Assembly (NCBI GenBank): GCA_019244185.1
Contig: JAFATB010000008.1
Coordinates: forward strand, 1 to 53,190
Origin: Acidobacteriota bacterium
Lineage (GTDB): Bacteria; Acidobacteriota; Thermoanaerobaculia; Gp7-AA8
Length of the DNA: 53,190 bases
Direction of reading: 5' to 3'
A model generated the notes under the pieces. The model had not been told where the DNA came from. It did not search any database and was given only the letters and a program-made list of their open reading frames with translations. Shown here piece by piece: positions 1 through 53,190 of the stretch (within the stretch, counting starts at the first letter, position 1; each line of letters starts with the position of its first letter). The translations under genes and the position numbers were made by a program.

Positions 1-59
1 TGCATGTGTAAAGCACGCCGCCAGCGTTCATTCTGAGCCAGGATCAAACTCTCCAGTTT
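1..59 (-). rRNA. rrs: 16S rRNA gene, 5' end (partial, runs off the window)
   Basis: The reverse complement reads AGAGTTTGATCCTGGCTCAG-AATGAACGCTGGCGGCGTGCTTTACACATGCA. The universal 27F site is at 33-52. The mature 5' end (~59) is estimated from the usual offset. Confidence 0.97.
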
Positions 60-197
60 TATCTGTTGAATTTGAAGCTCTGACACCAGACAAACGTCTG
101 ATGCTTATTCGGATACTTCTTAGTTGTTTCTGTTGAGCCGCACCTTCACGGTACGCCTCAAAGGAATCACGTTTGCCTTCGTTGCTTTCCTATTCAG

Positions 198-209
198 TTG
201 TCAAAGAAC
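198..209 (-). promoter_or_regulatory. rrn leader boxA antitermination element
   Basis: The minus strand reads GTTCTTTGACAA, close to the boxA consensus GCTCTTTAACAA, and it lies between the rrn promoters and the 16S start. Confidence 0.8.
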
Positions 210-231
210 CGGCCTCGCCGAAAGGGCGGCT

Positions 232-260
232 AGATTGCCAGACCCCTCCGTCCGTGTCAA
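232..260 (-). promoter_or_regulatory. rrn P2-like sigma70 promoter
   Basis: TTGACA (255-260), 17-nt spacer, CAATCT (232-237) on the minus strand, upstream of boxA. Confidence 0.65.
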
Positions 261-369
261 GCGGAATGTGTCCGTTCGAACGAACCCATTCCGTCTGATG
301 CGGACGCGGTAACTCCCGGGATTGTGCTGCTGGAAAAGATCGAACGACTGGTTGCTGCAGGGACCGCGG

Positions 370-398
370 ATCTTAGTGCCGCGACGCGAGGTTGTCAA
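370..398 (-). promoter_or_regulatory. rrn P1-like sigma70 promoter
   Basis: TTGACA (393-398), 17-nt spacer, TAAGAT (370-375) on the minus strand, followed by GC-rich discriminator-like sequence. Confidence 0.8.
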
Positions 399-408
399 CT
401 TCGGCGTC

Positions 409-541
409 GGGACCCATCACAACGGGGCGAGGGGTGATGCTATTCCAAACCGTTGTGTCCGTGAGAGTTACTGCCGTGTTTCAAGGAGCGCTTCCCGCGT
501 TGGGGACCGTCGATAACGGGAGAGGGGTAGTGGCTATTCCA
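409..541. repeat. imperfect direct repeat (~39 nt, period 94) between the menE stop and rrn P1
   Basis: gggacccatcacaacggggcgaggggtgatgctattcca (409-447) versus gggaccgtcgataacgggagaggggtagtggctattcca (503-541). Confidence 0.55.
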
Positions 542-1586
542 GCGACTCCCGCAGCATCGCCACGAGCGCCGCACGCTTCAGTTTGCCGAGCGGCGTTCGC
601 GGGATTTCAGCGACCTGATGCACGCGCCGCGCGCGCTCGAACGGATGCACGCGCGCGTCGTAATCACGCACAATCGCCGCCCAGTCAAGGCGCGTCTCCA
701 CCGCCAGATGAATGACGAAGCCGAGCCGCGCATCCGGCACCGCGACGACCGCCGCGCCATCGCCCGCAAGCCCCGCCACAATACGGTCGAGCCGGCTCAA
801 ATCGACTGATTCGCCGCCGATCTTGATGAACTCGCCCGCACGTCCGGCAATGTGCAAGACACACCCATCGACGCTGCCGCGGTCTTCTGTCAGGAACCAG
901 CCGTCGCGTTTGGGATCGGTAAAGCCCGCCTCGGTCGCATAGCCGGTCAACAGCGACTCACTGCGCAACGCCAGGCGGCCGCCTGCCTCGACACGCGCTT
1001 CGACGTGACGGAGCAATACGAGCTCAGGCGATGCGAGCGTGGCAGTCGCGACCTGCGAGCAGCATTCCGTCATGCCGTAACTCGGCAGCACGGGCCAGCC
1101 GAGCTCGCGCGCGCCGTCATACAGATCGTCTGAAAACGCACCGCCGCCCACAACGATCGCGCGCAGCCCGCGCGGCGCACGCAACCCTGCTTCGACGAGG
1201 TCGCGCACTTGCGCCGGCACCAGCGATGCCAGCGTGATCTCGTCCATCGACGCGAACGCCCCCGCATCCCATGTCGCCGCAATGACGCGCGCGCCGGACA
1301 GATACGCGCGTGCATAGATGCCAAGGCCGCCGACGTGAAACGTGGGAAGCACGCAACACCAGACGTCGCGCGCGTCCGACTCGAGATGCCGATTGACCGC
1401 CGCGGCCGATGCGAGCAACGCGCGCTTCGACAACGCCGTGAGCTTCAGAGCGCCGCTGGTGCCCGACGTCGCCAGCCAGACGTGCGCGGGAAGCGACACG
1501 ACGAACGACTCCAGCGCGCGCCGCTCCGCGTCCGGCATGCGCGGATTGAGCAGGACGTGCGACGCATCGCTCGTCCAGTCGATCAT
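534..1586 (-). CDS. menE: o-succinylbenzoate-CoA ligase (short, ~350 aa)
   Basis: Adenylate-forming motifs TSGTSG..K, LPTFHVGG, SYGMTE, TED.G, FIKIGGE and PRTPLGK. ATG at 1586 overlaps the menC stop (ATGA). Lies in the men cluster. Confidence 0.9.
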   Translation of the reverse strand: MIDWTSDASHVLLNPRMPDAERRALESFVVSLPAHVWLATSGTSGALKLTALSKRALLASAAAVNRHLESDARDVWCCVLPTFHVGGLGIYARAYLSGARVIAATWDAGAFASMDEITLASLVPAQVRDLVEAGLRAPRGLRAIVVGGGAFSDDLYDGARELGWPVLPSYGMTECCSQVATATLASPELVLLRHVEARVEAGGRLALRSESLLTGYATEAGFTDPKRDGWFLTEDRGSVDGCVLHIAGRAGEFIKIGGESVDLSRLDRIVAGLAGDGAAVVAVPDARLGFVIHLAVETRLDWAAIVRDYDARVHPFERARRVHQVAEIPRTPLGKLKRAALVAMLRESLE

Positions 1587-2437
1587 TGCAGCCGCGTCCA
1601 CGACTGCGCCTCGAGCAGTTCGTCGAAGCCGATGCCGGTTCCTTCGGGCGGCAGCAGCCGCGCGCCGTCCGCACGCACGCGCGCGAAAAACTCGTTCGGC
1701 TCGTACAGCACGTGCGTAAACAGCCCGCAGCGCGCGCTCACGTCTTGCGCGTGTTGCGCCGCGACATACGCCGCGCCGAACTGTCCCACCGGATGATCCA
1801 TCGACGACGTGACCACGAACTCGCCGTTGAATCGCGGCAACGCGACGCCGCGCGACGGCTTGTGCACGAGCACGGCGAATGCTCCCGGACCGCGCCGCGT
1901 GCCCGCGCGATCGAACGCGAGCCGCAGCCCCGTGCGCTCACTGAGCATCCGCCATTGATCCGCGTCGTAAGCGCAGGGATCCTCGACGAAATCGACCCGC
2001 TCGCGCGGCAGCGTTTCCGCGATGCGCACGAATTCGTCCGCCGTCAGCGTCGCGTTGAAGTCGAGCCGCAGCCGCACGCGCGGCGGGATCACATCGGCCG
2101 TCTTCAGCTTGACGGTATCGAACGCTTCCGGCGGCTCCGCGCCCGGCCAGTGGCTCTCCGGAATCGTCAGTCCTTCAAAGAGCGACACGCCGCGCCGCCG
2201 CGCCTCGCCGTCGGTGCGCGCGAATTCGAGCGACGCGCGCGTGAGCGCCGTCGTCTGCCCGCGCGCGAGCAGCGCCAGCTGTGCGCTCAGTGGCAGATCG
2301 CCCAGCTCCGGCCACGGATGCACATCCGCGAATCCGTCATCGACGCGCAGCAACGCGCCTTCGCGCGCAGCATCGCCCGCCACGGCGCTGAGGCGCCGCC
2401 GCGGGACGAGCGTGTAACGCGAATACCAGATGCTCAT
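1583..2437 (-). CDS. menC: o-succinylbenzoate synthase (enolase superfamily)
   Basis: KLK, LRLDFNA, FVEDP, AFDR and HKPS catalytic/metal motifs, plus DVHPWPELGD. Start overlaps the menA stop (ATGA). Confidence 0.85.
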   Translation of the reverse strand: MSIWYSRYTLVPRRRLSAVAGDAAREGALLRVDDGFADVHPWPELGDLPLSAQLALLARGQTTALTRASLEFARTDGEARRRGVSLFEGLTIPESHWPGAEPPEAFDTVKLKTADVIPPRVRLRLDFNATLTADEFVRIAETLPRERVDFVEDPCAYDADQWRMLSERTGLRLAFDRAGTRRGPGAFAVLVHKPSRGVALPRFNGEFVVTSSMDHPVGQFGAAYVAAQHAQDVSARCGLFTHVLYEPNEFFARVRADGARLLPPEGTGIGFDELLEAQSWTRLQ

Positions 2438-3306
2438 CCGATGACGCTTCCCAGCACGAACAACAACCCGAAGGCCCACTGCAGCGCGCCGGCGATGCCG
2501 AGGCAGCGATTGAGCTCCGCGCCGTTGCTGCGTGCGACGCGCACGAGCAGCATGATGGCGAGCGGTAGCGCGACGAGCGGCAGCAGCAGCCAGCGATCAT
2601 CGCGCATCCACGCGACGAGCGCGTCGGCCGCGAACGGCGCCAGCGCGAAGAACGCGATCTCCGCGCGCGCGAACCGCGTGCCGAAGCGCACCACCGTCGT
2701 GCGCTTGTTGCTGCGGCGATCGCCGTCGACGTCGCGCAGATTGTTGATGACGAGCAGCACGGTCGCGAGCGCGCCGGCGGCGAATCCCGCGACCAGCGCG
2801 GAGCGCGTCAGCTGCAGCGAATGCGCGTAGAACGTGCCGCCGACGGCGATGAAGCCGAAGAAGACGATCACGAACAGCTCGCCGAGACCGTGATACGCGA
2901 GCGGATAGGGGCCGCCCGTATACAGATACGCGGCGGCGATCGACGCGAGTCCGACCAGCAGCATCGGCCAGCCGCAGCGATAGAGCAGCGGAATGCCGCA
3001 GATCGCCGCGAAGAACAGACAGAGCCACGCCGCGCGCATGACGCCTTCCGCGCTGATGAGCCCCGCCTGCGTCACGCGCAGCGGACCGAGTCGCTGGCCG
3101 GTGTCCGCGCCCTTTTTGAAATCCAACGCGTCGTTGATGAAGTTCGTCGCGACCTGAATCATCACGGCGCCCACGAGCGCGCAGACGAACACCCACCAGC
3201 GCACGCCGGCCGGCTCGTGTGCCGCGAGCGCGCTGCCGATCAGCACCGGCACGACCGCGGCCGACAGCGTCTTCGGCCGCGCCGCGAGAATCCACGGACC
3301 GATCAC
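2434..3306 (-). CDS. menA: 1,4-dihydroxy-2-naphthoate polyprenyltransferase
   Basis: [36 protein letters not shown] and NNLRDVDGD motifs in a multi-TM protein. GTG start overlaps the menB stop. Confidence 0.95.
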
Positions 3307-4127
3307 GGGAAGCGCGGGAACTTCGCGAAGTCGGGCTTCCGCTTCTCCACGAACGCGTCGCGCCCTTCCTGCGCCTCTTCGGAAAGGTAATACAGCAGCG
3401 TCGCGCTGCCGCCGAAGTCGAGCAGCCCGACCTGGCCGTCGCAGTCGGCGTTCATCGCGGCCTTCAGGAAGCGCAGCGCCATCGGCGAGAGCGCGAGCAT
3501 CTCGCGGCACCACTGCAGCGTTTCTTCCTCGAGCCGTTCGAGCGGCACGACCGTGTTGATGAGTCCCATCGACAGCGCCTGCTGCGCGTCGTACTGGCGG
3601 CACAAAAACCAGATCTCGCGCGCTTTCTTCTGGCCGATGATGCGGGCGAGGTAGGTCGAGCCGAGTCCGGCGTCGAAGGAGCCGACGCGCGGGCCGGTCT
3701 GGCCGAAGCGCGCGTTTTCCGCGGCGATGGTGAGGTCGCAGACGACGTGCAGCACGTGGCCGCCGCCGATCGCGTAGCCCGCCACCATGGCCACGACCGG
3801 CTTGGGCAGACTGCGAATCTGCTTCTGCACGTCGAGGATGTTGAGGCGCGGGATTTTCTCTTTCGGATCGACGTAGCCGCCTTTGCCGCGAACGCGCTGA
3901 TCGCCACCGGAGCAGAACGCCTCGTTGCCTTCGCCGGTGAGGATGACGACGCCGATTTCGCCGTCGTCGCGCGCCATGTCGAACGCCTCCTTCAACTCCC
4001 CCACCGTTTTCGGCCGGAACGCGTTGCGCACCTCGGGACGATTGATCGTGATCTTCGCGATTCCGTCGTCGGTGCGCTCGTACTTGATGTCTTCGAAGTC
4101 GTGCAGCTTGTGCCAGGTTTCAGCCAT
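3303..4127 (-). CDS. menB: 1,4-dihydroxy-2-naphthoyl-CoA synthase
   Basis: [34 protein letters not shown] and [10 protein letters not shown] motifs, ending in FPRFP. Confidence 0.97.
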
Positions 4128-4137
4128 GCACCGCACG

Positions 4138-4731
4138 TTATTGCAATCGGAGGAACGTTCGCAATCGCGCGACGAACCGCTCCGGCTGCTCCCACGGCAC
4201 GCGATGTCCCGCGTCGGGGCAGACCCACAGCTCCGCGTGCGGCAGACGCGCGACCGCGCGTTGCGCGACGTCGACATATTTCGCGTCGCGCGCGCCGGCG
4301 ATCCAGAGCAGCGGCGTCTCGATCGACTCGAGCCGCGGCGGCGGCAGCACGGCCGGCGAAGACTCGCGCAGCATGCGCGCGAGCTCGCGGCGGTCATAGT
4401 CTTCTTCGCGGCGTTCGACGACGTGGCCGCCGAACACCGGCTGCGCGTTCCAATCGCGCATCAGCGACGGCCAGGCGTCCGTCTCGAAACGCCGCGCCCA
4501 TTCCTCGTCGCGGCGCACGCGCTCGTCGTCGGGCGCATTGAGCCCCGCGGAGACGATGACCGCCTTCGCCACGCGTTGCGTTTCGAGCGCGCGCAACGCG
4601 AGCCGGCCGCCCATCGAGTAGCCGATCAGTACGTCGTCGTCGTGCAGCGTTCCGTCGTACGGCACGTGCGGCCACGGAAGGAAATCCCAATCCGACGCGA
4701 GGCCGAGAAAGCCGGAGAGCGTGCGGATCAT
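4138..4731 (-). CDS. menH: SHCHC synthase, alpha/beta hydrolase (short)
   Basis: GFLG, GYSMGGR nucleophile elbow, GARDAKY and AGHRVP. ATG overlaps the stop of the menD C-terminal part. Confidence 0.85.
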
Positions 4732-5654
4732 GCCCACAGCTCGTCGTACTTTTGCCAGGCGCGCTTCGACGACTCTTCGTCCGGCAGCAGCTCGGTGACG
4801 TCGATGTCCCACATGCGCGCCCAGCGCTGGAAGTGCACCTCGTGCACGTTCTCGATGAGACGCTCGCGCAGTTTCGGATCGAGCGCACGCAGCGAGCCGA
4901 CGCGCGAGAAAATGCGGCCGCCGCGGTTGTTGATGATGATGATGCGGAAGCGGCGGTGGCCGAGCTGCGGCACGATCCACGGCGCGTTGAGGTCGTAGAT
5001 CGCGGTGAGATCGCCGACGATGCAGACGTTGTCGCGCGACGGCTCGCACCAGCCGAAGAAGGTCGAGAGCTGGCCGTCGATGCCGTTCGCGCCGCGGTTC
5101 GCCTCGTACGTGAAGCCGCGCGGAGCGCGCGTCGCGGCGAGGTCCCATTCGCGGATGGGCAGACTGTTGCCGAGGTAGACGCGCGTCTCGACACGAAGCT
5201 CGAGCGACAGCGCGCGGAACATCGCGAGCTCCGAGTGCGGCTCCTCGTCGAGAATCTTCGCGAAGCGTTCCGCGTACTCGCGATCGCGCGCGAAAAACGC
5301 CTCGTCACGCCGCATCGGTCTGCGTTCCGGCAACGCGTCGAGCGGGCGCAGCTCGCCGCGCGTGAGCCCCGTGAACGGCAGCGCGCTGTAGTGCACGACC
5401 GGCAGGTCGTTGCTTTCGAGATCACGCCAGAAGCGCAGCGTCGGCACGTTGCCGACGCGCACGACGCCGTCGAAGTTGCCGCGCGCGAGCATGCGTTCGC
5501 CCGACGTGATCAGCGGCAGCTCGCGATCCTCGCGCAATCCGGAGAGCGGCTCGGCATAGACCGGCGCGTTGAGCCGCAGCGCGAACGCCTTCACGCGCGC
5601 GCGGTCGCGCGCCGCGAGTCCGCCGATGAGCACGAGCGGGCGTTTCATAGCCAT
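4728..5654 (-). CDS. menD: SEPHCHC synthase MenD, middle and C-terminal (ThDP-binding) domains
   Basis: GNSLPIREWD, ANRGANGIDGQLST and the GDLTAIYDLN...INNRGG ThDP motif. Starts 1 nt after the stop of the N-terminal part. Confidence 0.88.
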   Translation of the reverse strand: MAMKRPLVLIGGLAARDRARVKAFALRLNAPVYAEPLSGLREDRELPLITSGERMLARGNFDGVVRVGNVPTLRFWRDLESNDLPVVHYSALPFTGLTRGELRPLDALPERRPMRRDEAFFARDREYAERFAKILDEEPHSELAMFRALSLELRVETRVYLGNSLPIREWDLAATRAPRGFTYEANRGANGIDGQLSTFFGWCEPSRDNVCIVGDLTAIYDLNAPWIVPQLGHRRFRIIIINNRGGRIFSRVGSLRALDPKLRERLIENVHEVHFQRWARMWDIDVTELLPDEESSKRAWQKYDELWA

Positions 5655-5655
5655 C

Positions 5656-6099
5656 TCATAGCAGCGGCTCGTCGAACTCGATGTTGAGATGCAGCGGCCG
5701 CGCGCGCGACCACGTCTCGAGCGCCGTTTCCGCGTACACGCCGAAGATGCCGACCTGCTCGATCGACTGCGGCGCGCCGGTGCCACGGTAACGAGCAGGC
5801 CGATCGGCCGAGACCAGCACGAGCGGCAGCCCCGCGTAATGCGCCTCGATCGTCGCGGGCAGGAGCTCCGCGACCGCGGTGCCGGACGTCGTCACGACGG
5901 CGACCGGATTGCCGTGCAGCTTCATGCGGCCGATCGCGAAGAACGCGGCGGAGCGCTCGTCGACGAACGAGTAACAGACTTCGTTGCCGAGGACCGCGAG
6001 GAGCGGACTGTTGCGCGAGCCGGCGCAGACGCAGAATTCGGTGGCGCCGGCGGCACGGATGCTCGCGATCAAACTCCGCGCGCGGTCGACGTTATTCAT
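5656..6099 (-). CDS. menD: SEPHCHC synthase MenD, N-terminal (PYR) domain
   Basis: [43 protein letters not shown] and [10 protein letters not shown] followed by a stop. Confidence 0.9.
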
Positions 6100-7144
6100 G
6101 TGCCGACGCGACCCACGCCGCCGACTCGATGCCGAAGAGCGCCTTCACCTGATCGCGCTTCTGCCGCAGCTCGTCGAACTCGCGATCGAGGCGGCTCTCC
6201 GGCAGCAGCCCGACGCCCGAGCCGATGCGAATGCGCTCGCCCGTCCACTGGATGTTGCGGATGGAAACGAGCGCGAGCGCCGAGCGATCGGGACGCTCAA
6301 TGCCGAACGGCGCGCCGAAGGTCCGCCGCTTCACGCCGCGATCCGCCTCGCGCAGCCAGCGTTCGCCCGCGGGGCTGCGCGGCGAGACGCCGAGGGCCGC
6401 GGTCGGATGCAGGCGGCGGATCATCTCCGCGAATGACATCTTCTCCGAGCCGCCCGCTTCGGCGAAAAAGATCGGCGTCATCAGATGCGCGATGCCGGGC
6501 AGGCGCAGCAAACCGTACGGCCCGATCTCGACGTTGCCGAACGGCGCGAGCCTGCGCACGATGTCGTCGACGACGAGGCGGTGCTCGCGGCGCTCTTTCG
6601 GATCGACGAGCAGCTCTTCCGCGCGCGCGACCGGCCGCGTGCCCGCGAGCGCCATCGTGCGATAGCCGTGCGCTTCCGCCTGGAAGAGCAGCTCCGGCGT
6701 CGCGCCGATCATCCCGTGATCGTTGTACGAGTAGCCGTATGCGTGCAGCCCCGGCGGCAACTGCGCGAGCCGCCGCAGAAAGTGACTCCACCATTGGCCG
6801 CGGCGCGTGAAGCGGCCGGACTCGAACACCACCGGCACGATCTTGTTGAAGTCGCCGCGCGCCATCGCCGCGTGCGCGGATTCGAACAGCGGCGCGAAGT
6901 CGCCGAGCGCGGGCGGCTGCCATTCGACTTCCGGCGCGTCGTCCGCGTCGAACCGCGCCGCGAGCTCGTCGAACGAGAGCTCTTCCCATTCCGCCGGATG
7001 CCGCCACGGGTGCACGTCATCGAGGAAAAAGTCGCTGACGTAAAATGCCGGCCGCTCCGACCGGCGAAACGGCAACTGCTCGAACGGTCCCCAGCCGACG
7101 AACGCGCGCGCCGGGGCGGTCTGAACGAACGCGAAGTCGCGCAT
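6092..7144 (-). CDS. menF: isochorismate synthase (chorismate-binding enzyme)
   Basis: [29 protein letters not shown] and IRNIQW...GSGVG motifs. First gene of the men operon. Confidence 0.85.
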
Positions 7145-7157
7145 CGCGCGTGATTGT

Positions 7158-7859
7158 ATGACCAACTACACCGGCCCCGACCCGGCGAACATCCGCTCGA
7201 TGTTCGCGTCGATCGCAACGCGTTACGACCGCGCGAATACCGTGCTGTCCGCCGGCGTGCATCACCTCTGGCGGCGCAAAGCGGTGCGGCGTTCCGAGGC
7301 CAAAGAAGGGGATGCGATCCTCGACTGCGCGACCGGCACGGGCGACCTCGCGATCGCGTTTGCAAAGCAAGTCGGCGCGCGCGGCCGCGTCGTCGGAACC
7401 GACTTCGTTCCCGAGATGCTGACGCTCGCGCGCGCGAAGGCGCCGTCGATCACGTTCGAAGTCGCGGACGTCACGCAGCTGCCGTACGCCGATGCGAGCT
7501 TCGACGTCGCGTCGATCTCGTTCGGCATCCGCAACGTCGGCGATCCGCGCAAAGGCATCGCGGAGATGGCGCGCGTCGTTCGCCCCGGCGGACGCGTCAT
7601 CGTGCTCGAGTTCGGACAGCCGCAAAACCGCCTCTTCGCCGCGCTGTACGACATCTACTCCCGCCGCATCCTCCCCCGCCTCGGCGGACTCGTGACCGGC
7701 CAGCGCGACGCGTACGCGTATCTCGAGCGCTCCGCGGGACGCTTCCCCTGCGGCGACGACTTCGCCGCGCTCATGCGCGACGCCGCCGATTTCGCGAGCG
7801 TCACGTACGAGCCGCTGACCTTCGGCATTGCTTACCTGTATAAAGGTATAAAGCGTTAA
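7158..7859 (+). CDS. ubiE: demethylmenaquinone methyltransferase (UbiE/MenG)
   Basis: MFASIATRYDRAN, LDCATGTGD, SFGIRNV, EMARVVRPGG and AYAYL motifs. Confidence 0.95.
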   Translation: MTNYTGPDPANIRSMFASIATRYDRANTVLSAGVHHLWRRKAVRRSEAKEGDAILDCATGTGDLAIAFAKQVGARGRVVGTDFVPEMLTLARAKAPSITFEVADVTQLPYADASFDVASISFGIRNVGDPRKGIAEMARVVRPGGRVIVLEFGQPQNRLFAALYDIYSRRILPRLGGLVTGQRDAYAYLERSAGRFPCGDDFAALMRDAADFASVTYEPLTFGIAYLYKGIKR

Positions 7860-10396
7860 TGCTGGAAGTCTACAAGTTTGGAGGAGTCGCCGTCGGCAGT
7901 CCGGATGCGATCCGCACCGCCGTCGCGCACGTCGGCCGCGCGTCGGGACGCGTCGCGGTCGTGGTGTCGGCGGCGAACGGCGTCACGGATCTTCTTCTGG
8001 AGGCCGGCGCCGCCGCACTGCGCCGCGATGCGGACGGCTATCGCAACGCCGCGGCGAAGTTCGAGCAACGCCACGTCGAGCTGCTCGACGCGCTTCTTCC
8101 GCGCGGCGCCGCGTACGACGAGCTGCACGCGCGCATCGCTGCGTCGGCGCACGAGCTCCGCTCGATGGCGGAGAGCATCGCCGTTCTGCACGAGCTCACG
8201 CCGCGCGCGAAAGACGCCCTCGTCGCGCGCGGCGAGCGCATGCTCGCGCAGCTCTTCACGCGCGTCCTCGCGTCGAACGGCATCGACGCCGCGTACGTCG
8301 ACGCCGCCGACATCGTCCTCACCGAACGCCGCCTCGGCAGCCTCTGGCCCGACTTCCCGCGCTGCGAGCGCGCCGCGAAGAAGCTCGTGCTGCCGCTGCT
8401 CGAAAGTGGCCGCGTCGTCGTGATGCCCGGCTTCCTCGGCAGCGGCCCGGACGGCGAGGTCGTCACGCTCGGACGCGGCGGCACCGACTTCTCCGCCGCG
8501 ATTCTCGCGCGCAGCACGCACGCCGATTCGGTGACGCTCTTCAAGGAAGTCGACGGCCTCATGACCGCCGACCCGAAGAGCGTGCCGTCCGCGCGCCTCC
8601 TGCCCGAGCTGCATTACCGCGAGGCCGCGGAGCTCGCGTTCTACGGCGCGAAGGTGCTGCATCCGCGGACGATGATTCCGCTCGTCGATCGCAAAATCCC
8701 GCTCTACGTGCGCAACACGTTCCGCGAGCACGCCGCCGGCACGCGCATCGCCGACGACGTGAAGCCGGGCGCGTATCCCGTCAAAGCGCTCACCGCGATC
8801 CGCAACCAGTCGCTCATCGCCATCGAAGGCTCCGGCATGATCGGCGTGCCCGGCGTCGCAGGACGCGCGTTCAGCGCGCTGTCGCAAGCTGGGCATTCGG
8901 TGTCGATGATCAGCCAGGCTTCTAGCGAGTCGAGCATCTGCTTCGTCGTGCCCGGCAGCGAAGCCGCGCACGCGATCGCGGCGCTCGAAGAGACGTTCGC
9001 GCTGGAGCGCAAATCGAAGCTCATCGACCGCATCCGCGCCGAACAGGAGATCGCGCTCATCGCCGTCGTCGGCCTCGGCATGCGCGGACGCCCCGGCATC
9101 GCCGCGCGCACGTTCTCCGCGCTCAGCGGCGCGAGCGTGAACGTCGTGGCCATCGCGCAGGGCTCGTCGGAGCTCAACATCACCATCGCTGTCGACGAGC
9201 GCGACGCCACGCGCGCGCTGCAGGCGCTGCACAACGAATATCAGCTCGATCGCCTCCATCCGCTGGCCGATACGTCGGGCCGCGAGTCGAAGCTGACGCT
9301 CCTCGGCTTCGGACAGATCGGCCGCGAGCTCGCCGCGCAGCTCATCGCGCAGGACAAACATCTGCGGCAGGAACTCGGCCTCGACATCCAGGTCATCGCC
9401 GTGGCCGACCGCTCCGGCATCAAGATCGAGGAGAAAGGCTTCGGCGCCGCCGCGCTGCAGCGGCTCGCGAAACAGAAAGCCACCGGCGCGTCGCTGTTCG
9501 ATCGCGACTCGCCGCTCGGACTCAAACAACTGCAGACGATGATGCGCGAGGAGCTGTGGCTGCTGCCGTCGCATCGGCCGATCCTCGTCGATCTCACGTC
9601 CGACGAAACCGCGCCGCTGATTCAGGAAGCACTCGAGCACGGCTTCCACGTCGTGCTCGCGAACAAGAAGCCGCTCGCGGTGCCGCAGATCGAGTTCGAT
9701 CGCCTCATCGAGACCGCGAAGACGCGCGGCCTCGCGCTGCGTTACGAGGCGACCGCCGGCGCGGGACTGCCGGTGCTCGACACGCTCGCGAAGCTGCAGG
9801 ATGCGGGCGATCGCGTCGAGTCGATCCTCGGCGCGTTCTCCGGCACGCTCGGCTTTCTCATGACCGCGCTCGAAGAAGGAAAGCGGTTCAGCGACGCGGT
9901 GCGCGAGGCGTGGAAGCGCGGCTACACCGAGCCCGATCCGCGCGACGATCTCTCCGGCACCGACGTCGCGCGCAAGGCGCTCATCCTCGCGCGCACGCTG
10001 GGACGCAGGCTCGAGCTCTCCGACATCGCGCTCGAGTCGCTCTACACGCCCGCGGTCGACGACAGCGATCCGGCGCGTTTCGTCGACAAGCTCGCCGCAC
10101 TCGACGATGCGTTCGCGGAAAAAGTCGCGCGCGCGAAACGCGACGGCAAGGTGCTGCGCTACGTCGCCAAGATCGCGAAGCGCTCCATTCGCGTCGGTAT
10201 CGAAGCCGTCGACCAGGCGTCGCCGCTCGGCCGCCTGCGCGGCACCGACAACACGGTCGTCATTCACTCGAAACGCTACGCGACCAACCCGCTCGTCGTG
10301 ACCGGCCCCGGCGCCGGCGCGGGCGTCACCGCCGCGGGCGTGCTCAACGACATCGTCGCGATCACGTTGCACGAGCGGCGGAAGGTCCCGCGATGA
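7859..10396 (+). CDS. thrA: bifunctional aspartokinase/homoserine dehydrogenase
   Basis: KFGG, TLGRGGTD, DVDG-like motif, two ACT domains (SQASSE, AQGSSE), then the HSDH motifs GFGQIG, ANKK, YEATAGAGLP and TEPDPRDD. Confidence 0.95.
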   Translation: MLEVYKFGGVAVGSPDAIRTAVAHVGRASGRVAVVVSAANGVTDLLLEAGAAALRRDADGYRNAAAKFEQRHVELLDALLPRGAAYDELHARIAASAHELRSMAESIAVLHELTPRAKDALVARGERMLAQLFTRVLASNGIDAAYVDAADIVLTERRLGSLWPDFPRCERAAKKLVLPLLESGRVVVMPGFLGSGPDGEVVTLGRGGTDFSAAILARSTHADSVTLFKEVDGLMTADPKSVPSARLLPELHYREAAELAFYGAKVLHPRTMIPLVDRKIPLYVRNTFREHAAGTRIADDVKPGAYPVKALTAIRNQSLIAIEGSGMIGVPGVAGRAFSALSQAGHSVSMISQASSESSICFVVPGSEAAHAIAALEETFALERKSKLIDRIRAEQEIALIAVVGLGMRGRPGIAARTFSALSGASVNVVAIAQGSSELNITIAVDERDATRALQALHNEYQLDRLHPLADTSGRESKLTLLGFGQIGRELAAQLIAQDKHLRQELGLDIQVIAVADRSGIKIEEKGFGAAALQRLAKQKATGASLFDRDSPLGLKQLQTMMREELWLLPSHRPILVDLTSDETAPLIQEALEHGFHVVLANKKPLAVPQIEFDRLIETAKTRGLALRYEATAGAGLPVLDTLAKLQDAGDRVESILGAFSGTLGFLMTALEEGKRFSDAVREAWKRGYTEPDPRDDLSGTDVARKALILARTLGRRLELSDIALESLYTPAVDDSDPARFVDKLAALDDAFAEKVARAKRDGKVLRYVAKIAKRSIRVGIEAVDQASPLGRLRGTDNTVVIHSKRYATNPLVVTGPGAGAGVTAAGVLNDIVAITLHERRKVPR

Positions 10397-11304
10397 CGCA
10401 CGCCACCGCGTTCGCGCCCGGCTCGATCGGCAATGTCGGTCCCGGCTTCGACGTCCTCGGCCTCGCCGTCGATGGCATCGGCGATCGCGTGACGGTCGAG
10501 CTGACGCGCGACGCGTCGTCACGGGTCGCGGACATCACGGGACGCGACGCGGAGCTCGTGCCGCGCGACGCGCAACGCAACTGCGCGGTCATCGCGGCCG
10601 AAGCGTATCTGCGGCCGTTCGGCTACCGCGCGGTCGTGACGATCGAAAAAGGACTCGCGCTCGCGGGCGGCATGGGCGGGAGCGCGGCGTCGAGCGTCGC
10701 CGGCGCGTATGCCGCGGGCCTCGCTCTCGGACAAGCGCCGAACGTACGCGACGTGCTCGCCGCCGCGCTCGAAGGCGAGGCCGCGGTCGCGGGACGTCAT
10801 CTCGACAACATCGCGCCGAGCGTCGTGGGCGGACTCGCGCTCGTGCGCAGCGTCGAGCCGATCGACGTCGTGCGTCTCAACGTCGCCGCCGACTGGTGGA
10901 TCGCGCTGGTGACGCCGCGCGTGCGCATCCAGACGAAGGAAGCGCGCGCGCTGTTGCCCGATGCGTGCGACCGCGTGACGTGGATTCAGCAGATGGCCAA
11001 CACCACCGCGCTCGCGCACGCGTTTGCGACCGGCGACGGCGAGCTCCTGCGCCGCGCGCTCGACGACCGCTACGCCGAGCCGCGCCGCGCGCCGCTCATC
11101 CCGCGCTTCGCCGAGGCCAAACGTGCCGCGCTCGACGCCGGCGCATTCGGCGGCTCGATCAGCGGCTCCGGCCCGACGCTCTTCGCCATCACCGCCGACG
11201 AGCGCATCGCGCGCGCATGCGCCGACGCGATGCGCCAGGCGTTCGGCGGAAACGCGGACGTGCACGTGGGGGCGGTGGCGAAGGAAGGAGTGCGCCGCGC
11301 ATGA
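10393..11304 (+). CDS. thrB: homoserine kinase (GHMP family)
   Basis: SIGNVGPGFDVLG, GMGGSAAS, HLDNIAP and ISGSGPT. ATGA overlap with thrA. Confidence 0.95.
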   Translation: MTHATAFAPGSIGNVGPGFDVLGLAVDGIGDRVTVELTRDASSRVADITGRDAELVPRDAQRNCAVIAAEAYLRPFGYRAVVTIEKGLALAGGMGGSAASSVAGAYAAGLALGQAPNVRDVLAAALEGEAAVAGRHLDNIAPSVVGGLALVRSVEPIDVVRLNVAADWWIALVTPRVRIQTKEARALLPDACDRVTWIQQMANTTALAHAFATGDGELLRRALDDRYAEPRRAPLIPRFAEAKRAALDAGAFGGSISGSGPTLFAITADERIARACADAMRQAFGGNADVHVGAVAKEGVRRA

Positions 11305-11553
11305 GGGAATGGCTGGAGTGCATCGAGCGTGCTATGCACGTGCGCGACGGCGAGTCCCGCGCGCGGAACGCGGCGAGTGCCCTGCAGGCGCCGCCGCGGC
11401 GCCGCGGCCACGCGCGCGGCGCCGTCGCCGACAACGTGCACGCGTCCATTGCCGCGATCGTGCACGCGCCTCACGACACCGCACGCGGGCGCGACACCGC
11501 GAACGCGAAGGAAGGAGTGCGCCGCGCATGACTGAATGGCTGCAATGCATCGA
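11278..11553 (+). repeat. direct duplication of the thrB-end/thrC-start junction (49 nt, 45/49 identical, period 227)
   Basis: gcgaaggaaggagtgcgccgcgcatga(gg/ct)gaatggctg(g/c)a(g/a)tgcatcga occurs at 11278-11326 and 11505-11553. Confidence 0.9.
11301..11531 (+). CDS. 76-aa spacer ORF (ThrC-like N-terminus, ThrB-like C-terminus); may be non-functional
   Basis: MREWLECIE...AKEGVRRA*. It overlaps the thrB stop and the thrC start, both as ATGA. Confidence 0.4.
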   Translation: MREWLECIERAMHVRDGESRARNAASALQAPPRRRGHARGAVADNVHASIAAIVHAPHDTARGRDTANAKEGVRRA

Positions 11554-12712
11554 ATGCGGCACCCGCTTCGACATCCTCGAGGTCCGCTACACCTGTTCGT
11601 GCGGGAACCTCCTCTCGGTCGAGCGCGACGGGATCGTCGATCGCGATGCGTTCGACGACCGCCGCACCTCGCGCGCGCCGATCGATCAGAGCGGCGTTTG
11701 GCGCTTTCGCGAGGGCGTGCTCAACGTCGACCGCGCGATCACGCATCCGGAAGGTGCGACGCGGCTCTACGAGCGCATGGGGCTTCTCTTCAAACACGAA
11801 GGCGAGAATCCCACCGGCTCGTTCAAGGATCGCGGGATGACCGTGGCCGTGACGCAGGCGGTGCGCGTCGGCGCGCGGGCGGTGGCGTGCGCGTCCACCG
11901 GCAACACGAGCGCGTCGCTCGCGGCGTATGCGGCACAGGCTGGACTGCGTGCGATCGTCTTCGTCCCCGCGGGCAAAGTCGCGAGCGGCAAGCTCGCGCA
12001 GACGCTCGCGTACGGCGCGACCGTGCTGCAGATCCGCGGCGACTTCGACGCGGCCATGCGGCTCGTGCGCGAGGCGTGCGACCGCCTCGGCATCTATCTC
12101 GTCAACTCGATCAATCCGTTCCGCATCGAAGGGCAGAAGACGATCGTCTGGGAACTGCTGCAGGACCTCGACTGGTCCGCGCCCGACTGGATCGTTGTTC
12201 CCGCCGGCAACCTCGGCAACACGAGCGCGTTCGGCAAGGCGCTGCGCGAGGCGCACGCGCACGGCTGGATCGCGCGCATGCCGCGCCTCGCGTCGATCCA
12301 GGCGCACGGCGCGAATCCGTTCTACCGCAGCTTCACCGAGTCGTTCGGAACGCGGCACCGCATCGCCGCGGAGACCGTCGCCAGCGCCATCCGCATCGGC
12401 GATCCGGTCAGCCACGACAAAGCGGTGGCCGCGATCCGCGACACGAACGGCGTCGTCGAAGAAGTCACCGATGCGGAGATCCTCGCCGCGAAGCGCACCA
12501 TCGACGGCCTCGGCATCGGCTGCGAGCCCGCGTCCGCGGCGACGCTGGCCGGCGTCACGAAACTCAAAGCGGCCGGCGTCATGCGCGAGGACGAACGCAT
12601 CGTCTGCGTGCTGACGGGCAACATCCTCAAGGATCCCGAGGCGAACTACCGCGCGGAGAATGTCGTCGAGATCGACGCGTCGATCGAGGCCGTCGAGCGC
12701 GTGTTAGCGTGA
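11528..12712 (+). CDS. thrC: threonine synthase
   Basis: N-terminal CxxC...CxCG, the PLP lysine motif ENPTGSFKDRG, and CASTGNTSAS, NSINPFRIEGQKT, PAGNLGN, EPASAA. Confidence 0.95.
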   Translation: MTEWLQCIECGTRFDILEVRYTCSCGNLLSVERDGIVDRDAFDDRRTSRAPIDQSGVWRFREGVLNVDRAITHPEGATRLYERMGLLFKHEGENPTGSFKDRGMTVAVTQAVRVGARAVACASTGNTSASLAAYAAQAGLRAIVFVPAGKVASGKLAQTLAYGATVLQIRGDFDAAMRLVREACDRLGIYLVNSINPFRIEGQKTIVWELLQDLDWSAPDWIVVPAGNLGNTSAFGKALREAHAHGWIARMPRLASIQAHGANPFYRSFTESFGTRHRIAAETVASAIRIGDPVSHDKAVAAIRDTNGVVEEVTDAEILAAKRTIDGLGIGCEPASAATLAGVTKLKAAGVMREDERIVCVLTGNILKDPEANYRAENVVEIDASIEAVERVLA

Positions 12713-12714
12713 CG

Positions 12715-13050
12715 TCAGCGGCGCCACGGCCGTAAGACGAAGTGCTCCGGCGTCGCGGTCTGCGTCTCGCGCACGGAGCGAATCAGCTTCCGCCGCGCGA
12801 GATGCCGCAGCGCCGCCTGCACGCCGCTCTTCGAGAGGCCGGTCTCCTCCGAGATCACGCGATGGCTGGCGCGGACGCTCTTCGCGCCGTCGCCGAAGGT
12901 GCGGTTCCAGAGGTAGAGATAGACCACGTACGCCGCCGGCGACTTGTCGTGGCCGACCAGGTCGACGAGCAGCGTGTCCAGGACGTAGCGGTCGAGCTTC
13001 GCTGTCTTGGTATTCGCTATAGTGATTACCAGTGTAGTACTGGTTCCCAC
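12715..13050 (-). CDS. small helix-turn-helix DNA-binding protein (start uncertain)
   Basis: HTH-like segment SHRVISEETGLSKSGVQAALRHL. Divergent from the VOC gene. Confidence 0.75.
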   Translation of the reverse strand: MGTSTTLVITIANTKTAKLDRYVLDTLLVDLVGHDKSPAAYVVYLYLWNRTFGDGAKSVRASHRVISEETGLSKSGVQAALRHLARRKLIRSVRETQTATPEHFVLRPWRR

Positions 13051-13081
13051 CGTTGAAAAGCGGACGCGGCGCGCCTACATT
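13028..13081 (+). promoter_or_regulatory. inverted repeat plus sigma70 promoter of the VOC gene
   Basis: ACCAGT-N5-ACTGGT (13028-13044), then TTGAAA (13053-58), 17 nt, TACATT (13076-81), 7 nt, ATG. Confidence 0.65.
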
Positions 13082-13088
13082 GCGGCGC

Positions 13089-13448
13089 ATGATCACGCAA
13101 ATCAAATTCGTCAGTGTGGCCGTCGACGATCAGGACCGCGCCCTCGCCTTCTACACCGAAAAGCTCGGCTTCAAGGTCGCATCGGACCAGCCCTTCAACG
13201 ACACGATGCGCTGGATCGAGTTGAAGATCCCGGGCGCGGACACGAAGCTCGTGCTCTTCTCGCCGCCGGGCACGAAGCCGGGCGGATTCCAGAACATCGT
13301 CTTCCAGTCGGACAACGTGCAGAAGACCTACGACGAGCTGAAAGGCCGCGGCGTGGAGTTCACGCAGGCGCCGAAGACGGAGCGGTGGGGCACGTCGGCG
13401 ATGTTCCGCGATTCCGAGGGGAACGTCTTTCTGATCTCCTCGAAGTAG
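13089..13448 (+). CDS. VOC/glyoxalase-bleomycin resistance family protein
   Basis: VSVAVDDQDRALAFYTEKLGF, RWIEL and WGTSAMFRDSEGN motifs. Confidence 0.92.
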   Translation: MITQIKFVSVAVDDQDRALAFYTEKLGFKVASDQPFNDTMRWIELKIPGADTKLVLFSPPGTKPGGFQNIVFQSDNVQKTYDELKGRGVEFTQAPKTERWGTSAMFRDSEGNVFLISSK

Positions 13449-13454
13449 AACGAA

Positions 13455-13477
13455 ACGGGCGGCACGAGGCCGCCCGT
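13455..13477. terminator. hairpin between the convergent VOC and SWIB genes
   Basis: acgggcggc-acgag-gccgcccgt, with a T-rich tail on the minus strand. Confidence 0.65.
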
Positions 13478-13502
13478 GGTCGTCGCTCGACGCGGGGAAC
13501 GG

Positions 13503-13787
13503 TTACGCCTTGAGGTGCTTGTTGACCAGCGCGGTCATCTCGAACATCGAGACCTGGTCCTTGCCGCCGAAGATCGTGCGGAGCTTGTCGTCCGCGTTGA
13601 TCATGCGCTTGTTCTGCTGGTCCTGCAGACCGTTCTGCTTGATGTAGTCCCACACGCGCTTGGTGACTTCGCTGCGAGGAATCGGCTCATTGCCGACGAT
13701 CGCGGCGAGGTCCGCACTCGGAGTGACTGCCGCCGACAGCCCTTTGCCGCCGGCTTTGCTGGATGAAGATTTCGTCGTCGCCATCAT
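13503..13787 (-). CDS. SWIB/MDM2 domain protein
   Basis: PSADLAAIVG..PIPRSEVTKRVWDYIKQNGLQD..NKRMINADDKL...VSMFEM, with a GAGG RBS. Confidence 0.93.
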   Translation of the reverse strand: MMATTKSSSSKAGGKGLSAAVTPSADLAAIVGNEPIPRSEVTKRVWDYIKQNGLQDQQNKRMINADDKLRTIFGGKDQVSMFEMTALVNKHLKA

Positions 13788-13894
13788 CAACCTCTTCCGT
13801 TTTAATGAAACGCAGGGGATTCTGTGCCGATTCACGCACGCGCGTCAAACGCGATTCCGCGCGGGATGGAATCGCCCATGCAAGTGCGGCGCGC

Positions 13895-14359
13895 ATGAAG
13901 TCGATTCGCCTGCTTCCGATTTTTGCCCTTTGTCTCCTCGCCGCGCCGTCGCTGTTCGCGTCGAATTTCGGCGTGCGCGCCGGTCGCTACACCGACGCGA
14001 ACGCCAACTTCGTCGGCGTCGATCTCCTCGTCGACCTCGGATCCGTGAATCTCGATCCGAACGTCGAATACTCGCTGGACGACGACGTCACCGCCGGCAG
14101 CGCGAACATCGACCTCACCGTCGACGTCGTGCAGATCGGCCGCATCCGTCCGTACGTCGGCGCGGGCATCGGCCTCTCGTATCTCGATGACAACTCCGGC
14201 GCATCGCAGACCGACACGGTCGGCAATCTCATCGGCGGCCTCACGCTCGATGCCGGCTCGCTCAGGCCGTACGTGCAGGCGAAGTACTTCCGCACGCTCG
14301 ACAACAACGGCGGCCCCGCGAATCACGACTGGGCGCTGACGATCGGCTTACATTTCTAA
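13895..14359 (+). CDS. small outer-membrane beta-barrel protein
   Basis: Signal peptide, alternating amphipathic strands, PYVGAGIG motif and a C-terminal aromatic residue (…GLHF). Confidence 0.8.
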   Translation: MKSIRLLPIFALCLLAAPSLFASNFGVRAGRYTDANANFVGVDLLVDLGSVNLDPNVEYSLDDDVTAGSANIDLTVDVVQIGRIRPYVGAGIGLSYLDDNSGASQTDTVGNLIGGLTLDAGSLRPYVQAKYFRTLDNNGGPANHDWALTIGLHF

Positions 14360-16035
14360 GCGACAGCCGCGGGCACGGGCGCGCGCTCGGCACGCACGCG
14401 TCCGATCGCGGCGATGACGAGATACAACGCGAGCGCGATGAGCGCCGCCGACGTCACGCCGTTGACCATCGCCACCGGGTCGCGCGTCGCCGTGGCGAAG
14501 CTCGCGATCGTGAGCTTCACGAGCGCCCACAAGGTGATCGACAGCACGAAGAGCATCGGGATGAGCGTGAACGCGACGTGCTGCCGGCGCTGGTGCAGCC
14601 ACACCGTGATCGCGAGCAGCGTTAGCGCCGCGAGCAGCTGATTCGACGCGCCGAAGAGCGTCCAGAACTTCACCCAGCTGCCCGCCGGCGCGAACGAGAT
14701 GAAGTAGACCGGCAGCAGAACGGTCATGATCGTGCCGACCCACGCGCCGAGACGCGTCGGCCAGCGGAAGAGCTCCTGCACGATGTAGCGGCCGAGGCGC
14801 GTGGAGACGTCGACGGTGTCGAAGACGAACGTGGAGAAGGCCATCGCGCCGAACGTGATCGCGAAGTTGCGGTGCTTCTCGCCGATGACGAGCGTCATGA
14901 ACTCGCCGATGCCGTTGCCGTAGATCGTCCCCGGCTTGAGTCCCGTCAGATCTTTCTGCGCGACGATCATCACCGTGACCATCGCGATCAGCGCGACGAA
15001 CGCCTCCGCGAGCATGCCGCCATACCCAACGACCTGCGTGTGCGACTCGCGATCGATCTGCTTGGACGTGGTGCCCGAACAAACAAGGCCGTGGAATCCC
15101 GAGCACGCGCCGCACGCAATCGTGACGAAGAGGAACGGGAAGAGCATCCCGGTCATGCCCCCCGCGTCGTACGTCTTGAACGCCGGCTGCTGGATCGTGT
15201 AGCCGCCGAAGAAGACGCCGATGACGCCGATCGCCAGCGCGAAGTACAGGACGAAGCCGCCTAGGTACCCGCGCGGCTGCAACAGCGACCACACCGGCAC
15301 CATCGACGCGATGCAGCAGTAAACGAGGATCAACAGCGCCCACCACTTCGCGTCCATCACAAAGTACGACGAGACTTTCGTCCCCAGCCACACCATCACG
15401 AACGTCGCCGGCACGAACACGATCGTCACGAGCCACAGCGGCGGATTGAAGTATTTCTGGACGAAGCCCATGACCACCGCGAGCAGCAGATAGAAGACGC
15501 TCGCCGCCGCGACCGCACCGCCGGGATGAAACGTCTTCGCCGCATTCGCGAGCTCTTCCCCGCCCGTCACAAAACTCGACGCGGTGATATCCGCGAACGC
15601 GACGATCACGTACACGAGCGCCAACCAGATGAAGGCCATCATCGCGACGCCCGCGCGCGGTCCCAAGTGGTCGCGCGTGATGTCCGCAATCGACCGCGCT
15701 CCATGCCGCACGCTCGCGGCGAGCGCCAAAAAGTCATGCACGGCGCCGATCAGTACGACGCCCAGGCCGATCCACAACAGACACGGCAGCCACCCGAACG
15801 CCTGACACGCGATGATCGGTCCCGCAATCGGTCCCGCCGCCGCAATCGCCGCGAAGTGCTGCCCGAACAAGTAGAACGGACTCGTCGGCACATAATCGAC
15901 GCCGTCTTCCCGCTCGTGCGCCGGCGTCTGCTGCGCATCATCGAGCCCCATCAGCCGCGCAATCCACGAGCCGTACAACCAGTACGCGAGCGCAATGACG
16001 GCCAGAAAGACGATCGCGATCAACGTCAGCTGCAT
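14356..16035 (-). CDS. cstA: carbon starvation protein A family transporter
   Basis: TPAH..EDGVDYVP, GQHFAAIAAAGPIAGP, LLQPRGYL, TIACGACSGFH, YGGMLAE and LFGASNQLLA. Confidence 0.93.
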   Translation of the reverse strand: MQLTLIAIVFLAVIALAYWLYGSWIARLMGLDDAQQTPAHEREDGVDYVPTSPFYLFGQHFAAIAAAGPIAGPIIACQAFGWLPCLLWIGLGVVLIGAVHDFLALAASVRHGARSIADITRDHLGPRAGVAMMAFIWLALVYVIVAFADITASSFVTGGEELANAAKTFHPGGAVAAASVFYLLLAVVMGFVQKYFNPPLWLVTIVFVPATFVMVWLGTKVSSYFVMDAKWWALLILVYCCIASMVPVWSLLQPRGYLGGFVLYFALAIGVIGVFFGGYTIQQPAFKTYDAGGMTGMLFPFLFVTIACGACSGFHGLVCSGTTSKQIDRESHTQVVGYGGMLAEAFVALIAMVTVMIVAQKDLTGLKPGTIYGNGIGEFMTLVIGEKHRNFAITFGAMAFSTFVFDTVDVSTRLGRYIVQELFRWPTRLGAWVGTIMTVLLPVYFISFAPAGSWVKFWTLFGASNQLLAALTLLAITVWLHQRRQHVAFTLIPMLFVLSITLWALVKLTIASFATATRDPVAMVNGVTSAALIALALYLVIAAIGRVRAERAPVPAAVA

Positions 16036-16054
16036 GCCGCGATTTTAACCGGCG

Positions 16055-16336
16055 TCAGCGGTTCGTTTCGATCAAGTCTCGATACTCCGGATGCCGCTCG
16101 ATGTACGACGCGACATATGCACACTGCGGCACGACTTTCCACCCGCGCGCCCGCACGTCATCGAGCGCGTACTTGACGATCTGCGCCGCAATCCCGCGCC
16201 CCGCCAACGCATCCGGAACGACCGTGTGCGTGAAGACGACCAGCTCCGGCCCTTCCATGTCGTACTCCGAAAACGCGACCTGGCCGTCAATGACGGCCTC
16301 GTACCGCGACTCGCTCTCGTTGTTGCGAATGTCCAT
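16055..16336 (-). CDS. small GNAT N-acetyltransferase (YjdJ-like)
   Basis: FTHTVVPDALAGRGIA and KVVPQCAYVA..HPEY. Confidence 0.9.
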   Translation of the reverse strand: MDIRNNESESRYEAVIDGQVAFSEYDMEGPELVVFTHTVVPDALAGRGIAAQIVKYALDDVRARGWKVVPQCAYVASYIERHPEYRDLIETNR

Positions 16337-16363
16337 GCGTGACGCGATCGCAGGAAACAGGCC

Positions 16364-16522
16364 ACGACCGGGAGCGCCTCCGGCGGGCCGGCGCGGCCGG
16401 CTGCGCTAGGGCTCAGCCAGTACGCACGTGCGGCTGCCGTCAACGTCGTTCAGCGCGACCGCACGTGCGTCTAGGCTAGGCCCTTAGCGCTGCCGGCCGG
16501 GCCGGCCCGCCGGAGGCGCTCT
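16364..16522. repeat. palindromic REPIN/MITE-like element, copy 1
   Basis: A 150-nt core gagcgcctccggcgggccggc...gccggcccgccggaggcgctc with long inverted arms. It closely matches the reverse complement of 28884-29042. Confidence 0.85.
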
Positions 16523-17349
16523 CGTGCTTCTTCGAGCATCACACGGGGATCGTCCGCGGCGACTGCGAGGCCGAGATGATGCAGGGCGATGGCGAGGGAA
16601 TCGCGCACGCGATCAGCGTCGAGCGTTGGGAGCGGCAGAGCCGCGTCGCGTTTGCTGAGTTTCGCGCCGTCGGGATTCGTGACGAGCGGGAGGTGCGCGT
16701 ACGACGGCGTGGGGTAGCCGAGCGCGCGCTGGAGGGCGATCTGGCGGGCGGTGGAGGGGAGGAGATCGGCGCCGCGGACGACTTGCGTCACGCCTTGTTC
16801 GGCGTCGTCGACGACGACGGCGAGTTGATAGGCGAAGAGACCGTCGGCGCGGCGGACCACGAAATCGTCGGCGGTGTCTTCGATCGTGCCGGCGAGTGCA
16901 TCGGTGAATGTGATGACTTCGGAAGTCGCGCGGAAACGGATCGCGCGCGGTGGTTTGTTGGGAGGCAGACCGTTGCGGCAGGTGCCGGGATAGACGGGCT
17001 CCTGGCCGAGCGGTGCGGATGCGGCGCGTTGCAGGTCGGCGCGGGAGCAGGCGCAGTCGAAGACGCGGTGGTGAGCGCGGAGTTGATCGAGCGCGTGTTC
17101 GTAGAGCGCGGTGCGTTGCGACTGATGGACGACCTCGCCGTCCCAGGTGAGGCCGTAGCGGATCAGCGTGGAGAGGATCTCGTCCGCGCTGCCGGCGACG
17201 ACGCGCGGCGTGTCGAGGTCTTCGATGCGCACGAGCCAGCGGCCGTTCGCGGCATGCGCGTGGAGCCACGAGCCGGCGGCGGCGACGAGGCTGCCGAGGT
17301 GCAGGGGGCCGGTGGGAGAGGGCGCGAAGCGGCCGGTGACAGGCGGCAC
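16471..17349 (-). CDS. gluQ: glutamyl-Q tRNA(Asp) synthetase
   Basis: [46 protein letters not shown] and KLSKR. It lacks an anticodon-binding domain. Confidence 0.93.
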
Positions 17350-17352
17350 GCC

Positions 17353-18045
17353 TCAAGATAGCGCACGGGCAATGTAGTCGCTGAGCGCGCGATCGGCGCC
17401 GTGGCGTTCGGCGACGGCGGATTCGTTCGCGTAGAGATTGCGCAGCGACTGTTCGATGGCCGCGTCGCCGCCGGTGAACTCGTCGATGAGCGCGCGCCAC
17501 TGCTTTGCGAGCGCGACGACGCGCGGATGCTTCGGATCGGTGCCGCGCGCGAGCTCCTCGCGGACGCGCTGCATGAGTCGCGGCCATTCGCTCTGTGCTT
17601 CGCGCAGACGCGACTCGCCGAGCTGCTCGCGGCGTGCGGCGAGCGCGTCGAGCTGCGGCTTCGAGTAGTACTTTTCGAAGAGCGTCATCGTCTCGATCGT
17701 CTGCAGCAGCTCATCGACGGTCGACGCGCTCGAGGCGAGATGCTCGAGGCGCGCGCAGAGCTCCTGCTGCATCGCGATCTGCTCGCGCAGCCGCGCGACA
17801 TGCATGGCGATCACGCGTTGTGCGTCCGCGCCGCGGAGCATCTCCGCGATCTGTTCGAGCGAGAAGTTCATCTGCCGCAGCGACACGATCTGCTGCAGGC
17901 GCGCGATCTCGTCGCGGCCGTAGAGGCGATGTCCCGACGGCGTGCGATGCGACGGCACGAGCAGGCCGATCGCGTCGTAGTGATGCAGGGTGCGCACGGA
18001 GACGCCGCTGCGTTTCGCGAGGTCGCCGATCTTCAGTTCATCCAT
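17353..18045 (-). CDS. MerR family regulator with TipAS-like C-terminal domain
   Basis: IGDLAKRSGVSVRTLHHYDAIGLL..SGHRLY, and a C-terminal W..LIDEFTGGD segment. Confidence 0.88.
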   Translation of the reverse strand: MDELKIGDLAKRSGVSVRTLHHYDAIGLLVPSHRTPSGHRLYGRDEIARLQQIVSLRQMNFSLEQIAEMLRGADAQRVIAMHVARLREQIAMQQELCARLEHLASSASTVDELLQTIETMTLFEKYYSKPQLDALAARREQLGESRLREAQSEWPRLMQRVREELARGTDPKHPRVVALAKQWRALIDEFTGGDAAIEQSLRNLYANESAVAERHGADRALSDYIARALS

Positions 18046-18637
18046 GGCGCAGGAACTCCGACGCGGCGAACGAGAGCTGCAGCGCGCGCCGCGAACTCGT
18101 GCTGCGGTTGCGCGTGCCGCTGTGCCAGAGATGTCCGTTGAACAGCAGCACCGAGCCGGCCGGCGCGACGACGATCGTCTCGTCGGGATGGCGCGCGTTC
18201 GGATCGGCGAAGTTCTTCGGCACCGCGCCGCGGCGATGCGTCGCGGGCACGATGCGCGTCGCGCCGTTGTCGCGCGTGAAGTCGTCGAGCATCCACAGCG
18301 TCGTCACGATCGCGTACGCGTTGCCCACGCGCGCGGTCCAGTCGGCGTGCAGCCCCTGCTGGCCGAAGCCCGGCCGCGGATCGCGGCCGTGAAAGCCGAA
18401 GACGCCGTACGGCCGCTGGAGGATGTGCGCGACGGCGGACGCGATCTCCGGATGCGCGACGACGCGTTCGAAGACTGCGCCCTGCAGCGGCTCGACGTGA
18501 CGCGTGCCGCTGTCGCTGCGCGGTTTCGCCGCGGCTGCCTCTTCGAACGCCGCGCGCAGCTCCGCGAGCCACGCGCGATCGACGACCTCGCGGAACACGA
18601 CGAAGCCCTGCTCGTCGAGCGCGCGCGTCACGTCCAC
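18038..18637 (-). CDS. phytanoyl-CoA dioxygenase (PhyH) family Fe(II)/2OG dioxygenase
   Basis: LHADW, MLDDFTRDNGATRIVP and HLWHSG.RN...RR. GTG start overlaps the upstream gene. Confidence 0.85.
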   Translation of the reverse strand: MDVTRALDEQGFVVFREVVDRAWLAELRAAFEEAAAAKPRSDSGTRHVEPLQGAVFERVVAHPEIASAVAHILQRPYGVFGFHGRDPRPGFGQQGLHADWTARVGNAYAIVTTLWMLDDFTRDNGATRIVPATHRRGAVPKNFADPNARHPDETIVVAPAGSVLLFNGHLWHSGTRNRSTSSRRALQLSFAASEFLRHG

Positions 18638-19500
18638 TGCCGGCCCCAACGATCGATCGCGTCCGCGACGCGCGGATCGACGTCGCCTTCCGCCATGAAC
18701 GAGTCGCCGCGTTTGAAGAAATGCTGGATGCCGTCGAACAGCGCGACCGTCGTCGACGCCGCCTCGCGCCGCGCAGCGATCGCCTGCGCGTGATGCGGAC
18801 GCACGGACGTGTCGGCCTCGCCCTGCACGAGCAGCAGCGGCTGCGCGCATTTCGCCGCCTCCGCCGCGGGATCGACCGCATCGACGTCGCGGATGTAGTC
18901 CCACGCGGCGGCGTTCATCGTGCCGAGGAGCTCCGTGCCGCGGATGCCGCAGAGTGCGGCGGGGATCGCCTCGCCGCGGCGCACGTGGTCCATCGCCGCG
19001 TCGAAATTCGCGAGCGCTTCCGGCGCGGGCTCGACTTGTTCGCGCATGATCGAGAGCAGCCCGGTGGACGGTGCGGCGAGGCCGACGACGCCGTCGATCG
19101 CACGCTCCTCCTGGGCGAGAAGAAAGGCTACCACCGCGCCTTCGCTGTGTCCCGCGACGAGCACGCGCGGCGGGTGCGTCGCCTCGCGCAGCATCGCCAG
19201 CGCCACGCGTGCGACGTCGACGCGCGTGCGGAAGCGGCGATGCGAGACAGCCGCGGCCGCGTCGATGACTTCGGTGCCGGTGCCCGGCCCCGGCTTCGCG
19301 TAACGCAGCGACGCCCAGCCGCGCCGCGCGAGCTGTTCCGCGAGTTGCGCGTAGACGCGCGGGTAGAAGTTCCACGACGGGTAATCGCCGTCGGCGTTGC
19401 TGAAGAGCGAGCCGGGCACGAGCAGCACGGCGCCGGCGAGCTCGCCCTCCGGCAGCGTCAGCGCGGCGGGAAAGGTCATTCCTGCGAATGCGACGTTCAT
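18628..19500 (-). CDS. alpha/beta hydrolase
   Basis: GHSEG nucleophile elbow, QGEAD and QH triad positions. Confidence 0.85.
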   Translation of the reverse strand: MNVAFAGMTFPAALTLPEGELAGAVLLVPGSLFSNADGDYPSWNFYPRVYAQLAEQLARRGWASLRYAKPGPGTGTEVIDAAAAVSHRRFRTRVDVARVALAMLREATHPPRVLVAGHSEGAVVAFLLAQEERAIDGVVGLAAPSTGLLSIMREQVEPAPEALANFDAAMDHVRRGEAIPAALCGIRGTELLGTMNAAAWDYIRDVDAVDPAAEAAKCAQPLLLVQGEADTSVRPHHAQAIAARREAASTTVALFDGIQHFFKRGDSFMAEGDVDPRVADAIDRWGRQWT

Positions 19501-19563
19501 CGGCGCAGGCTAAAACCTCACGCAACGTCAGGTGCAAGCGTTTTTCGATATGCTCTGCCGATC

Positions 19564-20565
19564 ATGAAAACGTTCCTCGTCGCTTCGGCGCTCTCGCTCT
19601 GTTCGCTCGCCGCGATCGCCCAGCAGCCGCAGAACCCCAGCGGTGTTCCGGCGCTGCCGAGCGACGCGAACATGGACCTCGTCGCCTCCGACCTGCGCAC
19701 CGTCGCGCGCGTCGCCGGCGTCGCCGAAGACCTCGGCCGCGTGCGGCAGGTGCTGCTCGACATCCTCGACAGCGACATCAAGACGCTGCGCGGCCCGCGC
19801 GAGGACGGCACGTATCAGTGGGCGTCGCTGCAGCGCGAGGAAGGCGGCCGCGTCAGCGACGAGAAGAGCGTCGAGTACGTGTTCTCCGAGAAAGTGCTGC
19901 GCGAGGTGACGCTCACCGGCGCGAACGCGTACCGCGTCGAAGTCTCGGTGCCGAAGAAGCGCGGCACGTTCCAGGCGAACAACTCCGTCTTCGTGCGCAA
20001 CGTCATCGTCGATTCCACGCTCTTCGACGGCCGCACCGTGCATCACGAGATCCCGATCAACGTCTGGGTCGAGCCGGGCGACGCCACCGGCGGTCCGCTG
20101 CCGGAGATCGGCAAGTCGGTCAAAGCGCTCGTCGAGCTCGGCGTCGAGAAGGGCGACAAGCAGGCCGTCGCGAAAGTCTCGCTCGTGCAGGCGAAGCTCG
20201 CCGACGATCCGAACAGTCCGTACTACCCCGCCGTCACGCGCCTCGTCGCGATCCGCGACCTCGCCGCGGCGAAGGAGATCAACCGCGGACAGCTCAAGAA
20301 CGCGGCCGACGAGGCGCTGGTCGCGCTGCCGGGCGAGCTCGAGAAGCGCAACGCGCAGCTCGCGGCGGCGGATGAACAGCGCAAGCAGATGGCCGCGAAC
20401 GGCACGATGCGCGGCTCGATCGCGCTCGGCGACGCCACGCCCGATGTGGTCAACGAGTTGACCGAAATTCAGCGGCTGATGAACGGCACCGTCGCCGAGC
20501 AGGCGGAAGGTCGCGACCGGCTGACAAAGCTGATCGCGGGACTCACTCCGGCTCGCGTGCAGTAA
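19564..20565 (+). CDS. secreted hypothetical protein
   Basis: Signal peptide MKTFLVASALSLCSLAAIA and host-like codon usage. I recognise no family. Confidence 0.8.
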   Translation: MKTFLVASALSLCSLAAIAQQPQNPSGVPALPSDANMDLVASDLRTVARVAGVAEDLGRVRQVLLDILDSDIKTLRGPREDGTYQWASLQREEGGRVSDEKSVEYVFSEKVLREVTLTGANAYRVEVSVPKKRGTFQANNSVFVRNVIVDSTLFDGRTVHHEIPINVWVEPGDATGGPLPEIGKSVKALVELGVEKGDKQAVAKVSLVQAKLADDPNSPYYPAVTRLVAIRDLAAAKEINRGQLKNAADEALVALPGELEKRNAQLAAADEQRKQMAANGTMRGSIALGDATPDVVNELTEIQRLMNGTVAEQAEGRDRLTKLIAGLTPARVQ

Positions 20566-23005
20566 ACGGTGCGGCTTTCCAGATCTCGTCCGCGTACTCC
20601 TTGACGGTACGGTCGCCGGAGAACCAGCCGCTGCGCGCGGTGTTGAGAATCGACATGCGCGTCCAGTCGTCGGCGCGCTGCCACTGCTCGGCGGCGCGCT
20701 GCTGCGTCGCGACGTACGACGCGAAGTCCGCGCAGTGGAAGTAGCGGTCCGCGGTCTTGAGCATGTCCGCCACCGGCTGGAAGATCCCGCCGCTCAGCGT
20801 GCCGATCGTCTCCACGACGCGCGCGAGCACCGGGTCGGCGTTGATCAGCGCGCGCGAGTCGTAGCCGCCCGCGCGCAGCGCCGCGATCTCTTCCGCGGTC
20901 TTGCCGAAGATGAAGAGGTTCTCCTTGCCGACCTGCTCCGCGATCTCGATGTTCGCGCCGTCGAGCGTGCCGATGAGCAGCCCGCCGTTGAGCACCGCTT
21001 TCATGCAGCCGGTGCCCGACGCTTCGGTGCCCGCGGTCGAGATCTGTTCCGAGAGCTCCGTCGCCGGGAACAGCAGCTCCGCGGCGCTGACGTCATAGTT
21101 CGGCACGAAGACCACGTTGAGCTTTCGCGCGACGTTCGGATTCGCGCGCACCATCGCCGCGACCGCATGAATCAGCTGAATGAACAGCTTGGCGATGTAG
21201 TAGCTCGGCGCCGCCTTGCCGCCGAAGATCACCGTGCGCGGCGCGATCGCATCGTCGCCGTCCGCGAGCCGGTGATGCAGCGCGATCACGTGCATCACGT
21301 TCAGCAGCTGCCGCTTGTACTCGTGCATGCGCTTGATCTGGATGTCGAAGAGCGACTCCGGATCGGCGTCGAGCTGATGGCAGAGGCGCAGCCAGCGCAC
21401 GAGCGCTTCCTTCCGCTGCAGCTTCACCGCGCGCCAGCGCTCGCGGAACGACGTGTCGTCGGCGAAGGCCTCGAGCCCGCGCAGCGCCGCAAGATCCGCC
21501 GGCCACGCGTCGGCGATCGCGGAGGTGATCAGCGCGGAGAGCTCGGGATTCGACTGCAGCAGCCAGCGCCGCGGCGTGATGCCGTTCGTCTTGTTGTTGA
21601 ACTTCTTGGGAAAGAACGCGTGGAAGTCGGGAAAGATGCGCGAGGTGAGGATGTCGGTGTGCAGCCGCGCGACGCCGTTCACCGAATGCGAGCCGACGAT
21701 GGCGAGGTTGGCCATGCGCACGCTCTGCGCGCCGTCGTCGATGATGGCCATGCGCTTCAGCTTCGCGTCGTCGCCGGGATGCGCGACCACGATGGCCGCG
21801 CGGAATCTCCGATCGATCTCCTGCACGATCTGCAGATGCCTCGGCAGCAGCTTCCCCATCAGTTCCGTCGACCACGACTCGAGCGCCTCGGGTAAGACAG
21901 TGTGGTTCGTGTACGCGAAGACGCGCTGGCAGAGCCACCACGCCGTGTCCCAGTCGATCGCGTGCTCGTCGACGAGAACGCGCATCGTCTCCGGGATCGC
22001 GATCGACGGATGCGTGTCGTTGAGCTGGATGGCGACCTTGTCGGGCAGCTCCTGCCATTGCCGCTCCGGCTGTTTGCGGAAGCGGCGGATGACGTCCTGA
22101 ATCGTCGCGGAGGTGAAGAAGTACTGCTGCTTGAGTCGCAGCTCGCGTCCGGCGTAGACGTCGTCCTTCGGATAGAGAACCTTCGAGATGTTCTCGCTGC
22201 TGGTCTTGTCCTGCACGGCGTCGATGTATGCGCCGGCGTTGAATTTATCGAGGTCGAACTCGCGGCTCGACTTGGCGGCCCAGAGCCGCAGTGTGTTGAC
22301 GATGTCGTTGTGGTAGCCGGGGATGGCCACGTCGTAGGCCATCGCGTAGACGGTCTCCGCGTCGACCCAGCGCATGCGGCTGCGACCCTGCTCGTCGGTG
22401 TACGACTCGACGCGGCCGTAGAACTTCACCGGAAAGAGCACGTCGGGACGCGCGACTTCCCACGGGTTGCCGTAGCGCAGCCAGTTGTCGGGCGCTTCGA
22501 ACTGCTGCCCGTCGCGGATGCGCTGGCGGAAGATGCCGTACTCGTAGCGGATGCCGTAACCGTAGAACGGCAGCGCGAGCGTCGACGCGGAATCGAGAAA
22601 GCACGCAGCGAGACGGCCGAGTCCTCCGTTGCCGAGTCCTGCGTCGCTCTCGCGTTCCGCCAGCGAATCGAGACGGAAGCCGAGCCGGTCCATCGCCTCG
22701 ACGAAGTCGCGCTTCGCGCCGAGGCTGATCATGTTCGAGACGAGGAGACGCCCGAGGAGAAACTCGAGCGAGAGGTAGTAAACGCGCTTCACGTCGTCGC
22801 GGTAGTACGCGTCCTGCGTTTTGAACCAGCGGTCCATGAGGCGGTCGCGCGTCGCGTACGCGAGCGCCTGAAACGCGTTCTCGTCGGTGGCGTTGAACTC
22901 GTCGCGCGCGACCGAGTACATCATCCGGTGCGCGAACGCGTCGATGATCGACGCCGGATCGAGTCCGCCGGGTTTCGGCTTCGGAATCGTGCGCTCGTTT
23001 CTCAT
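20543..23005 (-). CDS. glgP: glycogen/starch/alpha-glucan phosphorylase
   Basis: GLGNGGLGRLAACFLDS, LRLKQQYFF, QLNDTHP, TNGITPRRW, QIKRMHEYKRQ and EASGTGCMK. Confidence 0.97.
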   Translation of the reverse strand: MRNERTIPKPKPGGLDPASIIDAFAHRMMYSVARDEFNATDENAFQALAYATRDRLMDRWFKTQDAYYRDDVKRVYYLSLEFLLGRLLVSNMISLGAKRDFVEAMDRLGFRLDSLAERESDAGLGNGGLGRLAACFLDSASTLALPFYGYGIRYEYGIFRQRIRDGQQFEAPDNWLRYGNPWEVARPDVLFPVKFYGRVESYTDEQGRSRMRWVDAETVYAMAYDVAIPGYHNDIVNTLRLWAAKSSREFDLDKFNAGAYIDAVQDKTSSENISKVLYPKDDVYAGRELRLKQQYFFTSATIQDVIRRFRKQPERQWQELPDKVAIQLNDTHPSIAIPETMRVLVDEHAIDWDTAWWLCQRVFAYTNHTVLPEALESWSTELMGKLLPRHLQIVQEIDRRFRAAIVVAHPGDDAKLKRMAIIDDGAQSVRMANLAIVGSHSVNGVARLHTDILTSRIFPDFHAFFPKKFNNKTNGITPRRWLLQSNPELSALITSAIADAWPADLAALRGLEAFADDTSFRERWRAVKLQRKEALVRWLRLCHQLDADPESLFDIQIKRMHEYKRQLLNVMHVIALHHRLADGDDAIAPRTVIFGGKAAPSYYIAKLFIQLIHAVAAMVRANPNVARKLNVVFVPNYDVSAAELLFPATELSEQISTAGTEASGTGCMKAVLNGGLLIGTLDGANIEIAEQVGKENLFIFGKTAEEIAALRAGGYDSRALINADPVLARVVETIGTLSGGIFQPVADMLKTADRYFHCADFASYVATQQRAAEQWQRADDWTRMSILNTARSGWFSGDRTVKEYADEIWKAAPFTAREPE

Positions 23006-23505
23006 CGGGTGATCCCGTACACGAGCGAACGATATCCCGCGACCTCCACTTCTCCTTCGACCGTTTCACCGATGCGCTCGGCCACGCGGATCGACGCGAC
23101 GTTCGCGGGATCGATGAGACTGATGACGTGGTCGCGTCCCATCTCGTCGAACGCGTAGTCGAGACAACGCCGCGCCGCTTCCGTCGCGTAGCCTTTGCCC
23201 CAGAAGTTGCGGCCGAGCGTCCAGCCGAGCTCGAACGCCGGCCAGCCGTCGGGGTAGTAGAAGCCGACGCGCCCGACGAGATGTCCGCTGCTTTTCTCGA
23301 ACACGCCCCACATGCCGTAGCCGCGCAGCACCCAGTGGCCCGCGATCATGGCCATGTGCCGCCACGCGTCGTACCGCGAGAGTTGCGCGCGCACGGTGAA
23401 CCGCGTGACCTCGGAATCGACGTGAATCGCCGCGTATTCGTCGAAGTCCTCCGCCTGCAGCATGCGCAGGCGGAGGCGATCGGTTTCGAGAACGGGCGCG
23501 TTCAG
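23002..23505 (-). CDS. GNAT (RimJ/RimL-type) N-acetyltransferase; start possibly CTG
   Basis: PVLETDRLRLR, ELGW...WGKGYATEAA and NVASIRVAERIG. Confidence 0.88.
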   Translation of the reverse strand: MNAPVLETDRLRLRMLQAEDFDEYAAIHVDSEVTRFTVRAQLSRYDAWRHMAMIAGHWVLRGYGMWGVFEKSSGHLVGRVGFYYPDGWPAFELGWTLGRNFWGKGYATEAARRCLDYAFDEMGRDHVISLIDPANVASIRVAERIGETVEGEVEVAGYRSLVYGITR

Positions 23506-26312
23506 AACGTGACTCGGATTCCGAAACGCGCGCGGGTGGGCGGCGTGCGCAGGACCGGCTTGCCGTAATCCGCGTTGGTGGGCGTGGCCGAGCCGTTGTT
23601 CTCCTCGTGCAGACTCCAGCGTTCGTCGAGCAGCACGGCGCGTTGCGCGTTGAGCACGTTGAAGACGTCGAGCAGGAGATTGACGGTCACGCCGCGCACC
23701 GCGATCGGATAGCCGGCGTGCAGATCGGCCTCGTAGTTGCTCGGCATGCGTCCTTCGCCGCCGCGGTCGGTGAGGAAGAACTCGTAGCGGCCGTACGCGT
23801 CGGAGTAGCCGTAGCGCGTGAACGGCAGGCCGCTGCTCCAGTATGCGGAGGCGCCGAGGTCGAGCTTCCACGGTGTCTGGTATGTGCCGGAGACCTTCAA
23901 CTGATGGCGGCGATCGTTGGAGAGCGGGCCGCGATTCGTGACGGTTCCGAGGTCGCTGCCGTTCGTGAAGAAGTCGTAGTAGTCGTACGCGGCGCTGATG
24001 TTCGGATCGGCGCCGATGTTGGTGAACGGCGCGTACTCGCCGTCGAAGTTTCCTTCGAGCTTCGAGTAGAGATACGACGCGATGGCCTGCCAGTGATTCG
24101 AGAAGCGCTTCGTCGCGTCGAGCTGCACGCCCTTGAACGTGCGCTTCGCTTTCGGCGCCGCGTGCGTGTGCTCGAAGTCGAGCAGGTACACGCTGGACAT
24201 GATTCCCTGCCCCGGGTTGCCGATGCAGTACGTCCCCTCGTTCGGGTCGCAGAGGAAGTCTTCGATGACCTGGCCGTAGTCGCGGTAGATGCCTTTGACG
24301 CCGACGGAGAGGTTCGGCATCACCTCGCGCTCGTAGCCGAGGAGGTACTCGTTGAGATACTGGTTCTCGAGATTGGGATCGGACGGCTCGGTGGAGCCGC
24401 CGAGGATCGTCGAGCCCGTCTTGAAGTCGGCTTCGGCGGCGGGATCGGGCGCGGTGCTGGTCGGCGAGTAGTTGATGATGCGCGGCTGGCGCTCGTACGA
24501 GAAGGAGCGGATGACGAGATCCATCGGCAGCTCTTCGTAGTAGCGGCCGTACGAGCCGTACACGCGCGCGGTGTGGTTGCCGCTCGGATCGAAGATGAAG
24601 CCGAGGCGCGGCGCGAAGTCCTTGTCGAGATTGATCTGCTGCACGCCGCCCGAGTCGATGATCTGCTGGCGGTCCCAGCGCAGTCCGGCGCTGACGACGA
24701 AGCGGTCGCTCACGCTCCAGCGATCCTGCAGGTACGCGGTCGTGACCTTGTGCTCCGGCGAGGCGTTGAGCCGCGAGAGCGGCGCGTTCGCGACGGTGGC
24801 GTCGGGCGTCGTCCAGTAGAAATGGCGATAGATCGGGAGCTCCGGATGGGCGGAGTTGGGATAGATCTCGACCTGCTGCCCTCCGGACATTTCCTTCGTG
24901 ACGTCGGCGCGGCCGATCTCGTACTCGACGCCGCCTTTGATCTCGTGCGCGCCGGCGACGCGCATGAGCGACCCGGCGAAGTGATCGCGGCGGAAGGACT
25001 TCTGCTGGATGAGGCCGAAGCCGCCGGTCTGGTAACCGTTGTTCTCGATGTCGCGGAACTGCACGCCTTCGCCCGCGGCGGTCGCGGGGCCGACGGAGTT
25101 CTCTTCCTGATGCCGCGCGGCCTGCGCGCTGAAGATCCAGCGCGAAGAGAAGGAGCCGTCGTAGCGGACGGCGAAGTCGCGGCCGCCGAAGTCCTGGCGG
25201 CCGAGATACGTCGACGGATCGCCGACGAGCGTATGCGAGGCGTCGGAGATGGCGCCGGTGTCGACGCGCGGATCCTGAAGGAACGTCGCCACGAGCGACT
25301 GGCTCGCGCCGAGGTTGTAGGTCAGCTTCGCGGAGCCGAGGTTGCGGCGGCTTCCCGAGTTCACGAGGAGGCGATGGTTCTCGTCGAGCGGGTTGTCGAC
25401 GGAGAGGTCCTTCGCATCGTTCACGCGGTCGTACGCGGCGAAGAACCAGAGCCGGTCGCGCAGCAGGAAGCCGCCGACGTCGACGCCGAAGTCTTTCTTC
25501 GTGAACGCTTCCTGCGTGCCGCTGAGCGAGACCGTCGGCTTGGCGTTCGACTGCGCGGAGTCGTTGTCGTAGTAGCCGAAGACGTCGCCGGAGAGCTCGT
25601 TGCCGCCGGACTTGGTGATGACGTTGACGATGCCGCCGGTGGAGCGGCCGTACTCCGCCTCGTAGCCGCCGGTCTTCATCTCCACTTCCCGGATGAACTC
25701 GAAGTTGAGCTCCTTGCCCTGGAAGCCGTACTCCATGCCCGTCGTGTTGACACCGTCAACCACGAACGAGTTCTCGGCGCCGGACGAGCCGTACACGGTG
25801 ATCGTCGACTGATCGGGGTTGCCGGTATTCGCGTCCGACGCGACGCCCGGCACGACCTGCACGATCGACGCGTAGTTGCGCTCCGTGGGAAGCGTCTCGA
25901 TGGCGCGCGTGTCGAGGTTGGCGCCGAGCGCCGTCGAATTCGTATCGACGATCGGCGCCTCGGCCGTCACGGTCAGCTGCTCGCTCACCGCCGCGGGACG
26001 CAGCGTCGCGTCGAGCGGCATGTCTTTGCCGAGCGAGACGTGCACGCCGTGCCGCGCTTCCGGCGCGAAGCCATCGAGCGTGTAGCGCACCTCGTAGTCG
26101 CCCGGCGGCAGCAAGGCGAAGCGATACGCGCCGTCGACCGTCGTGGTCGCGCTGCGAACGCCTTGCAACGACGCGCTGCGCGCTTCGACGGTGACGCCGG
26201 GCAGCGCGGCGCCGCTGGCGTCGGTCACGCGGCCGACGATGCCGCCCGTCGTTTGCGCGAATGCGCCGACCGCACAGAGAAGGAGCAGGGGTAGGAGCCG
26301 GAGACACCGCAT
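23502..26312 (-). CDS. TonB-dependent receptor with N-terminal carboxypeptidase-like regulatory domain (Oar-like)
   Basis: Signal peptide, GRVTDASGAALPGVTV, plug motif GGYEAEYGRSTGGIVNVITKSG, C-terminal F and an AGGAGG RBS. Confidence 0.93.
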   Translation of the reverse strand: MRCLRLLPLLLLCAVGAFAQTTGGIVGRVTDASGAALPGVTVEARSASLQGVRSATTTVDGAYRFALLPPGDYEVRYTLDGFAPEARHGVHVSLGKDMPLDATLRPAAVSEQLTVTAEAPIVDTNSTALGANLDTRAIETLPTERNYASIVQVVPGVASDANTGNPDQSTITVYGSSGAENSFVVDGVNTTGMEYGFQGKELNFEFIREVEMKTGGYEAEYGRSTGGIVNVITKSGGNELSGDVFGYYDNDSAQSNAKPTVSLSGTQEAFTKKDFGVDVGGFLLRDRLWFFAAYDRVNDAKDLSVDNPLDENHRLLVNSGSRRNLGSAKLTYNLGASQSLVATFLQDPRVDTGAISDASHTLVGDPSTYLGRQDFGGRDFAVRYDGSFSSRWIFSAQAARHQEENSVGPATAAGEGVQFRDIENNGYQTGGFGLIQQKSFRRDHFAGSLMRVAGAHEIKGGVEYEIGRADVTKEMSGGQQVEIYPNSAHPELPIYRHFYWTTPDATVANAPLSRLNASPEHKVTTAYLQDRWSVSDRFVVSAGLRWDRQQIIDSGGVQQINLDKDFAPRLGFIFDPSGNHTARVYGSYGRYYEELPMDLVIRSFSYERQPRIINYSPTSTAPDPAAEADFKTGSTILGGSTEPSDPNLENQYLNEYLLGYEREVMPNLSVGVKGIYRDYGQVIEDFLCDPNEGTYCIGNPGQGIMSSVYLLDFEHTHAAPKAKRTFKGVQLDATKRFSNHWQAIASYLYSKLEGNFDGEYAPFTNIGADPNISAAYDYYDFFTNGSDLGTVTNRGPLSNDRRHQLKVSGTYQTPWKLDLGASAYWSSGLPFTRYGYSDAYGRYEFFLTDRGGEGRMPSNYEADLHAGYPIAVRGVTVNLLLDVFNVLNAQRAVLLDERWSLHEENNGSATPTNADYGKPVLRTPPTRARFGIRVTF

Positions 26313-26359
26313 ACCAGACCTCCTGAATGATGCTTGGACCGTTTGCGCTTTGCGGCAGT

Positions 26360-26758
26360 TTAGCGCGGCCCGCCGTGGCGCGCGCGCTCGTTTCGCGCGA
26401 CGACGATCTTCTGCCGCTGCAGGATGCTGCCGGTGAGATACGCGACGCAGCCGCACAGCAGCGCGACCGCCGCGAGATGAAACGGCACGCGCACGAGAAA
26501 CGGCTGCAGCATTTCAGCGGTGAAGACGCCGCTGAGCACGAGATGCCACACGATGTTGCGCCGCGCGACGGCGAGCGTGCGACCTTCGCGATGCGGCTGC
26601 CGCGGATCGCGGCGGCGGGTGATGCGGCGTCGCAGGTGCTGCACGCCGAGGCGGCGCCAGAGACGTTGTTCGGCGGCGCTCGCGGGGACGATCAGCAACG
26701 GCACGTTCGCGAGCGTGAGCAGCGCGCCGATCGCGAAGAACCAGAGCGTTGCGGTCAT
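26360..26758 (-). CDS. hypothetical membrane protein (about 3 TM)
   Basis: Hydrophobic segments separated by a basic loop. It fills the gap between the AlkP-family gene and the TBDR. Confidence 0.55.
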   Translation of the reverse strand: MTATLWFFAIGALLTLANVPLLIVPASAAEQRLWRRLGVQHLRRRITRRRDPRQPHREGRTLAVARRNIVWHLVLSGVFTAEMLQPFLVRVPFHLAAVALLCGCVAYLTGSILQRQKIVVARNERARHGGPR

Positions 26759-26768
26759 GACGTTGCAG

Positions 26769-28163
26769 TCATGGTCGCAACAACGCCCGCAGTTCCGGCT
26801 GATTCGGATCGAGCGCGAGCGAACGGCGGACCGCATTCTCCGCGGCCTGCTCGTTGCCGAGACAACCTTCCGCCGCCGCGATCGACGCGTACAGCAACGC
26901 GCTCTCGCGACGCACGCCGCGAAAGTCGTCGAGCGCGCCGCGGCAGTCGCGCGCACGCAGTCGCGTCACGCCGCGCGAGGCCAGCAGATCGTCAAGATTC
27001 TGCCGCGGCGATGCGTACGCGGGGTCGAGCCGCAACGCCTCCTCGAACGCGTGCTGCGCCTCGTCGTCGCGACGCTGCTCGCGCAGGATCAAACCTTCGT
27101 TGTTGAACGACTGCGGCGTACGCGTCGACGCGGCGTTACGCGGCGCGGGCGCCGTCGAGGCGAGGTAGCCGAGCGATTTCAACTTCGCGATCTGTTCGTC
27201 AATCGCCCGCGAGGTCGCGGACGCGGGAGTCACGCGCGTGAAGTAGCGGCGATAGTCGAGATCGTTCGGCAAGCCGAGCATCGTGCGCAGCGCCGCGCAG
27301 ACGTCCGCGACATGCATCGGCTCCGCGCGCGTCGCACGCTCGCGCGGCCACGCGAGCCACACGCCTTCCTCGCGATGCCACTTCGCCGCGGTTGCCGTCG
27401 CCGTCGCCGACTCCGCGTGCGCGCCGCCCCAGTCGAAGCCGTGATCGGATGCGACGACGAGCTCCGCGTCATTCGTTTCCGCTGCCTTCCGAAACTCGCG
27501 CAGGAGCGCATCGATGCGATGAAAGTAAGCGCGTGCGGCGTCGATGTTGCCCGACGTGAGATGCCCGATTTCATCGGTGCCCTGGATGTAGACGATGGCG
27601 AGGTCGGGCTGCTGTTCGCGGATCGCCGCGAGCGCGCGGCTCGCGACGAGCTCCGTCGCCGCGCGGTAGTCGCGCGGCAGATCGCGATCGGTGAGCACGA
27701 CTCCCGGCTCCGGCGGATACGTCGCCCACAACCCGAACACCGCCGCGCGCTTGCCGCCGTACCGCGCCATGTTCCACAACGCCGGCACCGCGCGCTCGTC
27801 CGACGTGATCGGTTCCTGCGCGCGCGTCCGCGGATTGAACCGCGTGAAGTCGAGGATGCGATGTTCGAGCGGCGAGACGCCCGTCATCATCGTGGTCCAC
27901 ACCAGCGGCGATAACGGCGGATGCTGCGTCAACAGCACGCGCCGCTCGCCGCGCTCCTCCAACTTCGCGAGCTCGGGCATGGTGCCGTCGGCCGTGAAGC
28001 GATCCAACAGTCGCCAGTCCGCGCCATCCAGTCCGACGAAGACGACGCGCTTCCCTTTCGTCGCGCCATCGACCACGGTCTTCACCGCGCCCGGCGGCAG
28101 GCTCTTCGCGCACGCGCAAATCACCGCCACCAAAACAACGACGATCCTCCGCACGCCCCGCAT
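26769..28163 (-). CDS. alkaline-phosphatase superfamily (phosphodiesterase-like) lipoprotein with C-terminal TPRs
   Basis: Lipobox-like ICAC, GLDGADW, PPLSPLVWTTMMTG, DEIGH, SDHGF and TPR-like ALRLDP/SLALDP. Confidence 0.85.
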   Translation of the reverse strand: MRGVRRIVVVLVAVICACAKSLPPGAVKTVVDGATKGKRVVFVGLDGADWRLLDRFTADGTMPELAKLEERGERRVLLTQHPPLSPLVWTTMMTGVSPLEHRILDFTRFNPRTRAQEPITSDERAVPALWNMARYGGKRAAVFGLWATYPPEPGVVLTDRDLPRDYRAATELVASRALAAIREQQPDLAIVYIQGTDEIGHLTSGNIDAARAYFHRIDALLREFRKAAETNDAELVVASDHGFDWGGAHAESATATATAAKWHREEGVWLAWPRERATRAEPMHVADVCAALRTMLGLPNDLDYRRYFTRVTPASATSRAIDEQIAKLKSLGYLASTAPAPRNAASTRTPQSFNNEGLILREQRRDDEAQHAFEEALRLDPAYASPRQNLDDLLASRGVTRLRARDCRGALDDFRGVRRESALLYASIAAAEGCLGNEQAAENAVRRSLALDPNQPELRALLRP

Positions 28164-28177
28164 TATCCTCGGCAGCC

Positions 28178-28885
28178 ATGCACTCCGTCCGCATCGTCCT
28201 CGTCGAACCGCAGGAAGCCGGCAACGTCGGCGCCGCCGCGCGCGCGATGAAGAATTTCGGCTTCACCGATCTCTGGATCGTCGGCGGCAAGACCGAACGC
28301 ACCGACAACGTGTCCGCTTGGTGGGCCGTCGGCGCGATCGACGTCGTGGAATCGGCGACGCGCGTCCTCACGCTCGAGGAAGCACTCGCCGATTGCCACC
28401 TCACCGTCGCCACCACCGCCATCCGCGGCCGCCAGGTCTACGATCCGCTCACCCCATCCACGACCGCCGACCTCGCCGCCGCATCACTCACCGACGCGCA
28501 CCGCCTCGCCCTCGTCTTCGGCCGCGAGAAATACGGCCTCTCCGGCCGCGAGGTGATGCTCTGCCAACGCACCGCCTCTATCCCCACCTGGCCCGAGTTC
28601 CCCACGATGAACCTCGCGCAGTCCGTCGCGATCTTCTGCTACGAGCTCGGCAAACACACCCGCCCCACCACCCACGACCGCGACCCCGCCCCACATCAAC
28701 TACAAAATCAGTTGCACAACCAAACGCGCGACCTCCTCGCCACGATCGATTTCTTCGGCGAGAAAAACCCCGACCGCATGTGCGCCGAACTCCAAGCCCT
28801 CTCCGGCCGCGTCGCGCTGTCCACCCGCGAAGCGTCGCTACTGCTGGCTCTCGTGCGTAAGTTGGGCAAGAGGGTGACGACGTAG
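28178..28885 (+). CDS. trmJ: SPOUT RNA methyltransferase TrmJ/LasT family
   Basis: IVLVEP..GNVGAAARAMKNFG, LVFGRE.YGL and IPT...MNLAQSV. Confidence 0.9.
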   Translation: MHSVRIVLVEPQEAGNVGAAARAMKNFGFTDLWIVGGKTERTDNVSAWWAVGAIDVVESATRVLTLEEALADCHLTVATTAIRGRQVYDPLTPSTTADLAAASLTDAHRLALVFGREKYGLSGREVMLCQRTASIPTWPEFPTMNLAQSVAIFCYELGKHTRPTTHDRDPAPHQLQNQLHNQTRDLLATIDFFGEKNPDRMCAELQALSGRVALSTREASLLLALVRKLGKRVTT

Positions 28886-29042
28886 AGCGCCTCCGGCGGG
28901 CCGGCGCGGCCGGCAGCGCTGAGGGCATAGCCTAGACGCACGTGCGGCTGCTCTGCGCGTGTTGACGGCAGCCGCACGCGCGTACTGGCTATGCCCTCAG
29001 CGCTGCCGGCCGTGCCGGCCCGCCGGAGGCGCTCCCGGTCGT
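28884..29042. repeat. palindromic REPIN/MITE-like element, copy 2
   Basis: Near reverse complement of 16364-16522. It begins GTAG-AGCGCC, overlapping the trmJ stop. Confidence 0.85.
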
Positions 29043-29052
29043 CTTCTCTCGC

Positions 29053-30123
29053 CTACCTCACGCACGCGATCCAGTAGTCGCTGCGCGTGTCGCAGGCGAG
29101 GCGGGCGAAGCGGAGGCGGGCGAAGCCGGCTTCGCCGAGCATGTACGTGGCGCGTTCGCGGCCCCAGATGCGGCCGAGGGGCTCGCCGTCTTCGGCGAGT
29201 GCGGCGGGGACGGTTTGCAGGGTCGAGAGCGCGTAGAGCATCGGCGCGTGCGGGAGCTCGTCGTTCTTCGCGAGCTGGCTCGATGCGGCGAGCTCCTGCA
29301 TCACGAAGGCGCCGTCGCGGCGGAGAGAGGCGGCGAGGCGGCGGAGCACGAGGCGGGGGAATGCGAGCTCGTGGATCGCGTCGAGAGCGATCACGAGATC
29401 GTAGGCATCGCGTTCTTCGAAGCGGGAGAGATCGTAGAGCTCGAAGCGGATGTTGTGCACGCCTGCTTCGTCGGCGCGTTCGCGGGCGCGGGCGATCATC
29501 GGCGACGAGACGTCGTAGCCGCGGACGATCGCGCGCGGGAAGCGGCGCGCGAGCGCGACGGCGAGTGTGCCGTCGCCGCAGCCCGCGTCGAGGATCGTGC
29601 CTCCGGCGGCGAGGCGCAGGTGGAGGTCGGGGATCAGATCGAGCAGCGCGTCGACGTACTCGTCGTCGATCAGCAGGCGCTTCTCGCCGGCGAGCACTTC
29701 CTGCACGCGCTCGTAGGCTTCGGCGGGGATGCCGCCGCCGCTGCGGAACGCGGTGACCACGAGATCTTCGAGGCCGCCGAGGATGCCGAGGAGTTGCGCG
29801 AAGGGGGCGAGGTTCGCGGAAGAGGCGCCGCGCGTGAGCACGGCCGCGTACTCGATCGGGAGAAAGTACGTCATCGTGCGCGCGTCGTGATCGACGATGT
29901 GCGCGGCGGTCATGGCGGCGAGCCATTCGCGCACGTAGCGTTCGGAGAGGCCGGACGTGCGCGCGATGTCCGCGGAGGTCGCGGGCGGAAGCGCGGCCAT
30001 CACGTCGAAGAGGCCGGTGCGGTGACCGACGCTGAGCATCAGCGCGGTGAACCCGCTGTTGAGGGTGCGCGCGATGCGGGCGGCGTACACGCCCGCGCCT
30101 ACCGAGTCTTCGATCATCGTCAT
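29053..30123 (-). CDS. class I SAM-dependent methyltransferase with N-terminal winged helix (Rv2258c-like)
   Basis: SVGHRTGLFD, GLSERYVREWL, LDAGCGDG and DAIHE. Confidence 0.88.
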   Translation of the reverse strand: MTMIEDSVGAGVYAARIARTLNSGFTALMLSVGHRTGLFDVMAALPPATSADIARTSGLSERYVREWLAAMTAAHIVDHDARTMTYFLPIEYAAVLTRGASSANLAPFAQLLGILGGLEDLVVTAFRSGGGIPAEAYERVQEVLAGEKRLLIDDEYVDALLDLIPDLHLRLAAGGTILDAGCGDGTLAVALARRFPRAIVRGYDVSSPMIARARERADEAGVHNIRFELYDLSRFEERDAYDLVIALDAIHELAFPRLVLRRLAASLRRDGAFVMQELAASSQLAKNDELPHAPMLYALSTLQTVPAALAEDGEPLGRIWGRERATYMLGEAGFARLRFARLACDTRSDYWIACVR

Positions 30124-30195
30124 GGCGGAAATCTAGGGACCCGCGCGGCGGCAATCAGAGTGAAAATGAGGGGAAAGGCTGAAGAAAGCGGCGGA

Positions 30196-31332
30196 ATGTA
30201 CCGTTTCGGTGACTTCGAGCTCGATCTCGACCGCTACGAGCTGCGCCGCGGGGGCGATGCGATCCGCACCGAGCCGCGCGTGCTCGAGCTGCTGCATTAC
30301 CTCATCGAGCGGCGCGACCGCGTCGTGCCGAAGGAAGAGCTGCTCGATTCGTTGTGGCCGGACGTGCACGTGTCGGAGTCGGCGCTCACGTCGACAATCC
30401 GCGATGCGCGGCGCGCGCTCGGCGACGCGCCGTCAGACGCGCGCTGGATCCGCACGATCTACGGCCGCGGCTTCCGCTTCGCCGGCGACGTGCAGCAGAC
30501 CAGCGCCGCGCCCGTCATCGTGCCGCACGCGCAGCGGCGTTCCATCGCCGTGCTGCCGTTCGCGGATCTGAGTCCCGCGCGCGATCAGGCGCACTTCTGC
30601 GACGGCATCGCCGAAGAGCTCATCAACACGCTGGCGCGGCTCGACGAGCTGCGCGTCATCTCGCGCGCAGCGGCGTTCGACTTTCGCGCCGACGACGATC
30701 TCCGCGTCCTCGGCGACAAGCTCGACGTGCACCACATCCTCCGCGGCAGCGTGCGCAAGGCGGACGATCGCCTGCGCATCACCGTGCACCTCGTCGACGT
30801 GCGCAACGGCCATCACGTCTGGTCGGAGAAATACGACCGGCAGACCGGCGACATCTTCGCGCTGCAGGAAGAGATCGCCGAGAACGTCGCGCGCGTGCTC
30901 CTCGGCGTGCTGACGGAACGCAACCGGAACGCGATCAAGTCGACGCCGGTGCGGCTCGACGCATACGAGTTCTATCTGAAAGGCCGCACGTATCTCAGCC
31001 AGCGGGCGCTGGAAGCGGCGATCGGCATGTTCGAGATCGGGCTCGAGTTCGATCGCGACTACGGCCCCGCGTACGCGGGACTCGCGGACGCGCTCGCGGA
31101 GATGGCGGAGCTCGACGGCGATGCGCAGCTCATCGTGCGCGCGGATGCCGCGAGCCAGCGCGCGGTCGAGCTCGCGCCGCATCTCGCGGAGTCGCACATC
31201 AGCCGCGGCCGCGTGCTCGCGCTCGAGAAGCGCTATCGCGACGCGGCGGCGGAGCTGCAGCTCGCGCTCGCGATCAGCCCCGGGTCAGCAGAGGCGCAGG
31301 AGCGCTTGCGGGCACTGGATCCGCACGTATGA
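30196..31332 (+). CDS. OmpR/CadC-type winged-helix regulator with TolB-like and TPR domains
   Basis: YRFGDFELD...KEELLDSLWP...IRTIYGRGFRF, then SIAVLPFADLS...DGIAEELI and TPRs. Confidence 0.9.
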   Translation: MYRFGDFELDLDRYELRRGGDAIRTEPRVLELLHYLIERRDRVVPKEELLDSLWPDVHVSESALTSTIRDARRALGDAPSDARWIRTIYGRGFRFAGDVQQTSAAPVIVPHAQRRSIAVLPFADLSPARDQAHFCDGIAEELINTLARLDELRVISRAAAFDFRADDDLRVLGDKLDVHHILRGSVRKADDRLRITVHLVDVRNGHHVWSEKYDRQTGDIFALQEEIAENVARVLLGVLTERNRNAIKSTPVRLDAYEFYLKGRTYLSQRALEAAIGMFEIGLEFDRDYGPAYAGLADALAEMAELDGDAQLIVRADAASQRAVELAPHLAESHISRGRVLALEKRYRDAAAELQLALAISPGSAEAQERLRALDPHV

Positions 31333-31342
31333 TGCGCCGCTG

Positions 31343-32404
31343 ATGTCACGCCTGTTTACACCGTTCACACTCCGCTCCGTCACGTTCCGCAACCGCCTCT
31401 GGGTCTCGCCGATGTGCCAGTACTCGAGCGACGACGGCCTGCCGAACCACTGGCATCTCGTGCACCTCGGCAGCCGCGCGGTCGGCGGCGCCGGACTCGT
31501 GCTCGTCGAGGCGAGCGGCGTCTCGCCGGAAGGACGGATCACCGCGTGGGACAGCGGCATCTGGTCGGAAGAGCATGCGGATGCGTTTCGGTCGATCGTC
31601 GATTTCGTCGAAGGGAACGGCGCGGTGAGCGGCATTCAGCTCGCACACGCCGGACGCAAGGCATCGACCGATCAGCCGTGGAACGGCGGACGACTGCTCG
31701 TCGACGGACCGCATGCATGGACGCCGCTCGCGCCGAGCGCGATTCCGTTCCGTGCGAGCGATCCGCCGCCGCACGCGCTGACGCTCGCCGAGATCGACGA
31801 AGTCGTCGAGCAGTTCCGCCGCGCGACCGAGCTCGCGTTGCGCGCGGGCTTTCGCGTCGTCGAGATCCACGCGGCGCACGGCTATCTCATCCACGAATTC
31901 CTCTCGCCGCTCGCGAACCGGCGCGACGACGAGTACGGCGGCTCGCTCGAGAACCGCATGCGCTTCGCGTTGCGCGTCACGCGCGCCGTGCGCGAGGCGT
32001 GGCCGGACGAGCTGCCGCTGTTCGTGCGCATCTCCGCGAGCGATTGGGCGGAGGGCGGGTGGGATCTCGCGCAGTCGGTCGAGTTGTGCAAGCGGCTGAA
32101 GGAGCTCGGCGTCGATCTGGTCGACTGCTCGAGCGGCGGCGCGGTGGCGCACGCGAAGATCGAGATCGGGCCGGGATATCAGGTGCCGTTCGCGCGCACG
32201 ATCCGCGCGGAGGCGGACATCGCCACGGGCGCGGTCGGCCTCATCACGACCGCGCATCAGGCGGAAGAGATTCTCGCGAGCGGCGCGGCGGACGCGGTGC
32301 TGCTCGCGCGGCAGATGCTGCGCGATCCTTACTTTCCGCTGCACGCTGCGAAAGAGCTCGGCGACGACGTCAGGTGGCCGGTGCAGTACGACCGCGCAAA
32401 ATAG
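31343..32404 (+). CDS. NADH:flavin oxidoreductase (Old Yellow Enzyme, YqjM/NamA-like)
   Basis: SPMCQYS, QLAHAGRKAS, EIHAAHGYL, N.R.DEYGGS and PVQYDRA. Confidence 0.93.
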   Translation: MSRLFTPFTLRSVTFRNRLWVSPMCQYSSDDGLPNHWHLVHLGSRAVGGAGLVLVEASGVSPEGRITAWDSGIWSEEHADAFRSIVDFVEGNGAVSGIQLAHAGRKASTDQPWNGGRLLVDGPHAWTPLAPSAIPFRASDPPPHALTLAEIDEVVEQFRRATELALRAGFRVVEIHAAHGYLIHEFLSPLANRRDDEYGGSLENRMRFALRVTRAVREAWPDELPLFVRISASDWAEGGWDLAQSVELCKRLKELGVDLVDCSSGGAVAHAKIEIGPGYQVPFARTIRAEADIATGAVGLITTAHQAEEILASGAADAVLLARQMLRDPYFPLHAAKELGDDVRWPVQYDRAK

Positions 32405-32422
32405 GCCGGCGCGGCACGACGC

Positions 32423-32959
32423 TCAAAGTTTGAGCACGAGCTTCGTCATGTCGTGCTGATTGCCGTCCGGATCGGTGCCGTAGCCGCGCTCGATCGTCGA
32501 CGTGAAGCCGAGGCCTTCGAGCGTCTTCACGGCGTCCGCTTCGAGATCGGAGATCAGCATGCAGCTGACGTGGCGCAGGCCACGCTCGCGGGCGATGTTG
32601 ACGAGGTGATTCACGAGCGTCGTGCCGAGGCCGTCGCCGCGGTAGGCGGGATCGAGCATCCACTTGATGCGGCCGACGAGGCGGAGCGGGCCGCCCTTGC
32701 GCAGATGCAGCGTGGCGTCGGCGACGACGTGATGGCCGTCGACGGCGAGGAGCGGGAAGACCTTCGCGTAGTCGATGCTGCGGCCCCACTCCTCGATGAG
32801 CGCGCGGTTGTCGAGGTTGTCCCACGCGAAGCGGCGGTATTCGCCGGGCATGCGGTGGAAGAAGTCGTAGAGCGCGTCGACGTCTTTGTCGGAGAAGGGA
32901 CGGAGCAGCACGCGGCGGCCGTCGCGTAACGCGGCCTCCTGCGGGTAACGATGCGGCAA
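32423..32959 (-). CDS. GNAT acetyltransferase (Pat-like GNAT domain)
   Basis: N-terminus LRDGRRVLLRP, acetyl-CoA motif YRGDGLGT, and an AGGAGG RBS before TTG. Confidence 0.85.
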   Translation of the reverse strand: MPHRYPQEAALRDGRRVLLRPFSDKDVDALYDFFHRMPGEYRRFAWDNLDNRALIEEWGRSIDYAKVFPLLAVDGHHVVADATLHLRKGGPLRLVGRIKWMLDPAYRGDGLGTTLVNHLVNIARERGLRHVSCMLISDLEADAVKTLEGLGFTSTIERGYGTDPDGNQHDMTKLVLKL

Positions 32960-32992
32960 GGGAGACCTCCTCGCTGAAGTGTTGCCGATGCG

Positions 32993-33021
32993 GAAGGACA
33001 GGCGGCGCGCGCCTGTCCTTC
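32993..33021. terminator. GC-rich hairpin between the HU and GNAT genes (no clear U-tract)
   Basis: gaaggacaggcg-gcgcg-cgcctgtccttc. Confidence 0.55.
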
Positions 33022-33038
33022 GACGAGAACCGGACGCC

Positions 33039-33332
33039 TTATTTCTTGATGCCGAGGATCGCGTCTTTCGCGGCCTTGGCGATGCGGAACTTGAGCACCT
33101 TCTTCGCCGGGATCTTGATCGCGGCGCCGGTGGCCGGGTTGCGGCCGGTGCGCGCCTTGCGGTTCACGAGCACGAGCTTGCCGAGACCGGGAAGCGTGAA
33201 GCCCTTCTTCGCTTCCTTGTACGCGACCTCGCTGAGCGCCTCGAGCATGCGCACCGCGGTCTTGCGCGGCACCTCGGCTTCTTCGGCGATGTGATTGATG
33301 AGCTGCGATTTGGTCATGGGACCTGCTGCCAT
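33039..33332 (-). CDS. hup: HU family DNA-binding protein
   Basis: MTKSQLI, LPGLGK and RKARTGRNPATG..IKIPAK. Confidence 0.95.
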   Translation of the reverse strand: MAAGPMTKSQLINHIAEEAEVPRKTAVRMLEALSEVAYKEAKKGFTLPGLGKLVLVNRKARTGRNPATGAAIKIPAKKVLKFRIAKAAKDAILGIKK

Positions 33333-33383
33333 TGGATGATCCGTTCTCCTTTCGACGATTTGTCCGTGCGGACGAGCCGACGC

Positions 33384-33452
33384 AATGTAGCGGCGAACGC
33401 CGCGCGACGCAACGAGTTTTTTTGCGATTTTCGGCCGAATTTCGCGAATTTT
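33384..33452 (-). promoter_or_regulatory. hup promoter with phased upstream A-tracts
   Basis: TTGCGT (33407-12), 17 nt, TACATT (33384-89), with four A-tracts upstream at roughly helical spacing. Confidence 0.65.
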
Positions 33453-33472
33453 CGTGATAGGAAGCGCGGCGC

Positions 33473-34252
33473 ATGCTGCAACGGCTCGCGCGATTCGGTT
33501 ACGTCTCCGTCGGTATCGTCTACGTCCTCGCGGGACTGCTCGCCGCCGCGGCCGCGCGCGGCATGGGCGGCTCGACCGGCGGACAGAAAGGCGCGTTCCA
33601 GTTCGTCCTCCATCAGCCGTTCGGCCGCGCGCTCCTCTTCGTCCTCGCCGCCGGTCTCCTCGGCTACGCGGCCTATCGCTTCGCGAGCGCGTTCGCGGAT
33701 GCGGAGGATCGCGGCAGCGACGCGAAAGGGCTGGCGCTGCGCGCCGGCAGCGCGGGACGCGGCGCGATCTATCTCGGGATCGCGATCGAGGTCGTGCGCC
33801 TCGCGCTGCGCGGCCGCGGCGACAGCGCGGGCGGCGGCGATCAACAGACGCGCCACTGGACCGCGCGCGCAATGGACATGCCGTTCGGCCGCTGGCTCGT
33901 CGGCATTGCCGGTCTCGTCGTGATCGGCTACGCGATCTACCAGATCGCGAAGGCCGTGCGCGGAAAGCTCAGCAAGCAACTGCGCCTCGGCCAGCTCGAC
34001 GCGCGCGTGCGGCGCAAGGTCGCCGCGATCTCGCGCTTCGGCATCGGCGCGCGCGGCATCGTCTTCCTCGTCGCCGGCGGCTCGCTCGTCGTCGCCGCGC
34101 TGCATCACAACCCGCACGCGGCGAAAGGAACCTCGGGCGCGCTGCAGGAGCTCGCGCATCCGCTCGGCGGGTGGCCGCTCGTCTTCGTCGGCTTCGGCCT
34201 CGTCGCGTTCGGCGTCTACTCGTTCGTCAACGCGCGCTACCGGCGGCTCTGA
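33473..34252 (+). CDS. DUF1206-like repeat membrane protein
   Basis: Threefold ARFG..G.VY / RG.IY / SRFG..ARG repeats, with PFGR/PLGG motifs. Confidence 0.85.
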   Translation: MLQRLARFGYVSVGIVYVLAGLLAAAAARGMGGSTGGQKGAFQFVLHQPFGRALLFVLAAGLLGYAAYRFASAFADAEDRGSDAKGLALRAGSAGRGAIYLGIAIEVVRLALRGRGDSAGGGDQQTRHWTARAMDMPFGRWLVGIAGLVVIGYAIYQIAKAVRGKLSKQLRLGQLDARVRRKVAAISRFGIGARGIVFLVAGGSLVVAALHHNPHAAKGTSGALQELAHPLGGWPLVFVGFGLVAFGVYSFVNARYRRL

Positions 34253-36465
34253 GGCACGAGGCGCAACAGCGACGCGCGCTTCGCGAAGACGCGCTCGCGC
34301 GAGAACGGCACGTTCCACTCGCCGCCGTTGCGCATCATGTCGAGAAAATCGTCGTAGTGCGGGCTGAACGGATTGCCGGATTGCCCGAGGGCGCCGTTGA
34401 GCGTGAAGCCGTCGACATTCGACCAGTCGAGCACGAAGCGCATGCTCGGGCCGACATGTGACGCGAACGCGCCGTCGCGATAACCGGCAAAACTCGCATT
34501 GAGGGTTGCGCCGTCGCCGGCCCGCGGGAACGGACCGCGGTCGAGACGCAGAAACCAGTCGAGCACTCTCACGCGCGACAACGGATGGCGGATGCGCAGC
34601 GTGCTCGCCTCGCCCCACGTGCGCCCGCGCGCGACCTTCGCGGCGCGTTGTATCGCACGCGCGGCGATGTCGACGATCGATTCGCGCGCTGGCGTGCGGC
34701 GATCGTCGAGGAGTGGCGAGCGCGTCGTCAGCGCTTGATCGAGCAGCGGCGCGGCGTCGTTCCAATCGCTTCCGAGCTCGTCCTCGAACACCTCGCGCGG
34801 CAGCACGCGCCACCACGTCTCGAACAGCAGCGCGGGCTTGCTGTCGACGCGCACGTTCGTGTCCCACGTCGCGAGGATGCGCGACTCGTCGTAGAGGCCC
34901 GCGCGCTTCGCTCCGGCGACGGCGAGCGAGAGCCAGCGCCGTGCGATGCCGCTGGAGAGATCGAGCTGCATCGCGTGCATGTCGTCGCGCGTGTGCTTCT
35001 CCGCGAGGAGGCCGAGTGCGCGGCCGATGCGCCACGGGTCATAGAAGCCGGGCACCGCGTACGGCCAGCGCGGCGGCACGATCTCGTTGTTGCAGCTCGC
35101 GAGGAATCCTTCCTTCGGGTTGAGGGCGTGCGGCGTTTCGCCGAGCTCGCGATAGCCGCGCCACGCGCTGCGCCGATCGCTCGCGGACTGGCGGAGAAAC
35201 GAGTCGTAGTCGCGGATCGGAATCGGCGCGCCGAGCTGATAGCCGATGTTGCCCGCGCGATCGGAGTAGACCCAGTTTGCGTCGAGCGCACCGAAGCGCG
35301 TGACCGCGCGGCGGAAGTCGTCGAAGTTGCGCGCGTGCTGCAGCGCGACGCCGGCGTCCGTCATCACCGCGGGCGACGCGTCGAACCCCGCCCAGCGCAG
35401 CGACGTCTTGTCGTCGAGCATGACGCCACGCGCGCCCTGGCGCACTTCGATGACGCGCGGCTGCGCCTCCCCTTTCACGCGGATCGCCTCGCGGATCGCG
35501 GGGCCAGTTGCGCGGTCGTCGTAGTAGTCGATGAGATCGATCGAGGCGACGGTGAACGAGAACGCGATCGCGTCGTTGTGCCCCATCACCACGAACGGCC
35601 CGCCCGCGTACGTGACGCCGGCGACGTTCAGCCCTTCATCCGAATGCAGCCCCGCGAGATACCAGAGGCCGGGGATCTGATCGATGGCGAGATGCGGATC
35701 GGACGCGTGCAGCGCGGCGTGGCTCGCGGAGCGCGACGGCGCGAGCACCCACCAGTTCGACGCGCCGGTGACTTTCAAGCGCGAGACGCCGAGGAGGTCG
35801 TCGACATAGGAGGATGAGATTGTCGTCGGCGACCACGGGTGTCCCGCGTGCTCGAGGACGGACGCCGGCATGCCGAGCTTCGCGACGAGCTTCTGATACG
35901 TCTCGTCTTCGTCCATCAGCGCGTGCGAGAACCATGTTTGATAGTTGCTGATGGCGAGCGAGTCTTCGATCGACCACGCGCGCGGATGGAGGCGCAGGAT
36001 CACGAACTCCGGCGGCAGAAGCTTCGCCTGCGCGACCCACGCGTTGACGCCATCCGCATAACGCTGCAAGGCGATGCGCGCGCGCGGCGAAAGCTGCGCG
36101 GCGTTCACGCGACGCGCGAAACCGATGCGCCGCTGAAAGACGTCCGTCTCGTACGCCGCTTCGCCGAAGACTTCCGCGAGCTCGCCGCGCGCGAGGCGTC
36201 GCACGAGCTCCATCTGGAAGAGCCGCTCCGACGCGTGCAGCCAGCCGATCGCGTAGTACGCATCCGCGTCCGTCTTCGCCCAAATCTGCGGAACGCCTTT
36301 CGCGTCGAACGTGATCTCCACCGGCCGCGCGACGTTCGTCGTGACGCTGCCGTCGTAGCGCGCCACCGAGCGCGCGAGCCAGCACCGGCCGCCGAACCAG
36401 AGCACGGCGACGAGCACGACGACGACGGCAACGACGCGACCGAGAACGCGAAACAACGCGCGCAT
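34237..36465 (-). CDS. penicillin acylase family Ntn hydrolase
   Basis: GVPQI, ERLFQME, GASNWW (N-terminal Ser nucleophile), DPHL and GQSGNPFSPHYDD. Confidence 0.92.
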   Translation of the reverse strand: MRALFRVLGRVVAVVVVLVAVLWFGGRCWLARSVARYDGSVTTNVARPVEITFDAKGVPQIWAKTDADAYYAIGWLHASERLFQMELVRRLARGELAEVFGEAAYETDVFQRRIGFARRVNAAQLSPRARIALQRYADGVNAWVAQAKLLPPEFVILRLHPRAWSIEDSLAISNYQTWFSHALMDEDETYQKLVAKLGMPASVLEHAGHPWSPTTISSSYVDDLLGVSRLKVTGASNWWVLAPSRSASHAALHASDPHLAIDQIPGLWYLAGLHSDEGLNVAGVTYAGGPFVVMGHNDAIAFSFTVASIDLIDYYDDRATGPAIREAIRVKGEAQPRVIEVRQGARGVMLDDKTSLRWAGFDASPAVMTDAGVALQHARNFDDFRRAVTRFGALDANWVYSDRAGNIGYQLGAPIPIRDYDSFLRQSASDRRSAWRGYRELGETPHALNPKEGFLASCNNEIVPPRWPYAVPGFYDPWRIGRALGLLAEKHTRDDMHAMQLDLSSGIARRWLSLAVAGAKRAGLYDESRILATWDTNVRVDSKPALLFETWWRVLPREVFEDELGSDWNDAAPLLDQALTTRSPLLDDRRTPARESIVDIAARAIQRAAKVARGRTWGEASTLRIRHPLSRVRVLDWFLRLDRGPFPRAGDGATLNASFAGYRDGAFASHVGPSMRFVLDWSNVDGFTLNGALGQSGNPFSPHYDDFLDMMRNGGEWNVPFSRERVFAKRASLLRLVPQSRR

Positions 36466-36474
36466 CGCGCGAGT

Positions 36475-36771
36475 CTACGCGACGCGGAAGATCTCGCGGT
36501 GGCCGCCGACCACGAGCTCCATGTAGCCGCTCATGATCTCCTGCACTTCCGGCCGCGCGCTGTACTCGCGCATGTGCCGTTCGAAGTCCTCGAGCGACGG
36601 CGCGTCGGATTCGAGCACCACCGTCCAGTAGTTCGCGACGACGTCGATGAGCACGCGGTTGTTGCTGAAGCCGTCGTGCTGCTCCATCGACGCGAAGGTC
36701 TTCTTGAACCGTTCGGCGAGCTCTTTCGCCTTGCCGGGCTTGCACTGGAACACGTCACGAATCACGTACAT
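36475..36771 (-). CDS. small dimeric alpha-beta barrel (NIPSNAP-like) protein
   Basis: IRDVFQCKPGKAKEL...REIFRV, with a GAGGAGG RBS. Confidence 0.75.
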   Translation of the reverse strand: MYVIRDVFQCKPGKAKELAERFKKTFASMEQHDGFSNNRVLIDVVANYWTVVLESDAPSLEDFERHMREYSARPEVQEIMSGYMELVVGGHREIFRVA

Positions 36772-37228
36772 CGCGAACCTCCTCGACTTCTTCGAGCCAC
36801 TCCGCCGCGTCGCCGACGCGGATCGCGCCGCCTTCGACGATCACGCCGAACGCGCCGCCGCGCCACCGCGGCTGCATCGCCGCGCGCAGGCCCGGCTGCG
36901 CTTCTTCCATCTGTTCGCACGGCCGGGTCTCGCCGTAAATCCGCACGCGCGCGTCGCCGATGCGCAGCATTCTCCCGATCGTGCTTTTGTCGAAGGTGAT
37001 GCCGCGCAGCATCACGTTCGCGCGGCGCGTCGACGGCGGCACGTCCACGCCGACGGCCTGCTGCGCTTCGCGCCACGCGGCCTCGTCGATGATCGTGACG
37101 TGACGCTTGCCGCCGCGATTCGCGTTGTCGCGCAGACCGCGGTCCGCGATCGCCTCGACTTCCTGCTTCGGATCCATCGGGCCGCCGCGGAAGCGCTTGA
37201 GCCACAGCGCGACGACTTCACCGGCCAT
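36755..37228 (-). CDS. MOSC domain protein
   Basis: RGLRDN, RHVT, RRANV, TRPCEQM and GG..G.I..GG.I.VGD. Confidence 0.88.
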   Translation of the reverse strand: MAGEVVALWLKRFRGGPMDPKQEVEAIADRGLRDNANRGGKRHVTIIDEAAWREAQQAVGVDVPPSTRRANVMLRGITFDKSTIGRMLRIGDARVRIYGETRPCEQMEEAQPGLRAAMQPRWRGGAFGVIVEGGAIRVGDAAEWLEEVEEVRDVRDS

Positions 37229-37850
37229 CGAGCACCTCGAGCACGCCCGCGAGCGAATGCGCGAACGCATCCGGCGCCGACGCCAGCAGCGCGTCGCGAT
37301 TCGGATACGTTCCCGGCACCGCCACCGAGTACACGCCGGCCGCGCGCGCCATGGCGATGTCTTCAGGGCTATCGCCGACGTACACCGCCTCTTCCGCACG
37401 CACGCCGAGTTTCTCCATCGCCAGCAGCAATCCCTCGGGATGCGGCTTCTTCGCGACGACGTCGCAGCCGAACACCGACGCGCGCACGTACGGCGTCAGC
37501 GCGTGCGCCGCGAGCTCGCGCGAGACCCGCTCGCGGCTGCCGCTCGTCACGATGCCGTTCGCGACGCCGCGTTCCGCGAGCGCCGCGAGCAGCTCGCGCG
37601 CGCCGTCGATCAGCGCGACCTCTTCGCACGCGAAGTGCTCGAGCCATTGTGCGTCGGCGTCGCGCCAGTGCTCCTCGTCGAGCCCGACCTCGCGAAACGT
37701 GTGGTACCAGTTCGGCGAATACGTGCGCGCGTACGTCTCGCGATCGAACGCGATGCCGTACGACGCGAAGAGCCGCACGTAGCAACGGAAGCTCGCCTCC
37801 GCCGTGTCGGCGAGCGTTCCGTCCCAGTCGAAGAAAACCGCGCGGACCAT
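37218..37850 (-). CDS. HAD family hydrolase/phosphatase
   Basis: FDWDGTLAD, VTS, KKPHPE and YVGDS..DI. Confidence 0.92.
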   Translation of the reverse strand: MVRAVFFDWDGTLADTAEASFRCYVRLFASYGIAFDRETYARTYSPNWYHTFREVGLDEEHWRDADAQWLEHFACEEVALIDGARELLAALAERGVANGIVTSGSRERVSRELAAHALTPYVRASVFGCDVVAKKPHPEGLLLAMEKLGVRAEEAVYVGDSPEDIAMARAAGVYSVAVPGTYPNRDALLASAPDAFAHSLAGVLEVLDGR

Positions 37851-37873
37851 GGCCGCGATGTTAGCCGCTTTCG

Positions 37874-40855
37874 CTACCAGATCAGGCGCAATCCGAGCTG
37901 CATCTGGCGCGGATCGCCCACGCCGCTCTGCACCGTGCCGTCGAAGTTGAAGATGAGGTTCGTGACCTCGGGGCGCCGGAGATTCTTGCTATTGAAGAGA
38001 TTGAAGACGTCGAGCGCCGGCTCGACCGTGAGGCCGTTCACGACGAACGGTTTCGACAGGCGCAGATCGAGCGACGAGTACTGATTGTCCTTGCGCCCGA
38101 GGTTGCGCTTCGTGACAGAGCCGTCGGGATTGATGCGGTCCTGCGGCGTCGCGGCGTCCGTGCCGTCCGCCTTGATCGACTTCGGCTGCGCGGAGCGGTA
38201 CGAGTAGCGCAGGTTGAGATCGACGCCGTGCGGCGCGTTCCACAGCAGCCACGAGTTCACGCGGTGGCGCTGGTCGCGATCGGAGTAGCTGTACTCCGCG
38301 TCGAGATCGGTGACCTTCGCATAGCGGAACGAGAACGGGTCGCGCTCGTTGTCGTCGTCGGAGAGGTCTTTCGAATACGTGTAGTACGCCTGGAACTGCA
38401 GGTTGTGCGACGGGCGCTTCGTGACGCCGAGCGTCCAGCCGCGATAGAGGCTCTTCGCCGTCGACTCGACGACCGTCAGCGTGTTGATGCCGTTCGCGCC
38501 GGCGGGATCGAGCCCCGTGCTCCACGGCGACCCGAGAAGCGGATCGTTGCGGTTCACGAAGCGCGTGATGTGATCGCCCTTCGCGTAGTTGTACTTGATT
38601 AGGAACGCGTAGTCCTTGATGAGCTCCTGCTCCCAGCCGAGCGCGTACGACGTCGTGCGCGGGTTCTGGAAGTTTTTGTCGAACACGAAGACGTCGGGCA
38701 GGAACGGCGCGCCGATCTGATCGGCGGGGATGAGGTTCGGATACGCGGGCACGGGACCGAGCACGCCCGTCAGCGCGGAGTTGCGGAAGATCGACTGCCC
38801 GCGGCTGCCGTTCGTCGAACGCGACGACGCGAGCGTGAGACCGGGAACGCGTCCGTAGAAGATGCCCGCGCTGCCGCGCAGCACCTTCTTGCCGTCGCCG
38901 CCGGGATTCCACGAGAAGCCGAGGCGCGGCTGCCACATGCTGTAGTCGGACGGGATCGTGCCGTCGGACGGGAACTCCTGACCGTTGCGCGTCTGGCCGA
39001 TGAACTTCGTGTAGAAGACCTGCGACGGCGGCGTGATCGGATCGGGCTCGATCTCCGCTTCCCAGCGCAGTCCGTACTGGACGTTGAGATTCGGCGTGGC
39101 CTGCCACGAGTCCTGCACGAACACCGCGGGCTCGGTCTGCGGAATGCTCTGCGTGCCCGCGTCTTCGACGGAGAGGCCACCGACGCCGGCCTGCTGCAGA
39201 TAGAGGAGCACGGGACCGGTGATGTCGGCGCCGGTCGGGCATGTCCCCGTCTGCGACGAGCTGCCGTCGGAGCATTCGACGTAGTGCGGATTCGCGAGGT
39301 AGTTGAGGAAGCCGTCGGTGGAACTGAAGATGTAGCGGCCGTTCGCGAAGCCGACGAACGTCTGCACGGAGTTCACGCGGTTGTACTCGGCGCCGACTTT
39401 GATCGAGTGCGCGCCGCGCAGGAACGACACGTTGTCGTTGAGCTGCACGCGCGTGTCGTAATACTTCACCGGGATGAAGAACGGCTCGCCGAAGCGATAG
39501 CTGTTCGCGAAGTCGAACGCGGTGTCGGGCAGCGGCCGATTCTGGCCGTTGATGTCGGGACCTTCGTACGTGCGCGGACGGTCTTCGCGCGCGTACTGGA
39601 AGCGCATCTCGTTGAGCAGGTTGCTGCTGAGAGTCGAGATGATCGAGCCGGTGCCGGCGTTCGAGCGGTCCTTCTCGGTCGCGTTCGCGCTGCGGCCCCA
39701 CGAGTCGACGTCGAACGTGCCGTTCTTCTGCTCGGACCACGTGTAGTTGTAGCGCCCCGTGACGATCGTGCGCTGGCCGAGGTTCCAGTCGACTTTGCCG
39801 AGGAACACGCGCGCGTCGTTGGTGCGATCGATGGGAAGGTTCTCGCCGGATGAGCCGAGCGACGCGAGCGCGGCCACGACGCGCGGATCGATGCGCGAGG
39901 CGTCGGTCTGCTTCGTGGAGCTCGCCTTCTGCACATCGAGCGCGGTGAAGTAGAAGACCTTGTCGCGCACGATCGGGCCGCCGAGCGTGAAGCCGGTCTG
40001 GTATTGCTTCGAATCGAACTTCGGCGATTCCGTGCCGTCGGGATTCTTCGGGTTCGACGACAGCGCGTCGTTCTTGAGCACGAAGTGCGCGGTGCCGGAC
40101 ATGTCGTTCGTGCCCGACTTCGTGATGACGTTCACGAAGCCCGACTGCGAGCGGCCGAACTCCGCGTTCGCGCCGTCGGCGACGACGACGAGCTCTTTCA
40201 CGGCGTCGAGGTTGAACGTGAACGCCGGACGCTGGCCGCCGCGCTGCTCGCCGAAGAACGGGTTGTTGAAGTCGGCGCCGTCGACGGAGACGTTGTTGGA
40301 GATGCCTTTCTGCCCGTTGATGGACAGCTCGTCGCCGTCCGGCCCCTGCACGATCGTGACGCCCGGCGTGAGCTTCGTCAGCTCGAGGAAGTTGCGGCCG
40401 TTGTTCGGCAGATTGGAGACCGCGTCTTCGTCGATGCGCGTCGCGCCTTCCGTGCGCGCGGTCTCGATCAGCGGCGCTTCCGCCGTCACGACGAGCTCCT
40501 CGGCCACCGCGGCCTGCGCGAGCTTGAAGTTCGCGGTGAGCGTCTGCCCGAGGCCGAGGTCGAGGCCCTTGCGCACCTGCGTCGCGAAGCCGCTGAGCGA
40601 GGCGCGCACCTCGTACGGACCGAGCGGCAGCAGCACGCCGCGGTAGCGGCCCGCGGAGTCGGTCTGGATGGTTTGCTCGTAGTTCGTGGCGACGTCGTGC
40701 AGCACGACCGTCACGCCCGGCAGCACGCCGCCCGACGCGTCGGTGACGACACCCTCGATGACGCCGGTGGTGGCTTGCGACTGGGCGAAGAGAACGAGAG
40801 GAAGAAACGCCAGGACGAGAGCGAGCACCGACCGGAGAAGGGACGAACGGCGCAT
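37874..40855 (-). CDS. TonB-dependent receptor (Oar-like)
   Basis: Signal peptide, GVVTDASGGVLPGVTV, AEFGRSQSGFVNVITKSGTN, C-terminal W and an AAGGAGG RBS. Confidence 0.93.
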   Translation of the reverse strand: MRRSSLLRSVLALVLAFLPLVLFAQSQATTGVIEGVVTDASGGVLPGVTVVLHDVATNYEQTIQTDSAGRYRGVLLPLGPYEVRASLSGFATQVRKGLDLGLGQTLTANFKLAQAAVAEELVVTAEAPLIETARTEGATRIDEDAVSNLPNNGRNFLELTKLTPGVTIVQGPDGDELSINGQKGISNNVSVDGADFNNPFFGEQRGGQRPAFTFNLDAVKELVVVADGANAEFGRSQSGFVNVITKSGTNDMSGTAHFVLKNDALSSNPKNPDGTESPKFDSKQYQTGFTLGGPIVRDKVFYFTALDVQKASSTKQTDASRIDPRVVAALASLGSSGENLPIDRTNDARVFLGKVDWNLGQRTIVTGRYNYTWSEQKNGTFDVDSWGRSANATEKDRSNAGTGSIISTLSSNLLNEMRFQYAREDRPRTYEGPDINGQNRPLPDTAFDFANSYRFGEPFFIPVKYYDTRVQLNDNVSFLRGAHSIKVGAEYNRVNSVQTFVGFANGRYIFSSTDGFLNYLANPHYVECSDGSSSQTGTCPTGADITGPVLLYLQQAGVGGLSVEDAGTQSIPQTEPAVFVQDSWQATPNLNVQYGLRWEAEIEPDPITPPSQVFYTKFIGQTRNGQEFPSDGTIPSDYSMWQPRLGFSWNPGGDGKKVLRGSAGIFYGRVPGLTLASSRSTNGSRGQSIFRNSALTGVLGPVPAYPNLIPADQIGAPFLPDVFVFDKNFQNPRTTSYALGWEQELIKDYAFLIKYNYAKGDHITRFVNRNDPLLGSPWSTGLDPAGANGINTLTVVESTAKSLYRGWTLGVTKRPSHNLQFQAYYTYSKDLSDDDNERDPFSFRYAKVTDLDAEYSYSDRDQRHRVNSWLLWNAPHGVDLNLRYSYRSAQPKSIKADGTDAATPQDRINPDGSVTKRNLGRKDNQYSSLDLRLSKPFVVNGLTVEPALDVFNLFNSKNLRRPEVTNLIFNFDGTVQSGVGDPRQMQLGLRLIW

Positions 40856-40900
40856 GGGGCCTCCTTATCCGCGAACGAACCGTATTGGACTTGTGCGTTC

Positions 40901-40929
40901 ACGATAGGCCGGGGGCCGGAAAACGTCAA
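40901..40929 (-). promoter_or_regulatory. sigma70 promoter of the TBDR gene
   Basis: TTGACG (40924-29), 17 nt, TATCGT (40901-06). Confidence 0.6.
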
Positions 40930-40952
40930 ACGATCGCGTGTCAAGAATCCGG

Positions 40953-41005
40953 TTGCGCAACGGCCCGGCAAGTGCTAAATTTTCAGCAGTGCTAAAAAAT
41001 CAACA
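40953..41005 (+). promoter_or_regulatory. blaI-like promoter with two tandem operator-like boxes
   Basis: TTGCGC, 17 nt, TAAATT. Boxes TGCTAAATTTTCAGCA (40973-88) and TGCTAAAAAATCAACA (40990-41005) overlap the -10 and +1 positions. Confidence 0.7.
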
Positions 41006-41018
41006 CACGGAGACCGGA

Positions 41019-41405
41019 ATGCAACGACCTACGGGACAACTGAGCCGGCGCGAGCGCGAGATGATGGACATCGTCTTTCGCAGCGGCCGCGCGACCGCCG
41101 GCGAAGTGCAGGAAGCGATGCAGGATGCGCCGACGTATTCGGCCGTGCGCGCGACGCTGCGCATCCTCGAACAGAAAGGGCTGCTGCGTCACGAGACGGA
41201 CGGCAATCGCTACGTCTACCGGCCGGCGGTGAACCGCGATCGCGAACGGCGCGGCGCGCTGCACCATCTGCTGGACACGTTCTTCGACGGCTCGATCGCG
41301 AACGTCGTGGCCACGCTGCTGGAGAAGCCGGGAAAGAAGCTCGACGACGACGAACTGCAGCGCATCGAACGCCTCATCGCTGACGCACGAAAGGAAGGCC
41401 GCTGA
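41019..41405 (+). CDS. BlaI/MecI/CopY family repressor
   Basis: LSRREREMMD, TYSAVRATLRILEQKG, YVYRP and LLDTFFDGS. Confidence 0.93.
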   Translation: MQRPTGQLSRREREMMDIVFRSGRATAGEVQEAMQDAPTYSAVRATLRILEQKGLLRHETDGNRYVYRPAVNRDRERRGALHHLLDTFFDGSIANVVATLLEKPGKKLDDDELQRIERLIADARKEGR

Positions 41406-43186
41406 TGATCCGCATGCTGATCGAAGTGACGCTGCTGGCCGGCATCGGACGGCTGGTGATGCTGGCGATGCCGCGGGCGTCGGCCGCGCTGCGCGCGGCG
41501 ATCGCCATCGCCACGCTGGCGGGCATGCTCGTGATTCCGCTGGTGAACGCGGCGGACGTAACGTGGCGTCTGCCGCTGCGCAACGCGCCGGTCGCGACCG
41601 TGATGGTTGATCGTTCGCCGACGGAAGCACCGGTTGCGCAGGTTGCGCCGGTTGCGCAGACGGTGCAGGCTGCGCCGCCAATGACGCTCGCGACGCGCGA
41701 GGCGGAGCCGCTGCCCGCCCCACCGCGCAACTGGCTGTTGTGGATTGCAGTGGTCGTCGCGGGATGCGCGCTGCTGCACGTCGCGTTCGGCGCGATCGCG
41801 GTGTCGGCACTTGCACGATCCGCCGATGTCGTGGACGAGCCGCTCGTCGTCGATGCCGTCGCACGCGCCGCGCGTCTGCTAGGGATTCGACGCGCGATTC
41901 GCGTCGTGGCCAGCGATCGCGTGCCGCTGCCGTCGTTGTGGGGCTTCCGCAAACCGGTGCTGCTGTTGCCGCGCGTGGCGCTGGCGTGGCCGGCCGAGCG
42001 ACTCGAGGCGGTGCTCCTGCACGAGCTCGCGCACGCGAAGCGTCACGACGTCGCGGCGCTGCTGTTCGCGCGTGTCGTGCGGTCGCTCTTCTGGTTCCAT
42101 CCACTGGCGTGGTCGCTCGAACGCGCGGCGCGCCGCGACTGCGAGCGCGCGTGCGACGATCTCGTGCTGCGCAGCGGCTGCGCGGCGTCGGCGTACGCGG
42201 ATCATCTGCTCGCGATCGCGCGCACGCTGCAACTCGCCGACGGACTCTCCGCGGCGGTGGCGATGTCGCGGCCGTCCGAGCTCGGCGAGCGCGTCGCGGC
42301 GATCCTTCAGCCGCAACGCAGCCGCAAGTCGATCTCGTGGCGGACGTGGACCGCCGTCGCCGCGATGACGTGCGCGCTCGCCATTCCGCTCGCGACGGTG
42401 CAACTCGTCGCGAAACCGGCGCCCACGCGGCAAGTCACGGCCACGCAAACGCGGTGGAGCATCGAAACCGTGCTCGATCGGACGGACGACGCGCGCACCG
42501 CGTTCCGCGAAGCCCGCTATGCCGACGCGATCCGCTTGTATCGAGAGGTGCTCGCGGCGCAGCCGGACGACGCCACGACGCGCTACAACCTCGCCTGCGC
42601 GTACGCGCGCCACGGCGACCGGCAGCTCGCGCTCGCAACGCTGCGCGACGCCGTCTACTCCGGCTACACCAACGCGGAGCACATGCTCGCCGACGACGAT
42701 CTCGCATCCATTCGCGGCTCCGAGATGGACGCGCTCGCGGCGCTGGCGCCGGAGCTCGTGCTCTCCGATCGCGGCGGCTGGGCCGCGGCCGCGCGGCGCT
42801 ACGAGGTCTTCGCGAACCGTCATCCCGAACTTCCGCGCGCGTGGTTCAACCTCGGATTCGCATTGGTCCGCTCCGGCGAAGAGCGCCGGGCCATCGATGC
42901 CTTCACGCGCGTCCGCAACATGGGCTATCGCCGCCCGACCGCTGCCTACAACATCGGCTGCGCGTTCGCGAAACTCGGCGATTCCTCCAGCGCGCTGCAG
43001 TGGCTGCATCGCGCGGAGGACGAAGGCTTCGACGTCGGCGCGCAGGCGGCGATGGATGACGACGTCGACACGCTTCGCACCGATCCGTGGCTCGCGTCGC
43101 TCATCACCGCGCGACGGGCGAAACTCGAGAAGAAGCACGACAAGGAGAAGAGCGAGAAGGACAAAGAGAAGGAGAAGTCAGAGTGA
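41405..43186 (+). CDS. M56 (BlaR1-like) metallopeptidase with C-terminal TPR domain
   Basis: TM segments, HELAH, WFHPLAW and ERACDD, with repeated YNLAC/FNLG/YNIGC TPR-like motifs. Confidence 0.92.
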   Translation: MIRMLIEVTLLAGIGRLVMLAMPRASAALRAAIAIATLAGMLVIPLVNAADVTWRLPLRNAPVATVMVDRSPTEAPVAQVAPVAQTVQAAPPMTLATREAEPLPAPPRNWLLWIAVVVAGCALLHVAFGAIAVSALARSADVVDEPLVVDAVARAARLLGIRRAIRVVASDRVPLPSLWGFRKPVLLLPRVALAWPAERLEAVLLHELAHAKRHDVAALLFARVVRSLFWFHPLAWSLERAARRDCERACDDLVLRSGCAASAYADHLLAIARTLQLADGLSAAVAMSRPSELGERVAAILQPQRSRKSISWRTWTAVAAMTCALAIPLATVQLVAKPAPTRQVTATQTRWSIETVLDRTDDARTAFREARYADAIRLYREVLAAQPDDATTRYNLACAYARHGDRQLALATLRDAVYSGYTNAEHMLADDDLASIRGSEMDALAALAPELVLSDRGGWAAAARRYEVFANRHPELPRAWFNLGFALVRSGEERRAIDAFTRVRNMGYRRPTAAYNIGCAFAKLGDSSSALQWLHRAEDEGFDVGAQAAMDDDVDTLRTDPWLASLITARRAKLEKKHDKEKSEKDKEKEKSE

Positions 43187-44100
43187 TCGCGGCGCTTCTT
43201 CTCGCCGCGACGCTTTCGATCGGCGATCCCGCGCCGCCGCTCACCGTCAACGCGTGGCTGCAGCAGCGGCAGCCGTCGGTCGTGCGTCAGGGAAAGGTGA
43301 GCGTCGTCGAATTCTGGGCGACGTGGTGCGGCCCGTGCGTCGCGAACATCGCGCACCTCACCGCGCTGCAGAAGAAATACGCGGCGCAGGGGTTGGTCGT
43401 GATCGGCGCGACCAGTCCGGACGCGTGGGGCAACGATCGCCACGCGGTCGAGGCGATCATCGCCGCGAAGGGCAAGGCGTTCGACTACGCGGTGGCGTGG
43501 CTGCCGCCGAACGGCGGCAAAGAAGACGGCATCCATCGCAATCCGTGGTTCCGCGCCGCCGGCGTCGCGTGGCTGCCGTGTGCGTTCGTCATCGATCGCC
43601 GCGGACGCCTGGCGTTCATCGGCGATCCGATGATGCTCGACGACATCCTGCCGGCGATCCTCGACGGCCGCTGGGATCTCGCCGCCGCGCGTCGCAGTGA
43701 AGAGTCGTCGCGCAAGGCACGCGGCTTCGTCGCCGGCATGCAGACCGCGATCGACGCCGGCGATGCCGCGAAGGCGCTGCGGCTCGCCCGTTCCGCGCTC
43801 GCCGCGGGATCCGACGATCCGCGAACGCTGCTGCTCGTGGCCTCGACGATGTCGGACGAGAAGCACGCCCCGTCGCGTGCGAGCCTCGACGTCGCGCTGC
43901 AGGCCGCCGAGCGCGCGGTGGCGCTGACGAAGTCGCAGTCGTCCGGCATGCTCGACGCGCTCGCGCACGTGTTGTTCGTGCGCGGCGACGTGCGCAAAGC
44001 GATCGACGCCGAGTCGCGTGCAATCGCGCTCTCCGAAGGCGCCATGCGCGAGGCGCAGCGCGCGAACCTCGCGAAGTACCGCGCGGCAACGCGTTCGTAG
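43183..44100 (+). CDS. TlpA-like thioredoxin/redoxin with C-terminal helical (TPR-like) region
   Basis: IGDPAPPL, EFWATWCGPC and LPCAFVIDRRG. GTGA overlap with the upstream gene. Confidence 0.88.
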   Translation: MIAALLLAATLSIGDPAPPLTVNAWLQQRQPSVVRQGKVSVVEFWATWCGPCVANIAHLTALQKKYAAQGLVVIGATSPDAWGNDRHAVEAIIAAKGKAFDYAVAWLPPNGGKEDGIHRNPWFRAAGVAWLPCAFVIDRRGRLAFIGDPMMLDDILPAILDGRWDLAAARRSEESSRKARGFVAGMQTAIDAGDAAKALRLARSALAAGSDDPRTLLLVASTMSDEKHAPSRASLDVALQAAERAVALTKSQSSGMLDALAHVLFVRGDVRKAIDAESRAIALSEGAMREAQRANLAKYRAATRS

Positions 44101-44106
44101 CCAACA

Positions 44107-44136
44107 GATCGGGCGGCCGTCGCCGGCCGCCCGATC
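44107..44136. terminator. hairpin after the redoxin gene
   Basis: gatcgggcggccg-tcgc-cggccgcccgatc. Confidence 0.65.
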
Positions 44137-44174
44137 CGATCACGGCGGCCTGAACGGCGCGAGTCTTGAAGTTC

Positions 44175-44366
44175 ATGTCCGGCATGAACTGGCTGGTCTG
44201 GCTCGGTCTCGCTGTCGTCGTCGCCGCAATTGCGGCAGTCTCGGGCATCAAGCCCAAAGGAACGCGCCCGGTCGCTCACACGCGGATGATGGGCATGGGA
44301 CGCATCCTGCTGCTCATCATCGTGGTGATCTTCGCGTATCTCGCATTCCGCGCGCGCGGCGGCTGA
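44175..44366 (+). CDS. small 2-TM membrane protein
   Basis: Two hydrophobic helices separated by a basic loop ([14 protein letters not shown]). Confidence 0.7.
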
Positions 44367-44408
44367 GCAGTCGCAGACCGCGATTCATCTTGCGATGCTT
44401 CGACGAAC

Positions 44409-44438
44409 AAATCGGGCGGCCTTGCGGCCGCCCGATTT
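44409..44438. terminator. bidirectional terminator downstream of rpoC
   Basis: aaatcgggcggcc-ttgc-ggccgcccgattt. Confidence 0.8.
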
Positions 44439-44459
44439 CGTTGACAGCGTTAACGAACC

Positions 44460-48698
<4,239 letters not shown>

Positions 48699-48747
48699 TT
48701 TGCGCCTCCCCTTTTGGTCAGGAGCGATGTTCAGGAGCGATTCGTAA

Positions 48748-48936
48748 TCAGTTGTCCGTCGTCGTCGGGTGCGGGAAATTCAGCTTGACGTCACTTCCGA
48801 AGCACTCCCAGCACGGCGCTTCCCATTCGGTATCGCCGCTGTGGAAGTGCACAGTCATGCGGATGGCGCCCATGCCGTGACAAGCACGGCACGAGGCGTT
48901 GGGCATCCGCGACAGCGTCATCGTCCTGCGTCCCAT
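48748..48936 (-). CDS. small DnaJ-type zinc-finger protein (hypothetical) between rpoB and rpoC
   Basis: CRACHGMG-x18-CWECFG. AGGTGA SD-like sequence overlaps the rpoB stop. Same strand as rpoB and rpoC. Confidence 0.65.
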
Positions 48937-48944
48937 GAAGTCAC

Positions 48945-53126
<4,182 letters not shown>

Positions 53127-53190
53127 CGGTGGTTCACCTCAAAACGGATTTGCGAAGCCCGTTACTACTGCTGCACGTCACGAAAACTGG

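Follow-up and report, generated by a model that had tools for sequence, protein, structure and literature searches.

A conserved small gene for a predicted single-zinc-hairpin protein between rpoB and rpoC in one clade of Acidobacteriota

The window analysed here is the whole stretch of 53,190 nucleotides of an Acidobacteriota contig (JAFATB010000008.1), and it carries on its minus strand, in order of transcription, rpoB, a 62-codon ORF and rpoC (Table 1). The genes for the two large polymerase subunits are separated by a gap of 246 nt (48699-48944), in which the small ORF begins 8 nt past the rpoB stop. The initial annotation had described just such a co-directional ORF, and its coordinates agree with ours.

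Table 1. Features of the rpoB-rpoC junction, in window positions, with the parts of the small protein given as residues
Feature	Position	Strand	Details
rpoB (beta, 1393 aa)	48945..53126	-	from translation; stop TAG 48947-48945
Ribosome-binding region of the small gene	48941..48953	-	AAGGAA 48953-48948 and AGGTGA 48946-48941
Small zinc-finger ORF (62 aa)	48748..48936	-	ATG 48936-48934; stop TGA 48750-48748
Basic N-terminal tail of the small protein	residues 1-15		
Zinc knuckle 1	residues 16-23		C16xxC19xG21xG23
Beta hairpin	residues 24-31 and 34-41		
Zinc knuckle 2	residues 42-47		C42xxC45xG47
Conserved tail	after knuckle 2		F/L-P-x-P-x-x-x-D-N
Non-coding spacer, small gene to rpoC (49 nt)	48699..48747	-	from sequence
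rpoC (beta', 1412 aa)	44460..48698	-	from translation; TTG start

The last two sense codons of rpoB read AAGGAA, and the SD-like AGGTGA noticed earlier is indeed present, overlapping the TAG stop and followed 4 nt later by the ATG of the small gene. The rpoC gene has a ribosome site of its own, GGGAGG (48710-48705), which lies inside the spacer 6 nt ahead of the TTG; TTG is the rpoC start in 29 of 30 related loci as well. An 11-nt direct repeat, ATCGCTCCTGA, occurs in the same spacer at 48741-48731 and 48728-48718. Both zinc sites of beta' (CLCG...CDKCG and a second Cys site) are intact by eye, and the last 250 residues of beta and the first 250 of beta' are 95-98% identical to those of genus mates.

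The other end of rpoB is of a different character. In a sliding comparison with two genus mates by blocks of 50 residues, RpoB residues 1 to about 520 show 6-64% identity, and from the block at residue 518 onward the identity is 82-100%. To judge from these values, the N-terminal ~520-560 residues (~nt 51450-53126) are foreign, an assembly chimera at the contig end, and the C-terminal ~830 residues are native. The junction lies near nt 51.4-51.6 kb, within rpoB and about 2.5 kb from the small ORF on its far side. The chimera that had been pointed out earlier is thus real and where it was said to be, and the same ORF is found in the genomes of 43 other species.

Conservation of the ORF was analysed across related genomes and metagenomes. 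The initial annotation had proposed to examine the rpoB-rpoC regions of relatives, where we found the ORF intact between the two genes in 30 of 30 loci. Among species representatives it stands intact directly behind rpoB in 43 of 43 loci, and in 42 of these rpoC follows. All 57 metagenome loci also contain an intact ORF, with rpoB upstream in 56/56 and rpoC downstream in 56/56 of those with enough flanking sequence. No stop interrupts the sense frame in any of the 44 distinct versions (best other frame open in 22/44), and third codon positions vary most, the mean pairwise difference at positions 1, 2 and 3 being 0.154, 0.146 and 0.355, respectively. The median dN/dS is 0.195 and the maximum 0.495 (435 pairs); together with the codon-position pattern, this indicates selection on the amino acid sequence, beyond the act of translation. 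Fourteen residues are invariant in 42 sequences with identities down to 52% (M1, P12, C16, C19, G21, G23, T28, F31, G34, E39, C42, C45, P55 and P57), so that two further proposed checks, on cysteine conservation and on a dN/dS below 1, both came out in favour of the gene. The length is kept at 61-65 residues across the family. The small protein nevertheless changes much more quickly than the sequences on either side, with 48-95% identity against mostly 92-98%.

The peptide reads C16-R-A-C-H-G-M-G23, 18 residues, C42-W-E-C-F-G47, exactly the CRACHGMG-x18-CWECFG arrangement initially recorded and interpreted as a single DnaJ-type CxxCxGxG/CxxCxG zinc-finger pair. That interpretation holds: the motif cysteines are invariant, and the window protein matches the Pfam family PF00684 (DnaJ_CXXCXGXG) with 24.2 bits (E 4e-5; 23.1 bits in the genome search), below the gathering cut-off of 32.7 bits. 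All 42 family members match this profile at E<=0.01 (best E 2.8e-6), at profile positions 16-51 of 65, and some relatives carry a precomputed PF00684 label. In the first motif C16, C19, G21 and G23 are invariant in 42/42 members; in the second C42 and C45 are invariant, G47 is kept in at least 90% of the members and the last Gly is missing. The four motifs and two zinc centres that define the DnaJ domain are not found here, the 61-65 residues holding two motifs and the profile match covering the inner hairpin only. Pfam searches of the 62-aa protein revealed no J domain, the mark of DnaJ/Hsp40 proteins, and neither an HTH nor a known polymerase-factor domain was found. A full DnaJ-type match (60.3 bits, profile positions 1-65) is located on another contig of the genome. 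With no J domain and a true dnaJ elsewhere, the JGI label "DnaJ-class molecular chaperone" is an over-annotation.

The AlphaFold2 model (mean pLDDT 77.4) consists of a knuckle, a hairpin and a second knuckle with a single 4-residue helical turn, and the two knuckles meet at the hairpin base. From model and motif together we infer that the four cysteines would hold one zinc at the base of the beta hairpin. Charge is unevenly distributed in this 7-kDa protein: residues 1-34 include five Arg and no acidic residue, residues 35-62 six acidic residues and one basic. In a profile search of the PDB, DnaJ (1exk) and UvrA (3ux8) were matched with E values of 0.06 and 0.16, respectively. Foldseek searches of the PDB with both models returned nothing at E<=0.001, and VIA-align in its wide setting returned no chain with Z>=2. 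A protein of this length is too short for fold-search tools, and UvrA and DnaJ rows from Foldseek are therefore treated as leads only. Taking all lines together, we are highly confident that the ORF is a genuine gene whose product has the single-zinc-hairpin fold of DnaJ centre II and UvrA.

The gene has a narrow distribution. It is absent from 20/20 outgroup rpoB-rpoC junctions, where the gaps measure 1-108 nt, as well as from two sister genera and the rest of a sample of 143 Acidobacteriota genomes, which bears out the earlier suggestion of a lineage-specific gene. Two gene-less genomes, G035 and G125, lack it at rpoBC and elsewhere. The normal adjacency of rpoB and rpoC, also assumed earlier, is evident from the same sample: the median anchor-to-anchor distance is 117 nt, and besides the clade that has the ORF only one of the 143 genomes (G165) contains inserted genes, an 8.3-kb FG-GAP/RHS cassette. 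The 14 loci that we fetched from among the widest other distances (224-324 nt) hold C-terminal extensions of rpoB and spacer DNA; their forward ORFs of 30-83 residues contain no CxxC motif. Other insertions do occur in this spacer, namely an extra ORF of ~460 residues at one locus (L097) and REP-like palindromes at 7 of 43 loci and in G125.

Each of the approximately 100 known occurrences of the ORF is at the rpoB-rpoC position, and a second copy turned up in none of the genomes searched. Candidate paralogues turned out to be an off-frame match within a dehydrogenase-like ORF (G035:C7, E 0.005) and an unrelated small CxxCHGSG peptide (G113:C28, E 6.6e-4); second matches in the own genome had E values of about 1. 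A profile search of 1.84 billion proteins (representatives) matched only this small-protein family and, without restriction on length, revealed no fused form, whether with beta, with beta' or with any other protein. Two long matches (E 2e-6 and 1e-3) are multi-repeat CxxC proteins, and a 186-aa match is out of frame past residue 28. A search of the ESM Atlas returned only the family's own Acidobacteriota clusters, named neighbours (score <=0.90) being at chance level, and the sole tblastn match in a phage collection was a Bacillus phage DnaJ-domain protein (E 0.3). All carriers are uncultured MAGs. A single gain accounts for this distribution: the gene would have entered the rpoB-rpoC spacer once, in an ancestor shared by several genera within one Thermoanaerobaculia family, and would have been retained since.

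The start of the gene is closely tied to the end of rpoB. In 27 of 30 related loci rpoB finishes with AAGGAR; the distance from its stop to the ATG is 2-9 nt in 26 of these 30 and no more than 10 nt in 36 of 43. This layout of the ribosome site looks suited to translational coupling with rpoB or to re-initiation. The distance from the ORF to rpoC varies (12-105 nt in 42 of 43 loci; 19-98 nt in the set of 30), and spacer length is therefore free of constraint. In RNA libraries of two studies there are contigs that span the 3' end of rpoB and the ORF. Only 14-23% of the sampled words occur in the metatranscriptome runs, whose contigs, short and 85-95% alike, show the ORF sequence of relatives in RNA libraries rather than strand, strength or translation; together with the lack of promoter-like or terminator-like sites in 48400-49300, they weakly suggest that the ORF is transcribed within the rpoBC message. 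The initial annotation placed the gene, co-directional within the operon, where it could be made from that message, and in this it agrees with what we see. Its further suggestion of a zinc-responsive element acting on rpoC found no support: the spacer varies over 12-105 nt, rpoC has its own GGAGG site, Rfam gave no match at E<=1, and neither a promoter-like nor a terminator-like site turned up in 48400-49300.

The conserved gene sits between rpoB and rpoC, which makes its product a candidate polymerase partner. Reasoning from position alone, we consider an action of the small protein on RNA polymerase a real though tentative possibility. The rpoBC message would carry the ORF, and its translation would be coupled to the end of rpoB through a Shine-Dalgarno sequence built of rpoB's last codons; with the ATG 2-10 nt past the stop, the product would therefore be made in step with beta. 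It could then be an accessory subunit of the small zinc-ribbon type or help beta and beta' as an assembly or holdase factor, in parallel to stand-alone DnaJ-type zinc-finger proteins that escort other large complexes. Passages in PMC4806229 and PMC4080259 describe DnaJ-type zinc-finger proteins without a J domain as assembly or maintenance factors, BSD2 acting for Rubisco and pTAC5 serving the bacterial-type plastid polymerase under heat. The publications that a literature search gave for a DnaJ-like zinc finger and RNA polymerase all concern plants, and among the papers listed, judged by titles and abstracts, none reports an ORF between rpoB and rpoC or this acidobacterial zinc protein.

It is nearly as likely that the protein has a target unrelated to RNA polymerase (as a blocker of another regulator in the way of anti-TRAP, or as a general holdase, thiol-disulfide or zinc-handling protein) and lodged in a permissive spacer, where it would be kept for constitutive, growth-coupled expression in a rarely rearranged operon. 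The fold class is generic and has many partners, among them DnaJ, UvrA, anti-TRAP and the plant BSD2/PSA2/OR group (PMC4806229). The spacer takes unrelated cargo (the RHS cassette of G165, the extra ORF of L097) in addition to the palindromes, which makes position weak evidence by itself. Nor do beta and beta' show visible co-adaptation: in the gene-less sister G035 the beta C-terminus is 100% identical over 33 residues and the beta' N-terminus 94% over 250, and in G037, also without the gene, the beta' N-terminus is 94.4% identical. From these near-identical flanks we see no sign of a polymerase adapting to a new partner. Against an unrelated target, however, speak the strict position over several genera, with no relocated or duplicated copy in ~100 occurrences, and the start-stop coupling to rpoB in most loci, which such a function would not need.

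A more specific form of the polymerase reading, which we think unlikely, has the protein as a near-stoichiometric accessory subunit encoded in the rpoBC operon and docking at the beta C-terminus and beta' N-terminus in the manner of the Q-lambda arm. The zinc ribbon would be made beside the finishing beta chain and would dock in the region of the zinc-binding domain, flap and RNA exit; it could be a bacterial counterpart of RpoP/RpoN, with an effect on assembly or on pausing and termination. For Q-lambda, excerpts of PMC9388147 describe a zinc-ribbon arm that docks on the beta' zinc-binding domain and contacts the major groove. Searches of Pfam and NCBIfam as far as E 10 brought up no polymerase subunit or factor (omega, delta, epsilon, RbpA, DksA/TraR). 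Replacement of omega was rejected, as rpoZ (PF01192) is encoded elsewhere in the genome. Complex prediction of the small protein with beta 1100-1393 and beta' 1-480 gave scores of 0.00 and 0.00 and, run without controls, is uninformative either way.

Less probable still is an autoregulator, in which the zinc hairpin and the basic N-terminal half would bind rpoBC mRNA or DNA and tune synthesis of beta and beta'. The acid-free, Arg-containing first 34 residues would suit such a role. The zinc finger of UvrA is implicated in DNA binding, and UvrA-like ORFs of the same genome match PF00684 at the same profile positions and with the same scores as the small ORF. The Q-lambda arm, with its major-groove contact (PMC9388147), points in the same direction, but the likeness to UvrA and Q is at the level of motif and hairpin only. 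There is no conserved RNA element, operator-like repeat or Rfam match among these spacers, which vary in both length and sequence.

We give very little credence to a purely cis-acting ORF, in which passage of ribosomes over the spacer would provide coupling, mRNA protection or anti-polarity and the peptide would be incidental. The ORF start is tightly coupled to the rpoB stop, and the SD-like AAGGAR at the rpoB end is also present in relatives without the ORF, so downstream translation would arise easily. This leaves unexplained, however, the purifying selection on amino acids (dN/dS 0.195), the 14 invariant residues with all four cysteines and the length of 61-65 residues, held while the following spacer varies over 12-105 nt ahead of an rpoC with its own strong ribosome site; outgroups moreover do with spacers of 1-108 nt and no ORF. 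That the ORF is no gene at all, a chance frame in a GC-rich window rich in long chance ORFs on both strands or an artefact of a contig that is chimeric ~2.5 kb away, is already ruled out by selection, by frame and codon-position pattern, by a Pfam match that recurs in 42/42 members and by its presence at the identical place on 57 metagenome contigs and in the genomes of 43 further species, the chimera junction lying inside rpoB on the far side.

The pairing of rpoB with rpoC is one of the best-kept gene neighbourhoods of bacteria, and among the 143 Acidobacteriota genomes sampled a conserved gene separates the two in this clade only. In Firmicutes (for example delta and epsilon) and in Actinobacteria (RbpA and CarD), polymerase partners particular to the lineage have changed the understanding of transcription. 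To our knowledge no such partner has been described for Acidobacteriota, which are abundant in soil and poorly represented in culture. Should the protein bind polymerase, it would be the first case of an accessory subunit with its gene inside rpoBC, and would offer a compact model of how beta and beta' assemble during translation. If it has no polymerase role, the one-zinc DnaJ/UvrA-type hairpin exists as an independent 7-kDa protein under purifying selection, and the spacer between rpoB and rpoC is a place where new genes can settle. In either case, the "DnaJ-class molecular chaperone" label in public records is corrected.

Among known systems, the DnaJ cysteine-rich domain (PF00684, 1exk) has the same succession of CxxCxGxG knuckle, beta hairpin and CxxCxG knuckle, and DnaJ chains recur among the best, non-significant Foldseek rows (rmsd 1.9-2.1 A over 27 columns). 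DnaJ differs in having four motifs and two centres, against two motifs and one centre in the small protein, where the hairpin between the inner cysteines spans 22 residues; the latter also lacks the J domain, G/F region and C-terminal domains and stays under the 32.7-bit cut-off with its 24.2 bits. The C-terminal zinc finger of UvrA (3ux8, 2r6f) shares the pattern C-x-A-C-x-G-x-G-x-I-x-x-x-x-H-F...C-x-x-C-x-G (E 0.16). UvrA chains hold Foldseek ranks 2, 4 and 25, at 30-35% identity over 32-37 columns and without statistical significance, the two UvrA-like ORFs of the same genome score 21.7-22.1 bits against PF00684, and identity in the first arm is 8/16. In UvrA, however, the finger is part of an ABC ATPase, whereas the small protein stands alone with a hairpin three residues longer. 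The plant proteins BSD2, PSA2, OR, LQY1 and pTAC5 combine the same motif with the lack of a J domain, as far as passages in PMC4806229 and PMC4080259 describe them, and pTAC5 is there associated with the transcriptionally active chromosome of plastids, whose bacterial-type polymerase it protects under heat. They differ from the small protein in having four motifs and two zinc centres, in being much larger and in being eukaryotic, and the motif is the one likeness in sequence that we saw.

In lambda Q (7ubj-7ubn, 4mo1) the zinc-ribbon arm, a zinc hairpin of ~40 residues, makes contact both with DNA and with the zinc-binding domain of beta' (PMC9388147). The Q-like family phrog_6060 in PHROG matches the window protein weakly (E 0.012; best E 7.6e-4 among 42 members); 37 of the 42 reach E<=0.1, in alignments that run almost end to end, and phrog_127 matches 2/42. 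Q chains from the PDB align to residues 11-23 only (E 0.5-1) and are outside the top 50 Foldseek rows, and the helix-turn-helix four-helix body of Q is lacking from the model, which has one hairpin and one 4-residue turn. RpoP/Rpb12 and RpoN/Rpb10 are zinc proteins of 45-70 residues that act as stoichiometric subunits of archaeal and eukaryotic polymerases and aid assembly; we know of no bacterial counterparts. They offer an analogy for a possible role, with no sequence or fold match in any search. Profiles of anti-TRAP give scores below their cut-offs (PF15777, 13.2 bits against 32, E 0.09; NF058604 RtpA, 15.2 against 65, E 0.017), and only 2/42 members match anti-TRAP at E<=0.01. It comes from another phylum and another setting, the small protein being encoded in the rpoBC operon with no TRAP link seen. 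Anti-TRAP (RtpA) of Bacillus subtilis is itself a stand-alone protein of ~50-60 residues with a single DnaJ-like zinc centre, and it acts through binding to another protein.

The 246 nt separating rpoB from rpoC in the window hold every feature that the initial annotation had described: a co-directional 62-codon ORF filling most of the gap, its ATG 8 nt past the rpoB stop, an SD-like AGGTGA, and a zinc-finger pair in the peptide (C16-R-A-C-H-G-M-G, an 18-residue stretch, C42-W-E-C-F-G). Among 60 relatives searched, full-length, stop-free matches (63-92% identity, E 5e-26 to 7e-40) came from 28 of 34 genus mates and from a single member of a second genus. The six match-less genus mates do not contradict this, because the rpoB 3' end is missing from four assemblies (G009, G016, G026 and G034) and the other two have only a divergent rpoB (82-84% identity, versus 98-100% in true genus mates), which is followed by an 84-93-nt gap without the ORF and looks foreign to the genus.

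Features of the window and of inserts at related loci (L, rpoB-rpoC locus; G, genome)
Feature	Location	Strand	Remark
rpoB	48945-53126	minus	stop TAG at 48947-48945
AAGGAA	48953-48948	minus	last two rpoB codons
AGGTGA	48946-48941	minus	overlaps rpoB stop codon
Small ORF, 62 codons	48748-48936	minus	ATG start, TGA stop
rpoC	44460-48698	minus	TTG start
Thioredoxin/AhpC-like gene	43087-44100	plus	downstream of rpoC
BlaR1-type M56 peptidase with TPR repeats	41405-43186	plus	downstream of rpoC
TonB-dependent-receptor-like outer-membrane protein	37874-40855	minus	beyond the plus-strand genes
REP-like inserts	L064, L068, L069, L079, L084, L092, L098		rpoB stop to small gene
FG-GAP-repeat protein	G165 insert		386 aa
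RHS-repeat protein	G165 insert		1829 aa
Further ORF	G165 insert	opposite	243 aa
Further ORF	G165 insert		219 aa, directly after RHS gene

In all 30 loci compared (the window and relatives, including the unpublished genomes G002 and G024, of which the result is independent) the ORF follows the rpoB stop and precedes the rpoC start, with a length of 61-64 aa and the ATG at the same aligned position. The rpoB stop lies 2-9 nt from this ATG in 26 loci and 51-129 nt from it in the other four because GC-rich palindromes are inserted there; spacing between the ORF stop and rpoC is unconstrained, ranging from 19 to 98 nt. Mean pairwise differences at codon positions 1, 2 and 3 are 0.154, 0.146 and 0.355, and all 44 distinct nucleotide versions keep the sense frame open, against 0-22 for the other five frames. 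Two expectations of the initial annotation were borne out: dN/dS is below 1 (Nei-Gojobori, 435 pairs: pS 0.489, pN 0.145, median dN/dS 0.195, maximum 0.495), and C16, C19, C42 and C45 are invariant in 42 sequences (down to 52% identity), together with M1, P12, G21, G23, T28, F31, G34, E39, P55 and P57. We conclude from these sequence comparisons that purifying selection acts on the predicted ORF product, whose four cysteines never vary. Every carrier is a metagenome-assembled genome; with the frame so uniformly kept open, an artefact is scarcely credible.

The last rpoB codons, Lys-Glu, read AAGGAR in 27 of 30 loci and supply a Shine-Dalgarno sequence 5-12 nt upstream of the ATG, which indicates that the ORF start is coupled to the rpoB stop. 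In ORF-less relatives rpoB ends in the same Lys-Glu codons, and therefore the ribosome site would have pre-existed at the position of the ORF. rpoC has its own GGGAGG 6 nt upstream of TTG. Neither promoter-like nor terminator-like sites turned up around the ORF, and Rfam gave no family there. Short contigs (85-95% alike) from soil and ice metatranscriptome libraries span the ORF in three of four runs and bridge it with the rpoB 3' end in two runs of different studies, which is weak evidence, as such libraries may hold DNA and the contigs are strandless.

Several other properties of the locus are worth recording. An 11-nt direct repeat, ATCGCTCCTGA, is present in two copies, 13 nt apart (48718-48741), in the spacer that separates the small gene from rpoC and looks like a small local duplication. 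Related loci (L004-L100) begin rpoC with TTG, as the window does at 48696-48698, in 29 of 30 and in 42 of 43 cases, and same-order outgroups do so too; for an essential gene, so constant a non-ATG start is unusual. rpoC closes its strand run and is followed by convergent plus-strand genes (region 37874-44100), and the usual rpsL-rpsG-fusA genes are not downstream of it in the window. At the other end, the 5' third of rpoB (codons 1 to ~560; ~51400-53190, minus strand) is foreign, with RpoB identity to genus mates of 6-64% per 50-aa block versus 82-100% from the block at residue 518 on; 64 nt separate the rpoB start from the contig end. The gene is an assembly chimera joined within a conserved stretch, and its N-terminus looks proteobacterial. 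The junction lies ~2.5 kb from the ORF and does not affect the finding, the same arrangement being present in many other assemblies.

Scanning 185,579 species, each represented by one genome, identified 43 loci, all titled Thermoanaerobaculia or Acidobacteriota MAGs, with every ORF intact and directly after rpoB. rpoC comes next in 42; the exception, L097 from one MAG, has an extra open frame of ~460 aa (1693-3101) between the small gene and rpoC, which may reflect either a true insertion or a misassembly. A further 57 loci came from metagenomes; the ORF is intact in each of them, and where the flank sufficed rpoB was upstream in 56/56 and rpoC downstream in 56/56. Of 1.84 billion representative proteins searched with the family profile, eight reached E<=1e-3. 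Five of these are family members or copies of them that are truncated or broken in frame, an 83-aa protein (E 4e-4) resembles a degraded copy, and the remaining two are long and carry multiple CxxC motifs. A word-indexed search gave 49 clusters, all with at least 60% identity, named 'hypothetical protein [Thermoanaerobaculia bacterium]' at NCBI and 'DnaJ-class molecular chaperone' at JGI.

None of 20 outgroup junctions (one of the same family, three of the same order, 16 of the same class; rpoB-rpoC gaps 1-108 nt) had a tblastn match. Within the family the ORF occurs in three further genera and is absent from two, being nowhere in their genomes G035 and G125. A quick maximum-likelihood tree built on the N-terminal ~380 residues of RpoC has a branch (SH-aLRT 87) that sets the 42 ORF-bearing rows apart, with G035 as their sister; the tree omits L095 and L097 (lack of sequence) and G125, and its groups are defined by the ORF itself. 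A single gain would suffice for this distribution. From an even draw of 151 Acidobacteriota genomes, 143 (including the unpublished G042, G106 and G198) had the anchors for the rpoB C-terminus and the rpoC N-terminus on the same contig and strand, at a median distance of 117 nt (<200 nt in 121, 200-399 nt in 21, 8330 nt in one), and only the window and three family mates had the ORF. Fourteen loci from among the widest other gaps contained no CxxC-bearing ORF, showing rpoB C-terminal extensions and spacer instead. One whole family, f39 (L108-L117), has anchor distances of 234-324 nt, made up of an rpoB C-terminal extension ending ...AAAD and roughly 150-200 nt of spacer with forward ORFs of 30-54 aa without Cys motifs. 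No description of a conserved gene inside rpoB-rpoC was found in the open-access PubMed Central and bioRxiv literature.

The spacer has also received other material. Seven of the 43 loci have GC-rich palindromic REP-like inserts of 50-140 nt between rpoB and the small gene; similar palindromes fill the ORF-less 135-nt gap of G125 (L106, 370-235), and one such repeat read in frame is the false N-terminal extension of protein P0042. In the one sampled Acidobacteriota genome with the 8330-nt anchor distance (L122, G165:C5:102490-110940) rpoB and rpoC are 8.3 kb apart, and the insert looks like a polymorphic-toxin-like cassette inside the operon.

The ORF is locked to one genomic position: in ~100 occurrences no relocated or second copy was found. 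We tentatively propose that its product is a polymerase partner. The predicted four-Cys protein would bind one zinc and would be made in step with beta. It may act on the polymerase, because of its positional fidelity, the conserved coupling to rpoB, and precedents. J-domain-less DnaJ-type zinc-finger proteins escort large complexes (BSD2 for Rubisco), and in heat pTAC5 maintains the plastid polymerase of bacterial type (PMC4806229, PMC4080259); lambda Q uses its zinc-ribbon arm to bind the beta' zinc-binding domain and DNA (PMC9388147). A match to a 'Q-like' PHROG recurs across the family but is weak: 37 of 42 sequences reach E<=0.1, the best of them 7.6e-4, and it may serve as a lead, no more. 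Against a polymerase partner, ORF-less sisters match the window at the beta C-terminus and the beta' N-terminus as closely as ORF-bearing genomes do, Pfam and NCBIfam matches show no similarity to known polymerase factors, omega is present in the window's genome, and the spacer took in unrelated genes and repeats elsewhere. That last habit would suit a hitchhiker with another target, an explanation almost as probable as a polymerase partner, although the single fixed position speaks against it. A nucleic-acid-binding autoregulator is improbable. We give very little credence to a purely cis-acting ORF, there being the codon-level constraint.

Whatever its target, the fold class of the protein is already known. 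ORF residues 14-49 match positions 16-51 of 65 in Pfam DnaJ_CXXCXGXG (24.2 bits, below the 32.7-bit cut-off; E 4e-5), as do 42 of 42 members at E<=0.01. Against PDB sequences the family profile retrieves two zinc fingers, that of DnaJ (1exk, E 0.06) and the C-terminal one of UvrA (3ux8, E 0.16), each aligned along the entire hairpin. In the window's own genome PF00684 scores 60.3 bits with the true dnaJ, 23.1 with the ORF, and 22.1 and 21.7 with two UvrA-sized ORFs at the same profile positions, which therefore places the ORF in the UvrA-finger hairpin class; direct identity to the UvrA finger is 8/16, in the first arm only. The AlphaFold2 model (42-sequence alignment, mean pLDDT 77.4) runs from one knuckle through two strands (24-31 and 34-41) to another knuckle, with floppy tails, a topology identical to that of an earlier 26-sequence model (pLDDT 67.8). 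Structure searches with these models gave no significant match, with UvrA and DnaJ recurrent in the top rows. His20 is not a ligand, because Gln or Gly replaces it in distant members. Basic residues prevail in the N-terminal half of the protein and acidic ones in the C-terminal half. Anti-TRAP is a known analogue of the one-centre stand-alone form, but the family fails that model's cut-offs. The ORF protein is a one-centre version of a module that usually has two zinc centres, as in DnaJ, or is embedded in a large enzyme, as in UvrA, whereas here it stands alone.
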